A stretch of 64,000 bases of DNA, taken from positions 672,001 to 736,000 of the forward strand of contig CBDAOY010000005.1 of assembly GCA_965198225.1 (NCBI GenBank). The letters run 5' to 3'. The translations under genes were made by a program, and so were the position numbers. This document shows positions 1 to 64,000 of the stretch, piece after piece (position 1 is the first letter of the stretch; every line of letters begins with the position of its first letter). The DNA is from Terriglobia bacterium (GTDB taxonomy: Bacteria > Acidobacteriota > Terriglobia > 20CM-2-55-15). A model generated the notes under the pieces. The model saw nothing but the letters and a program-made list of their open reading frames with translations, ran no database searches and had not been told where the DNA came from.

Positions 1-9
1 TACGGGCTG

Positions 10-324
10 ATGTCCTATTCGGTCAGCCAGCGCACCCACGAGATCGGCGTCCGGATGGCACTGGGTGCCCGCTCGCGGGAGATCCTCGGCATGATCGTCG
101 GGCAAGCTTTGCGGCTTGCCGTCTCCGGAGTCGTTATCGGAGCCATCGCGGCGATGTTCGCGGCGGGCTTGTTGATGGACCTGCTGTTCAACACGAGCGC
201 GGGCGATCCGATTGCTTTCGCCGTCGTGGCAGTGCTCGTTCTGGTAGTTTCGCTCACGGCGAGCTATTTTCCGGCGCGTCGGGCCACAAGAGTTCCACCG
301 CTGGTGGCGATGCGCGGGGACTGA
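10..324 (+). CDS. ABC/ADOP-type permease, C-terminal part (5' truncated by window edge)
   Basis: SYSVSQRTHEIGVRMALGA and PARRATRVPPLVAMR, typical FtsX/ADOP C-terminus. Confidence 0.85.
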   Translation: MSYSVSQRTHEIGVRMALGARSREILGMIVGQALRLAVSGVVIGAIAAMFAAGLLMDLLFNTSAGDPIAFAVVAVLVLVVSLTASYFPARRATRVPPLVAMRGD

Positions 325-375
325 CCATGAAGCGAGGGAGCGCGCCGGAGAGAGGCGAAATTTTTGGAATCGGGT

Positions 376-437
376 GTAGGGGCGCTCTATGAGCGCACGT
401 GTTTCTGCTCGAAGAATGTACGGTCATAGACCGCACC
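376..437. repeat. GTAG REP doublet (REPIN-like), family 1
   Basis: GTAGGGGCGCTCTATGAGCGCAC ... inverted CGGTCATAGACCGCACC. Confidence 0.8.
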
Positions 438-1040
438 CGATCTCTCCGTTACAGGCCACTAGTTCGCCGAACGGCTCGAGACTGCCACTTCGACTGCGCG
501 GCGGTGCCGCTCCCGATTGCCCGCGAAAGATTTGCGTTTGGGAGCTTGAGCCGACAGACGGGCGGCTCTCGCCGGGTCCTTGGGAAAGGGGGGATCCCCG
601 ACCGTGAAAACGAGGTCCGAGGGCCGCTAGTCCTGCTGGCTCAATAGTTTTTAGTTGCGGCAGCCAGCTGATTGGTATATGAAAGATCGACGCCTTTCTG
701 ACAATTGGCAAGGGCCCGCGGATTTTTCGTCCTCGCTGCCGACGAGGACGACGAACGGGGAGATTTGAGGTCATACAGGCCATTCAGCCTGTAAGCCCCA
801 GACCGTGGCCCGCCACAACCCAAAGTGTTGTCCCGGTAGGAATCCTGCAGTACACTTGGTCAGGCGTGTCTTAACCTATTGAAGACAAGAGGGTTCGTTT
901 CGCTTTTTGCGAAACGGTCCCGACGTTGAGCCTTTGTCCTTCGGACAGTGGGTTGCTGGAGGGCGATCTCAGAGGTGGTCGTTTCTGAAAGCTTCAACGG
1001 AGAGCGTCTTTAGAATTCTTTACGGAATGGGGAGATCAAG

Positions 1041-2084
1041 ATGTCGAGAGAGCGGCGGCGGTATTTTGGCAGGGGACTGGACGTGGGGACCTCTTTTGTT
1101 CGCTGTGCTGAGATGCAGGGCCAGGAGATCGTGTCGCGTTCCGAACGAAGCGCGTTCATCGACCTGAACCAGGCGGCGGACTTCACCGAAGGCATGCTCG
1201 GGATGGCGCAGCTCGATTACGCGAAGAACGGCGACCAGCTCCGAATCGTCGGGACCAAAGCCATCGAGTTCGCAAACATTTCCCAGACGGATGCCCGAAG
1301 ACCCCTTCGGACCGGTTTGATCAGCCCGTCGGAAGATGAAGCCCTTCCGATGATGGAACTCATCGTCAGAAACGTTGCCGGTGAGGCAAGGCAGGGCGGG
1401 GAACCGTTGTACTTCTCGGTTCCGGGCGAGCCTCTGGACGCTGAGGTGAACCTGGCCTACCACGAGAAAACCATCAGCGGGATCTTGAGGAAGCTGGGCT
1501 ACAACGCCAAGCCGATCAATGAAGGGCTTGCCGTTGTCTTTTCCGAGCTCGCCGAGCAGCAATTCACCGGGATAGGGATGTCGTTCGGCGGCGGTATGGT
1601 CAACGTGGGCTTCGCTTACCGGTCACTGCCGCTGCTGACTTTCAGCCTGGCCCGAGGAGGGGACTGGATAGACGAGAAGGCCGCCCTCGCTCTCAGCGAG
1701 AGCTCCAGCCAGGTTTGTCTCTTGAAGGAGTCTTCGCTCGACCTGAGCAAGGGAGAAGACGGCTCCAATGCGCACAACGCTCTGTCGATCGCCTACGATG
1801 AGCTCATCGGCTACGCCGCGGATGCGATGAAGGACGAAGTTTCGAAAATGGTGGCCGTCTCGTCGATGAAGGATCCCTTGCCGATCGTACTGTCGGGAGG
1901 AACGGCAGCTCCCCGGGGTTTTGCCGAGCGGTTCACCGCGGCGCTGAAGCAGAGGGACTTTCCGCTCGAGATCGCCAGGGTTCAGGTAGCCAGAGACCCG
2001 TTCGGGGCCGTGGCCAAGGGCGCCCTGACCGCCGCGAGGGTTGAGGGGGGGCGGCTCGAGGAAAGCGAGGCAGGAACTGCCTAG
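1041..2084 (+). CDS. Actin-fold ATPase, volactin-like
   Basis: Phosphate-1 GLDVGT, connect PINEGLAV, phosphate-2 SFGGGMVNV, ARGGDWID, adenosine LSGGT, AVAKGAL. Confidence 0.8.
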   Translation: MSRERRRYFGRGLDVGTSFVRCAEMQGQEIVSRSERSAFIDLNQAADFTEGMLGMAQLDYAKNGDQLRIVGTKAIEFANISQTDARRPLRTGLISPSEDEALPMMELIVRNVAGEARQGGEPLYFSVPGEPLDAEVNLAYHEKTISGILRKLGYNAKPINEGLAVVFSELAEQQFTGIGMSFGGGMVNVGFAYRSLPLLTFSLARGGDWIDEKAALALSESSSQVCLLKESSLDLSKGEDGSNAHNALSIAYDELIGYAADAMKDEVSKMVAVSSMKDPLPIVLSGGTAAPRGFAERFTAALKQRDFPLEIARVQVARDPFGAVAKGALTAARVEGGRLEESEAGTA

Positions 2085-2145
2085 ACGCTTGATCCTCAAG
2101 CTGAATTGATTGCCTGTCCCAAGACTCCTGACAGTCTTGAACAGG

Positions 2146-2553
2146 CTATGCGCCCGGCCACTCTTTCCGGGAAGCGCCCGGGCTTTCGAAGAGTTCCTCC
2201 GACTTGCCGTCGCCGGCCATATTGCTGTTTCCGTCGAGAACTCCACCCTCTTCGATCACGAGCACGGGGGTGCGAACCTCTCCCTGAACTCGTCCGGTGG
2301 TGTGAATCTCGACGCGCTTCTTGCTGTCGATGTTGCCTGAGATCTTTCCGTAAACCTCGGTTTCACCAACCTTGATGTCGGCGTGGACCTGGGCCCGTTC
2401 TCCGATGATCAGCTTGTCGCTCGTCGTAATCGACCCATGGAACTCCCCGTCGATACGCAATGTGCCCGAAAACTGGAGTTCTCCGGTGACCGAAGTGCCT
2501 TGGTCGAGGAACCCGCTTATTTCTTCCGATGAGAATTTGGAACGCAGCTTCAT
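2146..2553 (-). CDS. Bactofilin (polymer-forming cytoskeletal protein)
   Basis: GTSVTGELQFSGTLRIDGEFHGSI ... LVIEEGGVLDG beta-helix signature; alternative start 2574. Confidence 0.9.
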   Translation of the reverse strand: MKLRSKFSSEEISGFLDQGTSVTGELQFSGTLRIDGEFHGSITTSDKLIIGERAQVHADIKVGETEVYGKISGNIDSKKRVEIHTTGRVQGEVRTPVLVIEEGGVLDGNSNMAGDGKSEELFESPGASRKEWPGA

Positions 2554-2634
2554 CTCGTCGCCTCTTTTGTCCATTCCAGTTGCGAACGGGCTTAAATCTT
2601 CCCGGTTTTACCTAGGTTCCGTCAAGCCGCTTTT

Positions 2635-3435
2635 TCATTTAATTCTCCTAATTCTCGTTAGTTTCGTCCACCACGGCTGGTTTTGGTAATCCGCGTAGTC
2701 CAGGCACGCGACGATACTCGATGCGATCGCTTCCGGTTCCGCCGGTTTGAGGACATAGTCAAAGGCTCCCGCCCTCAGCGCCTGTTTGGCAACCTCCCGG
2801 TCGGCGACCTGAGTGTGCATGATGACGTCGGGATGCGACTTTCTCTTCATGATCAGTTGAAGCGCTTCCATGCCGCCCATGTCCGGCATCGACATTTCCA
2901 ACAGGACCACGCGTATCGGCGGCGGGTCCTGTAGGAGCTGCAGCGCATCCCTGGCCGAACTGGTCCCTGAAGCCAGGTATCCTCTTCGATTCAGGAAGTC
3001 AATCACGCTTCGGCGACCCTCGTCGTCGTCGACGACGACGAGAACCCGGGCACCGCTGTCGCTGCCTTGAACCGCGAGTTCAGGGTTGAGCATCCCCCGT
3101 ATCGTCGCAACCAGTTCATCGAAGCCCGCGGCCTTGTCCGCCACGCATTCGATGCCCGCTTCGCCGGCCGCCGCGCGAGACTCGTCGGAGTCCACGAGCC
3201 CGACAAACTTCGGCGGCTTCAGGCCGCCTCGAGCCAGTTCCAGAAACTCCGGCAAGCCGTCAATTGTCGGGTCGACGATCGCCAGGTCCGGGCGGTGCTC
3301 CTCGAACGCTCGCGCAGCCTCGCGAATCGACGTGCCGCCGAATGCGTCCAGCCGATCGCCCTGCAAAGCCTGAATCACGAGATCGACCAGTATCTTCTGG
3401 CTGTCGATGACGAGGACGACGGATCGTGTTCCCAT
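2635..3435 (-). CDS. Response regulator with two receiver domains
   Basis: VLVIDS..PDLAIVD and VLVVVDDD...GAFDYVLKP receiver motifs. Confidence 0.8.
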   Translation of the reverse strand: MGTRSVVLVIDSQKILVDLVIQALQGDRLDAFGGTSIREAARAFEEHRPDLAIVDPTIDGLPEFLELARGGLKPPKFVGLVDSDESRAAAGEAGIECVADKAAGFDELVATIRGMLNPELAVQGSDSGARVLVVVDDDEGRRSVIDFLNRRGYLASGTSSARDALQLLQDPPPIRVVLLEMSMPDMGGMEALQLIMKRKSHPDVIMHTQVADREVAKQALRAGAFDYVLKPAEPEAIASSIVACLDYADYQNQPWWTKLTRIRRIK

Positions 3436-3496
3436 GAAGCTTAACGTCGGGGTGGTGCCGATGTGACGCCGAGAGTTCTCCGATGTGCCCAGACGC

Positions 3497-4726
3497 TCAG
3501 TTGCCGTAGCTGATGCGCAGAATCCGGTTCCCGCCGTCATCGGAGAGCAGCAAGGATCCGTCCATATACTGCAGAACGTCGACCGGTCGTCCCCAGACCT
3601 CCTTCTCGTCGTCGGTATCGCGGACGATGAACCCAGTCAGGAAGTCCTCCGGTTCGCCCGAGGGTCTGCCGTCTTCGAAGGGCACTCGCACGACCTTATA
3701 GCCGGAAAGCTCTGATCGGTTGATCGATCCGTGCAGCGCGATGAAGGCGCTGTTCCGGTATTCCGCGGGGAACTGGTCACCCGTGTAGAAGATGATTCCA
3801 AGCGCGGCCGAATGCGAGGGGAGAAGGATGTCAGGGACGAGAGTCTTCTCGATCAGGTCCGGGCGTGCGCCGTTCAGGATCGGTTCGGGGTTGGGTCCGA
3901 TGTAGGCATAGGGCCAGCCGTAGAAACCACCGTCCACGACGGAGGTGGCGAACTCCGGCACCAGGTCGTCGCCGAGGTGATCTCGTTCGTTGACAGCCGT
4001 CCACAGGGTATCGCTGCCGGGGTAGAATGCCATGCCGACCGGGTTGCGCAATCCTCCGGCGAAAACACGGTGGTCGGACCCATCCGGATTGTACTCGTTG
4101 ATAGCGGCGCGTCGGGGGTCGTCATCCGGCGTCGCGTTCGTCGACGAGCCGACCGTGACATACATCTTTCTGCCGTCCGGGCTGAAGATCACGTTCCGCG
4201 TCCAGTGGTTGTACCCCTGCGTGCGGCTTATGTCGATGCCCAGTCGCTCGGCCGTGTCGCGATCGACTGCCGCGCTGCTCGGCGGTAGATCGACGACATG
4301 TTCCGGGGGTCCCTCCGCCTTCATCTGACCCGGGGTGTACGGGAAGCGTACGACCGCAGCATTGTTCCCGATGTAGAGGAAGCCTTCCTGGAACGCGATG
4401 CCGAAGGGTCGTACGCGATCCGTCTCAAAGGTCGCAAACGTCTCCTTTCGCTCCGCGGCGCCGTCCCGGTCCGCGTCGCGAAGAACCACGATCTCTCCGA
4501 ACCCGCTTTCGGTCACGAACACGTCGCCGTTCGGTGCCAGCGCGATCCGACGGGAATGCCGGAGACCCTCGGCGAAAACGTTGACCTTGAATCCGGGTGG
4601 CACCTGCAAGTGTGTTCCATCGGGCTGGGGAACGATCCGCGTGATCTTCCGGTACCAGGGGGTATGGAAGGGTTCGGGCAGCTGCTGTGCTCCGACGAGC
4701 AACAGGACAAGGGCAAGTCTGATCAT
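3497..4726 (-). CDS. Secreted PQQ-dependent sugar / L-sorbosone dehydrogenase family
   Basis: Signal peptide; GLRNPVG, VNERDHLGDDLVP, GGFYGWPY, GRPVDV motifs. Confidence 0.85.
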   Translation of the reverse strand: MIRLALVLLLVGAQQLPEPFHTPWYRKITRIVPQPDGTHLQVPPGFKVNVFAEGLRHSRRIALAPNGDVFVTESGFGEIVVLRDADRDGAAERKETFATFETDRVRPFGIAFQEGFLYIGNNAAVVRFPYTPGQMKAEGPPEHVVDLPPSSAAVDRDTAERLGIDISRTQGYNHWTRNVIFSPDGRKMYVTVGSSTNATPDDDPRRAAINEYNPDGSDHRVFAGGLRNPVGMAFYPGSDTLWTAVNERDHLGDDLVPEFATSVVDGGFYGWPYAYIGPNPEPILNGARPDLIEKTLVPDILLPSHSAALGIIFYTGDQFPAEYRNSAFIALHGSINRSELSGYKVVRVPFEDGRPSGEPEDFLTGFIVRDTDDEKEVWGRPVDVLQYMDGSLLLSDDGGNRILRISYGN

Positions 4727-4989
4727 GACGGGGAGGCCTCCTCAGGTCCGAAAGTATACCTCCCACCGGGACGGTCAATGAAGGGCAACCTAGTGGCCTG
4801 CAACGGAGATAGCGGCACCATCGCCGATGGGTCTTGCCAGTCGAGGTCGAGGAGAGAGGAGGAATTGATGCGGTTTCATCATGACGACGAACGACAAAGA
4901 GATCGACGGCAACCCCCATCGGTCCGGGGGGTTGCGGCGGAACGGTCGGGTCTTCGTTGCCGCTACCATTTCTTTGTAAGACCCGCTTC

Positions 4990-5631
4990 TCACGGGTTGT
5001 CGACTCCTAGAGTGAGCGTCATCCCGCCGCGGACCACTCGTCGGAGGACGTCACCGGGGCGTGCGCCGATGGCCATCCGGATGGCGATGTCGCGAAGACC
5101 CTGACTGACCGAGTAGGAAATCATTCCGTAGAGTCCGACCGCGGCCAGGACCAGGGCAAGGACGGCGAACCCGGACACGACGTTAGCGGCCATCTCGGCG
5201 GGAAGGAGCGCGAAGCCCATTGCCTCGTGCATCGGCGTGATACTCGAAACGAGCGTCCGGTCCAGCCGTCGAATCTCTTCGCGAAGGGGTCCGGCCGCCG
5301 ACAACGGGTTCGACGTAGTCCGAACCATCAGGACCGTGTTGGAGTTGTAGTGCTGGTAGGCGGAGAAGTACATGTAGGGCGTGGGATCCTCGCCAAGAGT
5401 GCGATATTTGCCGGTTCTGACCAAGCCGATGATGAGGTGGTCGTCACGCCAGGTCTCCACTCGCTTTCCGATCGGGTCCTCCCCCGGCCAGAAACGGTCC
5501 GCGAACACCTCATTGATAACGAGTGTTGGTGGGCCGTCCTCGCCGTCTCTCTGGTCGACCGCGATGAGCGTGAAACCGGGTTTGCGGGCCAGAATACGTA
5601 GACCGTAACGGATGTCTTGACCCAAGCTCAT
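4990..5631 (-). pseudogene. Internally deleted ADOP permease remnant
   Basis: N-terminal QDIRYGLRILARKPGFTLIAV fused directly to the C-terminal half (VINEVFADRFWPGEDPIGK ... AIRMAIGA); last TM segments absent. Confidence 0.7.
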
Positions 5632-5841
5632 TCGAACCCTCCATCTGTCGCTGCCGAGGCTGGCATAGGGGATGAAACGCAATTCGACCTTGAATTGTTC
5701 CGAACGCATCGTCAAGTCGACTGAATTCTTGGAGATTTCACGAGGTCCAGGATTTCTGCCAAGCCATTCCTTGGGACGCAGATCGCGAAATGCGCACAGC
5801 AATGATTTTCCTCCTTGCCGCACCCCCCCTTTTTTGTTTCC

Positions 5842-5889
5842 CCTTGACAATCTACAAAAGAGCGTTTAGTTTTTGTAGATCATCTAGGG
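5842..5889 (+). promoter_or_regulatory. Sigma70-like promoter with putative PadR inverted-repeat operator
   Basis: TTGACA(5844)-N17-TAGTTT; CCTTGACAATCTACA and inverted TGTAGATCATCTAGG; the first box recurs at ~21833. Confidence 0.6.
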
Positions 5890-5962
5890 AAGTGGACGAT
5901 AGGCCTCTGGGGGAAGGCGTCCAAGGTCACGAAACAGGCGGCGGGTGACTGGAGTAGATTCG

Positions 5963-8394
5963 ATGGGTTCTTTTATTCAAGACCTACGTTACGGAGTGCG
6001 AACGCTGGTGAAGAGTCCGGGTTTCACGTTCGTGGCTATCCTGACGCTTGCGTTGGGGATTGGAGCGAACACTGCGATCTTCAGCGTGGTCAACGGTGTG
6101 CTGCTGCAGCCGTTGCCGTATGAGAGCGAAGATCGGATCGTCAACCTGCGGCAACCCGCACCGTTGATCGAAGTCCAGAACGCGGGTTTCTCGCCGCTCG
6201 AAATCGAGGACTACCGGGAGCAGAGCCGGCTGTTGGAGACCGTAGTCGAGTATCACTCGATGCCCTTTAATCTGGTCGGGCGCGAGGAGCCGCAGCGTGT
6301 CCAGACCGGCGTCGTCTCGTGGGACTTCTTCGACCTGCTGGGTGTAGGTCCCCTGCTGGGTCGCATGTTCCGGGCGGACGACGAGACGCACGAGGCCGAC
6401 GCGGTCCTGCTTCTGAGCTTCGACTACTGGCAGAGCAGTTTTGGCGGTGATCCGAACATCGTGGGCGAAGAATTCGAGATGAACGACCGTGTGCACACCG
6501 TCATCGGAGTGCTGCCGTCGATACCGCAATACCCCAACGAGAACGACGTCTACATGCCCGTCACGGCGTGCCCGTTCCGGAACGGCGAGGGATGGAGAAC
6601 GACTCGCACCACCCGGGGGCTGACTGTCTTCGGAAAACTCAGGGAGAACGAGAGTCTCGCGGGGCTTGAAGGCGACCTCTCGACCGTGGCCGGACGGCTG
6701 CACACCGAGTATCCGGAAGCTTACCCTGAGACGCGGGGCTTCCAGACCCTGGCCATACCGCTGAAGGAGCAACTGACCCGACAGGCCCGGCCGACGTTGT
6801 GGATCCTGCTGGGTACGTCTCTGGCTCTGCTTCTCATCGTGTGCACGAACCTGGTGAACCTTACTCTTGCGCGACACGTGGGTCGCGTGCAGGAGATGTC
6901 GATCCGGACGGCGCTTGGAGCCGGAAGAGGGCGGCTCGCGCGACAGTTGGTGACCGAGGGAACTATCCTGGCGCTGATCGGAGGCGCGGCCGGCCTCGTT
7001 GTCGCCGCCCTGACGCTGGACGTGCTCAAGGCCTTCGCTTCCCGTTTCACCACGCGTGCGGCCGAGGTTGCCATCGACCCGACGGTCTTGTTGTTCACGC
7101 TCGGGGTCGCACTCTCGACCGGGTTGGTTCTTGGCGTCCTGCCGGCTCTTCGATCCCGGACCAACATCACGACCGAAATCAAGGCCGGGAACGCCCCGTC
7201 GTCGGTCGGAGGTCATCAGTCGCTACGGAAGATCCTGGTCGTTTCCCAGGTGGCGATTTCGTTCATGCTCCTGATCGGCGCGGGGCTTATGATCCGAAGC
7301 TTCATCGAACTCCAGGCGGTCGATCCCGGATTCAACCCCGAGAACGTATTGACGGCGAGGATCGATCTCAACTGGTCGAAATACAACACCTCCGAGAGCC
7401 GTCTTTCGTTCGTGGAGGCACTGCAGCCGAAACTCGAGGCGCACCCGGGCGTGATGTCGGTCGCGTTCTCAAACTCCTACCCGCTCAATGGCGGCACCCC
7501 CTTCACGCAGGGGTTCGAGATCGAAGACCAGGTCGTCGACGAAGGCCAGCCCTTGCCGCGCACCGTTATGACGTCGGCCAGTCCCGAGTACTTCCAGACT
7601 GTCGGAACCCGCCTTCTTCAGGGTCGGACCTTCGACGTGTTCGATCGGGAGGAATCGTCCCGGGTGGTCGTCGTCACGCGTTCCTTCGCCCGAAAGTACT
7701 GGTCCGAGGGCGAGGCGATAGGGAGGCGCATCCGGCCCCAGGGTGGGAATCAGGACTGGCTGGAGATTGTCGGCGTCGTCGACGACGTCAAGCAGTACAG
7801 CCTCGACCAGCAAGAGTCGGACATGGTATTCGCTCCTTTTTCGATCTTTCCCTTCCGGGATATGCGCGTGATGATTCGGAGCCGTGGCAACAGGGCGGCG
7901 CTCGCTTTGCAGGTGCGCGAGGCGGTCCGCGAGATCGATCCCGCCCAGCCGCTCGCCGAGATCCAGACGCTGGCCGAAGTTCGGAGTGAGTCGCTGGCAT
8001 CGCCGCGGCTGACGATGACGCTAATGGCAATGTTTGCCGGTCTTGCGCTGGCGATCACCGCAACGGGAATCGGGGGCGTGATGGCGTTTAGTGTCAGCCA
8101 GCGAACTAGCGAAATCGGCCTCCGGATGGCGCTTGGCGCGCCTCGCAGCAGCGTCCTGTCGATGGTCCTCGGCCAGGGCATGAAGCTCGTTCTGATCGGA
8201 CTCGGCATCGGTGTCGTTGGAGCGCTCGCCCTGGGCGGTCTGATGCGGGACTGTTGTTCGGGATTGACGCTACTGACTCCTGGACCTTTACAGGTGTCTT
8301 GCTCGCCCTGGCCGGTGTAGCAGCGCTGGCGTGTCTGCTGCCGGCCCGTCGGGCAGTCTCGATCAGTCCGATGACCGCCTTACGGGTGAATTAA
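5963..8394 (+). CDS. ADOP (Acidobacterial duplicated orphan permease), apparent frameshift near 8245
   Basis: [26 protein letters not shown], two MacB-PCD/FtsX halves; the expected C-terminus [10 protein letters not shown]...[17 protein letters not shown] lies in another frame ending at 8394. Confidence 0.85.
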
Positions 8395-8520
8395 GTCAGC
8401 GAGATAGTCCCCCCGATTTTTGCCGGTTGGGAGCGGGCTCCTGTGGTTCCATCCTTGGCACCGTGTTCATGAAGTGACCCCGCCCGATCCATGTGTTAAT
8501 TCTTGTAAAGTGTTGGTATC

Positions 8521-8548
8521 GTAACCTTCTGCGCTCCGCTGTCGTACT
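8521..8548 (+). promoter_or_regulatory. Putative ECF-sigma promoter upstream of the efflux operon
   Basis: GTAACC-N16-CGTAC, matching the AAC/CGT ECF pattern. Confidence 0.4.
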
Positions 8549-8645
8549 CGACTATAGGCATCAAGAGGGTCCTGAGGTTCCGCTCCACGGAGGTCCCGAT
8601 TCGGCTGCCATAGGTTCGAAAGCGTAGGAGAGGCATTGAGAGGTC

Positions 8646-10403
8646 ATGAAAATTAAGGTTGGTATTGCGGTCGTTGGGCTCGCCGTCGTGATCGGGCTCG
8701 TTTCCTTCAGCGTGTTCGGCGGCGATTCTGAAGAGCTTGAGTTCTTCACCACGGAGGTCACCCGCGGAACGATTCAGAACACCGTTTCGGCAACCGGAAC
8801 GGTCGAAGCGGTGGTGACAGTTCAGGTCGGAAGCCAGGTGTCCGGTCAGATCCAGACGCTCTATGCCGATTTCAATACAATCGTGAGTGCCGGTCAGCTG
8901 TTGGCGAAGCTGGACCCACGTACCTTCGAGTCGACGCTGGAGAACTCCAGGGCCAGCCTGGTGTCCGCCCGCGCCCGCGTGAAGACGTCTGAAGCCGATT
9001 TGACGAACAGTCACGCGAGCCTGGACAGTTCTCATGCCAATCTTCGCGGAGAGCAGGTCGACGCCGAGAAGGCCCAAATCCTGTTCCGACGGTCCGAGGA
9101 AATGAAAGCCGAGGATCTCGTCTCGCAGACCGATTACGACAACGCCCGAGCGACAGCGGAGTCTGCGGTTGCGCGGGTCGAACAGGCCGAGGCCACAATC
9201 AAGCAGGGCGAGGCCCAGATCATTTCCCGGGAAGCGGGACTCGAACAATCTCGAGCACAGGTGATTCAGGCCGAAGCCGACGTCAATCGTGCCGAGATCA
9301 ACCTCGAATACACCAACATCTACTCGCCCGTCGATGGCGTCGTGATTTCCAGGGAGGTCGATGTCGGCCAGACAGTCGCGGCCAGTATGTCCGCCCCGAC
9401 GCTTTTCATGATTGCGAACGACCTGGCCCTGATGCGCGTCAACGCCAGTATCGACGAGGCCGACATCGGTAAGCTTTCCCAGTCCAACCAGGTCGGTTTC
9501 ACGGTCGACGCCTATCCCGGAGAGCGTTTCCGGGGTTTCATCGAAGAAATCCGCCTCAACCCCCAGACTTCGCAGAACGTCGTCACCTACAGCGTCATCA
9601 TCGGAGTCGACAACCGGGACCTGAAGTTGAAGCCGGGCATGACGGCCAACATCACCGTGACGGTGGATCGGAAGGACAACGTCCTGAGCATTCCAAACTC
9701 GGCGCTCCGGTACATTCCCCCCGACGTCGATCCTCAGGAAGTACGTGCTTTGGCACGGGGTGTCGAGGGCGGCGGTCGCAGAGGTGGTGGGGCGATGGCC
9801 CTCCCCTCCACGGATGAGCGTCCGGATGCACCGGCCGAAACAGCCCAGAGACGCCGCGGTGGCCACACGCCGGGCGAAGACGGGGAGCAGGCGCAAGCCC
9901 TCCGGCAGCGTGAAGGACAGGCTGGCGAAGAGAGTGCTCGTCGCGGGCGTAGAGGCCAGGGCCAGCGGGCTGGGAGGGAAGGCGGCTTCGGGGGCGGAGG
10001 CCGCCGGGGTGGTCGCGACCGGGGAACGGGTTTCCCGAGTCCCGGCAACACGGGTGGCGCTCAGTTTACCGGCGGCGACTCCCGCGCAGCGGCACCTGGA
10101 CAGATGTGGGACACGGGTCAGAAGATCCAGTTCCAGGACGCGCCACCGATGGCTCCCCGCCCGGGACTGGTCTGGGTGATGGATGCCGAAGGCGTTCCCG
10201 AAGCGCGCACCGTCACGCTCGGCATCACCGACGGCGCTCGATCGGAGCTTTTGGTGTCGGACCTCCAGGAAGGAGATCAGCTCATCATCGGGGATTCGTC
10301 CCAGGGTGCCGACGTGCAGACCCAGCAAGGATTTAATCCGTTCGCTTTCGGAGGCCGCAGCTTTGGCGGCGGCCGTGGCGGTGGCCGGGGAGGGCGCCGG
10401 TGA
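8646..10403 (+). CDS. MacA-like efflux periplasmic adaptor (MFP) with Gly/Arg-rich inserts
   Basis: N-terminal TM, VQVGSQVSG, IYSPVDGVV, DEADIG, LKPGMTA. Confidence 0.9.
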   Translation: MKIKVGIAVVGLAVVIGLVSFSVFGGDSEELEFFTTEVTRGTIQNTVSATGTVEAVVTVQVGSQVSGQIQTLYADFNTIVSAGQLLAKLDPRTFESTLENSRASLVSARARVKTSEADLTNSHASLDSSHANLRGEQVDAEKAQILFRRSEEMKAEDLVSQTDYDNARATAESAVARVEQAEATIKQGEAQIISREAGLEQSRAQVIQAEADVNRAEINLEYTNIYSPVDGVVISREVDVGQTVAASMSAPTLFMIANDLALMRVNASIDEADIGKLSQSNQVGFTVDAYPGERFRGFIEEIRLNPQTSQNVVTYSVIIGVDNRDLKLKPGMTANITVTVDRKDNVLSIPNSALRYIPPDVDPQEVRALARGVEGGGRRGGGAMALPSTDERPDAPAETAQRRRGGHTPGEDGEQAQALRQREGQAGEESARRGRRGQGQRAGREGGFGGGGRRGGRDRGTGFPSPGNTGGAQFTGGDSRAAAPGQMWDTGQKIQFQDAPPMAPRPGLVWVMDAEGVPEARTVTLGITDGARSELLVSDLQEGDQLIIGDSSQGADVQTQQGFNPFAFGGRSFGGGRGGGRGGRR

Positions 10404-11215
10404 TCCAGGCGACGTCCCAACAGAGTGTCGAGCGTGAGCGGTCGATGGGCCCCTCGGAAGAGCACCCGGTTATCGTTCTGGACCATGTTCGCAAGGTCTA
10501 CCACATGGGCGACATCGATGTTCACGCCCTCCGTGGCGTGTCGCTGACGGTCGAGCATGGGGAATACGTCGCCATCATGGGGCCATCGGGCTCTGGCAAG
10601 TCGACGATGATGAACATCATCGGATGTCTCGACCACGCGACCAAAGGGGCGTATCTGATCGACGGCCTGGACGTTTCGAAGGCTTCAAAGGCCGAACTGG
10701 CCGACATCCGGAACCAGAACGTCGGTTTCGTGTTCCAGAGTTTCAATCTGGTTTCGCGAACCTCGGCCCTCGAGAACGTCGAACTCCCCCTCATCTATGC
10801 CGGTGTGACGGCCAGGGAACGAACCGAAAGGGCGCGGGAGGCGCTCGCCATCGTGAACCTGTCCGACAAAGAGCGCAACCTGCCGAACCAGCTTTCGGGT
10901 GGCCAGCAGCAGCGGGTTGCGATCGCTCGGGCTCTGGTGAACGATCCGGCGATCATTCTGGCGGATGAGCCGACCGGCGCATTGGACACGCGAACGTCGG
11001 TGGAATTGATGGGCGTGTTCCAGAAGCTGAACGAAGAACGGAACATGACGATCATCGTGGTGACGCACGAGCAGGACATCGCCGAATACGCAAAACGCGT
11101 CCTCTTGTTCCGGGACGGGCGTATAAAGAAGGACTACGCGGTCGAGGACAGGCGTAACGCTGAAGAGGCGCTCGCGACTCTGCCCGAAGAAGAGGAAGAG
11201 GAGGAAGAAGAATGA
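10400..11215 (+). CDS. ABC transporter ATP-binding protein (MacB/LolD type)
   Basis: GPSGSGKST, LSGGQQQRVAIARAL, ADEPTGALD; poly-Glu tail. Confidence 0.95.
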   Translation: MIQATSQQSVERERSMGPSEEHPVIVLDHVRKVYHMGDIDVHALRGVSLTVEHGEYVAIMGPSGSGKSTMMNIIGCLDHATKGAYLIDGLDVSKASKAELADIRNQNVGFVFQSFNLVSRTSALENVELPLIYAGVTARERTERAREALAIVNLSDKERNLPNQLSGGQQQRVAIARALVNDPAIILADEPTGALDTRTSVELMGVFQKLNEERNMTIIVVTHEQDIAEYAKRVLLFRDGRIKKDYAVEDRRNAEEALATLPEEEEEEEEE

Positions 11216-12438
11216 GGGGTATGGCGATACTGAGGATCGCGTTCTGGGCGCTCGGACGGAACAAGATGCGGTCTGCCCTCACCATGCTGGGTATCATCAT
11301 CGGTGTGTCCGCCGTGATCGCGATGGTGTCGATCGGTCAGGGAGCCCAGGCGATGGTCCAGGATCAGATGGAAGCGATGGGCACCAACATCATGTATGTC
11401 TTCCCCAGCGGCCGCCGGGGCTTTCATGGGGCCCGCATGGGGGCCGACGAGGGCAGCCAGTTGACCGTCGAAGACGTGAACGCGATCGAGAACGAGGTTC
11501 CCGTCGTGGCGGGCGCCACGCCGATCGTCCGCGCCAGCGGTCAGATCGTCTTCGGAAACCAGAACTGGTCGGCTTCGGTCCAGGGCACGAGCGAGAAATT
11601 CCCCGAGATCCGGGAATGGCCCGTAGCCGACGGTGAGTTCTTCACCGAGAACGACGTCCGATCGGCCGCGCGCGTTGTCGTCATCGGCAACACCGTCGCC
11701 GAGAACCTGTTTGCCGGGGTCAGCCCGATCGGTCAGACCGTCCGCATCCGGAACCTGCCGTTCCGCGTCGTCGGTGTGCTCACCGTCCGGGGCCAGTCCG
11801 GGATGGGACAGGACCAGGACGACACGGTTCTGATGCCCTACACCGCCGCGCAGAAGAAGCTGCTCGGACAGTCGATTCCGCGGATCAACCAGGTGATGCT
11901 TCGGGCGGTCACGCCCAACGCGACCACGGTCGCCGAGAAGATGATCACCGACCTGCTCCGGCAAAGACACAACATCATCCCACCGAAGGAAGACGATTTC
12001 CGTGTGCGAAACCTGAGCGACGTCGCGGAAACCGCCGAGCAGACAGGCCTGATCATGACGCTGCTTCTGGCAAGCATAGCGGCCGTTTCGCTGATCGTCG
12101 GAGGGATCGGCATCATGAACATCATGCTGGTGTCGGTCACGGAGCGGACCCGTGAGATCGGCATCCGGATGGCGGTAGGCTCCCGACCCGGATACATCCG
12201 TCTCCAGTTCCTCTCCGAGTCGATCATCCTCAGCATGGCCGGTGGTATTATCGGAGTGGTGATCGGAGGGGGCACCTCCTACGGTGTCGGGCAATACCTC
12301 CAGTGGCCGACGCTGGTTTCACCGGCTGCGGTCATTCTCTCCGTCGGCTTTGCCGCCGCTGTCGGCGTTTTCTTCGGATACTATCCGGCCCACAAAGCGG
12401 CCGGGTTGGATCCCATCGACGCCTTACGCTACGAGTAG
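11212..12438 (+). CDS. MacB-type ABC permease
   Basis: RSALTMLGIIIGV, GGIGIMNIMLVSVTERTREIGIR, LDPIDALRYE. Confidence 0.95.
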   Translation: MRGMAILRIAFWALGRNKMRSALTMLGIIIGVSAVIAMVSIGQGAQAMVQDQMEAMGTNIMYVFPSGRRGFHGARMGADEGSQLTVEDVNAIENEVPVVAGATPIVRASGQIVFGNQNWSASVQGTSEKFPEIREWPVADGEFFTENDVRSAARVVVIGNTVAENLFAGVSPIGQTVRIRNLPFRVVGVLTVRGQSGMGQDQDDTVLMPYTAAQKKLLGQSIPRINQVMLRAVTPNATTVAEKMITDLLRQRHNIIPPKEDDFRVRNLSDVAETAEQTGLIMTLLLASIAAVSLIVGGIGIMNIMLVSVTERTREIGIRMAVGSRPGYIRLQFLSESIILSMAGGIIGVVIGGGTSYGVGQYLQWPTLVSPAAVILSVGFAAAVGVFFGYYPAHKAAGLDPIDALRYE

Positions 12439-12461
12439 ACGCCAGCAGAGACCGGTGTCCG

Positions 12462-12612
12462 GATTGCAAATTGCGGTATTGAAACAATCCGCATTGCACG
12501 TTGCTCATTAGAAATTGCTTCATTTCAGATTTTTCTGCTCGAACGATCACCAATTGAGCAATTTCCAATCTCGAACCTGCAATGCGGATTTGTCCATTAG
12601 TCGATTTGCGAT
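12462..12612. repeat. AT-rich ~150-bp imperfect palindrome, family 3 (modules X-Y)
   Basis: AATCCGCATTGCACGTT ... AACCTGCAATGCGGATT; homologous modules at 46834-46978. Confidence 0.7.
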
Positions 12613-12889
12613 AGATCGGTTTCATCCCTGACACGGAAAAGATCGGCCTCAGCGAAGACCCGAAGCTCCGAGGGCGCCACTCCCGAAGGACCTTGCGGGG
12701 ATGCCGCTCTTCAGGAAGCTGAACCTGCTTTCCAGGTTGTTGGAGGCCTTGCGGCCGAAGCTGAACCGGGTTGTCCAGTCGAAGGACATCGTCGATGTCG
12801 CGCTTCTCAAGGAAGTCCACAGCGAGTTTCGAGCAGTGCAGGAAATCATTCGGACCCTCCAGCGCTAGCAATACTTTCCAAACGGAGGT

Positions 12890-12956
12890 GTAGGTGCGGT
12901 CTATGACCGCACTCTCTTCGAACACCGAAACACGTGCGTTCATAGAGCGCACCTAC
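12890..12956. repeat. GTAG REP doublet, family 1
   Basis: GTAGGTGCGGTCTATGACCGCAC-N21-GTGCGTTCATAGAGCGCACCTAC. Confidence 0.85.
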
Positions 12957-12992
12957 ACCCGATGGGAGAATTGAGTAGAGCCCACTCGGGCC

Positions 12993-13619
12993 TCAGTACG
13001 TGATCAGCGGCGTCTGCCTCAAACAGGTAGGAGACCGAAGTTGTTCGAGGATGAAGTGGGCGCTGTCCGCCCTGGAGATCCGGCCGGCCTTCACGCCGGC
13101 CAGATCCGTCAGGACTCGATACTGACCCGTGAACTCGCCGTTCGTCAGGAAACCAGGGCGGACGATGATCCAGTCTCGTGAACAATCTCTAATAATCTGT
13201 TCCTGCCGTTCCTTGTCTTCGTAGATTCGCTGGAGCAGGAGCGGGAACAGGAGCCGGTCATAAAGAAACCCGCCGTGGCCGCGGCTGTCTCCGGCGCCGA
13301 TACCTGAAACGGAGATCAGTTGCCGTACGCCATGCTGCTCCATCGCCCGAATAACGTTCCGAATTCCGTCAGAAAAGACCCGGGTGGGTTGACGGGTGGG
13401 TTTGATTCCGACCGCGACGCAGACCGCTTCCTGGCCGGCGGTCGCTTCGGAGACCGATTTCCCGTCCAGGATGTCGCCCTGCCGGACCTTTAGATGTTCG
13501 TCTTCGATCGAGCTTCCCGGCCGCCGCACCATCGCCGTGACCGTGTGACCTCCTTCGAGCGCCTGCTGTACCAATTGCAGGCCTATGCCGCGGCTGGCTC
13601 CGATGATGAGGATCTTCAC
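12993..13619 (-). CDS. NAD(P)-binding atypical SDR (flavin reductase/BLVRB-like)
   Basis: ILIIGASRGIG, DWIIVRPGFL, ISRAD. Confidence 0.85.
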   Translation of the reverse strand: MKILIIGASRGIGLQLVQQALEGGHTVTAMVRRPGSSIEDEHLKVRQGDILDGKSVSEATAGQEAVCVAVGIKPTRQPTRVFSDGIRNVIRAMEQHGVRQLISVSGIGAGDSRGHGGFLYDRLLFPLLLQRIYEDKERQEQIIRDCSRDWIIVRPGFLTNGEFTGQYRVLTDLAGVKAGRISRADSAHFILEQLRSPTCLRQTPLITY

Positions 13620-13717
13620 CGCGGTATCTTGCCATGGCTCCCCGGGACGGACAACCGACCAACCCTGCTGCCCTGATTCCTCTTTTCGAGTCGGCGTTTA
13701 TGGCGTACGTTCAGAAG

Positions 13718-14368
13718 ATGTTCGCCGAACCTCCATCGAGCCGCCTGGATCTCCGCTTTCGTCTTCTTGGAATCCCCGTACGCGTCCACCCCATGTTCTG
13801 GTTGATCGCCTTACTACTGGGGTGGCGCCTGCCTGTTGCCGAGCAGGTTCTCTGGGTCGTCGTCGTGGTCTTCTCGATCCTCGTTCACGAGATGGGCCAC
13901 GCGTTTTCGGCGCGCGCTCTCGGGTGGCGGACCCATGTCGTCCTCCACAGCCTCGGCGGCTTGACGATTTTCGACGAGAAGCGTCCGATGCGTCTCGGAT
14001 GGCCGCAGGCGTTCATCGCCTTCTGCGGACCGTTCGCCGGGTTCATCCTAGCGGGAGTGGTGTACACGTTCATGCCGCTGCTGGTCGACACGCGAAGCGG
14101 AGTACTGGGAGCGCTCTATTTCCACCTTCTCTGGGTGAACATCGTTTGGGGCCTCGTGAACCTGCTGCCGGTGTGGCCGCTGGATGGAGGCCAAATGGTT
14201 CGCTCGCTCATGGTCGAGTTTGCCGGCGATCGCGGTTTCTCGATCTCTTCGATTCTGTCCTTCGTCTCAGCCGGTGGTGCGGCTTTTGCGGCGTGGCAGT
14301 TCAATCAACCTTACATCGCCGTATTCTTCGCCTATTTTGCGCTGGTTGAATGGGAGACTTCGCTCTGA
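13718..14368 (+). CDS. Site-2 protease (M50) family
   Basis: HEMGH and NLLPVWPLDGG, multiple TM segments. Confidence 0.9.
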   Translation: MFAEPPSSRLDLRFRLLGIPVRVHPMFWLIALLLGWRLPVAEQVLWVVVVVFSILVHEMGHAFSARALGWRTHVVLHSLGGLTIFDEKRPMRLGWPQAFIAFCGPFAGFILAGVVYTFMPLLVDTRSGVLGALYFHLLWVNIVWGLVNLLPVWPLDGGQMVRSLMVEFAGDRGFSISSILSFVSAGGAAFAAWQFNQPYIAVFFAYFALVEWETSL

Positions 14369-14483
14369 CGGGGAACCCGGACCGGACATCCATCGTAGTT
14401 ACGATGAGGGCGCGCTGAGGTGCTGATACAATACGGCAATCAAAGCATCACTCGACGGATAGCCGAAAGCGTGGGAGAGCGCC

Positions 14484-17400
14484 GTGATCGGTGAGACAGT
14501 CGCACATTACAAGATTCTCGGACAGCTCGGGACCGGCGGCATGGGCGTCGTCTATCGCGCCGAAGACACGAAACTGCACCGTACGGTCGCGCTGAAGTTC
14601 CTCCCACCCGACATCGCAGCCGACGAGCGGGCCGTCGAACGCTTCAAGCGCGAGGCACGCGCCGCGGCCGCCCTGAACCACCCGAACATCTGCACGATCC
14701 ACGAGATCGGAGAACACGACGGCCAACCCTTCATCGTGATGGAGCTGCTCGAAGGGCGGACGCTGAAGGAACGGCTCGAAGCCGGATCGCTCAGTGTCGA
14801 TGACCTCCTCGAAATGGGTACGCAGATCGCCGACGCGCTGGACGCGGCCCATCAGAAGGGGATGGTCCACCGGGACATCAAGCCGGCCAACATCTTCCTG
14901 ACCCACGCAGGCAGCGTCAAGGTACTGGATTTCGGTCTCGTCAAGACAGTCGCGGGACCGGCGGAGGCGTCGACGCTGGACGAACGGGCGACCGTAGACG
15001 ACATGGAGTTGACGCGTGCCGGTTCGGCGGTCGGTACGGTTGCCTACATGTCTCCGGAACAGGTCCGGGGTGAGGAGTTGGACGCCCGTTCGGATCTATT
15101 TTCGTTCGGCCTCGTTCTATACGAGATGGCGACAGGTCGGCAGCCGTTCAGCGGCAGCACTTCCGGTGTGGTCTTCGAGGCCATCCTCAACCGGGCGCCG
15201 ACGGCTCCGGCTCACCTCAATCCGGATGTTCCGCCTCAGCTCGAAGCGATCATCAACAAGGCCCTGGAGAAGAGGGCGGACCTCCGTTACCAGCATGCCT
15301 CCGACATCCGGTCCGACATCAAGCGGCTGAGACGGGACACCGATTCCGGGCTCTCGTCGGCGACGACCAGCGTTCCGGCATATCCTTCCGGTGCGCGGTC
15401 GGGGAGTAAGGTCGCGATGGGCATCGTCGCCGTGGCCGTCGTGTTGCTGGCGGTGATATTCATCGTGGCTTTCCAGTTGGGCGGAGGGTCAGCTCTGGAG
15501 GAGAGCGATCTGATCCTGCTGACGGATTTCGAGAACACCACCGGAGAACCTGTTTTCGACGATACGCTCAAGCAGGCCCTGGCCGTGAAGCTCGCTGAGT
15601 CCCCGTTCCTAAACGTCGTCGCCGACCAACGTGTCCGGGAAACGCTGCGGTTCATGGATCGTTCCCCCGACGAAAGGGTTACGCCCGACATCGGCCGCGA
15701 GATCTGCGAGCGGGAGGGCATCAAGGCGATGATGACCGGGCAGATCGTCCCGCTCGGCAGCAGCTTCGTCATCACGCTGACAGCGCTGAACTGCGCCACC
15801 GGTGAGACGATCGCGGCAGAGCAGGTGCAGGCCGAAAGCGCGGAACAGGTTCTGTCCGTCCTGGGGCAGGCGGCCGTGAACATCCGCGGCCAGCTGGGCG
15901 AGTCCCTGCCCATGATCGAGTCGTTCAACACCCCGATCGAGGCGACGACGTCCTCACTCGACGCACTGAAGGCGTTCTCCCTGGCCGAGGCCCAGCGCGC
16001 GATGGGACGGGATCAGGAGTCGGCTCCGTTCTACCGTCGGGCGCTCGAATTCGACCCCGAGTTTGCTGTTGCCTACGCCCGGCTCGGGACCGTGCTGAAC
16101 AACATGGACGATCATGAGGCCGCGATCGAGAATTACAGAAAAGCCTTCGAACTTCGCGAGAGAGCCAGCGAAAGGGAGCGCTTCTACCTGACAGCGCACT
16201 ACCACGCGACTGTGGAGGGAGACACGGACAAGGCGATCGAGACATACAACCTCTGGAGGGAGACTTATCCACGGGACTCTACCCCGCCCACGAATCTTGC
16301 GAACATCTACAGCCGGAGGCGTCAGTGGGAGCAGGTGGTTGAATGGGCCCGGATCAGCCTCGAGCTGGAAGCTCACCCGATCCCTTACGGCCAGCTCGTC
16401 AACGCGTACCAGAACCTGGGTAAAGGGGACGAGGCGCTGGAGACCCTCGAGGAATGGATGGAGGAGTTTCCCGAGGATGGCACTCCGCATTCACGGATGG
16501 CCCAGTACCGAGTCCAACGCGGGCAGTTCGAGGAGGCTCTCGAAACCGCCGAGATCGCTTACCGCAACGAAAGAACCTCGGAGCATCTCGAACCCCTGGT
16601 TGAGGCGAACCTCGGGTTGAACCGCGTGTCGGAGGCGAGATCGCTGGCCGAGCAGGCCGTCGAGGACAATCCGGAGAATGTCCGCTGGCGGCTTTGGGTG
16701 TACGGGATGGCGGAAATACACGGGGACCGGGAGGTCGCCGACGCGCAGGTGGAGTGGGCGCGCGGTAAACCAACCGAACACCTGATGATCGGCATGCGCG
16801 CGACGATCGTGGGTATGCTCGGCCGGGTTGAGGAAGCAACGGCACTGTACGAGCAGGCGCTGGCGGTTCCGGTGGAGCAGGGCCGGGTGTTCGTGTTGAC
16901 CGACGTTGCCGGAGTCTACCTGATGGCGGGCTACAAGGATCGTGCGAGGGAAGCCACTCGCGAGGCCCTGGCGGAAAATGCCGCGGCATCCAAGTTAGCT
17001 GTGGCTGGGCTCCTGGCTCTACTCGGTGAAAACGACGAGGCGGAAGCTCTGGTCCAGGAGATCGCGGAGGGCAGTCCTTCCGATGAAGTCCTGAACGAGG
17101 CTACGCTTCCTGCAATCGAGGCGCTCATCGCCGTCAATCGCGACGAGCCGGATCGAGCGCTGGAACTGCTCGAAGACGAGCATGAATTCGAACGCGCCGA
17201 GCTTCCGGTGCCCTATGTCCGAGGCCTGGCCTACGCTCGAGCCGATCGTCCGGACGAGGCGCTCGCCGAGTTTCGGAAGATCCTGGACAACCCCGGAGCC
17301 GCGTATCTGTCTGTTGGGAACGGGATGATCAACATGATGGCGTCGATAGAAACGGCGCGATTGCTGGCGCGCGAAGGCAGGAACGCGGAAGCTGCCGCAA

Positions 17401-17492
17401 CCTATGAAGAGATCTTCGATTACTGGAAGGATGCTGACGCCGACCTGCCGACGTTGCTGGAGCTCCGATCCGAGTACGCCAACCTGAGCTAG
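14484..17492 (+). CDS. Membrane Ser/Thr protein kinase with extracytoplasmic TPR region
   Basis: GTGGMGVVY, VALK, HRDIKPAN, DFG, YMSPEQ; TM near aa 310-330; TPR-like helices. Confidence 0.95.
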   Translation: MIGETVAHYKILGQLGTGGMGVVYRAEDTKLHRTVALKFLPPDIAADERAVERFKREARAAAALNHPNICTIHEIGEHDGQPFIVMELLEGRTLKERLEAGSLSVDDLLEMGTQIADALDAAHQKGMVHRDIKPANIFLTHAGSVKVLDFGLVKTVAGPAEASTLDERATVDDMELTRAGSAVGTVAYMSPEQVRGEELDARSDLFSFGLVLYEMATGRQPFSGSTSGVVFEAILNRAPTAPAHLNPDVPPQLEAIINKALEKRADLRYQHASDIRSDIKRLRRDTDSGLSSATTSVPAYPSGARSGSKVAMGIVAVAVVLLAVIFIVAFQLGGGSALEESDLILLTDFENTTGEPVFDDTLKQALAVKLAESPFLNVVADQRVRETLRFMDRSPDERVTPDIGREICEREGIKAMMTGQIVPLGSSFVITLTALNCATGETIAAEQVQAESAEQVLSVLGQAAVNIRGQLGESLPMIESFNTPIEATTSSLDALKAFSLAEAQRAMGRDQESAPFYRRALEFDPEFAVAYARLGTVLNNMDDHEAAIENYRKAFELRERASERERFYLTAHYHATVEGDTDKAIETYNLWRETYPRDSTPPTNLANIYSRRRQWEQVVEWARISLELEAHPIPYGQLVNAYQNLGKGDEALETLEEWMEEFPEDGTPHSRMAQYRVQRGQFEEALETAEIAYRNERTSEHLEPLVEANLGLNRVSEARSLAEQAVEDNPENVRWRLWVYGMAEIHGDREVADAQVEWARGKPTEHLMIGMRATIVGMLGRVEEATALYEQALAVPVEQGRVFVLTDVAGVYLMAGYKDRAREATREALAENAAASKLAVAGLLALLGENDEAEALVQEIAEGSPSDEVLNEATLPAIEALIAVNRDEPDRALELLEDEHEFERAELPVPYVRGLAYARADRPDEALAEFRKILDNPGAAYLSVGNGMINMMASIETARLLAREGRNAEAAATYEEIFDYWKDADADLPTLLELRSEYANLS

Positions 17493-17528
17493 CCTGCCGG
17501 CATTTAAACTCCAAATCTTTCAGCGAGT

Positions 17529-17594
17529 GTAGGTGCGCTCTATCAGCGCACGTTGTTGCAGTTCGACGGATGTGCGGTCATAGACCGCACCTAC
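17529..17594. repeat. GTAG REP doublet, family 1
   Basis: GTAGGTGCGCTCTATCAGCGCAC ... GTGCGGTCATAGACCGCACCTAC. Confidence 0.85.
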
Positions 17595-17915
17595 ACGTAA
17601 TGTTAGCTACTTCACCTTGTGCGCGATGCCGATACCCACCCGATCCTGGTCCGCCCCTTCAGGAACCCGTTGTGAAAGTACTCGACCATGACCGCGCATC
17701 ATCGTCCTACGTTGGGCCGTAGGTTGGAAGGCGCTGTTCTTTCCGAGTTCGCGCACCTTCTCGTTCAAAGCTTGAACATCGCACGTTACACGCAACTTGG
17801 GGTCTGAAAACAATCCCGGGTAGTTTGGCCTGCCCTGTCCCGTCTTACCGTGCAGAATAATAAGGGAAGAACCCCCAGGCCGTGTCCGAGACGGCCTGTC
17901 TGAGTTGAGGCGGCA

Positions 17916-20219
17916 TTGAACGAGGGCTGGTCAAGAAGATTGATTCGGGTTGTTGGTCTCGCCGTGATTCTGTCCCTGGCGATACCCGGTTTCGCGCAGT
18001 TTCCCGGGGTGTCCTTGACACCCGGCAACATCCTGGCCGTTTCCGGCGCTGGCGTTCGCGAGTACACGCCTCTCGGTGTCGAGGTACAGCGCATCGGTGT
18101 CCCTTACCCGGAAGATGCGGGTCTGACCGAATTCCTCAGGGACATCGTCGTCGACCCTGAGGGAAACATCGAGGGCTTCAACGGTACGTTCCGGCCTTTT
18201 CTGAGCACGGTTGCCCCCGACAGCGGGACCCGCGCGCAGCCCCAGTGTTCGGGCTGGAGTACGGTGAACCACCCCACCTATGGAGGTATTGCGACCTGGC
18301 AGAACTATGTCTACGTGTCGGACATGCGGACGCTGAACACACCCGAAGCAGCTGCCGCGGGCGTCGTTCGCTTCGATACCCGGGATTTCTCGTGTCAGCG
18401 ATCGGCTGACAGCTCCGAATTGGTGGACGTCGCAGTCGGGCTGGATGGGCTGGTCTATGGTCTGACGAGGTTGCAGCTCATCAAGGTATACGACCCGGAG
18501 ACCCTCGCACTGATTCGCAACGTCCCCCTGCGAACCGGCGATCACAGGGCGATCGCCGTCAACAGGGCGGGCGACATTTTCAGTGCAACGGGCAACGGTA
18601 CAATCTATCGCCTTGACGGGAACGACGCTAGATCCACGCTCGACAGCCTCTCGGTTGCCGGCACCCTCGGCGACATCGATCTTTCCAGTACCGGCGGGCT
18701 CGTGCTGGCCTCTGTCGAGGGCATGGTCACTGTGACCGACGAGGCTCTGGAGGCGGCCACCGCGTTCGAAGGAGGTAATTCTGTTGCGTGGGTGCCGCCG
18801 TTTTCTCGCAGCGAAGTGCAGTTTTCAGTTCCGGATCGGGGAGGCGCCTCGGTCAATGTTACCGCGGGGGCGGAGGCGAGGGGATACGCCAGGATCGACC
18901 CGCTTCCGTTCAGCACCACTCCGGCCGGGTTGGCGATCCTGGGTTCCCGCCGGGGGAGCGTACTCGTTTCTGAATCGGCCTTTGGTGCGATCTCCCTCGG
19001 CACTTCGGGCCGTATTTTCGTCGAAATGGGCGGAGGGGTCCGCACGGGCGTCGCAATCGCAAACCCGGACGCGGTTGCCGCATCCCTTACATTCGAATTC
19101 ACATACCCGACGGGAGATCGTTTCGGCGGCGGGGTCCTCGATGTTCCTCCGGGGGCCCGCCTCCTGCGCTTCTTCGACGAGGGTCCGTTCGAGATCGCTT
19201 CGCCTCTGCTGGCAACATTCACGTTCAACTCAACGGTTCCCGTCGCGATCGCCGGTCTCCGAGAGTTGCTCAACGAGCGGGCGGAGCGTTTGACCACGAG
19301 CCTGCCGGTTGCTTCGATCACCACGACCGGGTTTCCCGGAGTGACAGTCGGCCAGACACAGTATCTCCCCCTCTTCGCCGGCGGCGGCGGCTGGGTCTCG
19401 CAACTCGTGATCGTCAATCCAAGCGAACAGACCATCGACGGATCCGTTCGCATCCGGGGGCAGGACACCGCTTTTGATCCTCTCTCGGTGGTCGTGAACG
19501 GCAAGCGCGCAGAAACCTTTGCGTATTCCATCCCACCGCGCAGCGCGACACGAATGCGAGTCGAGGCCTTCGAGTCCGCTGTCGTTGTCGGATCGCTCGA
19601 AGTTGCTCCTTCTCTCAACCAGGGGTCTCCGTTTGCTTTCATTATCGTCCGATACCGCAACGGTCCCTTCACCGTCTCGGAAGCTGCTCTTAGCGCATCT
19701 TCGCTCGGAAGGGCGTTCCGGATGTACGCGGAAATAACGGAGGAGGCGGGAGGCTCCACGCGGACAGGAATCGCTGTCGCGAACCCATCTTCGAACCCCG
19801 TCTCCCTGGCGTTCGATCTCCATACTCTCGGGGGAACCCGACTCGATGCGACCGGGGCGCAAACGATACCGGCTCTCGGTCAGATGACGATGTTCGTTGA
19901 TCAGATTCCCGGGTTCGAGTCCATCTCGAAACCGTTCCAGGGCGTGCTCGCCGTCGAAACGTCCGCCGACGAGTCCGTTGCTGTCACCGGTCTTCGGGGG
20001 CGCCTGAACGAGCGCGGAGACTTCCTTATCGCCGCGACGGCGCCAGCATTGGCGCAGACAATCCCCTCGACGTCGGGAATTACATTTCCCTACCTTGAGG
20101 TCGGCGAGAGCGATTCCGCCCAGTTCGTCTTCTTCGCAGGCTCCACGGGTCAGATTACCCGGGGTAAGCTCCGCTTTCTGTCGGAAACCGGTCAGAAGCT
20201 CACGTTGACGCTGCCATAA
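17916..20219 (+). CDS. Secreted protein: N-terminal beta-propeller-like region plus duplicated 'TGxAxANP' beta-sandwich modules
   Basis: Signal peptide; internal repeats VRTGVAIANP / TRTGIAVANP and GLRxxLNER. Confidence 0.6.
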   Translation: MNEGWSRRLIRVVGLAVILSLAIPGFAQFPGVSLTPGNILAVSGAGVREYTPLGVEVQRIGVPYPEDAGLTEFLRDIVVDPEGNIEGFNGTFRPFLSTVAPDSGTRAQPQCSGWSTVNHPTYGGIATWQNYVYVSDMRTLNTPEAAAAGVVRFDTRDFSCQRSADSSELVDVAVGLDGLVYGLTRLQLIKVYDPETLALIRNVPLRTGDHRAIAVNRAGDIFSATGNGTIYRLDGNDARSTLDSLSVAGTLGDIDLSSTGGLVLASVEGMVTVTDEALEAATAFEGGNSVAWVPPFSRSEVQFSVPDRGGASVNVTAGAEARGYARIDPLPFSTTPAGLAILGSRRGSVLVSESAFGAISLGTSGRIFVEMGGGVRTGVAIANPDAVAASLTFEFTYPTGDRFGGGVLDVPPGARLLRFFDEGPFEIASPLLATFTFNSTVPVAIAGLRELLNERAERLTTSLPVASITTTGFPGVTVGQTQYLPLFAGGGGWVSQLVIVNPSEQTIDGSVRIRGQDTAFDPLSVVVNGKRAETFAYSIPPRSATRMRVEAFESAVVVGSLEVAPSLNQGSPFAFIIVRYRNGPFTVSEAALSASSLGRAFRMYAEITEEAGGSTRTGIAVANPSSNPVSLAFDLHTLGGTRLDATGAQTIPALGQMTMFVDQIPGFESISKPFQGVLAVETSADESVAVTGLRGRLNERGDFLIAATAPALAQTIPSTSGITFPYLEVGESDSAQFVFFAGSTGQITRGKLRFLSETGQKLTLTLP

Positions 20220-20413
20220 GCGCTTGATGGCCAAGTTTGAGAATGTTGCTGATCCGATCCAAGGGACTAACGGTGTCGTCAACGATGAGCATTCAGCTCT
20301 CCGCTATCATGCTTCTGCCACTGGGTGATTGGGCCAACTGGACAATCGCGAGGAGTCTGTAGTAGGTTGTCCAACTTCGACAAGCCATTCAACCGAGGAG
20401 GATCGCTAGAATC

Positions 20414-20833
20414 ATGGGAAAAACCTACCAGTCGACAACCGTAAACGCTTCCGCGGATGAAGTGTGGGCCACGATCCGAAATTTTCATGACATGTCCTGG
20501 GCGTCGAGCATCGTCTCCGATTGCAAACCGGTCGGAGATCTGAAAGGGGATCAGGTCGGAGCCAAGCGGGTTCTCAACGACGCGTTCCATGAGACGCTGC
20601 TGGAGTTGAGCGACATCGATCACAGAGTTCGATACAGCATCGACAACGGTCCCCCGCCTGTCTGCGACGCGGATGATTACATCGGTCTTCTGCAGGTGTC
20701 CGCGGTCACCGACGACAACACGGCATACGTGGAGTGGTCTTCGAGGTGGCACGGGAAGGACGCAGAGACGGCTGAGTTCTGCAGTCCTCTCTACGTGAGC
20801 ATGCTCGGAGACTTGAAGAAAAAGTTCGGCTGA
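20414..20833 (+). CDS. SRPBCC / polyketide cyclase family
   Basis: ASADEVWATIRNF..W, VGAKRVL, VEWSS. Confidence 0.85.
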   Translation: MGKTYQSTTVNASADEVWATIRNFHDMSWASSIVSDCKPVGDLKGDQVGAKRVLNDAFHETLLELSDIDHRVRYSIDNGPPPVCDADDYIGLLQVSAVTDDNTAYVEWSSRWHGKDAETAEFCSPLYVSMLGDLKKKFG

Positions 20834-20863
20834 GCGGAGCCGCAGAAATGTGCGGCTTCAGGT

Positions 20864-20985
20864 GTAGGTGCGCTCTATGAGCGCACAAATGTCCGCGGGA
20901 CCACAAGTTGTGCGGTCATAGACCGTACCTACACGTGAAAAGCCCGCCACCCGATTCTCCGTTACCATAATTCGGTCACAGCTTG
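20864..20985 (-). mobile_element. Partial copy of the REP-targeting MITE (internal REP doublet plus one terminus)
   Basis: Reverse complement matches 60107-60229; abuts half-REP ATAGACCGCACCTGCAC at 20986. Confidence 0.7.
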
Positions 20986-21060
20986 ATAGACCGCACCTGC
21001 ACCGACTTCAACTGTGGCGTCGACAGAATTTCCAGGAGCAATAACTGATTCGGAGTCCAT

Positions 21061-21405
21061 ATGGCACGAGTTGAATGGAGCTACCACCGCCCTGCATGAA
21101 AGACCTGCGGACGAACGCAGGAGTTTCTTGCGAAGAACGGAATCGAAATCGCCGAGCAACTAAACGCACGCAAGGTGGCCCTGCTCGAGGAAGAGGTATT
21201 GAACCTCGTCAAGAAGGTCGATCGCATCTATGCGAGCGCCGGCAGGAAAGTCGTTTTCTTCGACCTCAAGAAAGAGAAGCCCGAAAGCGAAGCGCTTTTC
21301 AAGGCAATCTGCCGGAACGGTAAACTGCGAGCGCCCGCCTTGCGCAAAGGCAAGACACTGATCGTCGGATTCCACGAAGAAACCTATTCTCACGTTTTCG
21401 CGTGA
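21061..21405 (+). CDS. ArsC/Spx-like thioredoxin-fold selenoprotein (Sec at TGA 21097-21099)
   Basis: GGAG RBS, ATG 21061, MARVEWSYHRPA-U-KTCGRTQEFL in frame with the 21175 ORF (GKLRAPAL..GKTLIVGF); hairpin directly after TGA; selB in window. Confidence 0.85.
21104..21121 (+). promoter_or_regulatory. Putative bacterial SECIS hairpin
   Basis: CCTGCG-GACGAA-CGCAGG stem-loop with G-led loop, 4 nt after the in-frame TGA. Confidence 0.6.
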
Positions 21406-21427
21406 CGACCCGAGAAATGAGGACCGT

Positions 21428-21814
21428 ATGAACCGTCACATTAATCCAGACACACTGGGCCCACCCCACGGGTACACACACGTCGTCGAGACACGCGGGG
21501 TGCGAACCGTATACATCTCAGGGCAGGTCGGCGAGGATCGGGAAGGCCGGGTCGTCGGCAACGACTTCGCCTCACAGGCTCGACAGGTGTTCGAGAACCT
21601 CAAGGCTGCACTCGAGGCCGTCGGGGCGAATTTCGGCGACGTCGCCAAGACCACGACATACGTCCTGGACATGTCCGCGATCCAAACACTTCGTGAGATT
21701 CGGTCCGGCTACCTCGGTTCGAATCCCCCCGCCAACACGCTTGTCGAGGTAAACAAACTGGCTCATCCCGACTATTTGATCGAGATCGAAGCCGTCGCCG
21801 TCCTCGACGATTGA
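21428..21814 (+). CDS. RidA/YjgF family protein
   Basis: VYISGQ, QARQVFENL, PPANTLVEV, LIEIEAVA. Confidence 0.9.
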   Translation: MNRHINPDTLGPPHGYTHVVETRGVRTVYISGQVGEDREGRVVGNDFASQARQVFENLKAALEAVGANFGDVAKTTTYVLDMSAIQTLREIRSGYLGSNPPANTLVEVNKLAHPDYLIEIEAVAVLDD

Positions 21815-21832
21815 ATCGCCGCCAAGGCTTTC

Positions 21833-21885
21833 CCTTGACAATCTACAGGGGTGATTCGCTATCATTGGTGTTGTCGAACGTCTAG
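21833..21885 (+). promoter_or_regulatory. Promoter and putative PadR operator
   Basis: CCTTGACAATCTACA identical to 5842; second box TGTCGAACGTCTAG. Confidence 0.6.
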
Positions 21886-21899
21886 TGGAGAGGAAACTT

Positions 21900-22232
21900 A
21901 TGCCAAAGCGAAAAGCGGACCTGCTGCAGGGAACACTCGACCTGCTGATACTGCGGACCCTCGATCTGGGGGCCATGCACGGTTGGGGTATCTCGCAGCA
22001 CATCCAGCAGATTTCAGACGGTGTGCTCCACGTTCAGCAGGGCTCGCTCTACCCGGCTCTCCATCGCCTGGAGCTGGAAGGCTGGATCGACTCCGACTGG
22101 GGCACGTCCGAGAACAACAGGCGCGCACGCTATTACAAGCTCACCCGCACGGGACGCAGGCAATTGTCCGAGGAAACCGAGAACTGGGAACGCCTGTCGG
22201 CAGCTGTATTCCGAGTGCTGGAGACCGCCTGA
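21900..22232 (+). CDS. Acidobacterial PadR-family transcriptional regulator
   Basis: [38 protein letters not shown]. Confidence 0.95.
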
Positions 22233-22236
22233 TCGT

Positions 22237-24885
22237 ATGGTTGGGAAACTGTTCCGAGTCTTGAAATCGTTGGTTCGCCGGCCATCGGTCGAGCGGGAAC
22301 TGGACGAAGAAGTGCGCTTCCATCTCGAGATGGAGATCGAGCGCCACGTGCGGAACGGTATGAGCCGCAAAGAGGCCAAGCTGCAAGCCAACAAGGACTT
22401 CGGAGGTTTCGAGCAGATCAAAGAAGAGTGTCGTGACGCTCGGGGGACACGGTTGATCGACAATCTCTGGCAGGATCTGCGGTTCGGTGCGCGGACCCTC
22501 GCCAAGCGGCCCGGGTTCAGCATTGCCGTGATCGCTGTGCTGGCACTCGGGATCGGGGCGAACACTGCGATCTTCAGCGCGGTCAACGGCGTCCTGCTCC
22601 AACCCCTGGACTACGAGCACGGGGAGCGCCTCCTCCTTCTGCGGCAGCAGGCACCCACCGCAGGTATCCGGAGCATCGGTTTCTCTCCGAAAGAGCTGAT
22701 CGACTACCGAGAGATGAGCCAGACCCTCGACGCCATCGTCGAGTACCACATGATGTGGTTCATCCTTCTCGGTGGCGAGCGCCCGGCCAGGGTCCAGACA
22801 GGGGTCGTGTCGTGGGATTTCTTCGACGTTTTCGGTACTGAACCGCATCTCGGCCGGAGCTTCCGGCCCGAAGATGAGACACACGGTTCGGAAGCGGTTC
22901 TGATCCTCAGCCACGACTACTGGCTCGAAGCGTTCGAAGGCGACCCGAATGTCGTCGGCCGTCTCTTCGAGATGAATGACCAGCCGCACCGGGTGATCGG
23001 AGTTTTACCGCCGATTCCCGAATACCCGAACGACAACGACGTGTACATGCCGGTGTCACACTGTCCCTTCCGGTCCGATCCTGACACGGTGGCGGACCGA
23101 GATGCGCGGGCATCGCAGGCCTTCGGCCGGATGAAACCCGGTGTGTCGATCGATGACGTCGAAGCGGACTTCGCGACGATCACCGATGAATTATCGTCGA
23201 AGTACCCTGAGTCATACCCGAACGACCGTGGGCTCGAGGTCGAGTCTGTCCCGCTGCGGGAGGAACTGACACACGGGGCCCGCCCGACGTTCGTCCTGTT
23301 GCTGGCCACGGCCGGAATGGTTTTGCTCATTGCCAGCGCCAACGTTGCGAACCTGCTGCTGGCCCGCGCGATGCGCCGTGAACGGGAGATGGCAATCCGC
23401 GTCGCGATGGGAGCGGGCCGTGCGCGACTCTTACGTCAGATGACGGTGGAGAGTCTGATGCTGACACTGGCCGGTGGGGGACTCGGTCTGATCCTTGCAA
23501 TCAACGGCCTGGACCTGCTCGTCTCCTTCGCAGACCGGTTTACTCCACGCGCGGTGGATATGGCCATCGACGGATGGGTCCTGGCGTTTGCGCTGGGCGT
23601 TTCGGTCCTGATCGGATTGATATTCGGTCTGTTGCCCGCATTGCCGGTCGGTCGGTCCCCGGCGGAGTCGCTTAGGGAAGGCTTCAGCGATGCATCCGCC
23701 TCGGTCGGCAAGCAGTTCGCCCGCAACGGGCTCGTCGTGGCCCAGGTGGCGATCTCCTTCGTGCTGCTCATCAGCGCCGGACTGATGGTTCGCAGCCTGA
23801 TCCAGTTGAACCGTGTCGACCCGGGTTTCGACCCGGAGAATGTCCTGACGATGCGGATCGACTTGAACTTTTCCAAGTACACGCACTACGAAGAAAACAT
23901 CGGTTTCTTCTCGAGCCTCCTCGACAGGCTTCAAGAACATCCGGACGTGATTACGGCAGCGGTATCGGGCACGTTCCCGCTCAACGAAATCAGTCCCGGT
24001 TCGGAACAGTTCATGATCGAAGGACCAGCGGTGGCGGACATGCCGGATCGATTCTGGGCCGACTTCATTGCCGTGAGTCCGGACTATTTCCGTACGGTCG
24101 GCGTTCCCGTCATCAGCGGCCGGGCCTTCACGGGCGACGACCTGCATCAAAGTCCGCCCGTCGTGATCGTCAACGAATCGCTGGCCCGTCACCACTGGGG
24201 TGGGCGGAGTCCGGTCGGGGAACGGATCTCCCCGGATGGAGAGGGCTGGTTCGAGATCGTGGGCGTCGTCGGCGATGTCAAGCAGGAGAGTCTAATCGAC
24301 GAGGCAGAGGACCAGATGTACGTCCCGCTCGACCAGGCGACACCGCTCAGCAGCACCGTCCTCGTCCGAACGGCAGGAGAACCGACCGTCCTGGCAGGCG
24401 TCGTCCAGGACCTGGTCCGCGACATCGATGACCAGCAGCCTGTGGACAACTTCCGTACGCTGGAGAAGGTACGGAGCGATTCGATTTCCTCGCCTCGTCT
24501 GACGACCATCCTGATCAGCCTGTTCGCGGCCCTGTCGGTGACCATCACAGCGGCCGGAATCGGAGCGATAATCGCCCTGGCCGTCAGCCAACGTACACAC
24601 GAGATCGGCGTCCGCACCGCTCTGGGCGCGTCGTCGCTCGAAGTTCTATGGATGGTCATGCGGCAGGGCCTGACACTCATCGCTGCGGGTCTCCTCCTTG
24701 GCGTGGTCGGCTCTCTCGCCCTGGTCCGATTCATGACCGCGGTCCTGTTCGAGGTCGAACCCACCGACCCGGTAACCTTCCTGGCCGTCGCGATCATGGT
24801 CGTGTCGGTCGCCTCGGCCGCATGCTTCATACCGGCCCGCCGTGCCGTCACCATCGATCCGATGTCCGCCCTTCGGGCGGACTAG
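22237..24885 (+). CDS. ADOP duplicated permease
   Basis: ELDEEVRFHLEME leader, QDLRFGARTL, two FtsX halves; follows PadR. Confidence 0.92.
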   Translation: MVGKLFRVLKSLVRRPSVERELDEEVRFHLEMEIERHVRNGMSRKEAKLQANKDFGGFEQIKEECRDARGTRLIDNLWQDLRFGARTLAKRPGFSIAVIAVLALGIGANTAIFSAVNGVLLQPLDYEHGERLLLLRQQAPTAGIRSIGFSPKELIDYREMSQTLDAIVEYHMMWFILLGGERPARVQTGVVSWDFFDVFGTEPHLGRSFRPEDETHGSEAVLILSHDYWLEAFEGDPNVVGRLFEMNDQPHRVIGVLPPIPEYPNDNDVYMPVSHCPFRSDPDTVADRDARASQAFGRMKPGVSIDDVEADFATITDELSSKYPESYPNDRGLEVESVPLREELTHGARPTFVLLLATAGMVLLIASANVANLLLARAMRREREMAIRVAMGAGRARLLRQMTVESLMLTLAGGGLGLILAINGLDLLVSFADRFTPRAVDMAIDGWVLAFALGVSVLIGLIFGLLPALPVGRSPAESLREGFSDASASVGKQFARNGLVVAQVAISFVLLISAGLMVRSLIQLNRVDPGFDPENVLTMRIDLNFSKYTHYEENIGFFSSLLDRLQEHPDVITAAVSGTFPLNEISPGSEQFMIEGPAVADMPDRFWADFIAVSPDYFRTVGVPVISGRAFTGDDLHQSPPVVIVNESLARHHWGGRSPVGERISPDGEGWFEIVGVVGDVKQESLIDEAEDQMYVPLDQATPLSSTVLVRTAGEPTVLAGVVQDLVRDIDDQQPVDNFRTLEKVRSDSISSPRLTTILISLFAALSVTITAAGIGAIIALAVSQRTHEIGVRTALGASSLEVLWMVMRQGLTLIAAGLLLGVVGSLALVRFMTAVLFEVEPTDPVTFLAVAIMVVSVASAACFIPARRAVTIDPMSALRAD

Positions 24886-24903
24886 AAGACGTAGGCCGTT
24901 GGT

Positions 24904-24969
24904 GTAGGTGCGGTCTATGACCGCACAGTGTTCTAGCATGAGGGATGTGCGCTCATAGAGCGCACCTAC
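24904..24969. repeat. GTAG REP doublet, family 1
   Basis: GTAGGTGCGGTCTATGACCGCAC ... GTGCGCTCATAGAGCGCACCTAC. Confidence 0.9.
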
Positions 24970-24986
24970 ACGCACTCCTCCGTGAG

Positions 24987-25062
24987 GCGAAACGAGCCGT
25001 GAGAGAGCCACTGTGAGGGGGACAGGGGCCTGGCCCTGTCCCCGGGGTGTCTGGTAAGCAGA
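24987..25062. repeat. Family 4 repeat with GGGGACAGG/CCTGTCCCC hairpin
   Basis: Near-identical inverted copy at 47004-47078. Confidence 0.75.
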
Positions 25063-25152
25063 AATGTCGGCGAACGACAACCACTGGCCCCAGAATCCGC
25101 TAGAGACGATCCATTCTTGTCACTCGTCACTTGATGTTAGAATTCCCGCTCT

Positions 25153-25752
25153 ATGGAACCTCCTGTGCAGCGACAACTCGTGCTTGCTTCGCAGTCGCCG
25201 CGTCGTCGTGAGCTTCTGGCTCTGCTCGGATTCCCGTTTACCGTTGTCCATTCCAGGGCGAGCGAGACGCCGGCGGAGGGAGAGAGTCCGACTGCTTTCG
25301 TGAAACGGGCTGCGCGCGACAAGGGGATCGAAGTGGCCGCCCGGGTCCCGGCTTCTATCATCCTGTCCGCGGACACCATCGTTGTGGTCGATGGCGAGAT
25401 TCTTGGAAAGCCTGTCGACGACGACGACGCAGTCCGGATGCTTGAACTGCTATCGGGTAGACGGCACTCCGTCTACACTGCTGTGGCCGTCGTCGATTCC
25501 GATACGAGTTCCAGGCTCGAAGGCATCGAGGAGACCAAGGTGTGGTTTCGCGAACTGGACCGCGCCGCGATTGATTCCTACATCCGTCGCGAGGACGTGA
25601 TGGACAAGGCCGGCGCGTACGCTATCCAGGGCTATGCCTCGATCTTCATCCCGAAGATCGAAGGAAACTATCCCAACGTCGTCGGACTCCCTTTTCCGCT
25701 GACTTCCGATCTGCTCGCCTCGTGCGGACTGCCATGCCCCACATCATCGTAG
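25153..25752 (+). CDS. maf: Maf family nucleotide pyrophosphatase
   Basis: LVLASQSPRRRELL, ADTIV..LGKP, DKAGAYAIQG. Confidence 0.95.
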   Translation: MEPPVQRQLVLASQSPRRRELLALLGFPFTVVHSRASETPAEGESPTAFVKRAARDKGIEVAARVPASIILSADTIVVVDGEILGKPVDDDDAVRMLELLSGRRHSVYTAVAVVDSDTSSRLEGIEETKVWFRELDRAAIDSYIRREDVMDKAGAYAIQGYASIFIPKIEGNYPNVVGLPFPLTSDLLASCGLPCPTSS

Positions 25753-27638
25753 GCACCGCCGGACACATCGATCACGGCAAGACTGCCCTCGTCAAGGCGT
25801 TGACCGGCATCGATGCCGATCGCCTGAAAGAGGAGAAGGAGCGGGGGATCACGATCGACCTGGGATTCGCCAACCTCGACCTGGATCAAGAAACCAGCAT
25901 CGGCTTCGTCGACGTTCCGGGTCACGAGAAGTTCGTCAAGAACATGCTCGCCGGCATCGGTGGGATCGATCTGGTCATGTTGGTAGTTGCCGCCGACGAG
26001 TCGATCATGCCCCAGACACGGGAGCACCTCGATATCTGTTCGCTGCTCCACATCCGGCACGGGCTGACCGTCATCACGAAAATAGACGCGGCTGACGAAG
26101 AGATCGCCGACCTGGTCGAACTCGAGGTCCGAGATTATCTGAAATCGACGTTCCTCGGTCAATCGCCGATCGTCAGAGTCAGTGCACAGCGTGGGGACGG
26201 GATCCCCGAACTTGTCGGGACGCTGAAGACGCTCTGTGCCGGGGTCGAACCGAAGGATGCCTCCCAGATATTCAGGCTGCCCGTGGATCGGTGTTTCACG
26301 ATGAAGGGGTTCGGTACCGTTGTAACCGGGACGTCGATATCCGGTTCCATCCACAAGGACGAGGAAGTCGAGTTGCTTCCGTCCGGCCGTCAGACCCGGA
26401 TTCGCGGGATACAGGTGCATGGGCAGGCAGCGGACGTCGTAAAGGCCGGGCAGCGAACAGCGCTTAACCTCCTGGGAGTCGAAGTTGGGGAAGTTCATCG
26501 TGGAGTTGTGTTGACTGAACCGGATCTGTTCGAGCCGACCTCGATGTTCGATTGTCATCTGGAGTTGCTCGAATCGGCACCCGGGCCGATCCGTCAGCGC
26601 AAGCGCATCCGCTTCCACGTCGGAACGGCCGAGATCATGGGGTATGTTTCACTACTCGGTCGTGAGCGGCTCGAACCAGGAGGTCAATCCCTCGTCCAGA
26701 TCCGATTGGAGGAGGCCACATTTGCGCTTCCTCGCGACCGCTTCATCATCCGGCAGTATTCCCCTATGGTCACGATCGGCGGCGGGGTAATACTGGAAGG
26801 CAACCCGAGTAGGCATCGGCGCCACGACGAGCGCGTCCTGAGGCGTCTCGAGACGTTCAAGGAAGGCAGCCTCGCCGACCGCCTTATGATCCTGGTCGAC
26901 GAAGCCGGTCTCGGGGCGCTGACGCTGGAAGCCCTGGTCGGAAAAGTGGGCGCGGTTGGTTCGACGATCCGATCCGCGCTGGAAGCCCTGGCCAGACAAG
27001 GCTCGATTCGGATCCTTTCGGAACGCCCGTTCACCGTCGTGTCCCGGGACGTATTCCAGCGAGCTCTCGATCAAACGCTCTCCCGGGTTCAGAGTTTCCA
27101 CGAAGCCAACCCCTTGACGGTGGGCATTTCCCGGGAGGAGCTCAAGACGAAGGTGTATGAGAAGTCTTCCAACCTTGTTTTCCAGACCGCGCTCCAAGAG
27201 CTTGCGTCCCGTGAAGAAATAGCGTTTGCGCAGGACCTCATCCGTATCTTCGGCCGGAAGGTGACGCTCGGCGAACACGAAGAGTCGATCAAGAAGAAGC
27301 TGACCGATGAGTTTCTGCGTTACGGGGTCGAGGTCCCCACGCCGGATGAACTGATCCGGAAAGCCCGGGTCGACCCGGGTACGGCAAGACAGATTCTGCA
27401 GTTGATGCTCCGAGACGGTGTCGTCGTGAAGGTCAACGACGACTTGATGATGCACCAGGCAGCCATGGACGGGGTGATCGAAAGGGTCCGCTCCCTGAAA
27501 GGAACGGGCGCGAAACTCGGAGTCGGAGAGTTCAAGGACCTGTTCGGCGTGTCCCGCAAGTATGCGATTCCGTTGTTGGAGTATTTGGACCGGGAGCGGG
27601 TTACGCGGAGGGTAGGGGATTCGAGGGAGATTCTGTAA
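25734..27638 (+). CDS. selB: Selenocysteine-specific elongation factor SelB
   Basis: [24 protein letters not shown]-terminal [13 protein letters not shown] winged helix. Confidence 0.97.
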
Positions 27639-27650
27639 GGGAACAAGTTG

Positions 27651-27992
27651 TCCGTAGGCCGTAGGCCGTTGGACGTTGGGGTGTTGCGTACCGAGGATTT
27701 GTTGGTGTCCGGCGAGGGGGTTGGCGCTTTGTTTCGTAGGCCGTAGGCCGTTGATGTGTTGCTAACCGAGAAGTCGTTGGTGACTGGCGAGGGGTGGACG
27801 CGTTGTTCGTAGGCCGTTGATGTCTTGCTTACCGACAAGTCGTTGGTGACTGGCGAGGTGTGGACCCCAAGACCTCGATGCTGCGACAAATGTGTCGCCA
27901 GTCACCTGCTAACCGCCGCTGAGCGACACCACAACGGCCTACGGCCTACTGGCCGCAGAGCGGCCCAACGCCTCAACGGATAACGGCCTACG
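27651..27992. repeat. Family 2 (CGTAGGC-terminated) element: three tandem ~70-bp units plus inverted arm
   Basis: CGTAGGCCGTT..ACCGA..GTGACTGGCGAGG x3, then TCGCCAGTCACC..AACGGCCTACGG. Confidence 0.8.
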
Positions 27993-28001
27993 AAGAACAA
28001 C

Positions 28002-28027
28002 AAAAAGGACGGCCATTGGCCGCCCTC
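28002..28027 (-). terminator. Rho-independent terminator of tatA
   Basis: Minus strand GGGCGGCCAATGGCCGTCC followed by TTTTT. Confidence 0.6.
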
Positions 28028-28051
28028 TCATCTCATTCCTGTTAAACCGCT

Positions 28052-28225
28052 CTATGCCTGCTCCGAGTTCGACTCCTCGCCGCTGTCATCACCTTTTATG
28101 GACTTCTTGAAGTTCTTGATGCCTTCCCCGATTCCTTTACCCATCTCGGGTAGTCGTTTCGCACCGAACAGAAAGAAAATGATGACCAGGATGATCATCA
28201 GTTCCGGCAAACCCAGTCTAAACAT
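28052..28225 (-). CDS. tatA: Tat translocase subunit TatA/TatE
   Basis: [38 protein letters not shown]. Confidence 0.95.
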
Positions 28226-28318
28226 GGAGTTCCTCCGCTTCGATCCTTCCAGGCTCTCCGAACTCGGGCTAAGCGTGAATGGACACGTTACCGACAAAAA
28301 AAGTATATCGGATGGAAC

Positions 28319-28768
28319 TCAGTTCGTCCAAGTGTAATCCCAGAGGTACCATTGCCGGTCGCTCATCGGAGACTCCGGTATGACGACGCGAAATCGGCCC
28401 TCGAACTCAGTCACGACCAGGGCATACACCTGCCCGTCCGGCTCCCGGTAGACCAGGTAGTGGTACGTGCGACTGTTACCTTCCCTCTTCCGCTGATCCA
28501 GGACACGGCCCCGTGTAAACGGGGGCCGGAGCAGCTCGGCAATCTCTTCCCCCGTCGCCTCGCGAAGGTTCCCGGAGTCGATCCCGACGCTCAAGATCAC
28601 CATGGATTCCACCCGTGCGGGGTCGCCGGACCCCATGGCGTCCATGAACAGCTCGGCGGCGGTCAGCGGGGGACTGTAGACGTAGTAATAGTAATAGCCC
28701 AGGGCTGTCGATCCGGCTATGAGAACCCCGATGAAGCACAGGACGGAGAGTCGGATCGGCAGCTTCAT
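28319..28768 (-). CDS. Hypothetical membrane-anchored protein
   Basis: N-terminal TM; overlaps the pgi stop (translational coupling). Confidence 0.65.
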   Translation of the reverse strand: MKLPIRLSVLCFIGVLIAGSTALGYYYYYVYSPPLTAAELFMDAMGSGDPARVESMVILSVGIDSGNLREATGEEIAELLRPPFTRGRVLDQRKREGNSRTYHYLVYREPDGQVYALVVTEFEGRFRVVIPESPMSDRQWYLWDYTWTN

Positions 28769-30123
28769 CGAATCACCATCCGCTTTATTCTTCGGTGCTG
28801 GGAGACCTTCTCGTCGTAGGCGGAGTAGCCGTCTCGTCCCATCATCGAAAACGTCAATCGTTTTCCGTAGTCGACTCCGGGCTGGTCGAATGCGTTGATG
28901 TCATACAGCTCCCCAGCGTACGCGGTTGCGTATTCCGAGAACATGATGAGTTCTCCGAGGTTGGCTTCATCCAGGCGGTCCGTCGAAACCGCGACGCTCG
29001 GGCGACCGGCTTCGGTCAACGCGATTTCGGTGGCCTCTCTCTCCGAATGCAACAACTCGCCGATGTCCCGACCCTCGAGATAACCCAGCGAAGGGTAATC
29101 GGAGAAGTCTCCGTCCACCGAGATCTTATTGCGAAAGTCTTTGAGATCCCAGAACACGAATGACTTGTCGTTGGGTCCCTCGATGAAAAGCTGCAGCTGG
29201 GAATGCTGGTCCGTCACACCAAGAGCCGCTGTCGGAGTCTGCCCGACGTGGACCGTGTGTCCCTGCCGGTTTTCTTTCTTCCCCAGGCTCTCACCCCAGA
29301 GCTGCTTGTACCAGAAAGCGAATTTCCACAACGCCTTGCAGTACGGAAAAAGCGTGAGAATCGACTTGCCGCGCTTGCGGTCGAGGAACCATTGGATGAA
29401 GGCCATCTGAAGGGCCGCGTTCTCACCGGGTGGACGTCGCGCGCGTTCCCCAGCCCGCATCGCACCGGACATGAGCTCCGCGACGTCGAGCCCCAGCAGG
29501 GCGGCCGGGAGTATGCCGACGGGAGACAGGACGCTGAACCGTCCTCCGACATTGGACGGTATCTCAAACGCCGGATACCGCTCCTGGCGAGCAATCCCGA
29601 GGAGGTCGCCTTTCTCTCGATCCGTGGTCACCACGAAACGCGAACGCGCCTGGTCGGGTCCCAGCGCATCGATCAACCAGCGCCGGACGAGGCTGAAGGT
29701 TGCCATCGTCTCGGCCGTAACACCGGACTTCGCGATGACGTTGACGACGACATCCCGAGGGTTCAGTCGATCGAGTGTGCCGCGGATGAAGTCCGGGTCG
29801 ACATTGTCCAGAGCGGCCAGGCTGCGTCCCGGGGAGCGTTGATAGAGGGCGTCCGCCAACGCAATCGGGCCGAGAGCGGAACCCCCGATGCCGACAACAA
29901 GGACGTGAGGGTAGGGATGTTTTTCCGCGAACGCACACGCGGTGTCGACGACATCCTGGCGGGATGGGAGATCCGCGAAACCGAGTCGACCCGCTGCCCG
30001 TTCCGTTTCCAGTTTGTCGACCGTCCTCAAGAGGGATGCCGCGGCCTGTTCGAAAGTTTCAGCCGGAATGCCGTTGCTCCCGACGGCGTCCTCAAGGACG
30101 TTCGTGAAATCCAGCTCGATCAA
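28765..30123 (-). CDS. pgi: Glucose-6-phosphate isomerase
   Basis: GIGGSALG, VGGRFSVLS, QLWGESLGK, DQHSQLQL, FDQPGV. Confidence 0.95.
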   Translation of the reverse strand: MIELDFTNVLEDAVGSNGIPAETFEQAAASLLRTVDKLETERAAGRLGFADLPSRQDVVDTACAFAEKHPYPHVLVVGIGGSALGPIALADALYQRSPGRSLAALDNVDPDFIRGTLDRLNPRDVVVNVIAKSGVTAETMATFSLVRRWLIDALGPDQARSRFVVTTDREKGDLLGIARQERYPAFEIPSNVGGRFSVLSPVGILPAALLGLDVAELMSGAMRAGERARRPPGENAALQMAFIQWFLDRKRGKSILTLFPYCKALWKFAFWYKQLWGESLGKKENRQGHTVHVGQTPTAALGVTDQHSQLQLFIEGPNDKSFVFWDLKDFRNKISVDGDFSDYPSLGYLEGRDIGELLHSEREATEIALTEAGRPSVAVSTDRLDEANLGELIMFSEYATAYAGELYDINAFDQPGVDYGKRLTFSMMGRDGYSAYDEKVSQHRRIKRMVIR

Positions 30124-30142
30124 TTCGCTCCCGGTCCTTTCT

Positions 30143-31900
30143 TCAGAGTTGCTGGTTCCCCAGCTCCGAGGCTTCTACAGATTCCTCGTCCGGAGTCCAG
30201 TTCTTCGGCTCCACGGTAATCGACTTGAACTCCCGAAGACGGACGAGACCGGGCTTCGCTTTTCGAGGCTTCGAAACGAAGCGGCGCCGTGTGTAATGCA
30301 CCTCGACCTTGCTCGAGTTCCGAGCCTGTGAATGGTAGGCGGCCAACTGGGCGGCCCGCAGGAGCACAGGTTTGTCCAACTCCCGGTCCTTGGCCGGATT
30401 CCTGACTATGACGTGAGAACCGCTGTAGCCGGCCACGTGGAGCCAGAAGTCATCTCCAGCCGCCACCTTGAATGTCAGTTCGTCATTCTCCTTACCGTTG
30501 CGGCCGAAGAGAACTTCCTTTCCGTCGATGCGGATCGCCCGTTTCGTGCGAGCTGTCTCGGAGGGGGCCTTGCTGTCTCCAGGATCGGTCCGTTCCTTGG
30601 CCGTTCCAGTCAGTGCAAACCAGGAATCCCAGTCCTTGATCGAGCGCACCTTTTCCTCTTCCTGCTCGAGGTTGCGGCTGAGGGTGCTCGTCTCTTTCAG
30701 CTGACGATTGACCAGCGACTTCCCTCGTCTGGCCTTCTGGTATTTCTTGAACATCCTGGACACGTTCTGGCGAAGCGTCACCGAGGGATCGACCTTGATC
30801 TCACGTTTGCGAGCTTCTTCGCCGAAGTAGTCGGTAACCTCCACAGAATCATGATGCTGGTCCATCGGGGCGCCGCTGGCGACCAGCATCTTCGCGGTAT
30901 CCTGAAGTTCGGCAGCTTGTTCGAATTGCTCCAACTGGTTCAGCAACCGGTTTCTCCGCGCTCGAAGCTTCCGAGCCCGATCTCTGAGTGCCCGTCGCTT
31001 CGGGGTCTTGGCGCGTTCGAGCAACGTTCTCGATTCCAACTCGTCGTACAGCAAGCGAGCGGCCTGAAGTATGCCGGTGTAGGTCGTGTGGCTGTGACTT
31101 TTGCCGAAGGATTCGAGCTCGATCGGGCTCAATCGCGCCCGACGCAGCAGGTTGAGGTCATTCTCTTCGAGCACGACGCGGAGCGGCCTGAATGTGTAAA
31201 GCCAGGCGGCCTCCGAGGGAGTCCGAAGCTGATCGACGAGACGTCGAACCTCGTCGGGTACGCTTCGGTCCTTACCGGCTCCGCGGTGAGCGACTTCAGC
31301 CGCGAACACAGGGCCGACTCCGGCAATACTCTCGACGAGCCAACCCTTGCCTTTCCTCGCGTACTCCTCCGTATCGAACCAGGAATCGCTTTCGCAGGCT
31401 TCCGCGAGATCCAGTTTGCCCGCGACTACGGGGTACCGGTACTCCTCATACTCTCCGATGCCGTGCTGCGGACTCAGAGGCGCGAACGAATCCAGCACCC
31501 GGCGTTCGGCGTCGAGGAGCACCATGTTCGGGGCATTCGGGAGTAGCTCTATCACGAGAACGAGGGTTTCGAGCTCCCTGGCCGGGAGTGTTGTCTGGAA
31601 CGTCATCTCGACGATTCTCTCCGACAACGGTTTCTCGACATGCTTCAGCCTGGCGTCGTTGAGATGCTTCCGGAGCACCATGGTGAAGTCTGTGGTCGGG
31701 TAGTTGACCGGAGGACGGGCATCGGAGATGTAGAGCGCCGGAGTGCGGGCGTCGAGCCATACCTTCAGCGCCGGGACCTTCGTACGGCGGGTCTGGAAGA
31801 TGAACCCGCTCTTATGGTGCTGGACCACACGACGCACGACCAGACCATCGGTCACGCGTTTGAGCTCCTCGACCAGGGAGATGAGAGCGAAATTCTCCAT
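30143..31900 (-). CDS. rqcH: NFACT/RqcH (FbpA) ribosome quality-control protein
   Basis: F.MVLRKHL, ERIV, GRNGKENDELT, WLHV..SGSHV, AAQLAAYHS. Confidence 0.85.
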   Translation of the reverse strand: MENFALISLVEELKRVTDGLVVRRVVQHHKSGFIFQTRRTKVPALKVWLDARTPALYISDARPPVNYPTTDFTMVLRKHLNDARLKHVEKPLSERIVEMTFQTTLPARELETLVLVIELLPNAPNMVLLDAERRVLDSFAPLSPQHGIGEYEEYRYPVVAGKLDLAEACESDSWFDTEEYARKGKGWLVESIAGVGPVFAAEVAHRGAGKDRSVPDEVRRLVDQLRTPSEAAWLYTFRPLRVVLEENDLNLLRRARLSPIELESFGKSHSHTTYTGILQAARLLYDELESRTLLERAKTPKRRALRDRARKLRARRNRLLNQLEQFEQAAELQDTAKMLVASGAPMDQHHDSVEVTDYFGEEARKREIKVDPSVTLRQNVSRMFKKYQKARRGKSLVNRQLKETSTLSRNLEQEEEKVRSIKDWDSWFALTGTAKERTDPGDSKAPSETARTKRAIRIDGKEVLFGRNGKENDELTFKVAAGDDFWLHVAGYSGSHVIVRNPAKDRELDKPVLLRAAQLAAYHSQARNSSKVEVHYTRRRFVSKPRKAKPGLVRLREFKSITVEPKNWTPDEESVEASELGNQQL

Positions 31901-31929
31901 TGCAGCAATTGTAACTGAAGGGTGCGGGC

Positions 31930-32134
31930 GTTGGGCCCGCAGTAGTGCGTAGGCCGTTATCCGTAGGCCGTTGTCCGTTGAGGAGTCGCTTACCGACAAT
32001 TCGAGGGTGGCTGGCGAGGCGTCTCAGATTCTTGCCGGGCCCTGGAGATGCGTCGCCAATTACCGGCCAATTCCCGCCAAGCAACACCTCAACGGCCTAC
32101 GGCCTACGGCTTACAGGCCGCGTAGCGGCCCAAC
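31930..32134. repeat. Family 2 palindromic element
   Basis: CGTAGGCCGTT..TTACCGACAA..CTGGCGAGG ... AACGGCCTACGGCCTACGG. Confidence 0.75.
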
Positions 32135-32148
32135 GACCCACCGGCCAA

Positions 32149-32664
32149 CTACTCAATTCGCTTTACGAACGTCCCGGAAACCTTGTCCGCCCATGTCAAA
32201 TGCTCCGGGTCCACGAACGCCCACAGGAAACCCAGCAGCAGCGGGATGATCGATATGAGGTAGCCGAAACTTCGCATGAAGGCCTCACGCGGCCGCAAGG
32301 GATCGCCGTGGCGGTTGACCGCCACCAACCCGTAGTACTGCATCCCGGTGGTCTGGCTCATGCTCAGCATGAACAGAAAAAAGTAGACGGCCAGGAACAG
32401 GAGATAGGCGGCTCCGTATATCCCAAGGATTGTCCGATCCAACGGGGTAGCGGCCGACATCTCTGAGACCGTGGCGACCACAAAGATCAGGTAGACGCCG
32501 GAAACGATCAGGATGTCGACGAGAAACGCGTAGGCGCGCACGATCAGCATGCCGCGCTGGTAGGACGGAAGCGTGAATTCGGCGGCATGGGCGGCCTCGT
32601 CGAAGTCCAGCGCAGGTTGGATCTTCGATAGATCGATGATCCGACGACGCCCCTTGCGTAGCAT
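32149..32664 (-). CDS. RDD family membrane protein
   Basis: RAYAFLVD, QTTGM, WADKVSGT. Confidence 0.85.
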   Translation of the reverse strand: MLRKGRRRIIDLSKIQPALDFDEAAHAAEFTLPSYQRGMLIVRAYAFLVDILIVSGVYLIFVVATVSEMSAATPLDRTILGIYGAAYLLFLAVYFFLFMLSMSQTTGMQYYGLVAVNRHGDPLRPREAFMRSFGYLISIIPLLLGFLWAFVDPEHLTWADKVSGTFVKRIE

Positions 32665-32778
32665 GCCGGCGGAATTCTATCACGGTTCTTGCGACCGACC
32701 TCTTTATGTGATTTATTCAACGGGAGCTGTGTTTCGCGCCATCCGGCGGGGAAAGGCGACTACTGCGGTTCCTTTGAT

Positions 32779-34857
32779 ATGCACGCACTACTACTGGCCC
32801 TCCTTCTGATCCCGCTCCAACAGGACGACATCACGGTTTCCGCCGAACTTCTCGAGCGCAGCGGCGATGTCATTACTTACACCGGCAACGTAGTCGTGAC
32901 ATACGGCGAGTTCGAGGTCCGAGCAGCTTCTATCACTGTCAACCGAGCCACGGAGGATCTGGAAGCGAACCAGGGAGTCACGTTCATCCATGGCGAAGAG
33001 CGGCTTTCGGGTAGTCGGCTCGAGATGAACCTGAACACTCTCGTGGGCGTTCTATTGGACGGGGAAGGTTCGCTCGGGCCGGGGTTCCTGGTCACTGCGT
33101 CCGAAATCCGTCGCGACGAGAACGGTCTCTACGAGCTGTTCGATGCCACGATCACGACCTGCGACGAAGCAGGTCACAAAGGCTGGGAGTTCTCCGCGGA
33201 ACGGGCACGCATCGATCCGTCCGCGCATGTCCGCGCCTCGAACTCACTATTCAGGATCAAGAGCGTTCCGATCTTCTACCTGCCCTACCTGAGCGCTCCA
33301 GTCGAGACCAGGCCCCGGTCGACGGGTTTCCTGCTGCCCCAGACTTCGACATCCACGACGAAGGGGCGCAGTTTGCGGGAGTCCTTTTACTACGTCATCA
33401 ACCGCAGCGCCGACGTCATGCTGACCGGCGAGTATTTCACAGAGCGAGGGATGGCGGGAGCGGTCGACTTCCGCGCGGTACCCAATACTCGCACCCGCGT
33501 CGAGGTGGACACCTTCTTTGCCGACGACCGGCAGGGTGAAGGTGGTTTGAGCGCGACGATCCTGGGAACTACGGAGCTGGGCGATGGATTCCGCGCCGTC
33601 GCGGACATGGATCTGGTCAGCTCGTTCGCCTTCCGGCAGGTGTTTGAGGAAGGCTTCGACCTGATCTCGTCCCCGACGGAAAACTCCCGCGCGTTCGCGA
33701 CTTACAAAACAGGTCCAGCGACGTACAACTTCCTCTACAGCCGCAGCGGCACGTTCTTCGTCAACCAACCCACGGCGATACTGCGCAAGTTTCCCTCGGC
33801 CGACGTGTCGTTCCATGCTCGGCAGATCGGAAATCTGCCTATCTACTTCAGCGTTGATGGGAGTTTCTCCGGAATGCATCGCCGGGACGGAGCACTGGAA
33901 ACCCCGGCTTTTGTCGAGCGGATCGACTTCCACCCCAGTATCGAGATTCCCGTCCTCCGTGGAGCCGGCTTCAGCTGGAGCCACCGTCTCGGTATCCGGG
34001 AAACCTTCTACTCGCACAGTCAGCGGCCCATCGTCGAGCGAGAGTCGTTGAGCCGTACGTCTTTCGACTACCAGTTCGAATTCTCGGGGCCTCAACTGGA
34101 ACGTGACTTCGGCAGGTGGAAGCACGTTATCGAACCGCATGTCGAGTACCGGTACGTGACCGGGGTCGATCGATTCCTCGACACCCTGCTGGTGGACGAG
34201 ACCGATCTCTATACCGACACCAACGAGGTCCGGTACGGAATAACAAATCGATTCTTCACCGACAGGGAGATCTTGAGCTGGACCGTGTCCCAGAAGTACT
34301 TCAGCGATCCTACTTTTGGTGGTGCCTTAGTTCCGGGACGAAAGAACCTTCTGAGCCCCCTGATGGACCTGACCGGCTTCGGTTTTGCCGACGAGGAACG
34401 CCGGTTTTCTCCTCTCGTTTCGATTCTCCGCTTCTCTCCCCGGAGCGGCCGCACGACCGATCTGCAGATCGACTACGATACGGTCCGAAACCACTTCAGG
34501 AGTGCCGGGGTCATCGGCGGTTACCAGGAAGGTCCGAGCTTCTTCAACGTCGCGTACTTCTTCACCCGGAGGAGTCCAATCCAGTTGCCGAGCAACCAGA
34601 TTCGCGCCACAGTGGGGTACGGGGATTCATCCAGGCGCGGGCTGAACGGTGCGTTCAGCTTCGCCTACAACATCGATCAGGCGTTTTTCCAGGCTACGAC
34701 CGCACAGGTTAGCTATAATACCGACTGTTACGGACTGCATATTGAGTTCAATCAGTTCGATCTGGGCCCCCGCCGGGAAAGTCGTATTCGGTTTTCCTTT
34801 TCACTGACAAATCTCGGATCAATCGGCACCCTGCGAAGCCAGGACCGGCTGTTTTGA
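32779..34857 (+). CDS. lptD: LPS assembly protein LptD
   Basis: N-terminal OstA-like jellyroll, TTC, VPIFYLPY, RSTGFLLP, C-terminal beta-barrel with late Cys. Confidence 0.85.
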   Translation: MHALLLALLLIPLQQDDITVSAELLERSGDVITYTGNVVVTYGEFEVRAASITVNRATEDLEANQGVTFIHGEERLSGSRLEMNLNTLVGVLLDGEGSLGPGFLVTASEIRRDENGLYELFDATITTCDEAGHKGWEFSAERARIDPSAHVRASNSLFRIKSVPIFYLPYLSAPVETRPRSTGFLLPQTSTSTTKGRSLRESFYYVINRSADVMLTGEYFTERGMAGAVDFRAVPNTRTRVEVDTFFADDRQGEGGLSATILGTTELGDGFRAVADMDLVSSFAFRQVFEEGFDLISSPTENSRAFATYKTGPATYNFLYSRSGTFFVNQPTAILRKFPSADVSFHARQIGNLPIYFSVDGSFSGMHRRDGALETPAFVERIDFHPSIEIPVLRGAGFSWSHRLGIRETFYSHSQRPIVERESLSRTSFDYQFEFSGPQLERDFGRWKHVIEPHVEYRYVTGVDRFLDTLLVDETDLYTDTNEVRYGITNRFFTDREILSWTVSQKYFSDPTFGGALVPGRKNLLSPLMDLTGFGFADEERRFSPLVSILRFSPRSGRTTDLQIDYDTVRNHFRSAGVIGGYQEGPSFFNVAYFFTRRSPIQLPSNQIRATVGYGDSSRRGLNGAFSFAYNIDQAFFQATTAQVSYNTDCYGLHIEFNQFDLGPRRESRIRFSFSLTNLGSIGTLRSQDRLF

Positions 34858-34895
34858 GTGGAGGCCGCGTCCGAACTGGTCTCCTGGTTTAGAAG

Positions 34896-35870
34896 ATGCC
34901 TTTTCCCCTCCATCGCATGCGCCGGCTCAGACGCAACGAACGATTTCGCGCTCTGGTCCGCGAAACCCAGCTTACTCCGGAGAGCTTCATCTTTCCAATC
35001 TTCGTCTGCCCTGGCGAGAGCGTTCGAACCGATATTCCGTCGATGCCGGGACAGTACAATTTTTCCGTCGACAACGCGGTTTCGATGGCACAGCTCGTCG
35101 CGAAGGTCGGCGTCGGCGGGGTGATGCTTTTCGGCATACCTGAAAGTAAAGATGATGTCGGTTCCGGCGCTTATGCCGAAGACGGAATAGTCCAGACGGC
35201 TCTCCGGGCGATCCGCCAGAACGTGCCCGACCTGATCCTGGTCGGCGATGTGTGTCTGTGTGAGTACACTTCCCACGGTCATTGCGGTGTGGTCAAGGAT
35301 GGGGACGTTGAGAATGATCCCACGCTGGAGCTTCTCAGACGAACAGCAGTAAGCCAGGTCGAGGCGGGAGCCGACATGGTTGCTCCGTCCGACATGATGG
35401 ACGGGCGTGTCGGAGCGATACGGCTCGGGCTGGACGAGGCGGGGTTCGACGACATCCCGATCATGTCCTACGCCGCAAAGTACGCTTCGGCCTTCTACGG
35501 CCCGTTTCGCGAGGCGGCTGGATCGACTCCGCAGTTCGGCGACCGACGAAGCTACCAGATGGATCCTCCAAACGCCCGCGAGGCTTTGCGGGAGATCGAG
35601 CTCGATATCGAGGAAGGCGCCGATATCGTCATGGTCAAACCCGCGATGCCCTACCTCGACATCATCAGCAGAGCGCATGACGCGTTCGAAGTGCCCCTGG
35701 CGGCCTACCAGGTCAGCGGCGAATACGCCATGATCGAAGCTGCTACAGCGAATGGTTGGCTGGATCGAGACCGCACAATCCTGGAAGCCGCAACTGCAAT
35801 CAAGCGCGCGGGTGCCGACGTCCTTATTACGTATTACGCCCTGGAACTAGCCCGAATACTGAACAAGTGA
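34896..35870 (+). CDS. hemB: Porphobilinogen synthase
   Basis: [33 protein letters not shown]. Confidence 0.98.
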
Positions 35871-35872
35871 TT

Positions 35873-35947
35873 GTAGGTGCGCTCTATGAGCGCACAACCC
35901 ACAAGTTGGAACAATGTGCGGTCATAGACGTCATAGACCGCCCCTAC
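35873..35947. repeat. GTAG REP doublet between hemB and hemL, with a 9-bp tandem duplication
   Basis: A arm intact; B arm reads GTCATAGAC GTCATAGAC CG. Confidence 0.8.
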
Positions 35948-35955
35948 ACTGACCC

Positions 35956-37227
35956 ATGAGCAAATCTGAAGACCTGTTCCAACGAGCGGAACGAGTAATG
36001 CCCGGCGGCGTCAATTCGCCTGTTCGCGCCTTCCGGGCTGTCGGCGGTAAGCCCGTCTTCATCGAGAGCGGGGAGGGACCGCGACTCCGGGATGTCGACG
36101 GAAACACTTACATCGACTACATCGGATCGTGGGGACCCTTGATTGCCGGGCATCGTCCACCCGCGGTGACGAAAGCCCTGGCGAGAATCCTGGACGAAGT
36201 CGGGACGTCTTTCGGCGCTCCCACTGCACCCGAGATCGAGCTGGCGGAACTGATCTGTGAGCTGCTGCCGTCCGTCCACAAGTTACGGCTCGTCAATTCC
36301 GGCACCGAGGCGACGATGAGCGCGATCCGTCTTGCCAGGGGTTTCACCGGACGGGACAAGATCGTCAAGTTCGATGGCTGCTACCACGGTCACGGCGACA
36401 GTCTCCTGGTTCGAGCCGGTTCCGGAGTCGCGACGTTGGGTCTGCCCGACAGTCCCGGTGTTCCACCCGGGCTGGCCGAACTGACACTGGTCATGCCATT
36501 CAACGATTCCGCCGCACTCGAGGGTTTGTTCCACCGAACGGGAGGCGAGATCGCCTGTGTCATCATCGAGCCGGTCGCGGGAAATATGGGCTGCGTCCCG
36601 CCGGAACCGGGCTATCTGGAACTCCTCCGAGAGCTGACCTTTCGGTCGGGAACGGTGTTGATCTTCGACGAAGTCATGACCGGATTCCGCGTGTCTCTCG
36701 GCGGTGCACAGAAGTTGTTCGGGATTCGGCCGGATCTTACCACCATGGGCAAGATCATCGGCGGCGGCCTGCCTGTGGGAGCCTACGGCGGTCGGGCCGA
36801 CATCATGGATCGAGTTGCGCCCGTCGGGCCGGTGTACCAGGCGGGGACTCTGTCAGGCAACCCCCTGGCGGTCGCGGCCGGGCTGGCCGCACTCGAAACG
36901 CTCAGATCGGAGAATCCCTACGATCGGCTCGAAGAGTTGAGTGCGCGCCTGGAGCGCGGGATCAATGAGACGGCAGTGGAGAAAGGAGCCCGAGTTGTCG
37001 TCAATCGAGTCGGTTCAATGCTGACCCTGTTCTTCAACGAGCAACCCGTCACGGACTTTGCGACCGCGAAGACCTCGGACACCGACCGCTTCTCGGAATT
37101 CCACCAGGCGATGCTCCGACACGGTGTGTACTGGCCCCCCTCTCAGTTTGAGGCGGCATTCGTGTCCGCAGCCCACACCGAAGCGGATATCGATGAGACG
37201 GTCGAAGCGATCAGAGAATCCATGTAG
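35956..37227 (+). CDS. hemL: Glutamate-1-semialdehyde 2,1-aminomutase
   Basis: [45 protein letters not shown]. Confidence 0.98.
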
Positions 37228-37235
37228 GTGCGGAG

Positions 37236-37434
37236 TAGTCAGTAGTCCGTAGGCCGTTATGGTGTCGCTTACCGACAATTTTGAGGGTGACTGGCGAGGA
37301 ATTGCCGCCCTTCATGTATGCCGTTGCGGTCAGATTCCTGTCAGGCACTGGAGATGCGTCGCCGGTTACCGACGAATCCCCTCCAGGCGAAACCACAACG
37401 GGTAACGGCCTACGGTCTACGGACTACGGACAAC
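37236..37434. repeat. Family 2 palindromic element between convergent genes
   Basis: TCCGTAGGCCGTT..GTGACTGGCGAGG ... AACGGCCTACGGTCTACGGACTACGG. Confidence 0.75.
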
Positions 37435-38319
37435 GTCCTCCGCACAGCGGAAGCCGACTGTCGTCGACCGGACTTCAGGGTCCGCGTAGCTGCGGAAGTG
37501 ATTCATGAGGTTGCGATCGTCGCTGTCGGACCAGCCGCCGCCTCGAATGATCTTGTACTTCCCGTCGGGCCCCTGAGGATTCTCGAGCGGGCTGACGCTG
37601 TAATAGTTGCGGTAGTACCAATCGTTGACCCACTCCCAGACGTTGCCCGACATGTCGTTGACACCGTACCCATTCGACGGGTATGAACCGACCGGGGCCG
37701 GACCGAAGGGATAGTTCGTGTGGGCCCGGTTTCCTGTCTTCGCGGCGATGCTGTCGTCGTTGACTTCGTATCCTTCCAGACCGAGCCCTTCGTCACCCCA
37801 CGGGAACTTCTTCCGGTCCAGACCACCCCGGGCCGCTTTCTCCCATTCGGCTTCCGTGGGTAACCGCTTACCCGCCGACGCGCAGTACGAGTCGGCTTCT
37901 TCCCAGCTGACGTTGTAGACCGGAAGGCGCTCGTCTCCGGGGGCGATCGCTCCCTTCGGCCATTGCCAGGGCTTCAACGAGCCGGTTGCATCGACGAACT
38001 TCGAGTACTCTGCGTTGGTGACTTCGTTCTGATCGATGAAAAACCCGTCCAGGTACACTCGATGGGCCGGCGTGTTGTCCTGCCGGTCCCGTTCGAACCA
38101 CCCGATCGCGTCGACCAGGAAGAAGTGCACCCTGCCCATCCAGAATTCCCCGGCAGGTACAAACTCCATCCCGTCCGGCGGGGTCGGAGGAGTTTGGGGT
38201 TCGCGTTCCGCGGGCTCGACCTCGGCAGGTTCAGCCGGCGGTGTCTGGGGTTCGGGGGTCTGTGGATACGCCGCGGAAGCGAACGTCAAGATCAGGAGAA
38301 CCGCAGGGAGTTGTCGCAT
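37417..38319 (-). CDS. Secreted FGE-sulfatase (SUMF1/EgtB/PvdO) domain protein
   Basis: Signal peptide; EVTNAEY, RLPTEAEWEKAARG, DMSGNVWEW, RGGGW, GFRC. Confidence 0.9.
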   Translation of the reverse strand: MRQLPAVLLILTFASAAYPQTPEPQTPPAEPAEVEPAEREPQTPPTPPDGMEFVPAGEFWMGRVHFFLVDAIGWFERDRQDNTPAHRVYLDGFFIDQNEVTNAEYSKFVDATGSLKPWQWPKGAIAPGDERLPVYNVSWEEADSYCASAGKRLPTEAEWEKAARGGLDRKKFPWGDEGLGLEGYEVNDDSIAAKTGNRAHTNYPFGPAPVGSYPSNGYGVNDMSGNVWEWVNDWYYRNYYSVSPLENPQGPDGKYKIIRGGGWSDSDDRNLMNHFRSYADPEVRSTTVGFRCAEDVVRSP

Positions 38320-38381
38320 AGTTATGGGGCTATCAGCGCTCAGGCTTCAGGCAGGATAGCTGAACGCTGATAGGTTACAGA

Positions 38382-39782
38382 TCATCCAAATATTTCGTCG
38401 ATCGAGTCGCCGCTGATGAATTCCCCGCCGCCGATCGGAGCGGTCTGCACGTAGTCGTAAGCGCGGCCCGACGGCGTATTCTCGTAGCGCTTCGTCCAGT
38501 CTATTCCGAGAGCGGAATAGACGGTCCCGATGATGTTGTCCATCGCCGGCTGCTCCGGGTGCTTCCAACCGGGGTCGATGCACTTGGAGCAATCCTCGTT
38601 CGTGGCGCCGATGATCTGGGTCTCTTTCTTCACGCCGCCACCGAGGAACAGACACGTAAAGGTTTCGCCGTAATGGTCGCGACCCTCCACGTTGTTCATG
38701 TACGGCATCCGACCGAATTCGCTCGCGGCCACGACAAGGGTTTCGTCCAGCAGCGATTTGCCCGGTTCATGGCCCGGCATCGAGTCCAGGTCCTTGATGA
38801 GGTTGCTGAACGCGTTGTCCCACGCCAGGCACGTCACGTAATGATTCGACCTCTTCGTGCGATCGAAGATGAAGCTGTGGTGGTCCCAGGGTTGGCGGCC
38901 GTCGATGACATAGGCAAGGCGGGTACCTGCATCGGCGGCGATGAGATTCTTGGCGATGATGCAGCCCATGCCGAACCCGTTCGCGTACCGTTCCTTCTCT
39001 TCCTCGCTGACTTCGAAGACTTTTTTCCAGCGCGGGTCGTCGAGGGTGAGGTAGGCGTTCTGGTAGAAGGCCTTGTAATCCGACGCCTTTTTCCCCAGCG
39101 ACGCTCTCACTGCGGGAGAAACTTCCGAGAGTTTCAACAACGCGTCGTAGCGCTCTATCAGCGCCGTATCGGCCGCTTCGCCGGGTTTGCCGGCGAAGCT
39201 GTCGAAAGCGGATGCGGGATCGAGATCGATACCCGTGAATTGAGGCGGGAAAAACCCCGATCCGATGGCGCCCACGCGCGCCCTTCCCAGACCCATACTC
39301 ATGTAGGTCGGGAAAGTGTCTGAATCTCGGCGCTCATCATCCAACTCCGCGGAAACCACACTTCCGAAGGCGGGGATTTCCTTGGCCACTGCCTGGTTCA
39401 GGGATCGGCCCGTCTGTGTGTGGTATTGACCGGTAAAATGCGCCAGTTCAGGCGCGCGCATCGACCGCACAAAACTGGTACGGGGAGCCCAGTCCATATA
39501 ATTCGGGAAGAGCATCTTCGACATGTACAGGTCGCCGACAACATGCTGTATGTCGAGATCCTTCGGTGTCTGTCGCGTCTCCTTGAGGTCCCAACACTCC
39601 ATCGGACTGATCGCGCCCGGCAGTTCAATGAAGATGCAGTTGCGCGCCGTACCGCGCGGCGAGGCCTGGGGTGATGCGCTTACGAGTTTGGGCCAGCCGA
39701 TCTGGTCGGCCGCGGTTGCGGCCAGCGCGATTCCCCCGAACTTCAAAATGTCGCGGCGGGTTGGTTGATATCGCCTTCGCAT
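38382..39782 (-). CDS. DUF1501 family protein, Tat-exported
   Basis: TRRDILK Tat motif, WDHH, SEFGRMP, GRDH, GGGVK. Confidence 0.85.
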   Translation of the reverse strand: MRRRYQPTRRDILKFGGIALAATAADQIGWPKLVSASPQASPRGTARNCIFIELPGAISPMECWDLKETRQTPKDLDIQHVVGDLYMSKMLFPNYMDWAPRTSFVRSMRAPELAHFTGQYHTQTGRSLNQAVAKEIPAFGSVVSAELDDERRDSDTFPTYMSMGLGRARVGAIGSGFFPPQFTGIDLDPASAFDSFAGKPGEAADTALIERYDALLKLSEVSPAVRASLGKKASDYKAFYQNAYLTLDDPRWKKVFEVSEEEKERYANGFGMGCIIAKNLIAADAGTRLAYVIDGRQPWDHHSFIFDRTKRSNHYVTCLAWDNAFSNLIKDLDSMPGHEPGKSLLDETLVVAASEFGRMPYMNNVEGRDHYGETFTCLFLGGGVKKETQIIGATNEDCSKCIDPGWKHPEQPAMDNIIGTVYSALGIDWTKRYENTPSGRAYDYVQTAPIGGGEFISGDSIDEIFG

Positions 39783-39816
39783 TTGTACTCTCCCGAAATA
39801 ATCTCTTCTGATGCTC

Positions 39817-41736
39817 TTAATGGTTCAGCAGGAATTCAGTGCTGTTCAGCAGCGCCCACTGAACATTCTCCAGGCCGACCTTTCGGTCCCTCTCCATCAA
39901 CTGCAGCGCCACGTCGATCTCCTCCGGCGTGGGTTGTCGTGAAAGGGTCGACATGAAGATGTCCTCGACGATTTCCTGCTGGGTCCGACCTGATTCAAGC
40001 AGACGCTGCAATCGGCTTCCCTCGCTGGCCGTGGAACGATTCGTCACCACGTCTGAAACCATCATCAGCATCGCTTGCAGCGGGGATGCCTTGTTCCCCT
40101 GAAACGCCGGTGTCTCACGCGTGCTCTGGAAGAATGCCTGCATCAGCGCGTACAGGGCCGTTCCTTCATTGGGTCCTTCTGAGCCCCGTTGCCGGCCCGA
40201 TACGCCGTTGGGGGCGGCAAGCTCCTTCACGCGCGAAACAGGCTGGCCCTTGAGCGAGAAATTGTAGGGTTGGTCCGTCGCCTGAGCGATGACGTCCGCC
40301 AACTCGGGCCCGGTCAATACCCGTACGAACCGGCGGGAGTAGTAAGGTGTGTACTCATCCTTCCACTCACCTGGAAACTTCGTCGACAGCTGGTAGGCGC
40401 TGGATTTCATGACCGTCCTGATCAGGTGATGAATACTGAAATCGTTCGCCCGGAAATCTTCGGCCAGCGCATCGAGAAGTGCCGGATTCGTGGGCTGAAT
40501 CGTCCAGGGGGCGGGTGGAGGATTGTCCGGATCCAGGCGAGCCAGATCGAACGAATCATAGGGCTCGACAAACCCAACCACCATGAGCTTGCCCCAGATG
40601 AGGTTCGCCGCAGCACGACCGAACTGGATGTGCGTCGGGATGATTCGTGCCAGAGCCTTTCGTGGATCCTCGTCCGGCCGAGGCTGTTCGCCCGTGAGGA
40701 GGAATGCGGGCTCGTACGTCCTCCCATCGCGCGGGAACCGCGCTTTGGCCAGGGTGTAGAAGGGGGCGTCATCTCCCGTGCCGTAGCCGGGGGCCTCGTT
40801 GTCCATGATCGTGTTCGCGTTCGACACGTTCAGCGCACGATCGCTGTAACTGACGACGGCACGCATCTTCCCGAAGAACGCCGCGTTCTTGTGAAACTCT
40901 TCTCGCGTCTTTTCGGTCAGGTAAAGATTGATGCTTTCGAGATGACCAGCTCCGTCATGACATGAGACGCAATCCAGGTTGAGGCCCAGAAAGATCCGGG
41001 CGACTTCGACTGAGACTTCGTCCACGAAATCCAGACGATCCATCAGGTGGTAGTTGTCCGCGTCGGTCGGGCTGACCGCGCGCGTAGCGGTATAGAGAGG
41101 TCCTCTGTAGAATTCGAGTACGGGCATCATCGTGTGGCTCTTTGCCGCGGTCGTGAGCATGTCGTACATGACCTCGTCATAGGGTCGGTCGACCTTCAGC
41201 CACTGCTTGTTGAACCACTGGAACGACTGGTCCCGCACGCGAAAGAGATCGCCCCAGAACCAGGCCCATTGCTCGGCGAACTCGTCGGTGCCGATCAGGG
41301 AGTCGATCAGCTTGTCGCGCTTGTCCGCTTCGCTGTTGGCGACGAACGCCCGCACGGCGTCCGGACTCGGTATCAGGCCCGTCGCATCCAGATAGGCGCG
41401 TCGGATGAACTCTTGATCGCTCGCCAGGGGAGAGTGAGGAATCCCATCGCGCTCGATACGACCGAAGATGTGGTCATCGACGAGGTTCTTCCGTGGAATC
41501 TCTCCCACGTCGAATGAGGCGGGAAGCGAGCCCGCGACCGCTTCCGTCAACCGACTGGCTTCGGCAGCTTTATCTTCGGCATTCGCGAAGATTCCTTCGT
41601 GCGCCTTCTCGATGGCGTCATGCTGCTGGATCGTCGGGGCCTTCGGCTTCTGAGGCGGCTTTTGCTGTTGCGCGAAGAGGGTCAGTGTGACCGATAGGCA
41701 AAGAATCGATAGCACCGCCACTTTCCATGGCTGCAT
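39817..41736 (-). CDS. DUF1549/DUF1553 (PSD1) protein with CxxCH
   Basis: FIRRAYLDATGLIP, CVSCHD, PTNPALLDALA, S.AYQLS, WALLNSTEFLLNH. Confidence 0.85.
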   Translation of the reverse strand: MQPWKVAVLSILCLSVTLTLFAQQQKPPQKPKAPTIQQHDAIEKAHEGIFANAEDKAAEASRLTEAVAGSLPASFDVGEIPRKNLVDDHIFGRIERDGIPHSPLASDQEFIRRAYLDATGLIPSPDAVRAFVANSEADKRDKLIDSLIGTDEFAEQWAWFWGDLFRVRDQSFQWFNKQWLKVDRPYDEVMYDMLTTAAKSHTMMPVLEFYRGPLYTATRAVSPTDADNYHLMDRLDFVDEVSVEVARIFLGLNLDCVSCHDGAGHLESINLYLTEKTREEFHKNAAFFGKMRAVVSYSDRALNVSNANTIMDNEAPGYGTGDDAPFYTLAKARFPRDGRTYEPAFLLTGEQPRPDEDPRKALARIIPTHIQFGRAAANLIWGKLMVVGFVEPYDSFDLARLDPDNPPPAPWTIQPTNPALLDALAEDFRANDFSIHHLIRTVMKSSAYQLSTKFPGEWKDEYTPYYSRRFVRVLTGPELADVIAQATDQPYNFSLKGQPVSRVKELAAPNGVSGRQRGSEGPNEGTALYALMQAFFQSTRETPAFQGNKASPLQAMLMMVSDVVTNRSTASEGSRLQRLLESGRTQQEIVEDIFMSTLSRQPTPEEIDVALQLMERDRKVGLENVQWALLNSTEFLLNH

Positions 41737-41927
41737 GTTGGGTCCTCCCTCGGAAACTTCGTATGAGTGCTGTTTGCGTAAGTACTAGAAGTAACTGCCC
41801 TAGTTTATATAACTGTCCCCTGTCGGTGGCAAGAAAAACAGGAGCATTCGCCCGAACTTCTCACGAATCTTCGGGCACCCTTTGCCACCGACACTAGTGA
41901 CCTGCTGTCGGGGAATTCGGGTACGGG

Positions 41928-42083
41928 GAATTCGGGGACGGAGACCGAATTCCAGTGTGGACCGAGATCGGGGACGGAGACCGGACTCTTGGGAACCGAA
42001 AACGACGGTTTTAAGGTCCTGGTAATTCGGTCTCCGTCCCCGATCTCGTCAGGTTGGCGAATTCGGTCTCCGTCCCCGAATTC
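41928..42083. repeat. 156-bp nested inverted repeat (REP/MITE-like, family 5)
   Basis: 24-bp IR GAATTCGGGGACGGAGACCGAATT plus inner IR GAGATCGGGGACGGAGACCG. Confidence 0.75.
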
Positions 42084-42127
42084 AACGCTTCGATGGTCGG
42101 CCGGCGTATCCGGGTGAGAGATGCGGG

Positions 42128-42805
42128 TTAGCGGAACACTTCGAAGGTTTCGTCCTTGAGTTCGTAGAGTCGCAACCTCTGGATCTTTCCGTCTTCGGCA
42201 AACTGGAAGAAGGCGGCGCCGGGGACCGTGAACTTCTTTTCTCCATCCCGGAACGTGTAGATGGCTGTGAATTCCACTGAAACGGCCAGTCCGCCCCACG
42301 GTAACGGGGTCGCGTAGAACAGGTTAGCGGTAATCTCCCTGGCCGTTTGGTCATTGATACGGTAGAAGAGGTCGAAGAACGTTGTGCCGTAGTAGTCGGC
42401 CCAGGCTCGAACTCCCGAATGTTCGTAGTACATCACCGGTCCCAGTTGGTGTTCGTTGGGTCGGACGAAAAAGAAGGCGTCAGGGCGGTATAGTTCGACG
42501 AAGCTCTCCACGAACGGTTCCGGGTCCAGAAGTTCAGGTTCCGGTTCGGGCTCCACAGGTTCCGGTTCCTCCGATTCCGGTTCTTCCGTTTGAGACTCGG
42601 CCACGCGGTTCTCGGCGTTCTCGGGGGACCAGTCGTCGAGAGCGTTCAAACGGGCAAACCATTCTCGCACCAGCGCTTCCGGGTCGAGAGCGGCTTCCGA
42701 GCCGGCACCTTCCGGTGCTTGCGGACTGTCTTGCGAGTAGGCGGGCGGTAGAGGGACGAGGGTCAGAATCAGTCCGACGATGATGTGCAATTTGGTACCT
42801 GCCAT
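42128..42805 (-). CDS. Secreted SnoaL/NTF2-like protein
   Basis: Signal peptide, FVELYRPDA, FFQFAEDGKIQRLRLY. Confidence 0.6.
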   Translation of the reverse strand: MAGTKLHIIVGLILTLVPLPPAYSQDSPQAPEGAGSEAALDPEALVREWFARLNALDDWSPENAENRVAESQTEEPESEEPEPVEPEPEPELLDPEPFVESFVELYRPDAFFFVRPNEHQLGPVMYYEHSGVRAWADYYGTTFFDLFYRINDQTAREITANLFYATPLPWGGLAVSVEFTAIYTFRDGEKKFTVPGAAFFQFAEDGKIQRLRLYELKDETFEVFR

Positions 42806-43114
42806 ATCAGCACCTTCCAAGATAAGATTCGGCAAAGATACCGCTTGGGTCGGGTCAAATCAAGGTCACTAGATTATCGGGACACTGCTGGAGTAACGTT
42901 TCAGGCCTGCCGAGCGGGGGCTGGTGTCGCGGGCGGTAGAGGGACGAGGGTCAGAATCAGTCCGACGATGATGTGCATTTGGTACCTGCCATATCAGCAC
43001 CTTCCAAGATAAGATTCGGCAAAGATACCGCTTGGGTCGGGTCAAATCAAGGTCACTAGATTATCGGGACACTGCTGGAGTAACGTTTCAGGCCTGCCGA
43101 GCGGGGGCTGGTGT
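42741..43114. repeat. 187-bp tandem direct duplication
   Basis: 42741-42927 repeated at 42929-43114 with a 1-bp deletion. Confidence 0.85.
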
Positions 43115-43474
43115 GGTGTAACCCAGGTAGGTGTGTCGGAGTTCGACGATTTCGGAGGTTCGGAAGGGCTTGCGGATGATCTGAACGATTCCGACGTCGG
43201 CGATCGCGTCAGTCTGCGCGTCGCTGAGCGGCTTTCCCGTGACCATGACGACCGGTGTTTCGGCACCCAGATCCCGGATAGCGCGAGCCAGTTCGATGCC
43301 ATCCAGTTGCGGCATGTCGAGATCCGTGATCACGAGGTTGTGCCCCCGGTCCGCGAACGCCCGAATCGCCTCCTGGCCATCTGCAACCAGGTCGACTTCA
43401 CAGTCATCGTTCCTCAAAATCGATGCGATCAACTCTCGGATGTTCGCGTCGTCTTCCGCCACAAGAATGAGCAT
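43088..43474 (-). CDS. Single-domain response regulator
   Basis: ILVAEDD, LVITDLDMP, VMVTG, KPF. Confidence 0.9.
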   Translation of the reverse strand: MLILVAEDDANIRELIASILRNDDCEVDLVADGQEAIRAFADRGHNLVITDLDMPQLDGIELARAIRDLGAETPVVMVTGKPLSDAQTDAIADVGIVQIIRKPFRTSEIVELRHTYLGYTTPAPARQA

Positions 43475-43857
43475 CTTGACGCGGGATAATCGCCGATCCG
43501 GCAGACACTGTCAACACGGAATTCGCAATACCTTCAAAAAAGTGAAAATACGCAAAAATTGCAGGAATTCCGGGAGTGAGAATCGCGTGCCCAAACAGGC
43601 AAATGTGGAGTTGGAAAGTCACTTCCCATGAAAGGGAACACGCGTTGACGAGATTTCCGAATAGGCTCGGGTTTTTCGCGTCCAATCTTCCCTTCGATCT
43701 TGGAGTGGCGTGCCTCCTCTTCGGTCAAACACCCGCGCGCCAGCAGTCCAATTTTTCCCACCCGGCACGATTTACCCCTCGGAGAGAATTCAAATGACTG
43801 ATTTCAAAGGCCAGTGCGTTTGGCATCGGCCTTGCGAACAAGATCATCGCCAGAGAC

Positions 43858-44517
43858 ATGGAGGATATGACTGTAATGAGTTTAGCCGGTACAGATGCAG
43901 AGAGAGGCGCTCAGATCCGGCTCGCCGAACTGGAACGTAGGAACCAGCTGCTGGAAGCAGAAGTCCAGCAACTTCGGGTTTACAAGGACTACGCATACAC
44001 CGATGTGCTGACCGAGATCCCGAATCGCCGGTTCTACCACGAGAGGCTTGTCCAGGAGATGGCCCGTGCGCGACGGGGCCAGAATCCACTCGGACTCGCA
44101 CTCCTCGATCTGGATCACTTCAAGGAAGTCAACGACCAGATCGGGCACCGGGCAGGCGACCAGGTTCTGAGATTCTTCTCGCAGTTTCTCCGGGTGAACC
44201 TACGCCAGGAAGACATCCTCTGCAGGATCGGGGGGGACGAGTTTTCCGTGATACTCCCCGATACCAGCGCTGAGCGCGCCGAGATCTTCTTTGAACGGGT
44301 GGTAACCAAACTCGATCGGGTCGATCTTTCCCTTGACGGCCGGGCTAATATCAACCTGTCGTTCAGTTGCGGGATTGCTTCCTTTTCGTCGGATTACACC
44401 CCGGAAGACTTTATCGAACAAGCCGACCATGCTCTGTACATCGCCAAAGGCCGTGGACGGAACCAGGTCGTCACGGCGAGCTTCAGCCAGGTGCTGGTGA
44501 ACAAGTTCGTCAACTGA
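43858..44517 (+). CDS. Diguanylate cyclase (coiled coil + GGDEF)
   Basis: DVLTEIPNRR, DLDHFKEVND, RQED I-site, GGDEF, ADHALY. Confidence 0.93.
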   Translation: MEDMTVMSLAGTDAERGAQIRLAELERRNQLLEAEVQQLRVYKDYAYTDVLTEIPNRRFYHERLVQEMARARRGQNPLGLALLDLDHFKEVNDQIGHRAGDQVLRFFSQFLRVNLRQEDILCRIGGDEFSVILPDTSAERAEIFFERVVTKLDRVDLSLDGRANINLSFSCGIASFSSDYTPEDFIEQADHALYIAKGRGRNQVVTASFSQVLVNKFVN

Positions 44518-44590
44518 AAACCGCGTATTGAAAAAGCTTGCAGCGGTCCATCCAACCGCTTTTGATTTTCCGTCCAAACAACAACTCTAA

Positions 44591-44618
44591 CGGCGGTCGA
44601 AAGACCGCCGCTTTTTTT
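44591..44618 (+). terminator. Rho-independent terminator; intron target site
   Basis: CGGCGGTC-GAAA-GACCGCCG followed by CTTTTTTT. Confidence 0.85.
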
Positions 44619-44619
44619 G

Positions 44620-46804
44620 GTGCGCCAGGCATGGCGCGCAGCGCCATGAATTGGCGCTGGATAACCGGGGAGCGAAAGCGAACCGGGAAGTGACTAGGAG
44701 GTGAGAGTCCTCTGGGGGCCTTGATGACAGGAACCCTTAGCCGATGTGGCAACTGCGTCCGAGCAATCGGGGGTGGGAAGGAAGCCATAGGCAAAACTCT
44801 GGCCCGAGGCACACGAACCGCATAAGAGGCAGGCGTCAGGTGGGCGAAGAGGCCAACAGATCGGAAGCCCAATGTCATCCGGACCGGGCGTTTGTAGATG
44901 CGGCGGGTAGATGGAGTGAAAGTCACGTGCCTTACCCTGGGAGATCCGTTGTCTTGCTGGGAACAGCTAGAGTCGTCGAGAGGCGGCGCGATGGGGCGGC
45001 GGAAGTCAGCCACGGTCATAGTAGCCCGGCGGAGCCGGGGTGAAGGACCACACATGGAGAAGAGACCGACACGGAGCGTTCGATGCGAAACGGAGACGCA
45101 GACAAGAGGGCTGAGAAGCCGGAACCGAACCGGAAGGATAGCGGCGGAACCGTGACAGATACGGATGAGGGGCGTCAAACTCGCACGGCACGTCACGAGC
45201 AAGTCGGGATCGAGGAGGGAATGCTACTGGAGAAGGTGCTGGAACGGGAAAACGTTCTGGCCGCATACCGACGCGTCAAGGCCAATAGCGGGGCGGCGGG
45301 AATCGACGGGATGACCGTTGAGGACCTGATGCGGCGGAAGTCAGCCACCATAGTAGCCCGGCGGAGCCGGGGTGAAGGACCACACATGGAGAAGAGACCG
45401 ACACGGAGCGTTCGATGCGAAACGGAGACGCAGACAAGAGGGCTGAGAAGCCGGAACCGAACCGGAAGGATAGCGGCGGAACCGTGACAGATACGGATGA
45501 GGGGCGTCGCACGGCAGCAAGTCGGGATCGAGGAGGGAATGCTACTGCTGGAACGGGAAAACGTTCTGGCCGGACGCGGGAATCGACGGGATGACCGTTG
45601 AGGACCTGAGTCTGGACGCGAGTCAAGAACTGCTCGACGAGACGTACCGCCCCCAACCGGTGAGGAAAGTCGATATTCTGAAACCGGACGGAGGGATACG
45701 GACGCTGGGCATTCCGACCGTGATGGACCGGATGATTCAACAGGCTCTGCTTCAGGTTCTCCAACCCCTATGGGATCGGACGTTCTCGGAAGATAGCTAC
45801 GGCTACCGACCGGGACGAAGCGCCCAAAAGGCGGTGGTGCGTGCTCGGGAACACATTCGAGCCGGACATCGCTGGGTGGTGGACCTGGACATCGAGAAGT
45901 TCTTTGATCGCGTCAACCATGACGTGCTGATGGCACGCGTGGCGCGACGAATCAAAGACAAACGGGTGCTTCGATTGATTCGGCGCTATCTACAGGCCGG
46001 ACTGATGGAGGGCGGGCTGGTGTCGCCCCGGGCAGAAGGGACGCCGCAAGGCGGCCCCCTCTCGCCTCTGCTGTCGAACCTGTTGCTGGATGAACTGGAT
46101 CGGGAGTTGGGGAAACGTGGGCACCGCTTCGTTCGTTATGCCGACGATGTGAATGTGTACATTCGCTCCGAGGCAGCGGGTCAGCGGGTCATGGCATCGC
46201 TGGAATGTTTTCTGGACAGGAGACTCCGGCTGAAGGTGAACCGGGCCAAAAGCGCCGTGGCGCGGCCGTGGAAGCGAAAGTTCCTCGGGTACAGTTTCAC
46301 GGCGCATCGCGAGGCCAAACTGAAGGTTTCGGATTCGTCGTTAAAACGACTGAAAATGAGACTTCGGGAGATCACGCGAGCCGGGCGAGGCCGAAGCCTC
46401 GCTCGCACGATCGGAACACTCATTCCCATCATTCGGGGTTGGGTGGCTTACTATCGCTTGGCGGAGGTTCGAGGCAGCTTCGAGCGACTGGATCAGTGGT
46501 TGCGCCGCCGGCTGCGGTCGATCTTGTGGCAGCAGTGGAAGCGGAACCGAACACGATTCCGGGAACTCACTCGACGCGGTATTGCGACCGCTCGGGCTCG
46601 GACCTCGGTTTCCAACGGGCGCGGGCCTTGGTGGAATGCGGGCGCCAGCCATATGAATCAGGCTGTCCCCGCCTCTGCCTTCCGTCGCCTGGGTTTGCAA
46701 TCCTTCTCCGAGGTGCATTCCCGACTTCAATCTTTATGAACCGCCGTATACGGAACCGTACGTACGGTGGTGTGGGAGGCGGGCGTTAAGCCCGCCTACC
46801 CGAT
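44620..46804 (+). mobile_element. Group II intron, class C (IIC)
   Basis: 5' GTGCGCC directly after a terminator; domain V GAACCGCCGTATACGGAACCGTACGTACGGTGGTGT; short domain VI ending CCCGAT. Confidence 0.93.
45083..46739 (+). CDS. ltrA: Group II intron RT/maturase; N-terminus disrupted by an internal duplication (open part 45591-46739)
   Basis: GAAGIDG, RTLGIPTVMDR, DLDIEKFFD, GTPQGGPLSPLL, YADD, FLG; no endonuclease domain. Confidence 0.85.
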
Positions 46805-46833
46805 TCTGAGTCCGAACCCGGATTTCGGAATCT

Positions 46834-46978
46834 GCAATTTCCAATCTGGAACTTCCAATGCGGATTCGTACATTGACCAATCTGCAGTGGCTGGACTCTT
46901 CTGCCCGATCGCAAATTGCGATATTTGAAAGAATCCACATTGCAGGTTGCTCATTGCAGATTGCTTCATTTCATATTT
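46834..46978. repeat. Family 3 element (modules in Y-X order)
   Basis: GCAATTTCCAATC..AATGCGGATT, then GCAAATTGCG..TTGCTTCATTTCA, homologous to 12462-12612. Confidence 0.7.
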
Positions 46979-47003
46979 CCGACCACCCCCCGTGTTCAGT
47001 GTC

Positions 47004-47078
47004 TCTGCTTATCGAACACCCGGGGACAGGGCCAGGCCCCTGTCCCCCTCACAGTGGCTCTCTCTTGGCTCGTTTCGC
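47004..47078. repeat. Family 4 repeat
   Basis: Inverted copy of 24987-25062. Confidence 0.75.
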
Positions 47079-47112
47079 GCGAACGGGCGAATCCCTTATA
47101 ATCCCGCACACC

Positions 47113-48852
47113 ATGACTGGATATTTTCTGCCTTGCCGATACGGCGTCCTGCCGGTGCTTCTGCTCAGCCTGGCTCTGCTGCTCTCTTGTGCGCCGCCGG
47201 AAGTCATCCTGTCGACCGACGACGGTGCGGACGGTGCGGTCCTGGAGCCGTTCGAGAACGGGCTCGTCGCTTCGGTCGATCCCATCGCTTCGGGAGTCGG
47301 CCTGGAGATTCTCAGGAAAGGCGGTAACGCGATCGATGCGGCCGTCGCCACGGGTTTTGCTCTGGCCGTCACGCACCCGTCGGCGGGAAACATCGGGGGA
47401 GGCGGGTTCATGATGGTGCGCCTGGCGGAGACCGGCGAGGTTCATGCCGTGGACTACCGTGAGAAAGCCCCCGCAGCGTCCACGCCGCCGATGTTCCTCG
47501 GTGATGATGGGGAGGTCGACCGCGAGAAGTCGGGAGTCGGCTACCTTGTCATCGGCGTTCCGGGTACCGTTCGTGGCTTCTGGGAGGCCAGTCAACGCTT
47601 CGGGACGCTGGAGTGGGCCCAGTTGGTCGAGCCCGCATTAGCACTCGCCCGCGACGGTTTTGTGGTGGATGAATACCTGGCGAATTCGCTGAGGGGGCAG
47701 GAAAGAAACATGGATCGCTTCCCGGAGTTCGGGCTGGCGTACCGCAAGGAAGACGGCTCCTACTACGAGCCGGGAGAGCGCATGGTCCTTTCCGATCTCG
47801 CCTGGACCCTCGAGCAGATTCGGGATAACGGAGCCGACGGGTTCTACCAGGGAGAAGTTGCCGAGCGCCTGGTCAACGACCTCCAGGCAAACGGCGGCAT
47901 CATCACGCTGGATGACCTCGTTTCATACACGGCGCCGATCCGGGAACCGATTCACGGGACCTACAAGGGGTATGACGTCTACGGCATGCCTCCGCCCAGC
48001 TCCGGCGGAACGACCGTCGTCCAGATCCTCAACATGCTGGAGGGCTACGACCTGAGCGCTTGGGGACGCCGCGACCCCGGGACGATCCACCTTCTGGCCG
48101 AAGCGATGCGGATCGGGTTCTACAACCGGGCGAAGTATCTCGGCGACACCGATTTCGTGGACGTCGATGTCACCCGCCTCACTTCGAAGGAATTCGCCGA
48201 ACCCTTCCAGTCACGAATCGACCTGGAAGCGGCCATGGCCAGCCGGGACCTGGGCGACGACATCATCACCCGGGGTGAAGGCACGGAAACCACCCATTTC
48301 TCTGTCGTCGACCGCGCCGGGAACATGGTGGCCAACACCTACACGATCGAACAGGGTTACGGGTCGCGAGTCGTCGCGAAGGGAACCGGGTTCCTCCTGA
48401 ACAACGAGATGCACGACTTCAACATGAATCCCGGTGTGACCGATACGAATGGCATGATCGGGACTCCGCCGAACCTGATCGCGCCGGGCAAACGGATGCT
48501 CAGCTCGATGTCGCCGACCCTGGTACTGCGGGATGGCAATCCGTTCCTGGCAACAGGAAGCCCCGGCGGACGGACGATCATCAACACGGTCCTGCAGGTG
48601 ATCGTCAACGCGATCGACTTCGGTATGGACGTCCAGGCGGCCGTCGACGAACCCCGGATCCATCACCAGTGGATGCCCGACCGCGTGAACATGGAACAGG
48701 CACTCGGCGCGATCGAAGGGGCCATGCAGGGGCGTGGGCACAGGACACGGATGGCGCGACGGCAGGGAGACGCGCATTCGATCATGGTTCTGGACGGACG
48801 GTTATACGCTGGAGTCGACAGACGACTGCGTGGCGGAGCGGCAGGATATTAA
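47113..48852 (+). CDS. ggt: Gamma-glutamyltransferase, probable lipoprotein
   Basis: LLSC lipobox-like, GGNAIDAAVA, ETTHFSVVD, LNNEMHDF, LSSMSP, GSPGG. Confidence 0.95.
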   Translation: MTGYFLPCRYGVLPVLLLSLALLLSCAPPEVILSTDDGADGAVLEPFENGLVASVDPIASGVGLEILRKGGNAIDAAVATGFALAVTHPSAGNIGGGGFMMVRLAETGEVHAVDYREKAPAASTPPMFLGDDGEVDREKSGVGYLVIGVPGTVRGFWEASQRFGTLEWAQLVEPALALARDGFVVDEYLANSLRGQERNMDRFPEFGLAYRKEDGSYYEPGERMVLSDLAWTLEQIRDNGADGFYQGEVAERLVNDLQANGGIITLDDLVSYTAPIREPIHGTYKGYDVYGMPPPSSGGTTVVQILNMLEGYDLSAWGRRDPGTIHLLAEAMRIGFYNRAKYLGDTDFVDVDVTRLTSKEFAEPFQSRIDLEAAMASRDLGDDIITRGEGTETTHFSVVDRAGNMVANTYTIEQGYGSRVVAKGTGFLLNNEMHDFNMNPGVTDTNGMIGTPPNLIAPGKRMLSSMSPTLVLRDGNPFLATGSPGGRTIINTVLQVIVNAIDFGMDVQAAVDEPRIHHQWMPDRVNMEQALGAIEGAMQGRGHRTRMARRQGDAHSIMVLDGRLYAGVDRRLRGGAAGY

Positions 48853-48854
48853 AT

Positions 48855-49036
48855 GTGGGTGCGCTCTATGAGCCCCACAATTGTTCCAGCTTGAGTGAGG
48901 CGTGGGGGGACCGGACCAGCTGTCTTTCTCCACACACCCACGCACTACGAACGGTACCTGAACACTCAAACTTTCGTCGAGAGGGGGACGGTGGGCCCGA
49001 CGCTAATGGACGGTTCCGGTCATAGACCGCACCTAC
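48855..49036. repeat. Degenerate family 1 REP doublet with a long spacer
   Basis: GTGGGTGCGCTCTATGAGCCCCAC ... CGGTCATAGACCGCACCTAC, ~140 bp apart. Confidence 0.6.
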
Positions 49037-49039
49037 ACG

Positions 49040-50323
49040 TCAACGCACGACCAGAATCTGTCCGGCGTAGATCGTACTGTTCCGCAGTCCGTTCAGATCC
49101 ATAAGCTCGCGGAGTCCCACCCCGAAACGTCTGGCGATCTCGGACAGCGTATCGCCCCATCGGACGCGGTATCGTCCGTCTGACGGCGCCGCCGCCGGAG
49201 CGCCGGAAACCGAGACCAGCAGAGTCTCGCCGGCAAAGATCACGTCGGTCGGCAGTCCGTTTAGATCCATGAGGCGGTTCACCGACGTTCCATGCCGGTT
49301 TGCGATCCCGCCCAGCGTGTCGCCGTACCGGACCCGGTAGCGGGCGCCGTCGACTCCGGAATCGGCCACCGACCTTCGCCGGGCCACCTGCGTCGGGACG
49401 TTCGAGAAGTCCTCGGGAGGGTCCAGCGCCAGCAGTCCGAAATACTTCTCATAGTTCTGGTAGACGTTCACGGCGGCGACGAACTCCGCGTAGAAGTTCT
49501 TCGACGCATAGCCGAACGACCGGCTCCTGTAGTTGCGGATGATCGTCGGCAGGTCGGATCCATGCCTGGATCGCGCCCGGGCCATACCGGCACGTCCATG
49601 GTTGTACGCGCTGATCGCCAGCGGCCACGATCGGAGTCTCTCGTAGTTGTTCTTGAGCAGGCGTGCGGCCGAACGTGTCGCGATAGCGGGGTTGAGCCGG
49701 TCATCCCGCCCGCGGACGACGCGCATGTAGAGCCGTCCGGTGCTGCTGGTGAACTGCCAGATACCGGCCGCGCCCGCGCTTGAGTACGCACGGTTCTCAA
49801 AAGACGACTCCACGAGGGGCAGCAGCGTGATGAGCGTCGGAACGCCGACCTCTTCGAAGACCTGCTCGAAGTAGGGCAGGTATCTACCCGACTTGATGAT
49901 CCCGGACCGAAAACGCTCCTTGATGCCACGTTGAGCGTGAACTCGCTGGCGAAGGACAGCGATGTTACCCGCCGTCATCTTCACGTCGGTTTCTGCGATG
50001 AGGTCGTAGATCCGACGTTCCTCGGCATTCATCGCCTCCGGCGTGGAGATCTTCCGCCGAATCTGATCAAGCGTCGCCCGGACCGAGCGCATCCTGGACC
50101 GACGTTCCCGTTCTGGCACGACGTCGTAGATCAGGTTGACGCGGAAGTTGTCGTGGATGATGTAGTCGTCTTCGCCGTAGATCGTGAAGACTTTTTCCCA
50201 GAACGCAACGCGGTCTTCAAGACCGGCGGACGGGAATCCGGGTGGGAGTTCCGCGAAGGATGGTGTGGTTGCAGCGATTGAAACGATCAGAAAAAGAAGC
50301 AGCGCGCGAGGGCCAGACTTCAT
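49040..50323 (-). CDS. MltD-like lytic transglycosylase with two LysM domains
   Basis: LVESSF, AAGIWQF, ISAYNHG; YRVRYGDTL and YRVRWGDTL. Confidence 0.9.
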   Translation of the reverse strand: MKSGPRALLLFLIVSIAATTPSFAELPPGFPSAGLEDRVAFWEKVFTIYGEDDYIIHDNFRVNLIYDVVPERERRSRMRSVRATLDQIRRKISTPEAMNAEERRIYDLIAETDVKMTAGNIAVLRQRVHAQRGIKERFRSGIIKSGRYLPYFEQVFEEVGVPTLITLLPLVESSFENRAYSSAGAAGIWQFTSSTGRLYMRVVRGRDDRLNPAIATRSAARLLKNNYERLRSWPLAISAYNHGRAGMARARSRHGSDLPTIIRNYRSRSFGYASKNFYAEFVAAVNVYQNYEKYFGLLALDPPEDFSNVPTQVARRRSVADSGVDGARYRVRYGDTLGGIANRHGTSVNRLMDLNGLPTDVIFAGETLLVSVSGAPAAAPSDGRYRVRWGDTLSEIARRFGVGLRELMDLNGLRNSTIYAGQILVVR

Positions 50324-50414
50324 CAGTCTCAGTCTCCGGTCAGCATCTCCCGGGCGATACGCCGCGCCCGAACACCAAAACTGCATTTTAGCACGGGGAC
50401 ATTGGGGAGAAGTC

Positions 50415-50625
50415 GTTATTCGTAGGCCGTTGGGCCGCTGACGCGGCCGGGATCGTAGGCCGTTATCCGTAGGCCGTTGCGGTTTCGCTAACCGACGATT
50501 CATTGGTGACTGGCGAGAAATATCTCTGTTCTCCGGCAGAGTCGTAGTCGCGCGTCCCACCCTCGTCCGTCATCAGCGAAACTTCGGCAAGCGACACCAC
50601 AACGGCCTACCGGTAACGGCCTACG
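50415..50625. repeat. Family 2 palindromic element
   Basis: CGTAGGCCGTT x3, GTGACTGGCGAG, GCGACACCACAACGGCCTAC. Confidence 0.75.
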
Positions 50626-50656
50626 AGAAGGATTGCGGTCTGTGACCGCATTCCTC

Positions 50657-52003
50657 CTACAGTTCCCGCATAACCGCCTGAGCGGCGACGTGCAGCGGAT
50701 CCCATAGGCTTCCGTAAGGAGGGGTGTAACCGAGATCGACCTGGGAGAGTTCGTCGACTTTCATGCCGGCGGTGATTGCGGTCGCAGCAACGTCGATACG
50801 CTTCGTGATGTCGCCATAGCCGGCTGCTTGCGCGCCGAGCAGCTTCCGGGTGTCGCGATCCGCGATCAGCTTCACCCAGATCTTCTGGGCGCCGGGGTAG
50901 TAGGCGGCGCGGTCGTAGGCTTCGATTCGGGCCGAAGCAGCGCGGATGCCTTCCTCTGCTGTTTCGTGAGAACTCAACCCCGTGCTGCCTACGGCGAGGT
51001 CGAAGACCTTGAGGACGGTCGTGCCGATCGACCCGCTGAACTTACTCCGCCCGCCGATAAGGTTCTCTCCGGCTACCCGCCCCTGCTTTGCCGCAACCGT
51101 GCCGAGGTAGTAGAGCACAGGTCGGTGTCGCACCTTGCAGTAGGTTTCGGCACAGTTACCAGCCGCAAAAATACTCGGGATGTTGGTTTCCAGGTAGTCG
51201 TCCACCGCGATGGCGCCGGTTGGGCCGGTGCGGAGGCCGGCCGCCTGGCTCAACTCGCTGTTGGGTCGAACGCCGGTGTCGAGTAGAACCATGTCGACCG
51301 GCTGGACGCCAAGGCTGCCAAGAGACTTGACACCGGTCACGTGCTCGCTTTCACCCACCAGGGCCTGAACGCGAGAACCGGTCCGCAGCCCGACGCCGTG
51401 ACGAGCCAGTTCGTATTCGATGATGCGGGCGATGTCGGGATCGACGCTTCCGAGAAGTTGTGGTCGCTGCTCGAAGATCGTGATGTCTTTGCCCACTGTC
51501 CGCAGACTCTCGGCGAGTTCCAGGCCGACGTAGCCGCCACCGACGATGGCGATTCTCTGCGCGTCGGACAAGGCTTCCTGAACCTTGAGAGCGCCTTCGA
51601 GGGTTGTGACAGGGAATACATTGCCGAGATCGGTGCCGGGAATGTCGGGCAGCCGTGGCGTAACGCCAGTTCCGACCAGCAGACGATCAAACCCAAAGCT
51701 CGCGGCCTCGCCCGTGTCGAGGCGCTTGCCGGTAACACGTTTGCGTGCTGGCTCAATCGCCTCGACTCGCATGTTAACGTGTGCGTCGATGTCGCGTTCC
51801 TTCTGGAGAGTCTCGGGAGTAAAGCGGATCAGATCGTCGGAAGGGACAGCCCCGGCAAGGAAGTAAGGAATCCCGCAGGTGCTGTAGGAAATCATCGGGC
51901 CCTGTTCGAGCACGGTGATGCCGACGCGGGGATTCAGACGTCGAGCGCGAGAAGCTGCCGTCATGCCAGCGGCGTTCCCCCCGATGATCAGAATCTTTTC
52001 CAT
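50657..52003 (-). CDS. CoA-disulfide reductase / NADH oxidase family flavoprotein
   Basis: GGNAAGMTAA, SYSTCGIPY redox Cys, GGGYVGLE, YTPPY. Confidence 0.9.
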   Translation of the reverse strand: MEKILIIGGNAAGMTAASRARRLNPRVGITVLEQGPMISYSTCGIPYFLAGAVPSDDLIRFTPETLQKERDIDAHVNMRVEAIEPARKRVTGKRLDTGEAASFGFDRLLVGTGVTPRLPDIPGTDLGNVFPVTTLEGALKVQEALSDAQRIAIVGGGYVGLELAESLRTVGKDITIFEQRPQLLGSVDPDIARIIEYELARHGVGLRTGSRVQALVGESEHVTGVKSLGSLGVQPVDMVLLDTGVRPNSELSQAAGLRTGPTGAIAVDDYLETNIPSIFAAGNCAETYCKVRHRPVLYYLGTVAAKQGRVAGENLIGGRSKFSGSIGTTVLKVFDLAVGSTGLSSHETAEEGIRAASARIEAYDRAAYYPGAQKIWVKLIADRDTRKLLGAQAAGYGDITKRIDVAATAITAGMKVDELSQVDLGYTPPYGSLWDPLHVAAQAVMREL

Positions 52004-52004
52004 C

Positions 52005-52757
52005 CTAAAAGTACTTTTCTCTTTCAGCTATCCAGGACGATGGATCGTTCGAGCCACGCCGTTCGACGAACACGTGCGTGCGATCGGAAGACACTCGTGC
52101 GCGTAGTCCGGCCTCGACGACGAGGTCGTCGAGCTCCCTCCGCGTGAAACCTGCCCGCACCGATGCTTCGAACACCGACCGGAGTCTTCCGGTGTAATGC
52201 CGGCCGTGGTCGGCGAGGTGACGCGACAACCTCAGGCTTGAGGGCCGGAGCCAGTCGCGGATCAGGATCGCGCCGCTTGGCTTCGTCACGCGATTGATTT
52301 CGACGAGCACTTCCAGGGGGTTCTCGAAACGATGTAGCGCCGCATCCGAGACCATGAGATCGAAGTAGCCGTTTTTTAATTTCATCAGTTGCGGATCCCC
52401 GACCTGGAAGAACATCCGTTCACCAAGCTCCCAGGCGTCGGCTGTGTCGCGCGCTCGCTCCGCAATCTTGCCGACACGCTGCAGTCCGATACCGAAAAGG
52501 TCGTCCTTCTGCCAGAGAATCTTCAGCGGGATCAGACCCAGTTGACTCCCGATATCGAGAACCATCCCGCTGTCGACGCCCAGCGCCAGCGCTCGGTCCA
52601 CAAACTTCCGGTCCTGCTCCGAAAAGTATTCCAGGGCGGCCGCATCGACCCACGCGTCGATCTCTTCGTCGCTGATGGCCGCTTGATTTGCAAGGACCCT
52701 GGCCGGGTGGATCAAGCGCGAGGCGACTCCCGCCAGGGATACACGGGACGCCGTCAT
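52005..52757 (-). CDS. Class I SAM-dependent methyltransferase-like protein
   Basis: VLDIGSQLG (degenerate), FDLMVS, EINRVTKPSG. Confidence 0.75.
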   Translation of the reverse strand: MTASRVSLAGVASRLIHPARVLANQAAISDEEIDAWVDAAALEYFSEQDRKFVDRALALGVDSGMVLDIGSQLGLIPLKILWQKDDLFGIGLQRVGKIAERARDTADAWELGERMFFQVGDPQLMKLKNGYFDLMVSDAALHRFENPLEVLVEINRVTKPSGAILIRDWLRPSSLRLSRHLADHGRHYTGRLRSVFEASVRAGFTRRELDDLVVEAGLRARVSSDRTHVFVERRGSNDPSSWIAEREKYF

Positions 52758-52767
52758 GTCGGTAGTT

Positions 52768-53256
52768 TCATTCTTCCTGTGGAGATTCGTCGAGTAGCCC
52801 GATGACCTCGTCGAGAAGCATGTTGTGCTGCGCCATGTACTTCACCTCACGCACGAACGCAAAGAGGTTGGTCACGACTGCGCCGAGTGCGAGAAATGTG
52901 TGGATCCAGGTCGGTATGACGCGCGTGTCGACCCCACCGCCCACGATCCACGCGGCCATCGTGAACAGAATGGCCAGGGTCGCGGGCAGAAACACTTTCG
53001 ATTTGAATTCGCGGGTCCGCTGGATGAAGTCGCCCGACTGCGGGCGTGACGCGACCAGATCCTTGACCTGTTTGCCCATTCCGATGAAGAAAAACATCGA
53101 CATGCTCTGGGCGAGAACCACGATAAATGTCGAGAACATCGCGAACAGAAAATGATCGGACAGGCCCACGCGGCCGTCCATCGCAAACCCCAGATAAAGC
53201 GTGATTACAAGAGAGATGATCCCGAGCAGGGAAGCGGTTAATAGTGCCAATACCAT
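52768..53256 (-). CDS. Hypothetical 4-TM membrane protein
   Basis: Four hydrophobic segments with His residues; operon-like spacing. Confidence 0.65.
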   Translation of the reverse strand: MVLALLTASLLGIISLVITLYLGFAMDGRVGLSDHFLFAMFSTFIVVLAQSMSMFFFIGMGKQVKDLVASRPQSGDFIQRTREFKSKVFLPATLAILFTMAAWIVGGGVDTRVIPTWIHTFLALGAVVTNLFAFVREVKYMAQHNMLLDEVIGLLDESPQEE

Positions 53257-53411
53257 GAGCGGGGGAGATTCTACCACGCACCTTTCGGGGCATCGGTTGA
53301 CGCCCTTGCCAGGAACGGACAAGGTTTGTCCGGACCGCAAGATGATGGGTACGCGGACTGGAGCGATTCAAGCAGTTGTGTGCGCGACTTCACCTGTGGT
53401 ATGTAGTTCGG

Positions 53412-54098
53412 GTGCGTCGAGTAGTTGTCATCTTCGTCGTGGCGGCCCTGGCTTCGGCCTGTGCGAAGCGCCCTCGCGTGTCTGCTCCGACGGGTACCGT
53501 CGCGGCTTCGAATGAGAGCGTCCGATCCTCCTCTCGGGGGACGAGTGAGTTCGAGGGCGATGCCTCCTACTACGCTGACCCGTACCACGGACGGCCGACA
53601 GCGAACGGCGAGACTTTCGACAAGAACAAAACGACCGCCGCCCACCGGACTCTGCCCTTCGATACCTGGGTACGTGTCGAAAACCGCTTGAACGGGAAGA
53701 AAGTAGACGTTCGGATCAACGATCGCGGGCCTTTTGTCGCGGGCCGGGTCATCGACCTTTCGCTGGGAGCCGCAAGAAAGATCGACATGGTGCGCGCCGG
53801 TGTCGTCCCGGTTCGGCTGGAAATCATCAAGGAAGCGCCGAAAGCAGCACGATCCGCCGCCCGGCCTCAGAGCGTCTTTTACGTCGTCCAGGTGGGAGCG
53901 TTTCGTGAGGAGCGTGCCGCCCAGGCATTGAGACGCCGGATCGAGAAGAAGTACACGGGTGTGTACGTCGACAAGCCAGGCGGCGGAGACAACCTCTACA
54001 AGGTTTGGATCGGTCGTGCCCTGCTGCGAGAAGCCCGGCGACTCCAGACGTTGCTGAAAGAGGACAACATCGAAAGCATCGTGATCCAAATGAAATAG
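53412..54098 (+). CDS. rlpA: RlpA septal ring lytic transglycosylase (DPBB + SPOR)
   Basis: Lipobox [33 protein letters not shown]. Confidence 0.93.
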
Positions 54099-54100
54099 CT

Positions 54101-54166
54101 GTAGGTGCGGTCTATGACCGCACACTCTTCGAGCCGAAACGATGTGCGCGCATAGAGCGCACCTAC
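54101..54166. repeat. GTAG REP doublet, family 1
   Basis: GTAGGTGCGGTCTATGACCGCAC ... CATAGAGCGCACCTAC. Confidence 0.88.
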
Positions 54167-54287
54167 ACCTCCCCAACCCTCACTCCTGTAGCCCTGTGTC
54201 CCGCCGATGCCCGACGAGGTTGGAATTGACTGTCCCCTTAGGCTCGGCTAAAGTGCGACCATTCTTCCGAATCTCTCTGGAGACCGT

Positions 54288-55691
54288 ATGAGGCAAGTTA
54301 CCCTGGCCGTGTTTGTCTGCATATTGGTGGCATCGAATCTCGCCGCCCAGGAGCAGCCCGTCTACCTGACTGGTGGCCACCTCGTCGATGTTGTCCGGGG
54401 CGAGATCTACGAAGACATCGGCATCGTCTGCGAAGGCGGTAAAATCACCGGGCTCTTCTTCGATTTTTCCTATAACGATAACCTGATCCCCGAAGGCGCC
54501 GTCCGCGTCGACGTCGGCGGTAAGTACCTGTTGCCGGGCTTGATTGACCTGCACGCTCACACCGGCACCGAGTTCAGGGGTATCGAGGTCGACCAGGAAC
54601 GATTCTTCAGGTTGTTCCTCAAGGGTGGTGTGACGACCATTCGTGCCATGTCGGGCGACATGGCGGGGTTGATCCGCGACAAGACCGCGGTCGATGCCGG
54701 AGCGATGGACGGGCCGAACATCATCGTGGGGTCGAATTCCTTCGAACAGTCGCCCGGTTTCCCGAAACTCCCCCGGACCGACATCGTCAACAACCCGACC
54801 GAGGCGCGCGAGTTGGTCAGCAACTATGCCTACGAGGGCGCCGACTGGATCAAGTTCTACAACTACGGCGACGAGGAGATCGTTCGCGCTGTTGTCGATG
54901 AAGCACACAGCCACGGACGGAAAGTGTTCGGGCACTTCGCCACGCTCGGAGCCGCCGATGCGGCACGGCTCGGCGTCGACAGCCTCGAACACACCGTGGC
55001 GCTGCTGCAGAAAGCTCTGGACTACGAAGACAGCATTTCGATGACCGACATCGGCTACTATCGACTGTTCGTCCTGTGGCCCTCGGTGAACGAGGAAAAA
55101 CTGGATGAGATTTTCGAGGTTCTGATCGAGCACGGCACGGCCGTCGTTCCGACGCTGACGATCCAGAACGTCGTGGCCGACCCGGAAGGCATCGCCCGGC
55201 GCAGTGCCGACTGGTTTCCCTATTACCAGCCCGAGATCTATGAGTCATTCCAGGCGGATCCGAAACGGGTTCCGGACGCCTACGATTTCAGCAACGTCGA
55301 GGACCAGTGGCCCGAGAGCATCCGCGTCCAGGCGCGACTGATGGCGAAGTTCCTCCACATGGGAGGAATCGTCGGTACGGGTTCGGATCTGAACCCGGCG
55401 CCGCCGATCGTCCCCGGCCTTTCGATCCACCAGGAGATGCAGTACTTCGTCGACGGCGGCATGACGCCGCTCGAGGCGCTTCGGACCGCGACGATCATGG
55501 CGGCCGAGATACTAGGTTGGGAAACCCGCTTCGGGTCGATCGAAGTCGGCAAGCAGGCCGACATCGTTGCGGTCGACGGCAACCCGCTCGTGGACATCAC
55601 GAACATCTCGAACATCGATACGGTCGTGAGAGCCGGTAAGGTGTACCGAATTTCCGAGCTGGAGGACATGCTCCGCAACGATCGCCAATAA
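54288..55691 (+). CDS. Secreted amidohydrolase family protein
   Basis: Signal peptide, PGLIDLHAH, SLEH, GKQADIV. Confidence 0.88.
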   Translation: MRQVTLAVFVCILVASNLAAQEQPVYLTGGHLVDVVRGEIYEDIGIVCEGGKITGLFFDFSYNDNLIPEGAVRVDVGGKYLLPGLIDLHAHTGTEFRGIEVDQERFFRLFLKGGVTTIRAMSGDMAGLIRDKTAVDAGAMDGPNIIVGSNSFEQSPGFPKLPRTDIVNNPTEARELVSNYAYEGADWIKFYNYGDEEIVRAVVDEAHSHGRKVFGHFATLGAADAARLGVDSLEHTVALLQKALDYEDSISMTDIGYYRLFVLWPSVNEEKLDEIFEVLIEHGTAVVPTLTIQNVVADPEGIARRSADWFPYYQPEIYESFQADPKRVPDAYDFSNVEDQWPESIRVQARLMAKFLHMGGIVGTGSDLNPAPPIVPGLSIHQEMQYFVDGGMTPLEALRTATIMAAEILGWETRFGSIEVGKQADIVAVDGNPLVDITNISNIDTVVRAGKVYRISELEDMLRNDRQ

Positions 55692-55702
55692 GGAGACGAA
55701 TC

Positions 55703-57142
55703 ATGTCACGAAAGACCACGTGTTCAATCGCGATACTCTTTTTGATTGGGGCCGCTGTAGCGATGCCCCAGGCTCCGGAACTCTCGCCTGCCGTCCGGGA
55801 GTTCATCAGCGTCGATGCCCCGGTCATCGCCCTGACAAATGTCCGCGTGATCGACGGGACGGGCACGGCTGCGGTCGAGGATCAGACGATCGTGATCGCG
55901 GAAGGGCGCATCCAGGCGATGGGCGATGCCGCGAGCACCCGCGTTCCGGCCGGCGCCGAAGTTCTCGAACTCGAAGGTCACACCGTGATCCCGGGCATCG
56001 TCGGCATGCACGAGCACCTGTTCTATCCAGCCGGCAGCAGCCCCGCGCTGTACCCGACACTGGGGGTGACTTTCCCGAAGCTCTACCTGGCGAACGGCGT
56101 GACGACGATGCGAACCGGCGGCAGCATGGAGCCTTACCTGGACCAGAACATCAAGCATCGCATCGATGCGGGCCAAATGGCGGGACCGGAGATCCATCTG
56201 ACCGGACCGTACCTGGAAGGGCAGGGCAGTCCGATCCTGCAACTGCATCAGCTGAACGGGCCCGATGAGGCGCGCCAGATGGTGAACTACTGGGCCGACC
56301 TTGGTTTCACGTCGTTCAAGGCCTATAACTACATCTCGCGCGACGAACTCCGGGCGGCGGTCGAGGAGGCCCACAAACGCGGTCTCAAGGTGACCGGCCA
56401 TCTGTGCTCGATCGGATTCGGCGAAGCCGCCGAGATCGGCATCGACAACCTGGAGCACGGCTGGCGGACCAATACCGAATACACGCCCGGGAAAAACGCG
56501 GATCAGTGCCCCCCGGGTAGCCAGACCAGCCGGACACTCGCCGCGATGGACATCCAGAGCCCCGAAGCCCAGGAAACGATCCGCAACCTCGTCCGCCACG
56601 GCGTCGCGATCACCTCCACTCTGGTCGTCAACGAGGCTTCGTTGCCGGGTCGACCGATCCCGCCGCAACGGGCGCTGGACACCATGTCCCCGAACTCGCA
56701 AAACCTTTTCTTCGGCCGCCGCGCCCGCGCCGCGCTCAACCCGAACGCTCTTTCGATCGTGCTCTTCAGGAAAGAGATGGAGTTCCAGTACGCCTTCGCG
56801 AAGGCCGGGGGACTGCTGGTGGCGGGCGTCGACCCCACAGGCAACGGAGGAGCCCTGCCCGGGTTTGGAGATCTGCGCAACATTGAACTGCTCGTGGAAG
56901 CCGGTTTTACGCCCGAAGAGGCCGTTCAGGTCTCGACGTCCAACGGAGCGCAGCTTCTGGGCGAGGCGGAACGGATCGGAACGCTCGCCGTCGGCCGTGA
57001 GGCCGACCTGGTCGTAATACGCGGCAACCCGGCCGCCGAGGTCTCCGACATCCTGAACGTTGAGACGGTGTTCAAAGGCGGGATCGGTTACGATTCGGCA
57101 AAGCTGATCGATTCGGTGCGGGGAGCGGTGGGGAGGTACTAG
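55703..57142 (+). CDS. Secreted amidohydrolase family protein
   Basis: Signal peptide, PGIVGMHEH, NLEHG, GREADLV. Confidence 0.88.
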   Translation: MSRKTTCSIAILFLIGAAVAMPQAPELSPAVREFISVDAPVIALTNVRVIDGTGTAAVEDQTIVIAEGRIQAMGDAASTRVPAGAEVLELEGHTVIPGIVGMHEHLFYPAGSSPALYPTLGVTFPKLYLANGVTTMRTGGSMEPYLDQNIKHRIDAGQMAGPEIHLTGPYLEGQGSPILQLHQLNGPDEARQMVNYWADLGFTSFKAYNYISRDELRAAVEEAHKRGLKVTGHLCSIGFGEAAEIGIDNLEHGWRTNTEYTPGKNADQCPPGSQTSRTLAAMDIQSPEAQETIRNLVRHGVAITSTLVVNEASLPGRPIPPQRALDTMSPNSQNLFFGRRARAALNPNALSIVLFRKEMEFQYAFAKAGGLLVAGVDPTGNGGALPGFGDLRNIELLVEAGFTPEEAVQVSTSNGAQLLGEAERIGTLAVGREADLVVIRGNPAAEVSDILNVETVFKGGIGYDSAKLIDSVRGAVGRY

Positions 57143-57217
57143 AAGGGGCTGAAGCGGACGCCAAAGAAGTGAGCAGCTGTCGTATTCAGAACGACGACCA
57201 AAGATCGTGTGTTTGGA

Positions 57218-57478
57218 TTACGGAAGAGGCTCGATTTTCCCGGGAGCCTCAAGATCCTTGGCCTTATCCCACGCGGCGAGCAGTTCCGTTCGGTGTAACG
57301 AAACCCACTCCGCGACCAGGCCGAGAGCACGAGCGGGAAGGCGGCCTGATATCACAGCGAGTGTATGGATTTCAAAGATCGCTTCCTCGCCGGAGTAGTA
57401 GGCGTGGAAGTGAGGCGGGTTGTGATCATCAAAATACATCTTGATGACGATCCCATAGAACCGGCTGAGCTCAGGCAT
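57218..57478 (-). CDS. DUF4160 family protein (HicA-like putative toxin)
   Basis: MPELSRFYGIVIKMYFDDHNPPHFHA. Confidence 0.85.
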   Translation of the reverse strand: MPELSRFYGIVIKMYFDDHNPPHFHAYYSGEEAIFEIHTLAVISGRLPARALGLVAEWVSLHRTELLAAWDKAKDLEAPGKIEPLP

Positions 57479-57755
57479 CCACCCGAGAGTTTCTGAGACT
57501 CGGGAAGACTTCCTCTGCGCGTTTCCCCGTCAGTTGGAGGTACAGGGCGTCTGGACAGAGCTCCACTTCCTCAGTCCAGACTATTTCACCGTTTTCACCG
57601 ATCCTCACCGAGTCAAACACTCCGGGATCCTTCCAGGCTGTGAAGACACCCCGGTCCTTGAGATAGGACAGGTCGATCTCGCCTTCGGTACCGTCGTTGT
57701 ACCTGAGTTTGAGACGAAACCCTTCAAGTGGTTTTACTTCCAGCGCTCTTGGCAT
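57471..57755 (-). CDS. DUF2442 family protein (putative antitoxin)
   Basis: EVKPLEGFRLKLRYNDG..EIDL, W...ELCPDALY. Confidence 0.85.
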   Translation of the reverse strand: MPRALEVKPLEGFRLKLRYNDGTEGEIDLSYLKDRGVFTAWKDPGVFDSVRIGENGEIVWTEEVELCPDALYLQLTGKRAEEVFPSLRNSRVDA

Positions 57756-58145
57756 GTTCGGATGATACCACTGGCGACAGGGTGCGTACGTTGACCAGCG
57801 CTTGACCCCGACCCAGAACAGCGAATCCGAGTGGCTGCGGGGGGGGGGGGGGACCCGTCATTCAGGTCTTCAGAGAAAACCGCTTGATAGACCGCACCTA
57901 CACGTGTCGTGTGATTGGTTTCCAGCTAGCATGAACGTACATGCCGTTGCGACGCGAACTGTCCCCCCATCGGGCGCACGCCCCTTCATGGCAGCGGCAC
58001 CCGTTCCTTCAGTTCCTCTGTGAATCCTGTCTCTGGGGCATTCCGTCGCCAATGTCTGGATAAACTTGAGTAAATGGTATGAAAGGAAGGGGTTGGAAGC
58101 AATCAAGCTCTCGTGTACAGGCCCGTAGGCTGGAGGAAAGCGAAC

Positions 58146-58634
58146 ATGATGGAAGTTCTCGTGACGGCGATAGACCAGGCTTTTGACAAGAAATCCTGGC
58201 ATGGCACGAATCTGAGAGGATCGATCCGGGGCGTGACGTTCGAAGAGGCCGCCTGGCGCCCGGCCCCGAACCGGCACAACATCTGGGAGATAGTCCTGCA
58301 TGCGGCCTACTGGAAATACGTCGTTCGCCGCCGAATCTTGAACGAAAAACGGGGTTCCTTCCCGTTGAAGGGTTCCGATTGGTTTACGCCGGAGGATGTC
58401 AGCGACGCCGCCTGGAAAAGAGATGTTCGTCTTCTCCTGGACGTTCACCGTTCTATGCGAGGGGCAGTTATTGGCCTGGATGCTCAGGATCTGTCGAGGA
58501 AGCCGTCGGGAAGCAAGGTCGACAACCTGTCCCTGCTCACCGGCATATCGGCTCACGATCTATACCATGCCGGTCAGATTCAGTTATTGAAACGACTCGG
58601 TGCCAAATGGTCGAGGACTCGAACCACCGTGTAG
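58146..58634 (+). CDS. DinB family protein
   Basis: WHG, IWEIVLH, HDLYHAGQI. Confidence 0.88.
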   Translation: MMEVLVTAIDQAFDKKSWHGTNLRGSIRGVTFEEAAWRPAPNRHNIWEIVLHAAYWKYVVRRRILNEKRGSFPLKGSDWFTPEDVSDAAWKRDVRLLLDVHRSMRGAVIGLDAQDLSRKPSGSKVDNLSLLTGISAHDLYHAGQIQLLKRLGAKWSRTRTTV

Positions 58635-58777
58635 TCGCCGGCCGGAAAGGTTTGACCGCCCAGATCAAAATCGAAGGGAACGTTAACTCTAAGATGCTCG
58701 CTCTGGGCGTACAGCGAACCCGCTCCCATCAGTGCGACTACACTCAGCGTCGCAAGAATCGTGAACACTCGGTTCAT
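58580..58777 (-). pseudogene. Truncated Acidobacterial-type secreted protein
   Basis: Signal peptide + VNVPFDF..GQTFPAGDYTV, ends early inside the dinB 3' end. Confidence 0.5.
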
Positions 58778-59107
58778 TGAAAGGCACTCCTTGATCAAAT
58801 CTCGATACGGTTTGTGCCAGAGCTCTCGCAGTTGTATCAGCCTTCTTCGATCTCGATGCCTCATCGTGAGATCGGATCGTTTCTTCGGCTTCTTAAGAAA
58901 GCCCCGAAAATGGGGCTTTAATTTCTAAGACTCCAAGAAAAAGAGATTGGTTACACCTGTTTTTCTGGACACGGTCAGCCTGGCGGAAGAATCAAAACAT
59001 CGGCGCCACCGACCCTCCCCGCTCCTCCCGACAAGAAGAGGGGGGAAAATGCCTCCTCAGGCGACTATGGTTTTAATAGGCAGAAATAGGACGGAGGCAA
59101 GCAGCTC

Positions 59108-59797
59108 TTGGATGCAATCAAGTCATCGCCCGATCTTGCGCAAGCCGAAGGAATGCCCGGTGCGCGTGACTTGAAGCTCGTCGCGGCGGTACTCGAGAAA
59201 GACCGGAAAGCGACCGCGGAGTTTGTGGAACTTCACGCCGACAGTATCTATGGCTACGTTCACCACCGGCTCATACCGAGGGCGGATCTGGTGGATGACA
59301 TTGTCCAGGAGGTGTTCCTGGCCGCATGGGACAATCTCCACAAATTCAAGGGAACATCATCTCTGCGAACCTGGCTGCTTGGCATCGCTCGACACAAGGT
59401 GGAGAGTTATTATCGCCGCCGGTTGCGGGAACCGGGGCCTATCGCCCAGGACGAGCCGGATTCGGCGCCGTATGCGGATGACCCGCAGTTGGAAAAGAGC
59501 CTGGACCGCGAACGCCTGATGGCGAGGACCAGGAAGATACTCGAGAGCCTGCCTGAAACCTACGGCCTCGTTCTCCTGTGGCGTTATTGGGAAAAGAGGA
59601 GCGTACGGGACATCGCTCGGAGTGTGGATAAGACTGAAAAAGCCGTGGAACGGACTCTGGCACGAGCCCGGAAAGCATTCAAACGGGAGGTGGAATCGTG
59701 GAGACGATTCGTAATACCGGGGATAATTTTTTTCAATGGCTTGCCGCGGAAGATCAGTCCGCTGACTTGCCCGGGCCATCAGCGCCCGCCTCCTTGA
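59108..59797 (+). CDS. ECF sigma factor (tail possibly frameshifted)
   Basis: DDIVQEVFLAAW, LRTWLLGIARHK, region 4 SVRDIA...AVERTLARAR. Confidence 0.88.
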   Translation: MDAIKSSPDLAQAEGMPGARDLKLVAAVLEKDRKATAEFVELHADSIYGYVHHRLIPRADLVDDIVQEVFLAAWDNLHKFKGTSSLRTWLLGIARHKVESYYRRRLREPGPIAQDEPDSAPYADDPQLEKSLDRERLMARTRKILESLPETYGLVLLWRYWEKRSVRDIARSVDKTEKAVERTLARARKAFKREVESWRRFVIPGIIFFNGLPRKISPLTCPGHQRPPP

Positions 59798-60045
59798 AGT
59801 CGAAAACTTACTCAGCTCTGCTGAATCGCCAGGAAGAGTCGGGTCCACTCCTCAATGTGTCCAGGACGAAGCCGACTCGCGGCCTGTGCGTTTTCGAGAA
59901 CCTCGTCGAGATCTCTCCCCTGGCAGCGAATATGGGATCGTTCAATTTTTGCAGCCTGTGTCATGCCCGGCTTCTGGCCGAGAGAATGGAAAAGGCGCCC
60001 ATCTACTGGCCCGGTTGCCCGTATGTGGGTTTCCAGAACCGTTAG
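59698..60045 (+). CDS. Small soluble Cys-rich protein, putative anti-sigma/partner
   Basis: GGAGG RBS; overlaps the sigma gene end; LCVFE, FCSLCHAR, WPGCPY. Confidence 0.7.
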   Translation: METIRNTGDNFFQWLAAEDQSADLPGPSAPASLKSKTYSALLNRQEESGPLLNVSRTKPTRGLCVFENLVEISPLAANMGSFNFCSLCHARLLAERMEKAPIYWPGCPYVGFQNR

Positions 60046-60091
60046 TGACCTGTCTCATTCGGTTTGATAGGGCGAAACTCTAGGATCGGGT

Positions 60092-60358
60092 GTAGGGGCG
60101 CTCTATGAAGCTGTGAACGAATTATGGGAACGGAAAATCGGGTGGCGGGGCTTTTCACGTGTAGGTGCGGTCTATGACCGCACAACTTGTGGTCCCGCGG
60201 GCATTTGTGCGCTCATAGAGCGCACCTACACTTGAGGATCGCAGGTTCTTCATGAAAAGCCCCGCCACCCGATTCTCAAACAAATGGCATTCGTTCACAG
60301 CTTGTATGAGCGCACATCGTTTCGGCTCGAAGAATGTGCGGTCATAGACCGCACCTAC
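60092..60358. repeat. Family 1 REP doublet interrupted by a MITE
   Basis: Removing 60107-60307 restores a doublet nearly identical to 376-437. Confidence 0.8.
60107..60304. mobile_element. 198-bp MITE with long imperfect TIRs, TAT target duplication and internal REP doublet (60161-60229)
   Basis: GAAGCTGTGAACGAAT..ATCGGGTGGCGGGGCTTTTCA / TGAAAAGCCCCGCCACCCGAT..ATTCGTTCACAGCTTG, flanked by TAT on both sides. Confidence 0.8.
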
Positions 60359-60391
60359 ACCTACTTAGGATCTCCGCCCTCCAAGTGCAGA

Positions 60392-61060
60392 CTAGAAACG
60401 CCGAATAAACCCGAAAAGATTCTGAAAATTCGCCAGGTTCCGCATGCCCGGCGGTGCAAGCTCGGCACTGATCGGGTTTCCTCGAATCGTTTCGCTGAAG
60501 CTGTAGCGCAGGTACCAGCCCGAACCGACAGCGAGATCAATCCCGACAGCGACCCGCAGGACGGGCTTGCTCGAGCTGAAGTTCATGGGCGGTGCAGACG
60601 GCATACCGCGGATGGCCAGAAGCTCTCGCCGGCTGCTCTCAAAGTAAGCAAAACCAAACCCGGCCGAGAGGTACGGACGTAGAGTATCCTCCCGGTTCCG
60701 GAAGTAGAGCAGCAGGTCTCCGATCACGCTGTGCTGGACGCTGTCTCTCGCCTGTTCGTAGAACCTATCGCCGTCTTCGGACACCGCCGTGGATGTGAGC
60801 ACCAGGCTGTTCCGATTCCACACGTAGTTTCCCTGCAGGGTCAGAAATCTGGTGAGGTCCACTCCACCAACGAGATTCATCGCGGCACCGTTCTCGGGCT
60901 TGTAGACCGAGACGGCGGCGGAACTGGAATCGATCACGGATCGCCCGTCGGCCGAAAGCGTGGAAATGCCGACCAGAACTCCGGCATAGCCGGCGCCCTG
61001 CGCAAAAAGACCGCTGTGGCAACCAAGAGCGATCAGGAGCACCCCAAGTCCTTTCGTCAT
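60392..61060 (-). CDS. Small outer-membrane beta-barrel protein
   Basis: Signal peptide, RPYLSAGFG, C-terminal Phe. Confidence 0.75.
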   Translation of the reverse strand: MTKGLGVLLIALGCHSGLFAQGAGYAGVLVGISTLSADGRSVIDSSSAAVSVYKPENGAAMNLVGGVDLTRFLTLQGNYVWNRNSLVLTSTAVSEDGDRFYEQARDSVQHSVIGDLLLYFRNREDTLRPYLSAGFGFAYFESSRRELLAIRGMPSAPPMNFSSSKPVLRVAVGIDLAVGSGWYLRYSFSETIRGNPISAELAPPGMRNLANFQNLFGFIRRF

Positions 61061-61256
61061 GTCTGATCCTTCCCGAGACTTCCAGAACGGCTTACCGGCA
61101 GATCCGAAAACATTCTCACCAGGCAAGGGGGATTTTACGTTTCAGAACGACTATCCACAACAGCCCTTACCGGCGCGCGGCACCGCCGAAGCGCGTTGCC
61201 GTGCGCTCATTTGCGACGCGGAGATGTATTTCCAAAAGGAAAAGAAAGGACTACAA

Positions 61257-61955
61257 ATGAAACGCTTATCAACCCGATCCCGACGCTGGCCACTGTGGAT
61301 CAGAGCGGCGCTGCCGGCGCTGGCGTTCCTGCTTGGGGTGCAAACCGCCTCGGCACAGAGTTTCTCCTACGAAGTCACCATTACGAATCTGACCCGAGGG
61401 CAGCAGTTTACGCCCATCCTGGTCGCGACCCACAGGTCGAACGTGCAACTCTTCGAGTTGGGCTCTCCGGCAAGTACGCAACTCGAGACCCTAGCCGAGG
61501 AGGGTAATACCGCTCCGCTGACCACGCTGCTCAGAGCGACAGAGGGCGTGTTTGACGTCAATGCATCCGTGGGCCTGTTGAATCCGGGCGCCTCGGTGAC
61601 CGTACAGGTCAGCTCAGCATGGAGATTCGCTCAGTTCAGCGTCGCTGCGATGCTGATACCCACGAACGACGCCTTCTTTGCAGTGCAGGGCGCCCAGCTT
61701 CCAGTTTTCCGTCGGAGCCTGACTTCAATGGCGACAGCCTACGATGCCGGTGGCGAACCGAACGACGAGCTTTGCGCATCGATCCCCGGCCCGTTCTTTA
61801 CGGAATGTGAGGGACCCGGCCTGGGAGGACCCCCGGCGGGAGGCGAAGGCTATGTCCACGTCCATGCAGGGATGCACGGAATCGGGGATATGAACGCCTC
61901 CATGCGGGACTGGCGGAACCCGGTCGCAAAGATCAGTGTTCGGCAGGTTCCATGA
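61257..61955 (+). CDS. Secreted spondin-N domain protein
   Basis: YEVTITNLT..Q.FTP...ATH, LAEEG, MLIPTNDAF, AYDAG. Confidence 0.85.
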   Translation: MKRLSTRSRRWPLWIRAALPALAFLLGVQTASAQSFSYEVTITNLTRGQQFTPILVATHRSNVQLFELGSPASTQLETLAEEGNTAPLTTLLRATEGVFDVNASVGLLNPGASVTVQVSSAWRFAQFSVAAMLIPTNDAFFAVQGAQLPVFRRSLTSMATAYDAGGEPNDELCASIPGPFFTECEGPGLGGPPAGGEGYVHVHAGMHGIGDMNASMRDWRNPVAKISVRQVP

Positions 61956-62049
61956 AAATAGGGCGGGAAAATAGGGGCAGGCTCAGGGCAGGCTCCAATG
62001 TCCCTATTTTCCGAGCCCGAACAGCGCGGGCAAAGTGACAACGCTCATG

Positions 62050-62475
62050 TCATTCCGTCAGCTCGGGCAGAAGTCGGAAGGCTGAGCAGTGTTTCGGCCG
62101 GTATATACCGAAGTCCCGGCGGTCCAGCGTGAGGATGTCCCGGATCTTCAGCCGCTCTGCGACCGCCATGACAGTTGCGTCCACAAGGCCGAACCTGGAG
62201 TCCCGGTACTGGTCGAGAATGTCGATGACTCGGTTCAGATCTCCGGTCGTCGGCTGCTCGACAATTAGCTCCTCCGCCGCCAAAGACCGAAGAAAACTCA
62301 ACTCTGCTTCCGGGCCCAAACGTTCCAGCACGATCGCGCATGTTTCCCAGACGACTGGACCCGGCACGATCAGGGTATCGGGATTTGCGATCAGGTGTTC
62401 GCGGACGGTCTTATGTCGGAAGTCTCTTTGGTCGGCCAGCGCAAAGAGGACTCCTGTGTCAACGACGGCGGCCAC
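62050..62475 (-). CDS. vapC: PIN-domain VapC toxin
   Basis: VVDTGVL, E, LVDA.VMAVAER, ILTLDRRDF. Confidence 0.88.
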   Translation of the reverse strand: MAAVVDTGVLFALADQRDFRHKTVREHLIANPDTLIVPGPVVWETCAIVLERLGPEAELSFLRSLAAEELIVEQPTTGDLNRVIDILDQYRDSRFGLVDATVMAVAERLKIRDILTLDRRDFGIYRPKHCSAFRLLPELTE

Positions 62476-62719
62476 CAGATCCCTCGTGAGGATCGATCGT
62501 CGCTCCGAGCGTTCCCTCAAGTTTTTCGGAGATCTTACCCGCTCCCGTCCCCTTGCTCTTCCCGACGCCAGTGAATGATGGCAGCCCCCCGGGCGGTTGC
62601 TTCCGGAGATACTCCGTCAGGGCCTCTTTAATGATTTGGGTGGCGGTCGTGCCCTTCTTGCTTGCCAATGCTTTGACTTCGAGCATCACGGTGTCCTCTA
62701 AAAGAATGGTGGTTCGCAT
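62459..62719 (-). CDS. vapB: RHH antitoxin (VapB/CopG-like)
   Basis: MRTTILLED..IIKEALTEYL; overlaps the PIN gene start. Confidence 0.8.
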   Translation of the reverse strand: MRTTILLEDTVMLEVKALASKKGTTATQIIKEALTEYLRKQPPGGLPSFTGVGKSKGTGAGKISEKLEGTLGATIDPHEGSGGRRR

Positions 62720-62832
62720 AGGGCTAATCCTGCGTATGTATATGCTAGCATATCAGCTTGAAAAGAACACGTCGTTGCCACACACACATATGACTTATTT
62801 TTCAATCACATATAACGCGTAGAGCCTTGACG

Positions 62833-63100
62833 TCACTTCAATTTCGAACGGAAGAATCCTGGGCTGGAAGTACAAGGCGGGTTCGGGAGCCCCGGCGCGG
62901 ACGTCCATCTGTTGGACCGCCCATCTGGTGAGACGAGGGCGCCGGCCTCGATGAACTCTTCGGTCAAGAGATGTTTCAACTCGCGGTCTCCGTCCATCGA
63001 CAAGGTACCGATGTCGAAACCGGTGGTGTCGTTGAAGACCTCGGAAAGCAACATCGTGTTTCCGTCACTCCTAAGGGTGTCCCTGCCGTGAGAGCCATTG
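62833..63100 (-). pseudogene. Fragment of a TolB/PD40 beta-propeller (kinase C-terminal type)
   Basis: DGNTMLL, DIGTLSMDGDRELKHLL..F.E....VSPDGR. Confidence 0.45.
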
Positions 63101-63325
63101 CTGCGACTGTCTCCCAGCCGTTCCTTCGGCAATGTCCGGAAAAACTTGCGCAAATGGTATTAGTTAGAGGAAGGAGTTGGAAGCAATCTAACGCCACTTG
63201 GCTCTGAGGCGGTATTGCGGGTTTCGTCAGTCAGACAAATGGGCCAAATTAGATGAAAATCGTGCCGAACCGCGGAAGTCGGGTTAGAGGAAGGGAATTG
63301 CGGGTTTCGCAGTCAGACGGAATTG

Positions 63326-64000
63326 CTAACGCAGGGCCTGCTGCTCGAGGTTCAGAACAACCTCAGCCAGCACCGACAGCAGGGCCCAATCCGCCTCCGG
63401 GTGCTGGGTGGCTGCGGGATCTCCCGCGTAGGTGTCGAAGAGAACGTACTTTGCATCGAGTGCGCAAAGACCCTCGAGATCGGTCCGAATCTGATCGAGC
63501 GTTCCTTCTCCGGCCGTTCGCTCGTTGTCGTCCAATGTCGATTCGGTACGCCGGAGGCTGAGTCTGGGGCAGAGATCGGGCACCGGAGTTCCTGCCGCCT
63601 CCGCTATTCTCCGTAGTCGCGGCATACCCTCGTCCTTCAGCCACGTCACTCGAGTTCGGATCGGATGCCACGCGTTGCCGTATCGAACGGCCCTCCGGAG
63701 AGCCGCATCGCTCGAGCCCCCAACCCAGACTGGAGGGTGAGGCGATCTCGCCGGGCGTGGCGCCGTGTGAACATCCGTGAAGGAAACATACTTTCCGTCA
63801 TGGGAAATCACGTCGGAGGCCCAGGACTTTCGGATTACTTCGAGATATTCATTGGCGATCGCACCCCTCTGATTGAACGGCACACCGAGTGCTTCGAATT
63901 CCTGCCTGGCCCAACCTACGCCCACGCCGAGGATGAAGCGTCCGCCGCTCATCTGGTCAATGTTGGCTGCTACTCTTGCGATCTGAAGCGGGTGGCGGTA
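63326..64000 (-). CDS. LLM-class (putative F420-dependent) oxidoreductase, 5' truncated by window edge
   Basis: SGGRFILGVGVGW...EF, PPVWVGGSS.AALRRA. Confidence 0.88.
   Translation of the reverse strand, partial: YRHPLQIARVAANIDQMSGGRFILGVGVGWARQEFEALGVPFNQRGAIANEYLEVIRKSWASDVISHDGKYVSFTDVHTAPRPARSPHPPVWVGGSSDAALRRAVRYGNAWHPIRTRVTWLKDEGMPRLRRIAEAAGTPVPDLCPRLSLRRTESTLDDNERTAGEGTLDQIRTDLEGLCALDAKYVLFDTYAGDPAATQHPEADWALLSVLAEVVLNLEQQALR

Follow-up and report, generated by a model that had tools for sequence, protein, structure and literature searches.

A volactin-family actin gene paired tail to tail with a dedicated bactofilin gene in a Terriglobia bacterium and its relatives

To our knowledge, volactin has been studied in only one haloarchaeon, and the partners of bacterial actins and the clients of bactofilins that we know of are few and hard to find. 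The locus described here, where a volactin-like actin gene lies beside a bactofilin gene, raises the question whether a bacterium carries a genuine member of this actin family and whether the two gene products belong together. It lies in a stretch of 64,000 nt (hereafter the window) from a Terriglobia bacterium (GCA_965198225.1, CBDAOY010000005.1 positions 672,001 to 736,000, forward strand).

The actin gene (1041..2084, + strand; 347 aa plus stop) was annotated from its match to PF25216, an AF2 model, conserved positions and purifying selection. In the Pfam search its product matched PF25216 (Volactin) with an E value of 7.7e-88 and 295.5 bits over profile positions 3-321 of 321, the curated cutoff being 35 bits. 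Each of the two genomic volactin copies (see below) reached about 295 bits, and PF25216 was carried by all 120 homologues of the window protein among the matches listed. At E <= 1 no other actin-type Pfam family was found on the protein, including MreB (PF06723), FtsA and ParM, and the only NCBIfam models that responded were MamK (15.2 bits, cutoff 400) and syringactin (11.1 bits, cutoff 300). On these scores the window protein is a genuine bacterial member of the volactin actin family, and membership of MreB, FtsA, ParM or MamK was ruled out. The poor fit to MreB, FtsA and MamK had been part of the original prediction, and Pfam, NCBIfam, the PF06723 genome search and BLASTP all agreed with it; the 347-residue frame and the motifs it quoted were likewise present in the translation, the sole slip being a trivial one of spacing, as three residues and not two separate RRP from the glycine.

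In alignments of 20 and 45 sequences, the nucleotide-binding positions D14, G16, T17, E161, G183-G185, G286 and G287, together with S181, were either invariant or conserved in at least 90%; the five motifs bear the names usual for the actin fold. The string S-F-G-G-G-M-V-N at the phosphate-2 position is a family hallmark, with a serine (Ser181) where this genome's MreB has an aspartate. The AF2 model (pLDDT 84.3, pTM 0.85) predicts an actin (ASKHA) fold that retains these conserved nucleotide-binding positions. A search with this model returned MamK as top match (Z 27.4, rmsd 2.9 A over 295 aa, 20% identity), followed by BeeR (Z 26.4), MreB (about Z 24.7) and F-actin (about Z 24-25). All these best matches are filament formers, which was counted in favour of a polymerising actin; a sugar kinase was also considered and rejected, as no such family was matched and the top structures were all filament-forming actins. 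The window protein is most likely a nucleotide-binding actin that assembles into filaments.

In the sequence-profile search, too, MamK was the sole relative of solved structure to emerge (E 1e-7, 34 bits; PDB 5ljv and 5jyg, the latter titled 'Actin-like ATPase' in the database, which we take to be MamK). A further resemblance is that a sister volactin clade lies inside organelle operons, which recalls the role of MamK. Yet the NCBIfam MamK score is far below its cutoff and no magnetosome genes occur in the context. As for MreB, the fold is shared and parts of the adenosine and phosphate-2 motifs align, but the window protein lacked a PF06723 match and BLASTP against this genome's own MreB gave an E value of 0.54. 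That MreB is a separate, canonical one (482.5 bits to PF06723, which neither volactin copy matched) and its branch in the tree has a length of 8.5 changes per column. Neither mreCD nor rodZ was noticed in passing beside the window volactin gene among the ORFs scanned.

The relationship to haloarchaeal volactin itself (VolA, HVO_2015 of Haloferax volcanii) was examined by phylogeny. Family members from haloarchaea and Archaeoglobi share 39-42% identity with the window protein, which belongs to the same Pfam family end to end. In the tree, which did not include HVO_2015, an archaeal clade (29 rows, support 100) stood apart from a well-supported bacterial clade containing the window protein. By model scores and tree together, the latter grouped with the Volactin family and not with MreB, FtsA, MamK or ParM. 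The match to volactin made in the original prediction stood at family level (PF25216), with one qualification: by its placement, the window protein is not an orthologue of VolA but a member of a small, separate bacterial clade. Gene context differs too, since the archaeal genes follow a gene for a 4-TM DUF7139 protein (TM segments in 27/27), whereas the window gene pairs with a bactofilin in a bacterium that possesses a canonical MreB. According to the volactin paper, VolA forms dynamic filaments whose tips touch the membrane and has a role in shape transition (PMC10869688). Such dynamic polymerisation and a shape role are known for VolA only.

The searches, with 1329 proteins from the database and 469 loci from species genomes, show the family to be broad in bacteria. 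Roughly 50 of the database relatives stand at 54-73% identity. Within the window's taxonomic family, 6 of 33 other genomes exceeded the PF25216 cutoff. A scan of metagenome contigs with the window protein yielded 32 loci, all at <=44% identity; the near clade was absent from them because the search patterns were specific to the window sequence. In other Acidobacteriota, volactin is accompanied by a membrane-bound Amidase_2 protein, and gas-vesicle operons with volactin occur in at least nine other bacterial groups. The window clade nests with such gas-vesicle-linked relatives, and of 37 loci of the sister bacterial clade, 29 are embedded in gas-vesicle operons. In the window's genome PF06386 had no matches, and tblastn queries taken from the fetched loci (GvpF, G, A, K and O) found no gvp genes, the only matches being three short and partial ones that all involved a single query cluster; as a positive control, the same queries matched 14-33 of the fetched loci. 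Judged by these searches, the window gene lies outside the gas-vesicle-operon type of volactin, with gvp genes neither adjacent nor elsewhere in the genome.

The neighbouring gene encodes a bactofilin. Its ORF (2146..2574, - strand) matched PF04519 with 98.9 bits over profile positions 2-97 of 98 (cutoff 27.9 bits). The start at 2553 is more likely than the alternative ATG at 2574, because it yields the conserved N-terminus M-K-(K)-L-x-S-K-F-S-S-E-E and is preceded, 9 nt upstream, by GAGG; the gene is thus read as 2146..2553 (135 aa plus stop). The resulting N-terminus, M-K-L-R-S-K-F-S-S, is conserved, basic and hydrophobic, and resembles only loosely the M-F-S-K-Q-A-K-S given for BacA in PMC12448750, where BacA binds membrane through its N-terminal peptide.

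At the other end, the protein carries the tail motif K-E-W-P (residues 130-133; 2155..2166, - strand). Its W132 was invariant in 22 of 22 sequences and E131 and P133 were conserved in at least 90%, while the preceding linker varies in length; the clade-wide form is K/R-E-W-P/R. Among the best 120 closest bactofilin clusters, EWP was present in only 17. Bactofilins occurred in 32 of the 34 genomes of the window's taxonomic family, and in the 44 family bactofilin loci inspected (30 + 14) the K/R-E-W-P/R tail was found only at volactin loci. Conversely, volactin was absent from the roughly 1.5-kb flanks of family bactofilins with other tails, e.g. G-V-D-E-A-N, and this genome's other bactofilin, on contig C9, lacked the K-E-W-P tail. 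In genome G080, a related bactofilin of the upstream type ends in K-E-R-P-G-A, with no volactin gene beside it. The locus bactofilin is accordingly classified, from these alignments, as a dedicated paralogue with a clade-specific tail. A canonical bactofilin domain with a short conserved C-terminal tail motif is also what characterises BacP of M. xanthus, whose motif binds the client PadC; most bactofilin tails, according to the same source, are poorly conserved (PMC12448750). The difference from BacP-PadC and from BacA-PbpC of C. crescentus is that the client proposed here would be an actin-family filament protein.

Conservation of the pair argues for a link between the two genes. A bactofilin gene converges on the volactin gene, about 0-110 nt from its 3' end, in all eight clade genomes (the window, G048/L003, G122/L004, Binatia G300/L005, G064, G128, G164 and G056), of which seven belong to one taxonomic family and are not independent. 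Genes beyond the pair varied: a response regulator and GSDH in the window, FmdA_AmdA in L003, where it occupies the position of the window's response regulator, and an Ig/fn3 protein in L005. In Binatia, 1 of 251 sampled genomes possessed the volactin gene, and the same bactofilin type adjoined it. Convergent adjacency had initially been regarded as weak evidence of a functional link; with the pair kept, the other flanks changing and the bactofilin dedicated, that link is now firmer. The conserved tail-to-tail pairing therefore suggests a two-filament cytoskeletal pair that has not been described before. The proposed two-component control fared less well. A dual-receiver response regulator is indeed encoded upstream of the bactofilin gene on the same strand (2635..3540, - strand; 301 aa, two Response_reg stretches, 92.4 bits), but it did not adjoin the pair in the same-genus locus L003 or in other near-clade loci, and tblastn over the loci found homologues only in L012, L052 and L023, all far from the near clade.

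The genome contains a second volactin copy, on another contig (G000:C6), that is 99.7% identical to the first. The copies differ at 23 codons, of which 21 are synonymous sense changes, one is T91S and one is the stop codon. Since these differences are almost all synonymous, the gene is real and not a chance ORF, and the pattern indicates that it is under purifying selection. Comparison of L001 and L002 by blastn gave a single match of 1274 columns (window 810-2082, 94.3% identity) ending at the stop codon. The upstream segment duplicated along with the gene (810..1040, + strand), on its own 77.6% identical to L001, is likely to be promoter and 5' UTR. A sigma-70-type consensus scan upstream of the gene gave no sites, and Rfam at E <= 1 nothing over window 300-2700. 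A Shine-Dalgarno-like GGGGAGA (1029..1035, + strand) was read 5 nt ahead of the ATG, and its GGGAGA core was kept in the window, L001, L003, L004, L153 and L154. The second copy has no bactofilin gene nearby, its surroundings being Ser/Thr kinase genes, and tblastn for a bactofilin remnant in window 1-1100 found none (best E 0.58).

How the two proteins might work together can be outlined as follows. The bactofilin would polymerise without nucleotide through its beta-helical core and be kept on the membrane by its conserved basic-hydrophobic N-terminus, while the K-E-W-P tail, which follows a flexible acidic linker, would serve to recruit or anchor filaments of the volactin encoded tail to tail beside it. 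Such a pair would organise the cell spatially as a dynamic system of two filaments anchored at the membrane, additional to the canonical MreB. All of this is inferred, from polymerisation and membrane binding to the docking of the tail on the actin, and so is the biological role, be it cell shape or cargo positioning. We take a bactofilin-anchored dynamic actin filament as our working reading, albeit tentatively and at a little under even confidence. Several observations weigh against it: the nearly identical second copy lacks a bactofilin and its duplicated segment ends exactly at the stop codon, G080 has a related bactofilin without adjoining volactin, the genes are convergent and seven of the eight genomes come from one family. 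In addition, the volactin gene is broken in four of the eight genomes; in genus g5 (G064, G128, G164) it is seemingly N-truncated, interrupted or frameshifted while the adjoining bactofilin frame is open, and this bactofilin may therefore not need volactin. Complex prediction for volactin (45-row alignment) and bactofilin (22-row alignment) gave a score of 0.00 in each of the two runs, which were made without controls and count neither way.

The same observations suit a reading where the two genes are functionally independent and their adjacency is an ancestral order within a small group of relatives, moved once by horizontal transfer. The near-single-family sample, the convergent orientation, the open bactofilin frames beside broken volactin and a paralogue that is functional, or at any rate conserved, although no bactofilin adjoins it would all be expected. 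Independence is nevertheless unlikely in our view, as the remaining flanking genes change even within a genus, the locus bactofilin is always the tail-bearing paralogue found nowhere else among the 44 bactofilin loci, and the pair recurs in a Binatia genome, from a class otherwise without the gene. Less plausible by far is that the window volactin has lost its function and is decaying, as the relic of an actin once associated with gas vesicles. Its clade does nest with gas-vesicle-linked relatives in a genome without gvp genes, and half of the related genomes have broken copies; yet both copies here are intact with almost only synonymous differences, conserved motifs and a ribosome-binding site are kept, and RNA-library contigs overlap the gene, making a relic very improbable.

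A different role for a working pair would be not that of a determinant of cell shape but that of an accessory device for positioning or segregation, in the manner of ParM or MamK. In it, a cytomotive volactin filament would move or tether a cargo, whether DNA, an element or an inclusion, and the bactofilin would serve as fixed anchor. Patchy distribution (6/33 other family genomes, 1/251 Binatia), frequent decay (4/8 genomes), recent duplication and an IS30-type transposase near L004 point in this direction, as do the organelle-associated sister clade (gas-vesicle operons in 29/37 loci) and the structural match to MamK. Salactin, another haloarchaeal actin, helps DNA partitioning according to PMC10869688. 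We nonetheless rate such a device as rather unlikely, since neither a cargo gene nor a centromere-like repeat nor an adaptor was noticed next to the pair, this genome lacks gvp genes, and the loci are chromosomal, in genomes of 4-6 Mb.

Returning to the bactofilin-anchored filament, a bolder version would make it the first actin-bactofilin composite cytoskeleton, with the K-E-W-P tail anchoring or nucleating volactin filaments at the membrane, and one case of a rule whereby each volactin clade has its own anchor or cargo; this is possible, though we think it doubtful on balance. If true, the rule would cover bactofilin in the window clade, DUF7139 in archaea, Amidase_2 in other Acidobacteriota and gas-vesicle operons in at least nine groups. 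Such a wider pattern of clade-specific partners is indicated by the loci, including a so far unreported actin gene amid gas-vesicle operons. Within the literature searched, neither a bacterial volactin, nor a pairing of volactin or any other actin client with bactofilin, nor an actin in gvp clusters was described; the supplements of the volactin paper may say more on distribution. The compact conserved pair, with its short candidate docking motif, offers a system that can be tested directly, consisting of two genes and a single residue of the tail.

Genes in convergent orientation are not transcribed together, and the spacer between the two stop codons (2085..2145) measures 61 bp, exactly as originally stated. 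It contains a stem-loop at about 2112-2146; the fold of 2070-2160 has -28.1 kcal/mol (z -2.49), and 3 of 200 shuffles folded as well. Two terminator-like sites were found, neither in the spacer, against an average of 3.7 in shuffles. As a hint of expression, four metatranscriptome runs, all belonging to one study, yielded RNA-library contigs that overlapped parts of both genes and may include DNA carry-over; none fell on 800-1029 or 2580-2700, gaps from which nothing was inferred. One of these contigs crosses the spacer, reaching from 2048 to 2317, and shows 0 differences.

The 347-aa ORF at 1041..2084 (+) matched Pfam family PF25216 ('Volactin') over profile positions 3-321 of 321 (E 7.7e-88, 295.5 bits, cutoff 35), and no other actin-type Pfam family was recorded for it at E <= 1. 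Its membership in the volactin family is practically certain and, since that family is already in Pfam, the gene does not represent a new kind of protein. A Shine-Dalgarno-like GGGGAGA (1029-1035, +) and an N-terminus conserved in relatives support the start at 1041. The original prediction that the protein would fit neither MreB nor MamK was borne out. No NCBIfam family was found for it (MamK model, 15.2 bits versus a cutoff of 400), and neither of the two volactin copies of the window genome (see below) registered in a search with the MreB model. This genome (6.4 Mb, 9 contigs, 97% complete) also encodes a canonical MreB (482.5 bits), an FtsA-like gene and two Hsp70-type genes. BLASTP of the window volactin against that MreB was not significant (E 0.54); the adenosine and phosphate-2 motifs aligned locally, with Ser181 falling at the phosphate-2 Asp of MreB.

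The AlphaFold2 model of the window volactin, built on a 20-sequence alignment, displayed a pLDDT of 84.3 and a pTM of 0.85, and its top structural matches (Foldseek and VIA-align) were exclusively actin-fold filament proteins. The predicted fold came closest to the MamK filament subunit (Z 27.4, rmsd 2.9 A, 295 aa, 20% identity), followed by BeeR (Z 26.4), MreB (about 24.7) and F-actin (about 24.5). The PDB copy searched held no volactin structure, and sequence profiles retrieved solved relatives among 'Actin-like ATPase' entries alone (5jyg, 5ljv, 5ljw; E about 1e-7, 34 bits).

The protein database contained 1329 relatives at E <= 1e-5; all 120 of those listed carry PF25216 and the majority are without a name. 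The stretch S-F-G-G-G-M-V-N, conserved across the family, served as a search pattern on one-genome-per-species contigs, and 469 of 546 matches encode a volactin relative. Among the best 80 of these 469 loci, identity to the window protein was 73% and 63% in Terriglobia, 61% in Binatia, 44-53% in many bacterial phyla and 39-42% in Archaeoglobaceae and Halobacteria. Within the class of the window, 42 of 300 sampled genomes exceeded the PF25216 cutoff; matches at E <= 0.001 were concentrated in family f5 (34/49) and in the window's own family f1 (8/33, six of the eight above the cutoff).

A quick IQ-TREE run on 113 volactin rows, rooted on the MreB of the window genome, separated an archaeal clade (29 rows, support 100), an acidobacterial clade (30 rows, support 100), a mixed metagenomic clade (12 rows, support 99) and a bacterial clade (42 rows, support 88). 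The latter included a five-row group (support 100) composed of the window gene, its paralogue, two further Terriglobia loci (L003, same genus, and L004) and a Binatia locus (L005). Haloarchaeal loci stood in for HVO_2015 of Haloferax volcanii. The predicted match to the haloarchaeal protein thus stood at the family level; by the clade structure, the window gene is not an orthologue of it. Partial matches, seven identical rows, two duplicates of the L003 and L004 genomes and eight rows with an in-frame stop were excluded from the tree. The stops of these eight loci (L043, L045-L049, L070 and L138) lie in the tblastn-aligned stretch; at the archaeal loci among them the alignment probably extends past the true start, given that the upstream gene and the start overlap by about 23 nt.

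Convergent on the volactin gene is a 142-aa bactofilin ORF (2146..2574, -; PF04519, 98.9 bits), with 61 bp between the stop codons, as originally claimed. Its start is more likely at 2553 (135 aa), since that Met heads the N-terminus conserved in relatives and is preceded by GAGG 9 nt upstream. The spacer can fold into a stem-loop (z -2.49). In a survey of 143 loci, window included, with a local bactofilin profile and tblastn, an adjacent bactofilin was found only in the window, L003, L004 and L005 (L003 and L004 being present twice, also as L115 and L116); in L034 one unrelated match lay 5.5 kb away. For L003 and L005 the bactofilin assignment was also confirmed by Pfam. When the remaining volactin matches of family f1 were added, a bactofilin gene converged on the 3' end of volactin in each of them. 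In genus g5, one genome (G064) kept the arrangement intact with a truncated volactin (without its first ~57 residues, the phosphate-1 loop among them), while the convergent bactofilin was also kept beside a volactin interrupted by about 1.3 kb (G128) and one that shifts frame (G164). In G056, from the same genus as the window, volactin is divided into two halves lying about 129 kb from each other (N-terminal 81% identical, C-terminal 62%), each beside its own bactofilin; the C-terminal half faces one that is itself frameshifted, and upstream of the N-terminal half lies a second bactofilin in divergent orientation, as it does in L003. Linkage to a bactofilin was thereby upheld, a convergent copy occurring within about 0-110 nt in 8/8 genomes and 8/9 loci. 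Genes beyond the pair vary (response regulator and GSDH in the window, FmdA_AmdA in L003, an Ig/fn3 protein in L005). In the class Binatia, 1 of 251 sampled genomes carried a volactin gene, the one with the pair, a pattern consistent with joint transfer of the two genes. Reading through the Binatia bactofilin requires at least one frameshift, which may reflect decay or assembly error. An IS30-type transposase gene (HTH_38 and rve; L004:3544-4710) lies about 1.3 kb upstream of volactin in the Terriglobia MAG.

The bactofilins at volactin loci form a distinctive type. They share the N-terminus M-K-(K)-L-x-S-K-F-S-S-E-E and an acidic linker of varying length followed by a K/R-E-W-P/R tail, in which W132 was invariant and E131 and P133 were at least 90% conserved (22-sequence alignment). 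Among the 120 closest database clusters of bactofilins, only 17 had E-W-P near the C-terminal end. Bactofilins of broadly this type occurred in 32 of 34 genomes of the window's family, and tails were compared at 44 family loci (the best locus of 30 genomes and 14 further copies; this set leaves out the G140 and G200 bactofilins, as well as second copies at described loci in G000, G048 and G056). Three of the 30 best loci displayed the K-E-W-P tail, all at volactin loci, and the other four volactin genomes carry tail-bearing copies at theirs. The upstream divergent copy is recognisable by a related tail, K-E-H/R-P-G-A, found by the volactin N-half in G056 and without volactin in G080. No volactin was found in the flanks of those among the 44 loci with still other tails. 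The second bactofilin of the window genome (contig C9) has a different C-terminal end. PMC12448750 describes most bactofilin C-terminal tails as poorly conserved; according to this paper, BacP recruits PadC via a motif conserved in its tail, and BacA attaches to the membrane via its N-terminal M-F-S-K-Q-A-K-S.

Against this conserved pairing, several observations argue that the two genes do not form a strict module. The PF25216 search of the window genome recovered two genes, and the copy on contig C6 is the one locus without a bactofilin nearby, being flanked by a DUF6036/AbiEii-like nucleotidyltransferase gene on one side and several Ser/Thr kinase genes on the other. The duplicated segment (window 810-2082) runs from ~230 bp 5' of the ATG through the stop codon and nothing beyond. 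The 24 nucleotide differences fall in 23 codons, namely 21 synonymous sense changes, one T91S and one stop codon (TGA versus TAG), a ratio indicating that both copies are kept by selection; the actin gene can therefore exist without an adjacent bactofilin. The bactofilin frames of genus g5 are open although its volactin genes look damaged, part of which may be long-read assembly error. The suggested two-component control was not supported, since the response regulator is not retained beside the pair in other near-clade loci. Upstream of volactin, no conserved element was found beyond the ribosome-binding site, save one 62-nt stretch common to the genus.

This stretch (window 623-684) is 81% identical to intergenic DNA upstream of volactin in L003 (5669-5730) and in a G056 locus (L154), and lies outside the segment shared with the paralogue. 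Between the two copies (window 810-2082, L001 1254-2512), 11 of the 24 coding differences sit in the last 110 nt, and the 230-bp upstream part is 77.6% identical versus 97.7% for the coding part; this pattern would be consistent with gene conversion in the central part of the gene. The regulator (2635..3540, -; 301 aa, two receiver stretches by Pfam) carries Glu at the phospho-acceptor Asp position of receiver 2 (V-V-L-L-E-M-S-M-P), with acidic pocket, Thr and Lys retained, and this second receiver may be phosphorylation-independent.

Our working model, a bactofilin-anchored actin filament, is put forward tentatively, at slightly less than an even chance. The bactofilin paralogue would polymerise on the membrane, its K-E-W-P tail would hold or seed volactin filaments, and these would lengthen and shorten as nucleotide is turned over, like VolA filaments in vivo (PMC10869688). 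We favour a role as a positioning scaffold over MreB-like guidance of wall synthesis, given the other contexts of the family (an organelle operon, a wall amidase and a membrane protein). The protein family was known from Pfam; our literature search found no paper on a bacterial volactin paired with a bactofilin of its own.

The sister bacterial clade resides inside gas-vesicle operons: 29 of its 37 loci have gvp genes no more than 2.5 kb away, and three of the eight others have flanks under 600 bp. Volactin lies mid-operon among co-directional gvp genes (L015:1585-9337, L033:1181-10212, also L006-L054), an arrangement that extends to MAGs from nine or more bacterial groups. The order was identical in one Saganbacteria and one Nitrospiraceae MAG: CDC48-like AAA, GvpL/F-DnaJ, GvpL/F, an unknown gene (150-173 aa), volactin, GvpL/F, GvpG, GvpO, GvpL/F and Gas_vesicle. 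The situation recalls MamK and magnetosomes, an actin inside an organelle operon; our literature search found no paper tying an actin homologue to gvp clusters. The window genome contained no gvp genes (the positive control worked). In the separate acidobacterial clade (L117-L143, e.g. L118:257-1429 and L127:2496-3656), which is present in 34 of 49 genomes of family f5, volactin lies just 3' of a ~390-aa Amidase_2 (peptidoglycan amidase) gene in 25 loci. The Amidase_2 protein has a conserved N-terminal D-P-V-E-R-L-R-F-L-R, and a single TM segment is predicted for 19 of the 25; this volactin may be an actin tied to cell-wall hydrolysis. Archaeal volactin (L043-L088) is preceded by a gene for a 4-TM DUF7139 protein, and TM segments occur at 27/27 loci. 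At 13 archaeal-type loci (haloarchaeal MAGs and metagenome contigs) a small convergent downstream gene without Pfam match starts with M-D-C-P-R-C-G; judged by this motif, its product looks like a zinc ribbon.

Parts of region 800-2700 occurred in at least 20 runs of six studies, four of them metatranscriptomes of one study, whose contigs lie on 1030-1333, 1441-1600, 1757-2065, 2048-2317, 2083-2490 and 2175-2579. As RNA libraries can contain DNA, this suggests only weakly that transcription of the locus takes place. Contig 2048-2317 runs, with zero differences, from the 3' part of the actin gene across the spacer into the 3' part of the bactofilin gene, and transcripts may cross the spacer.
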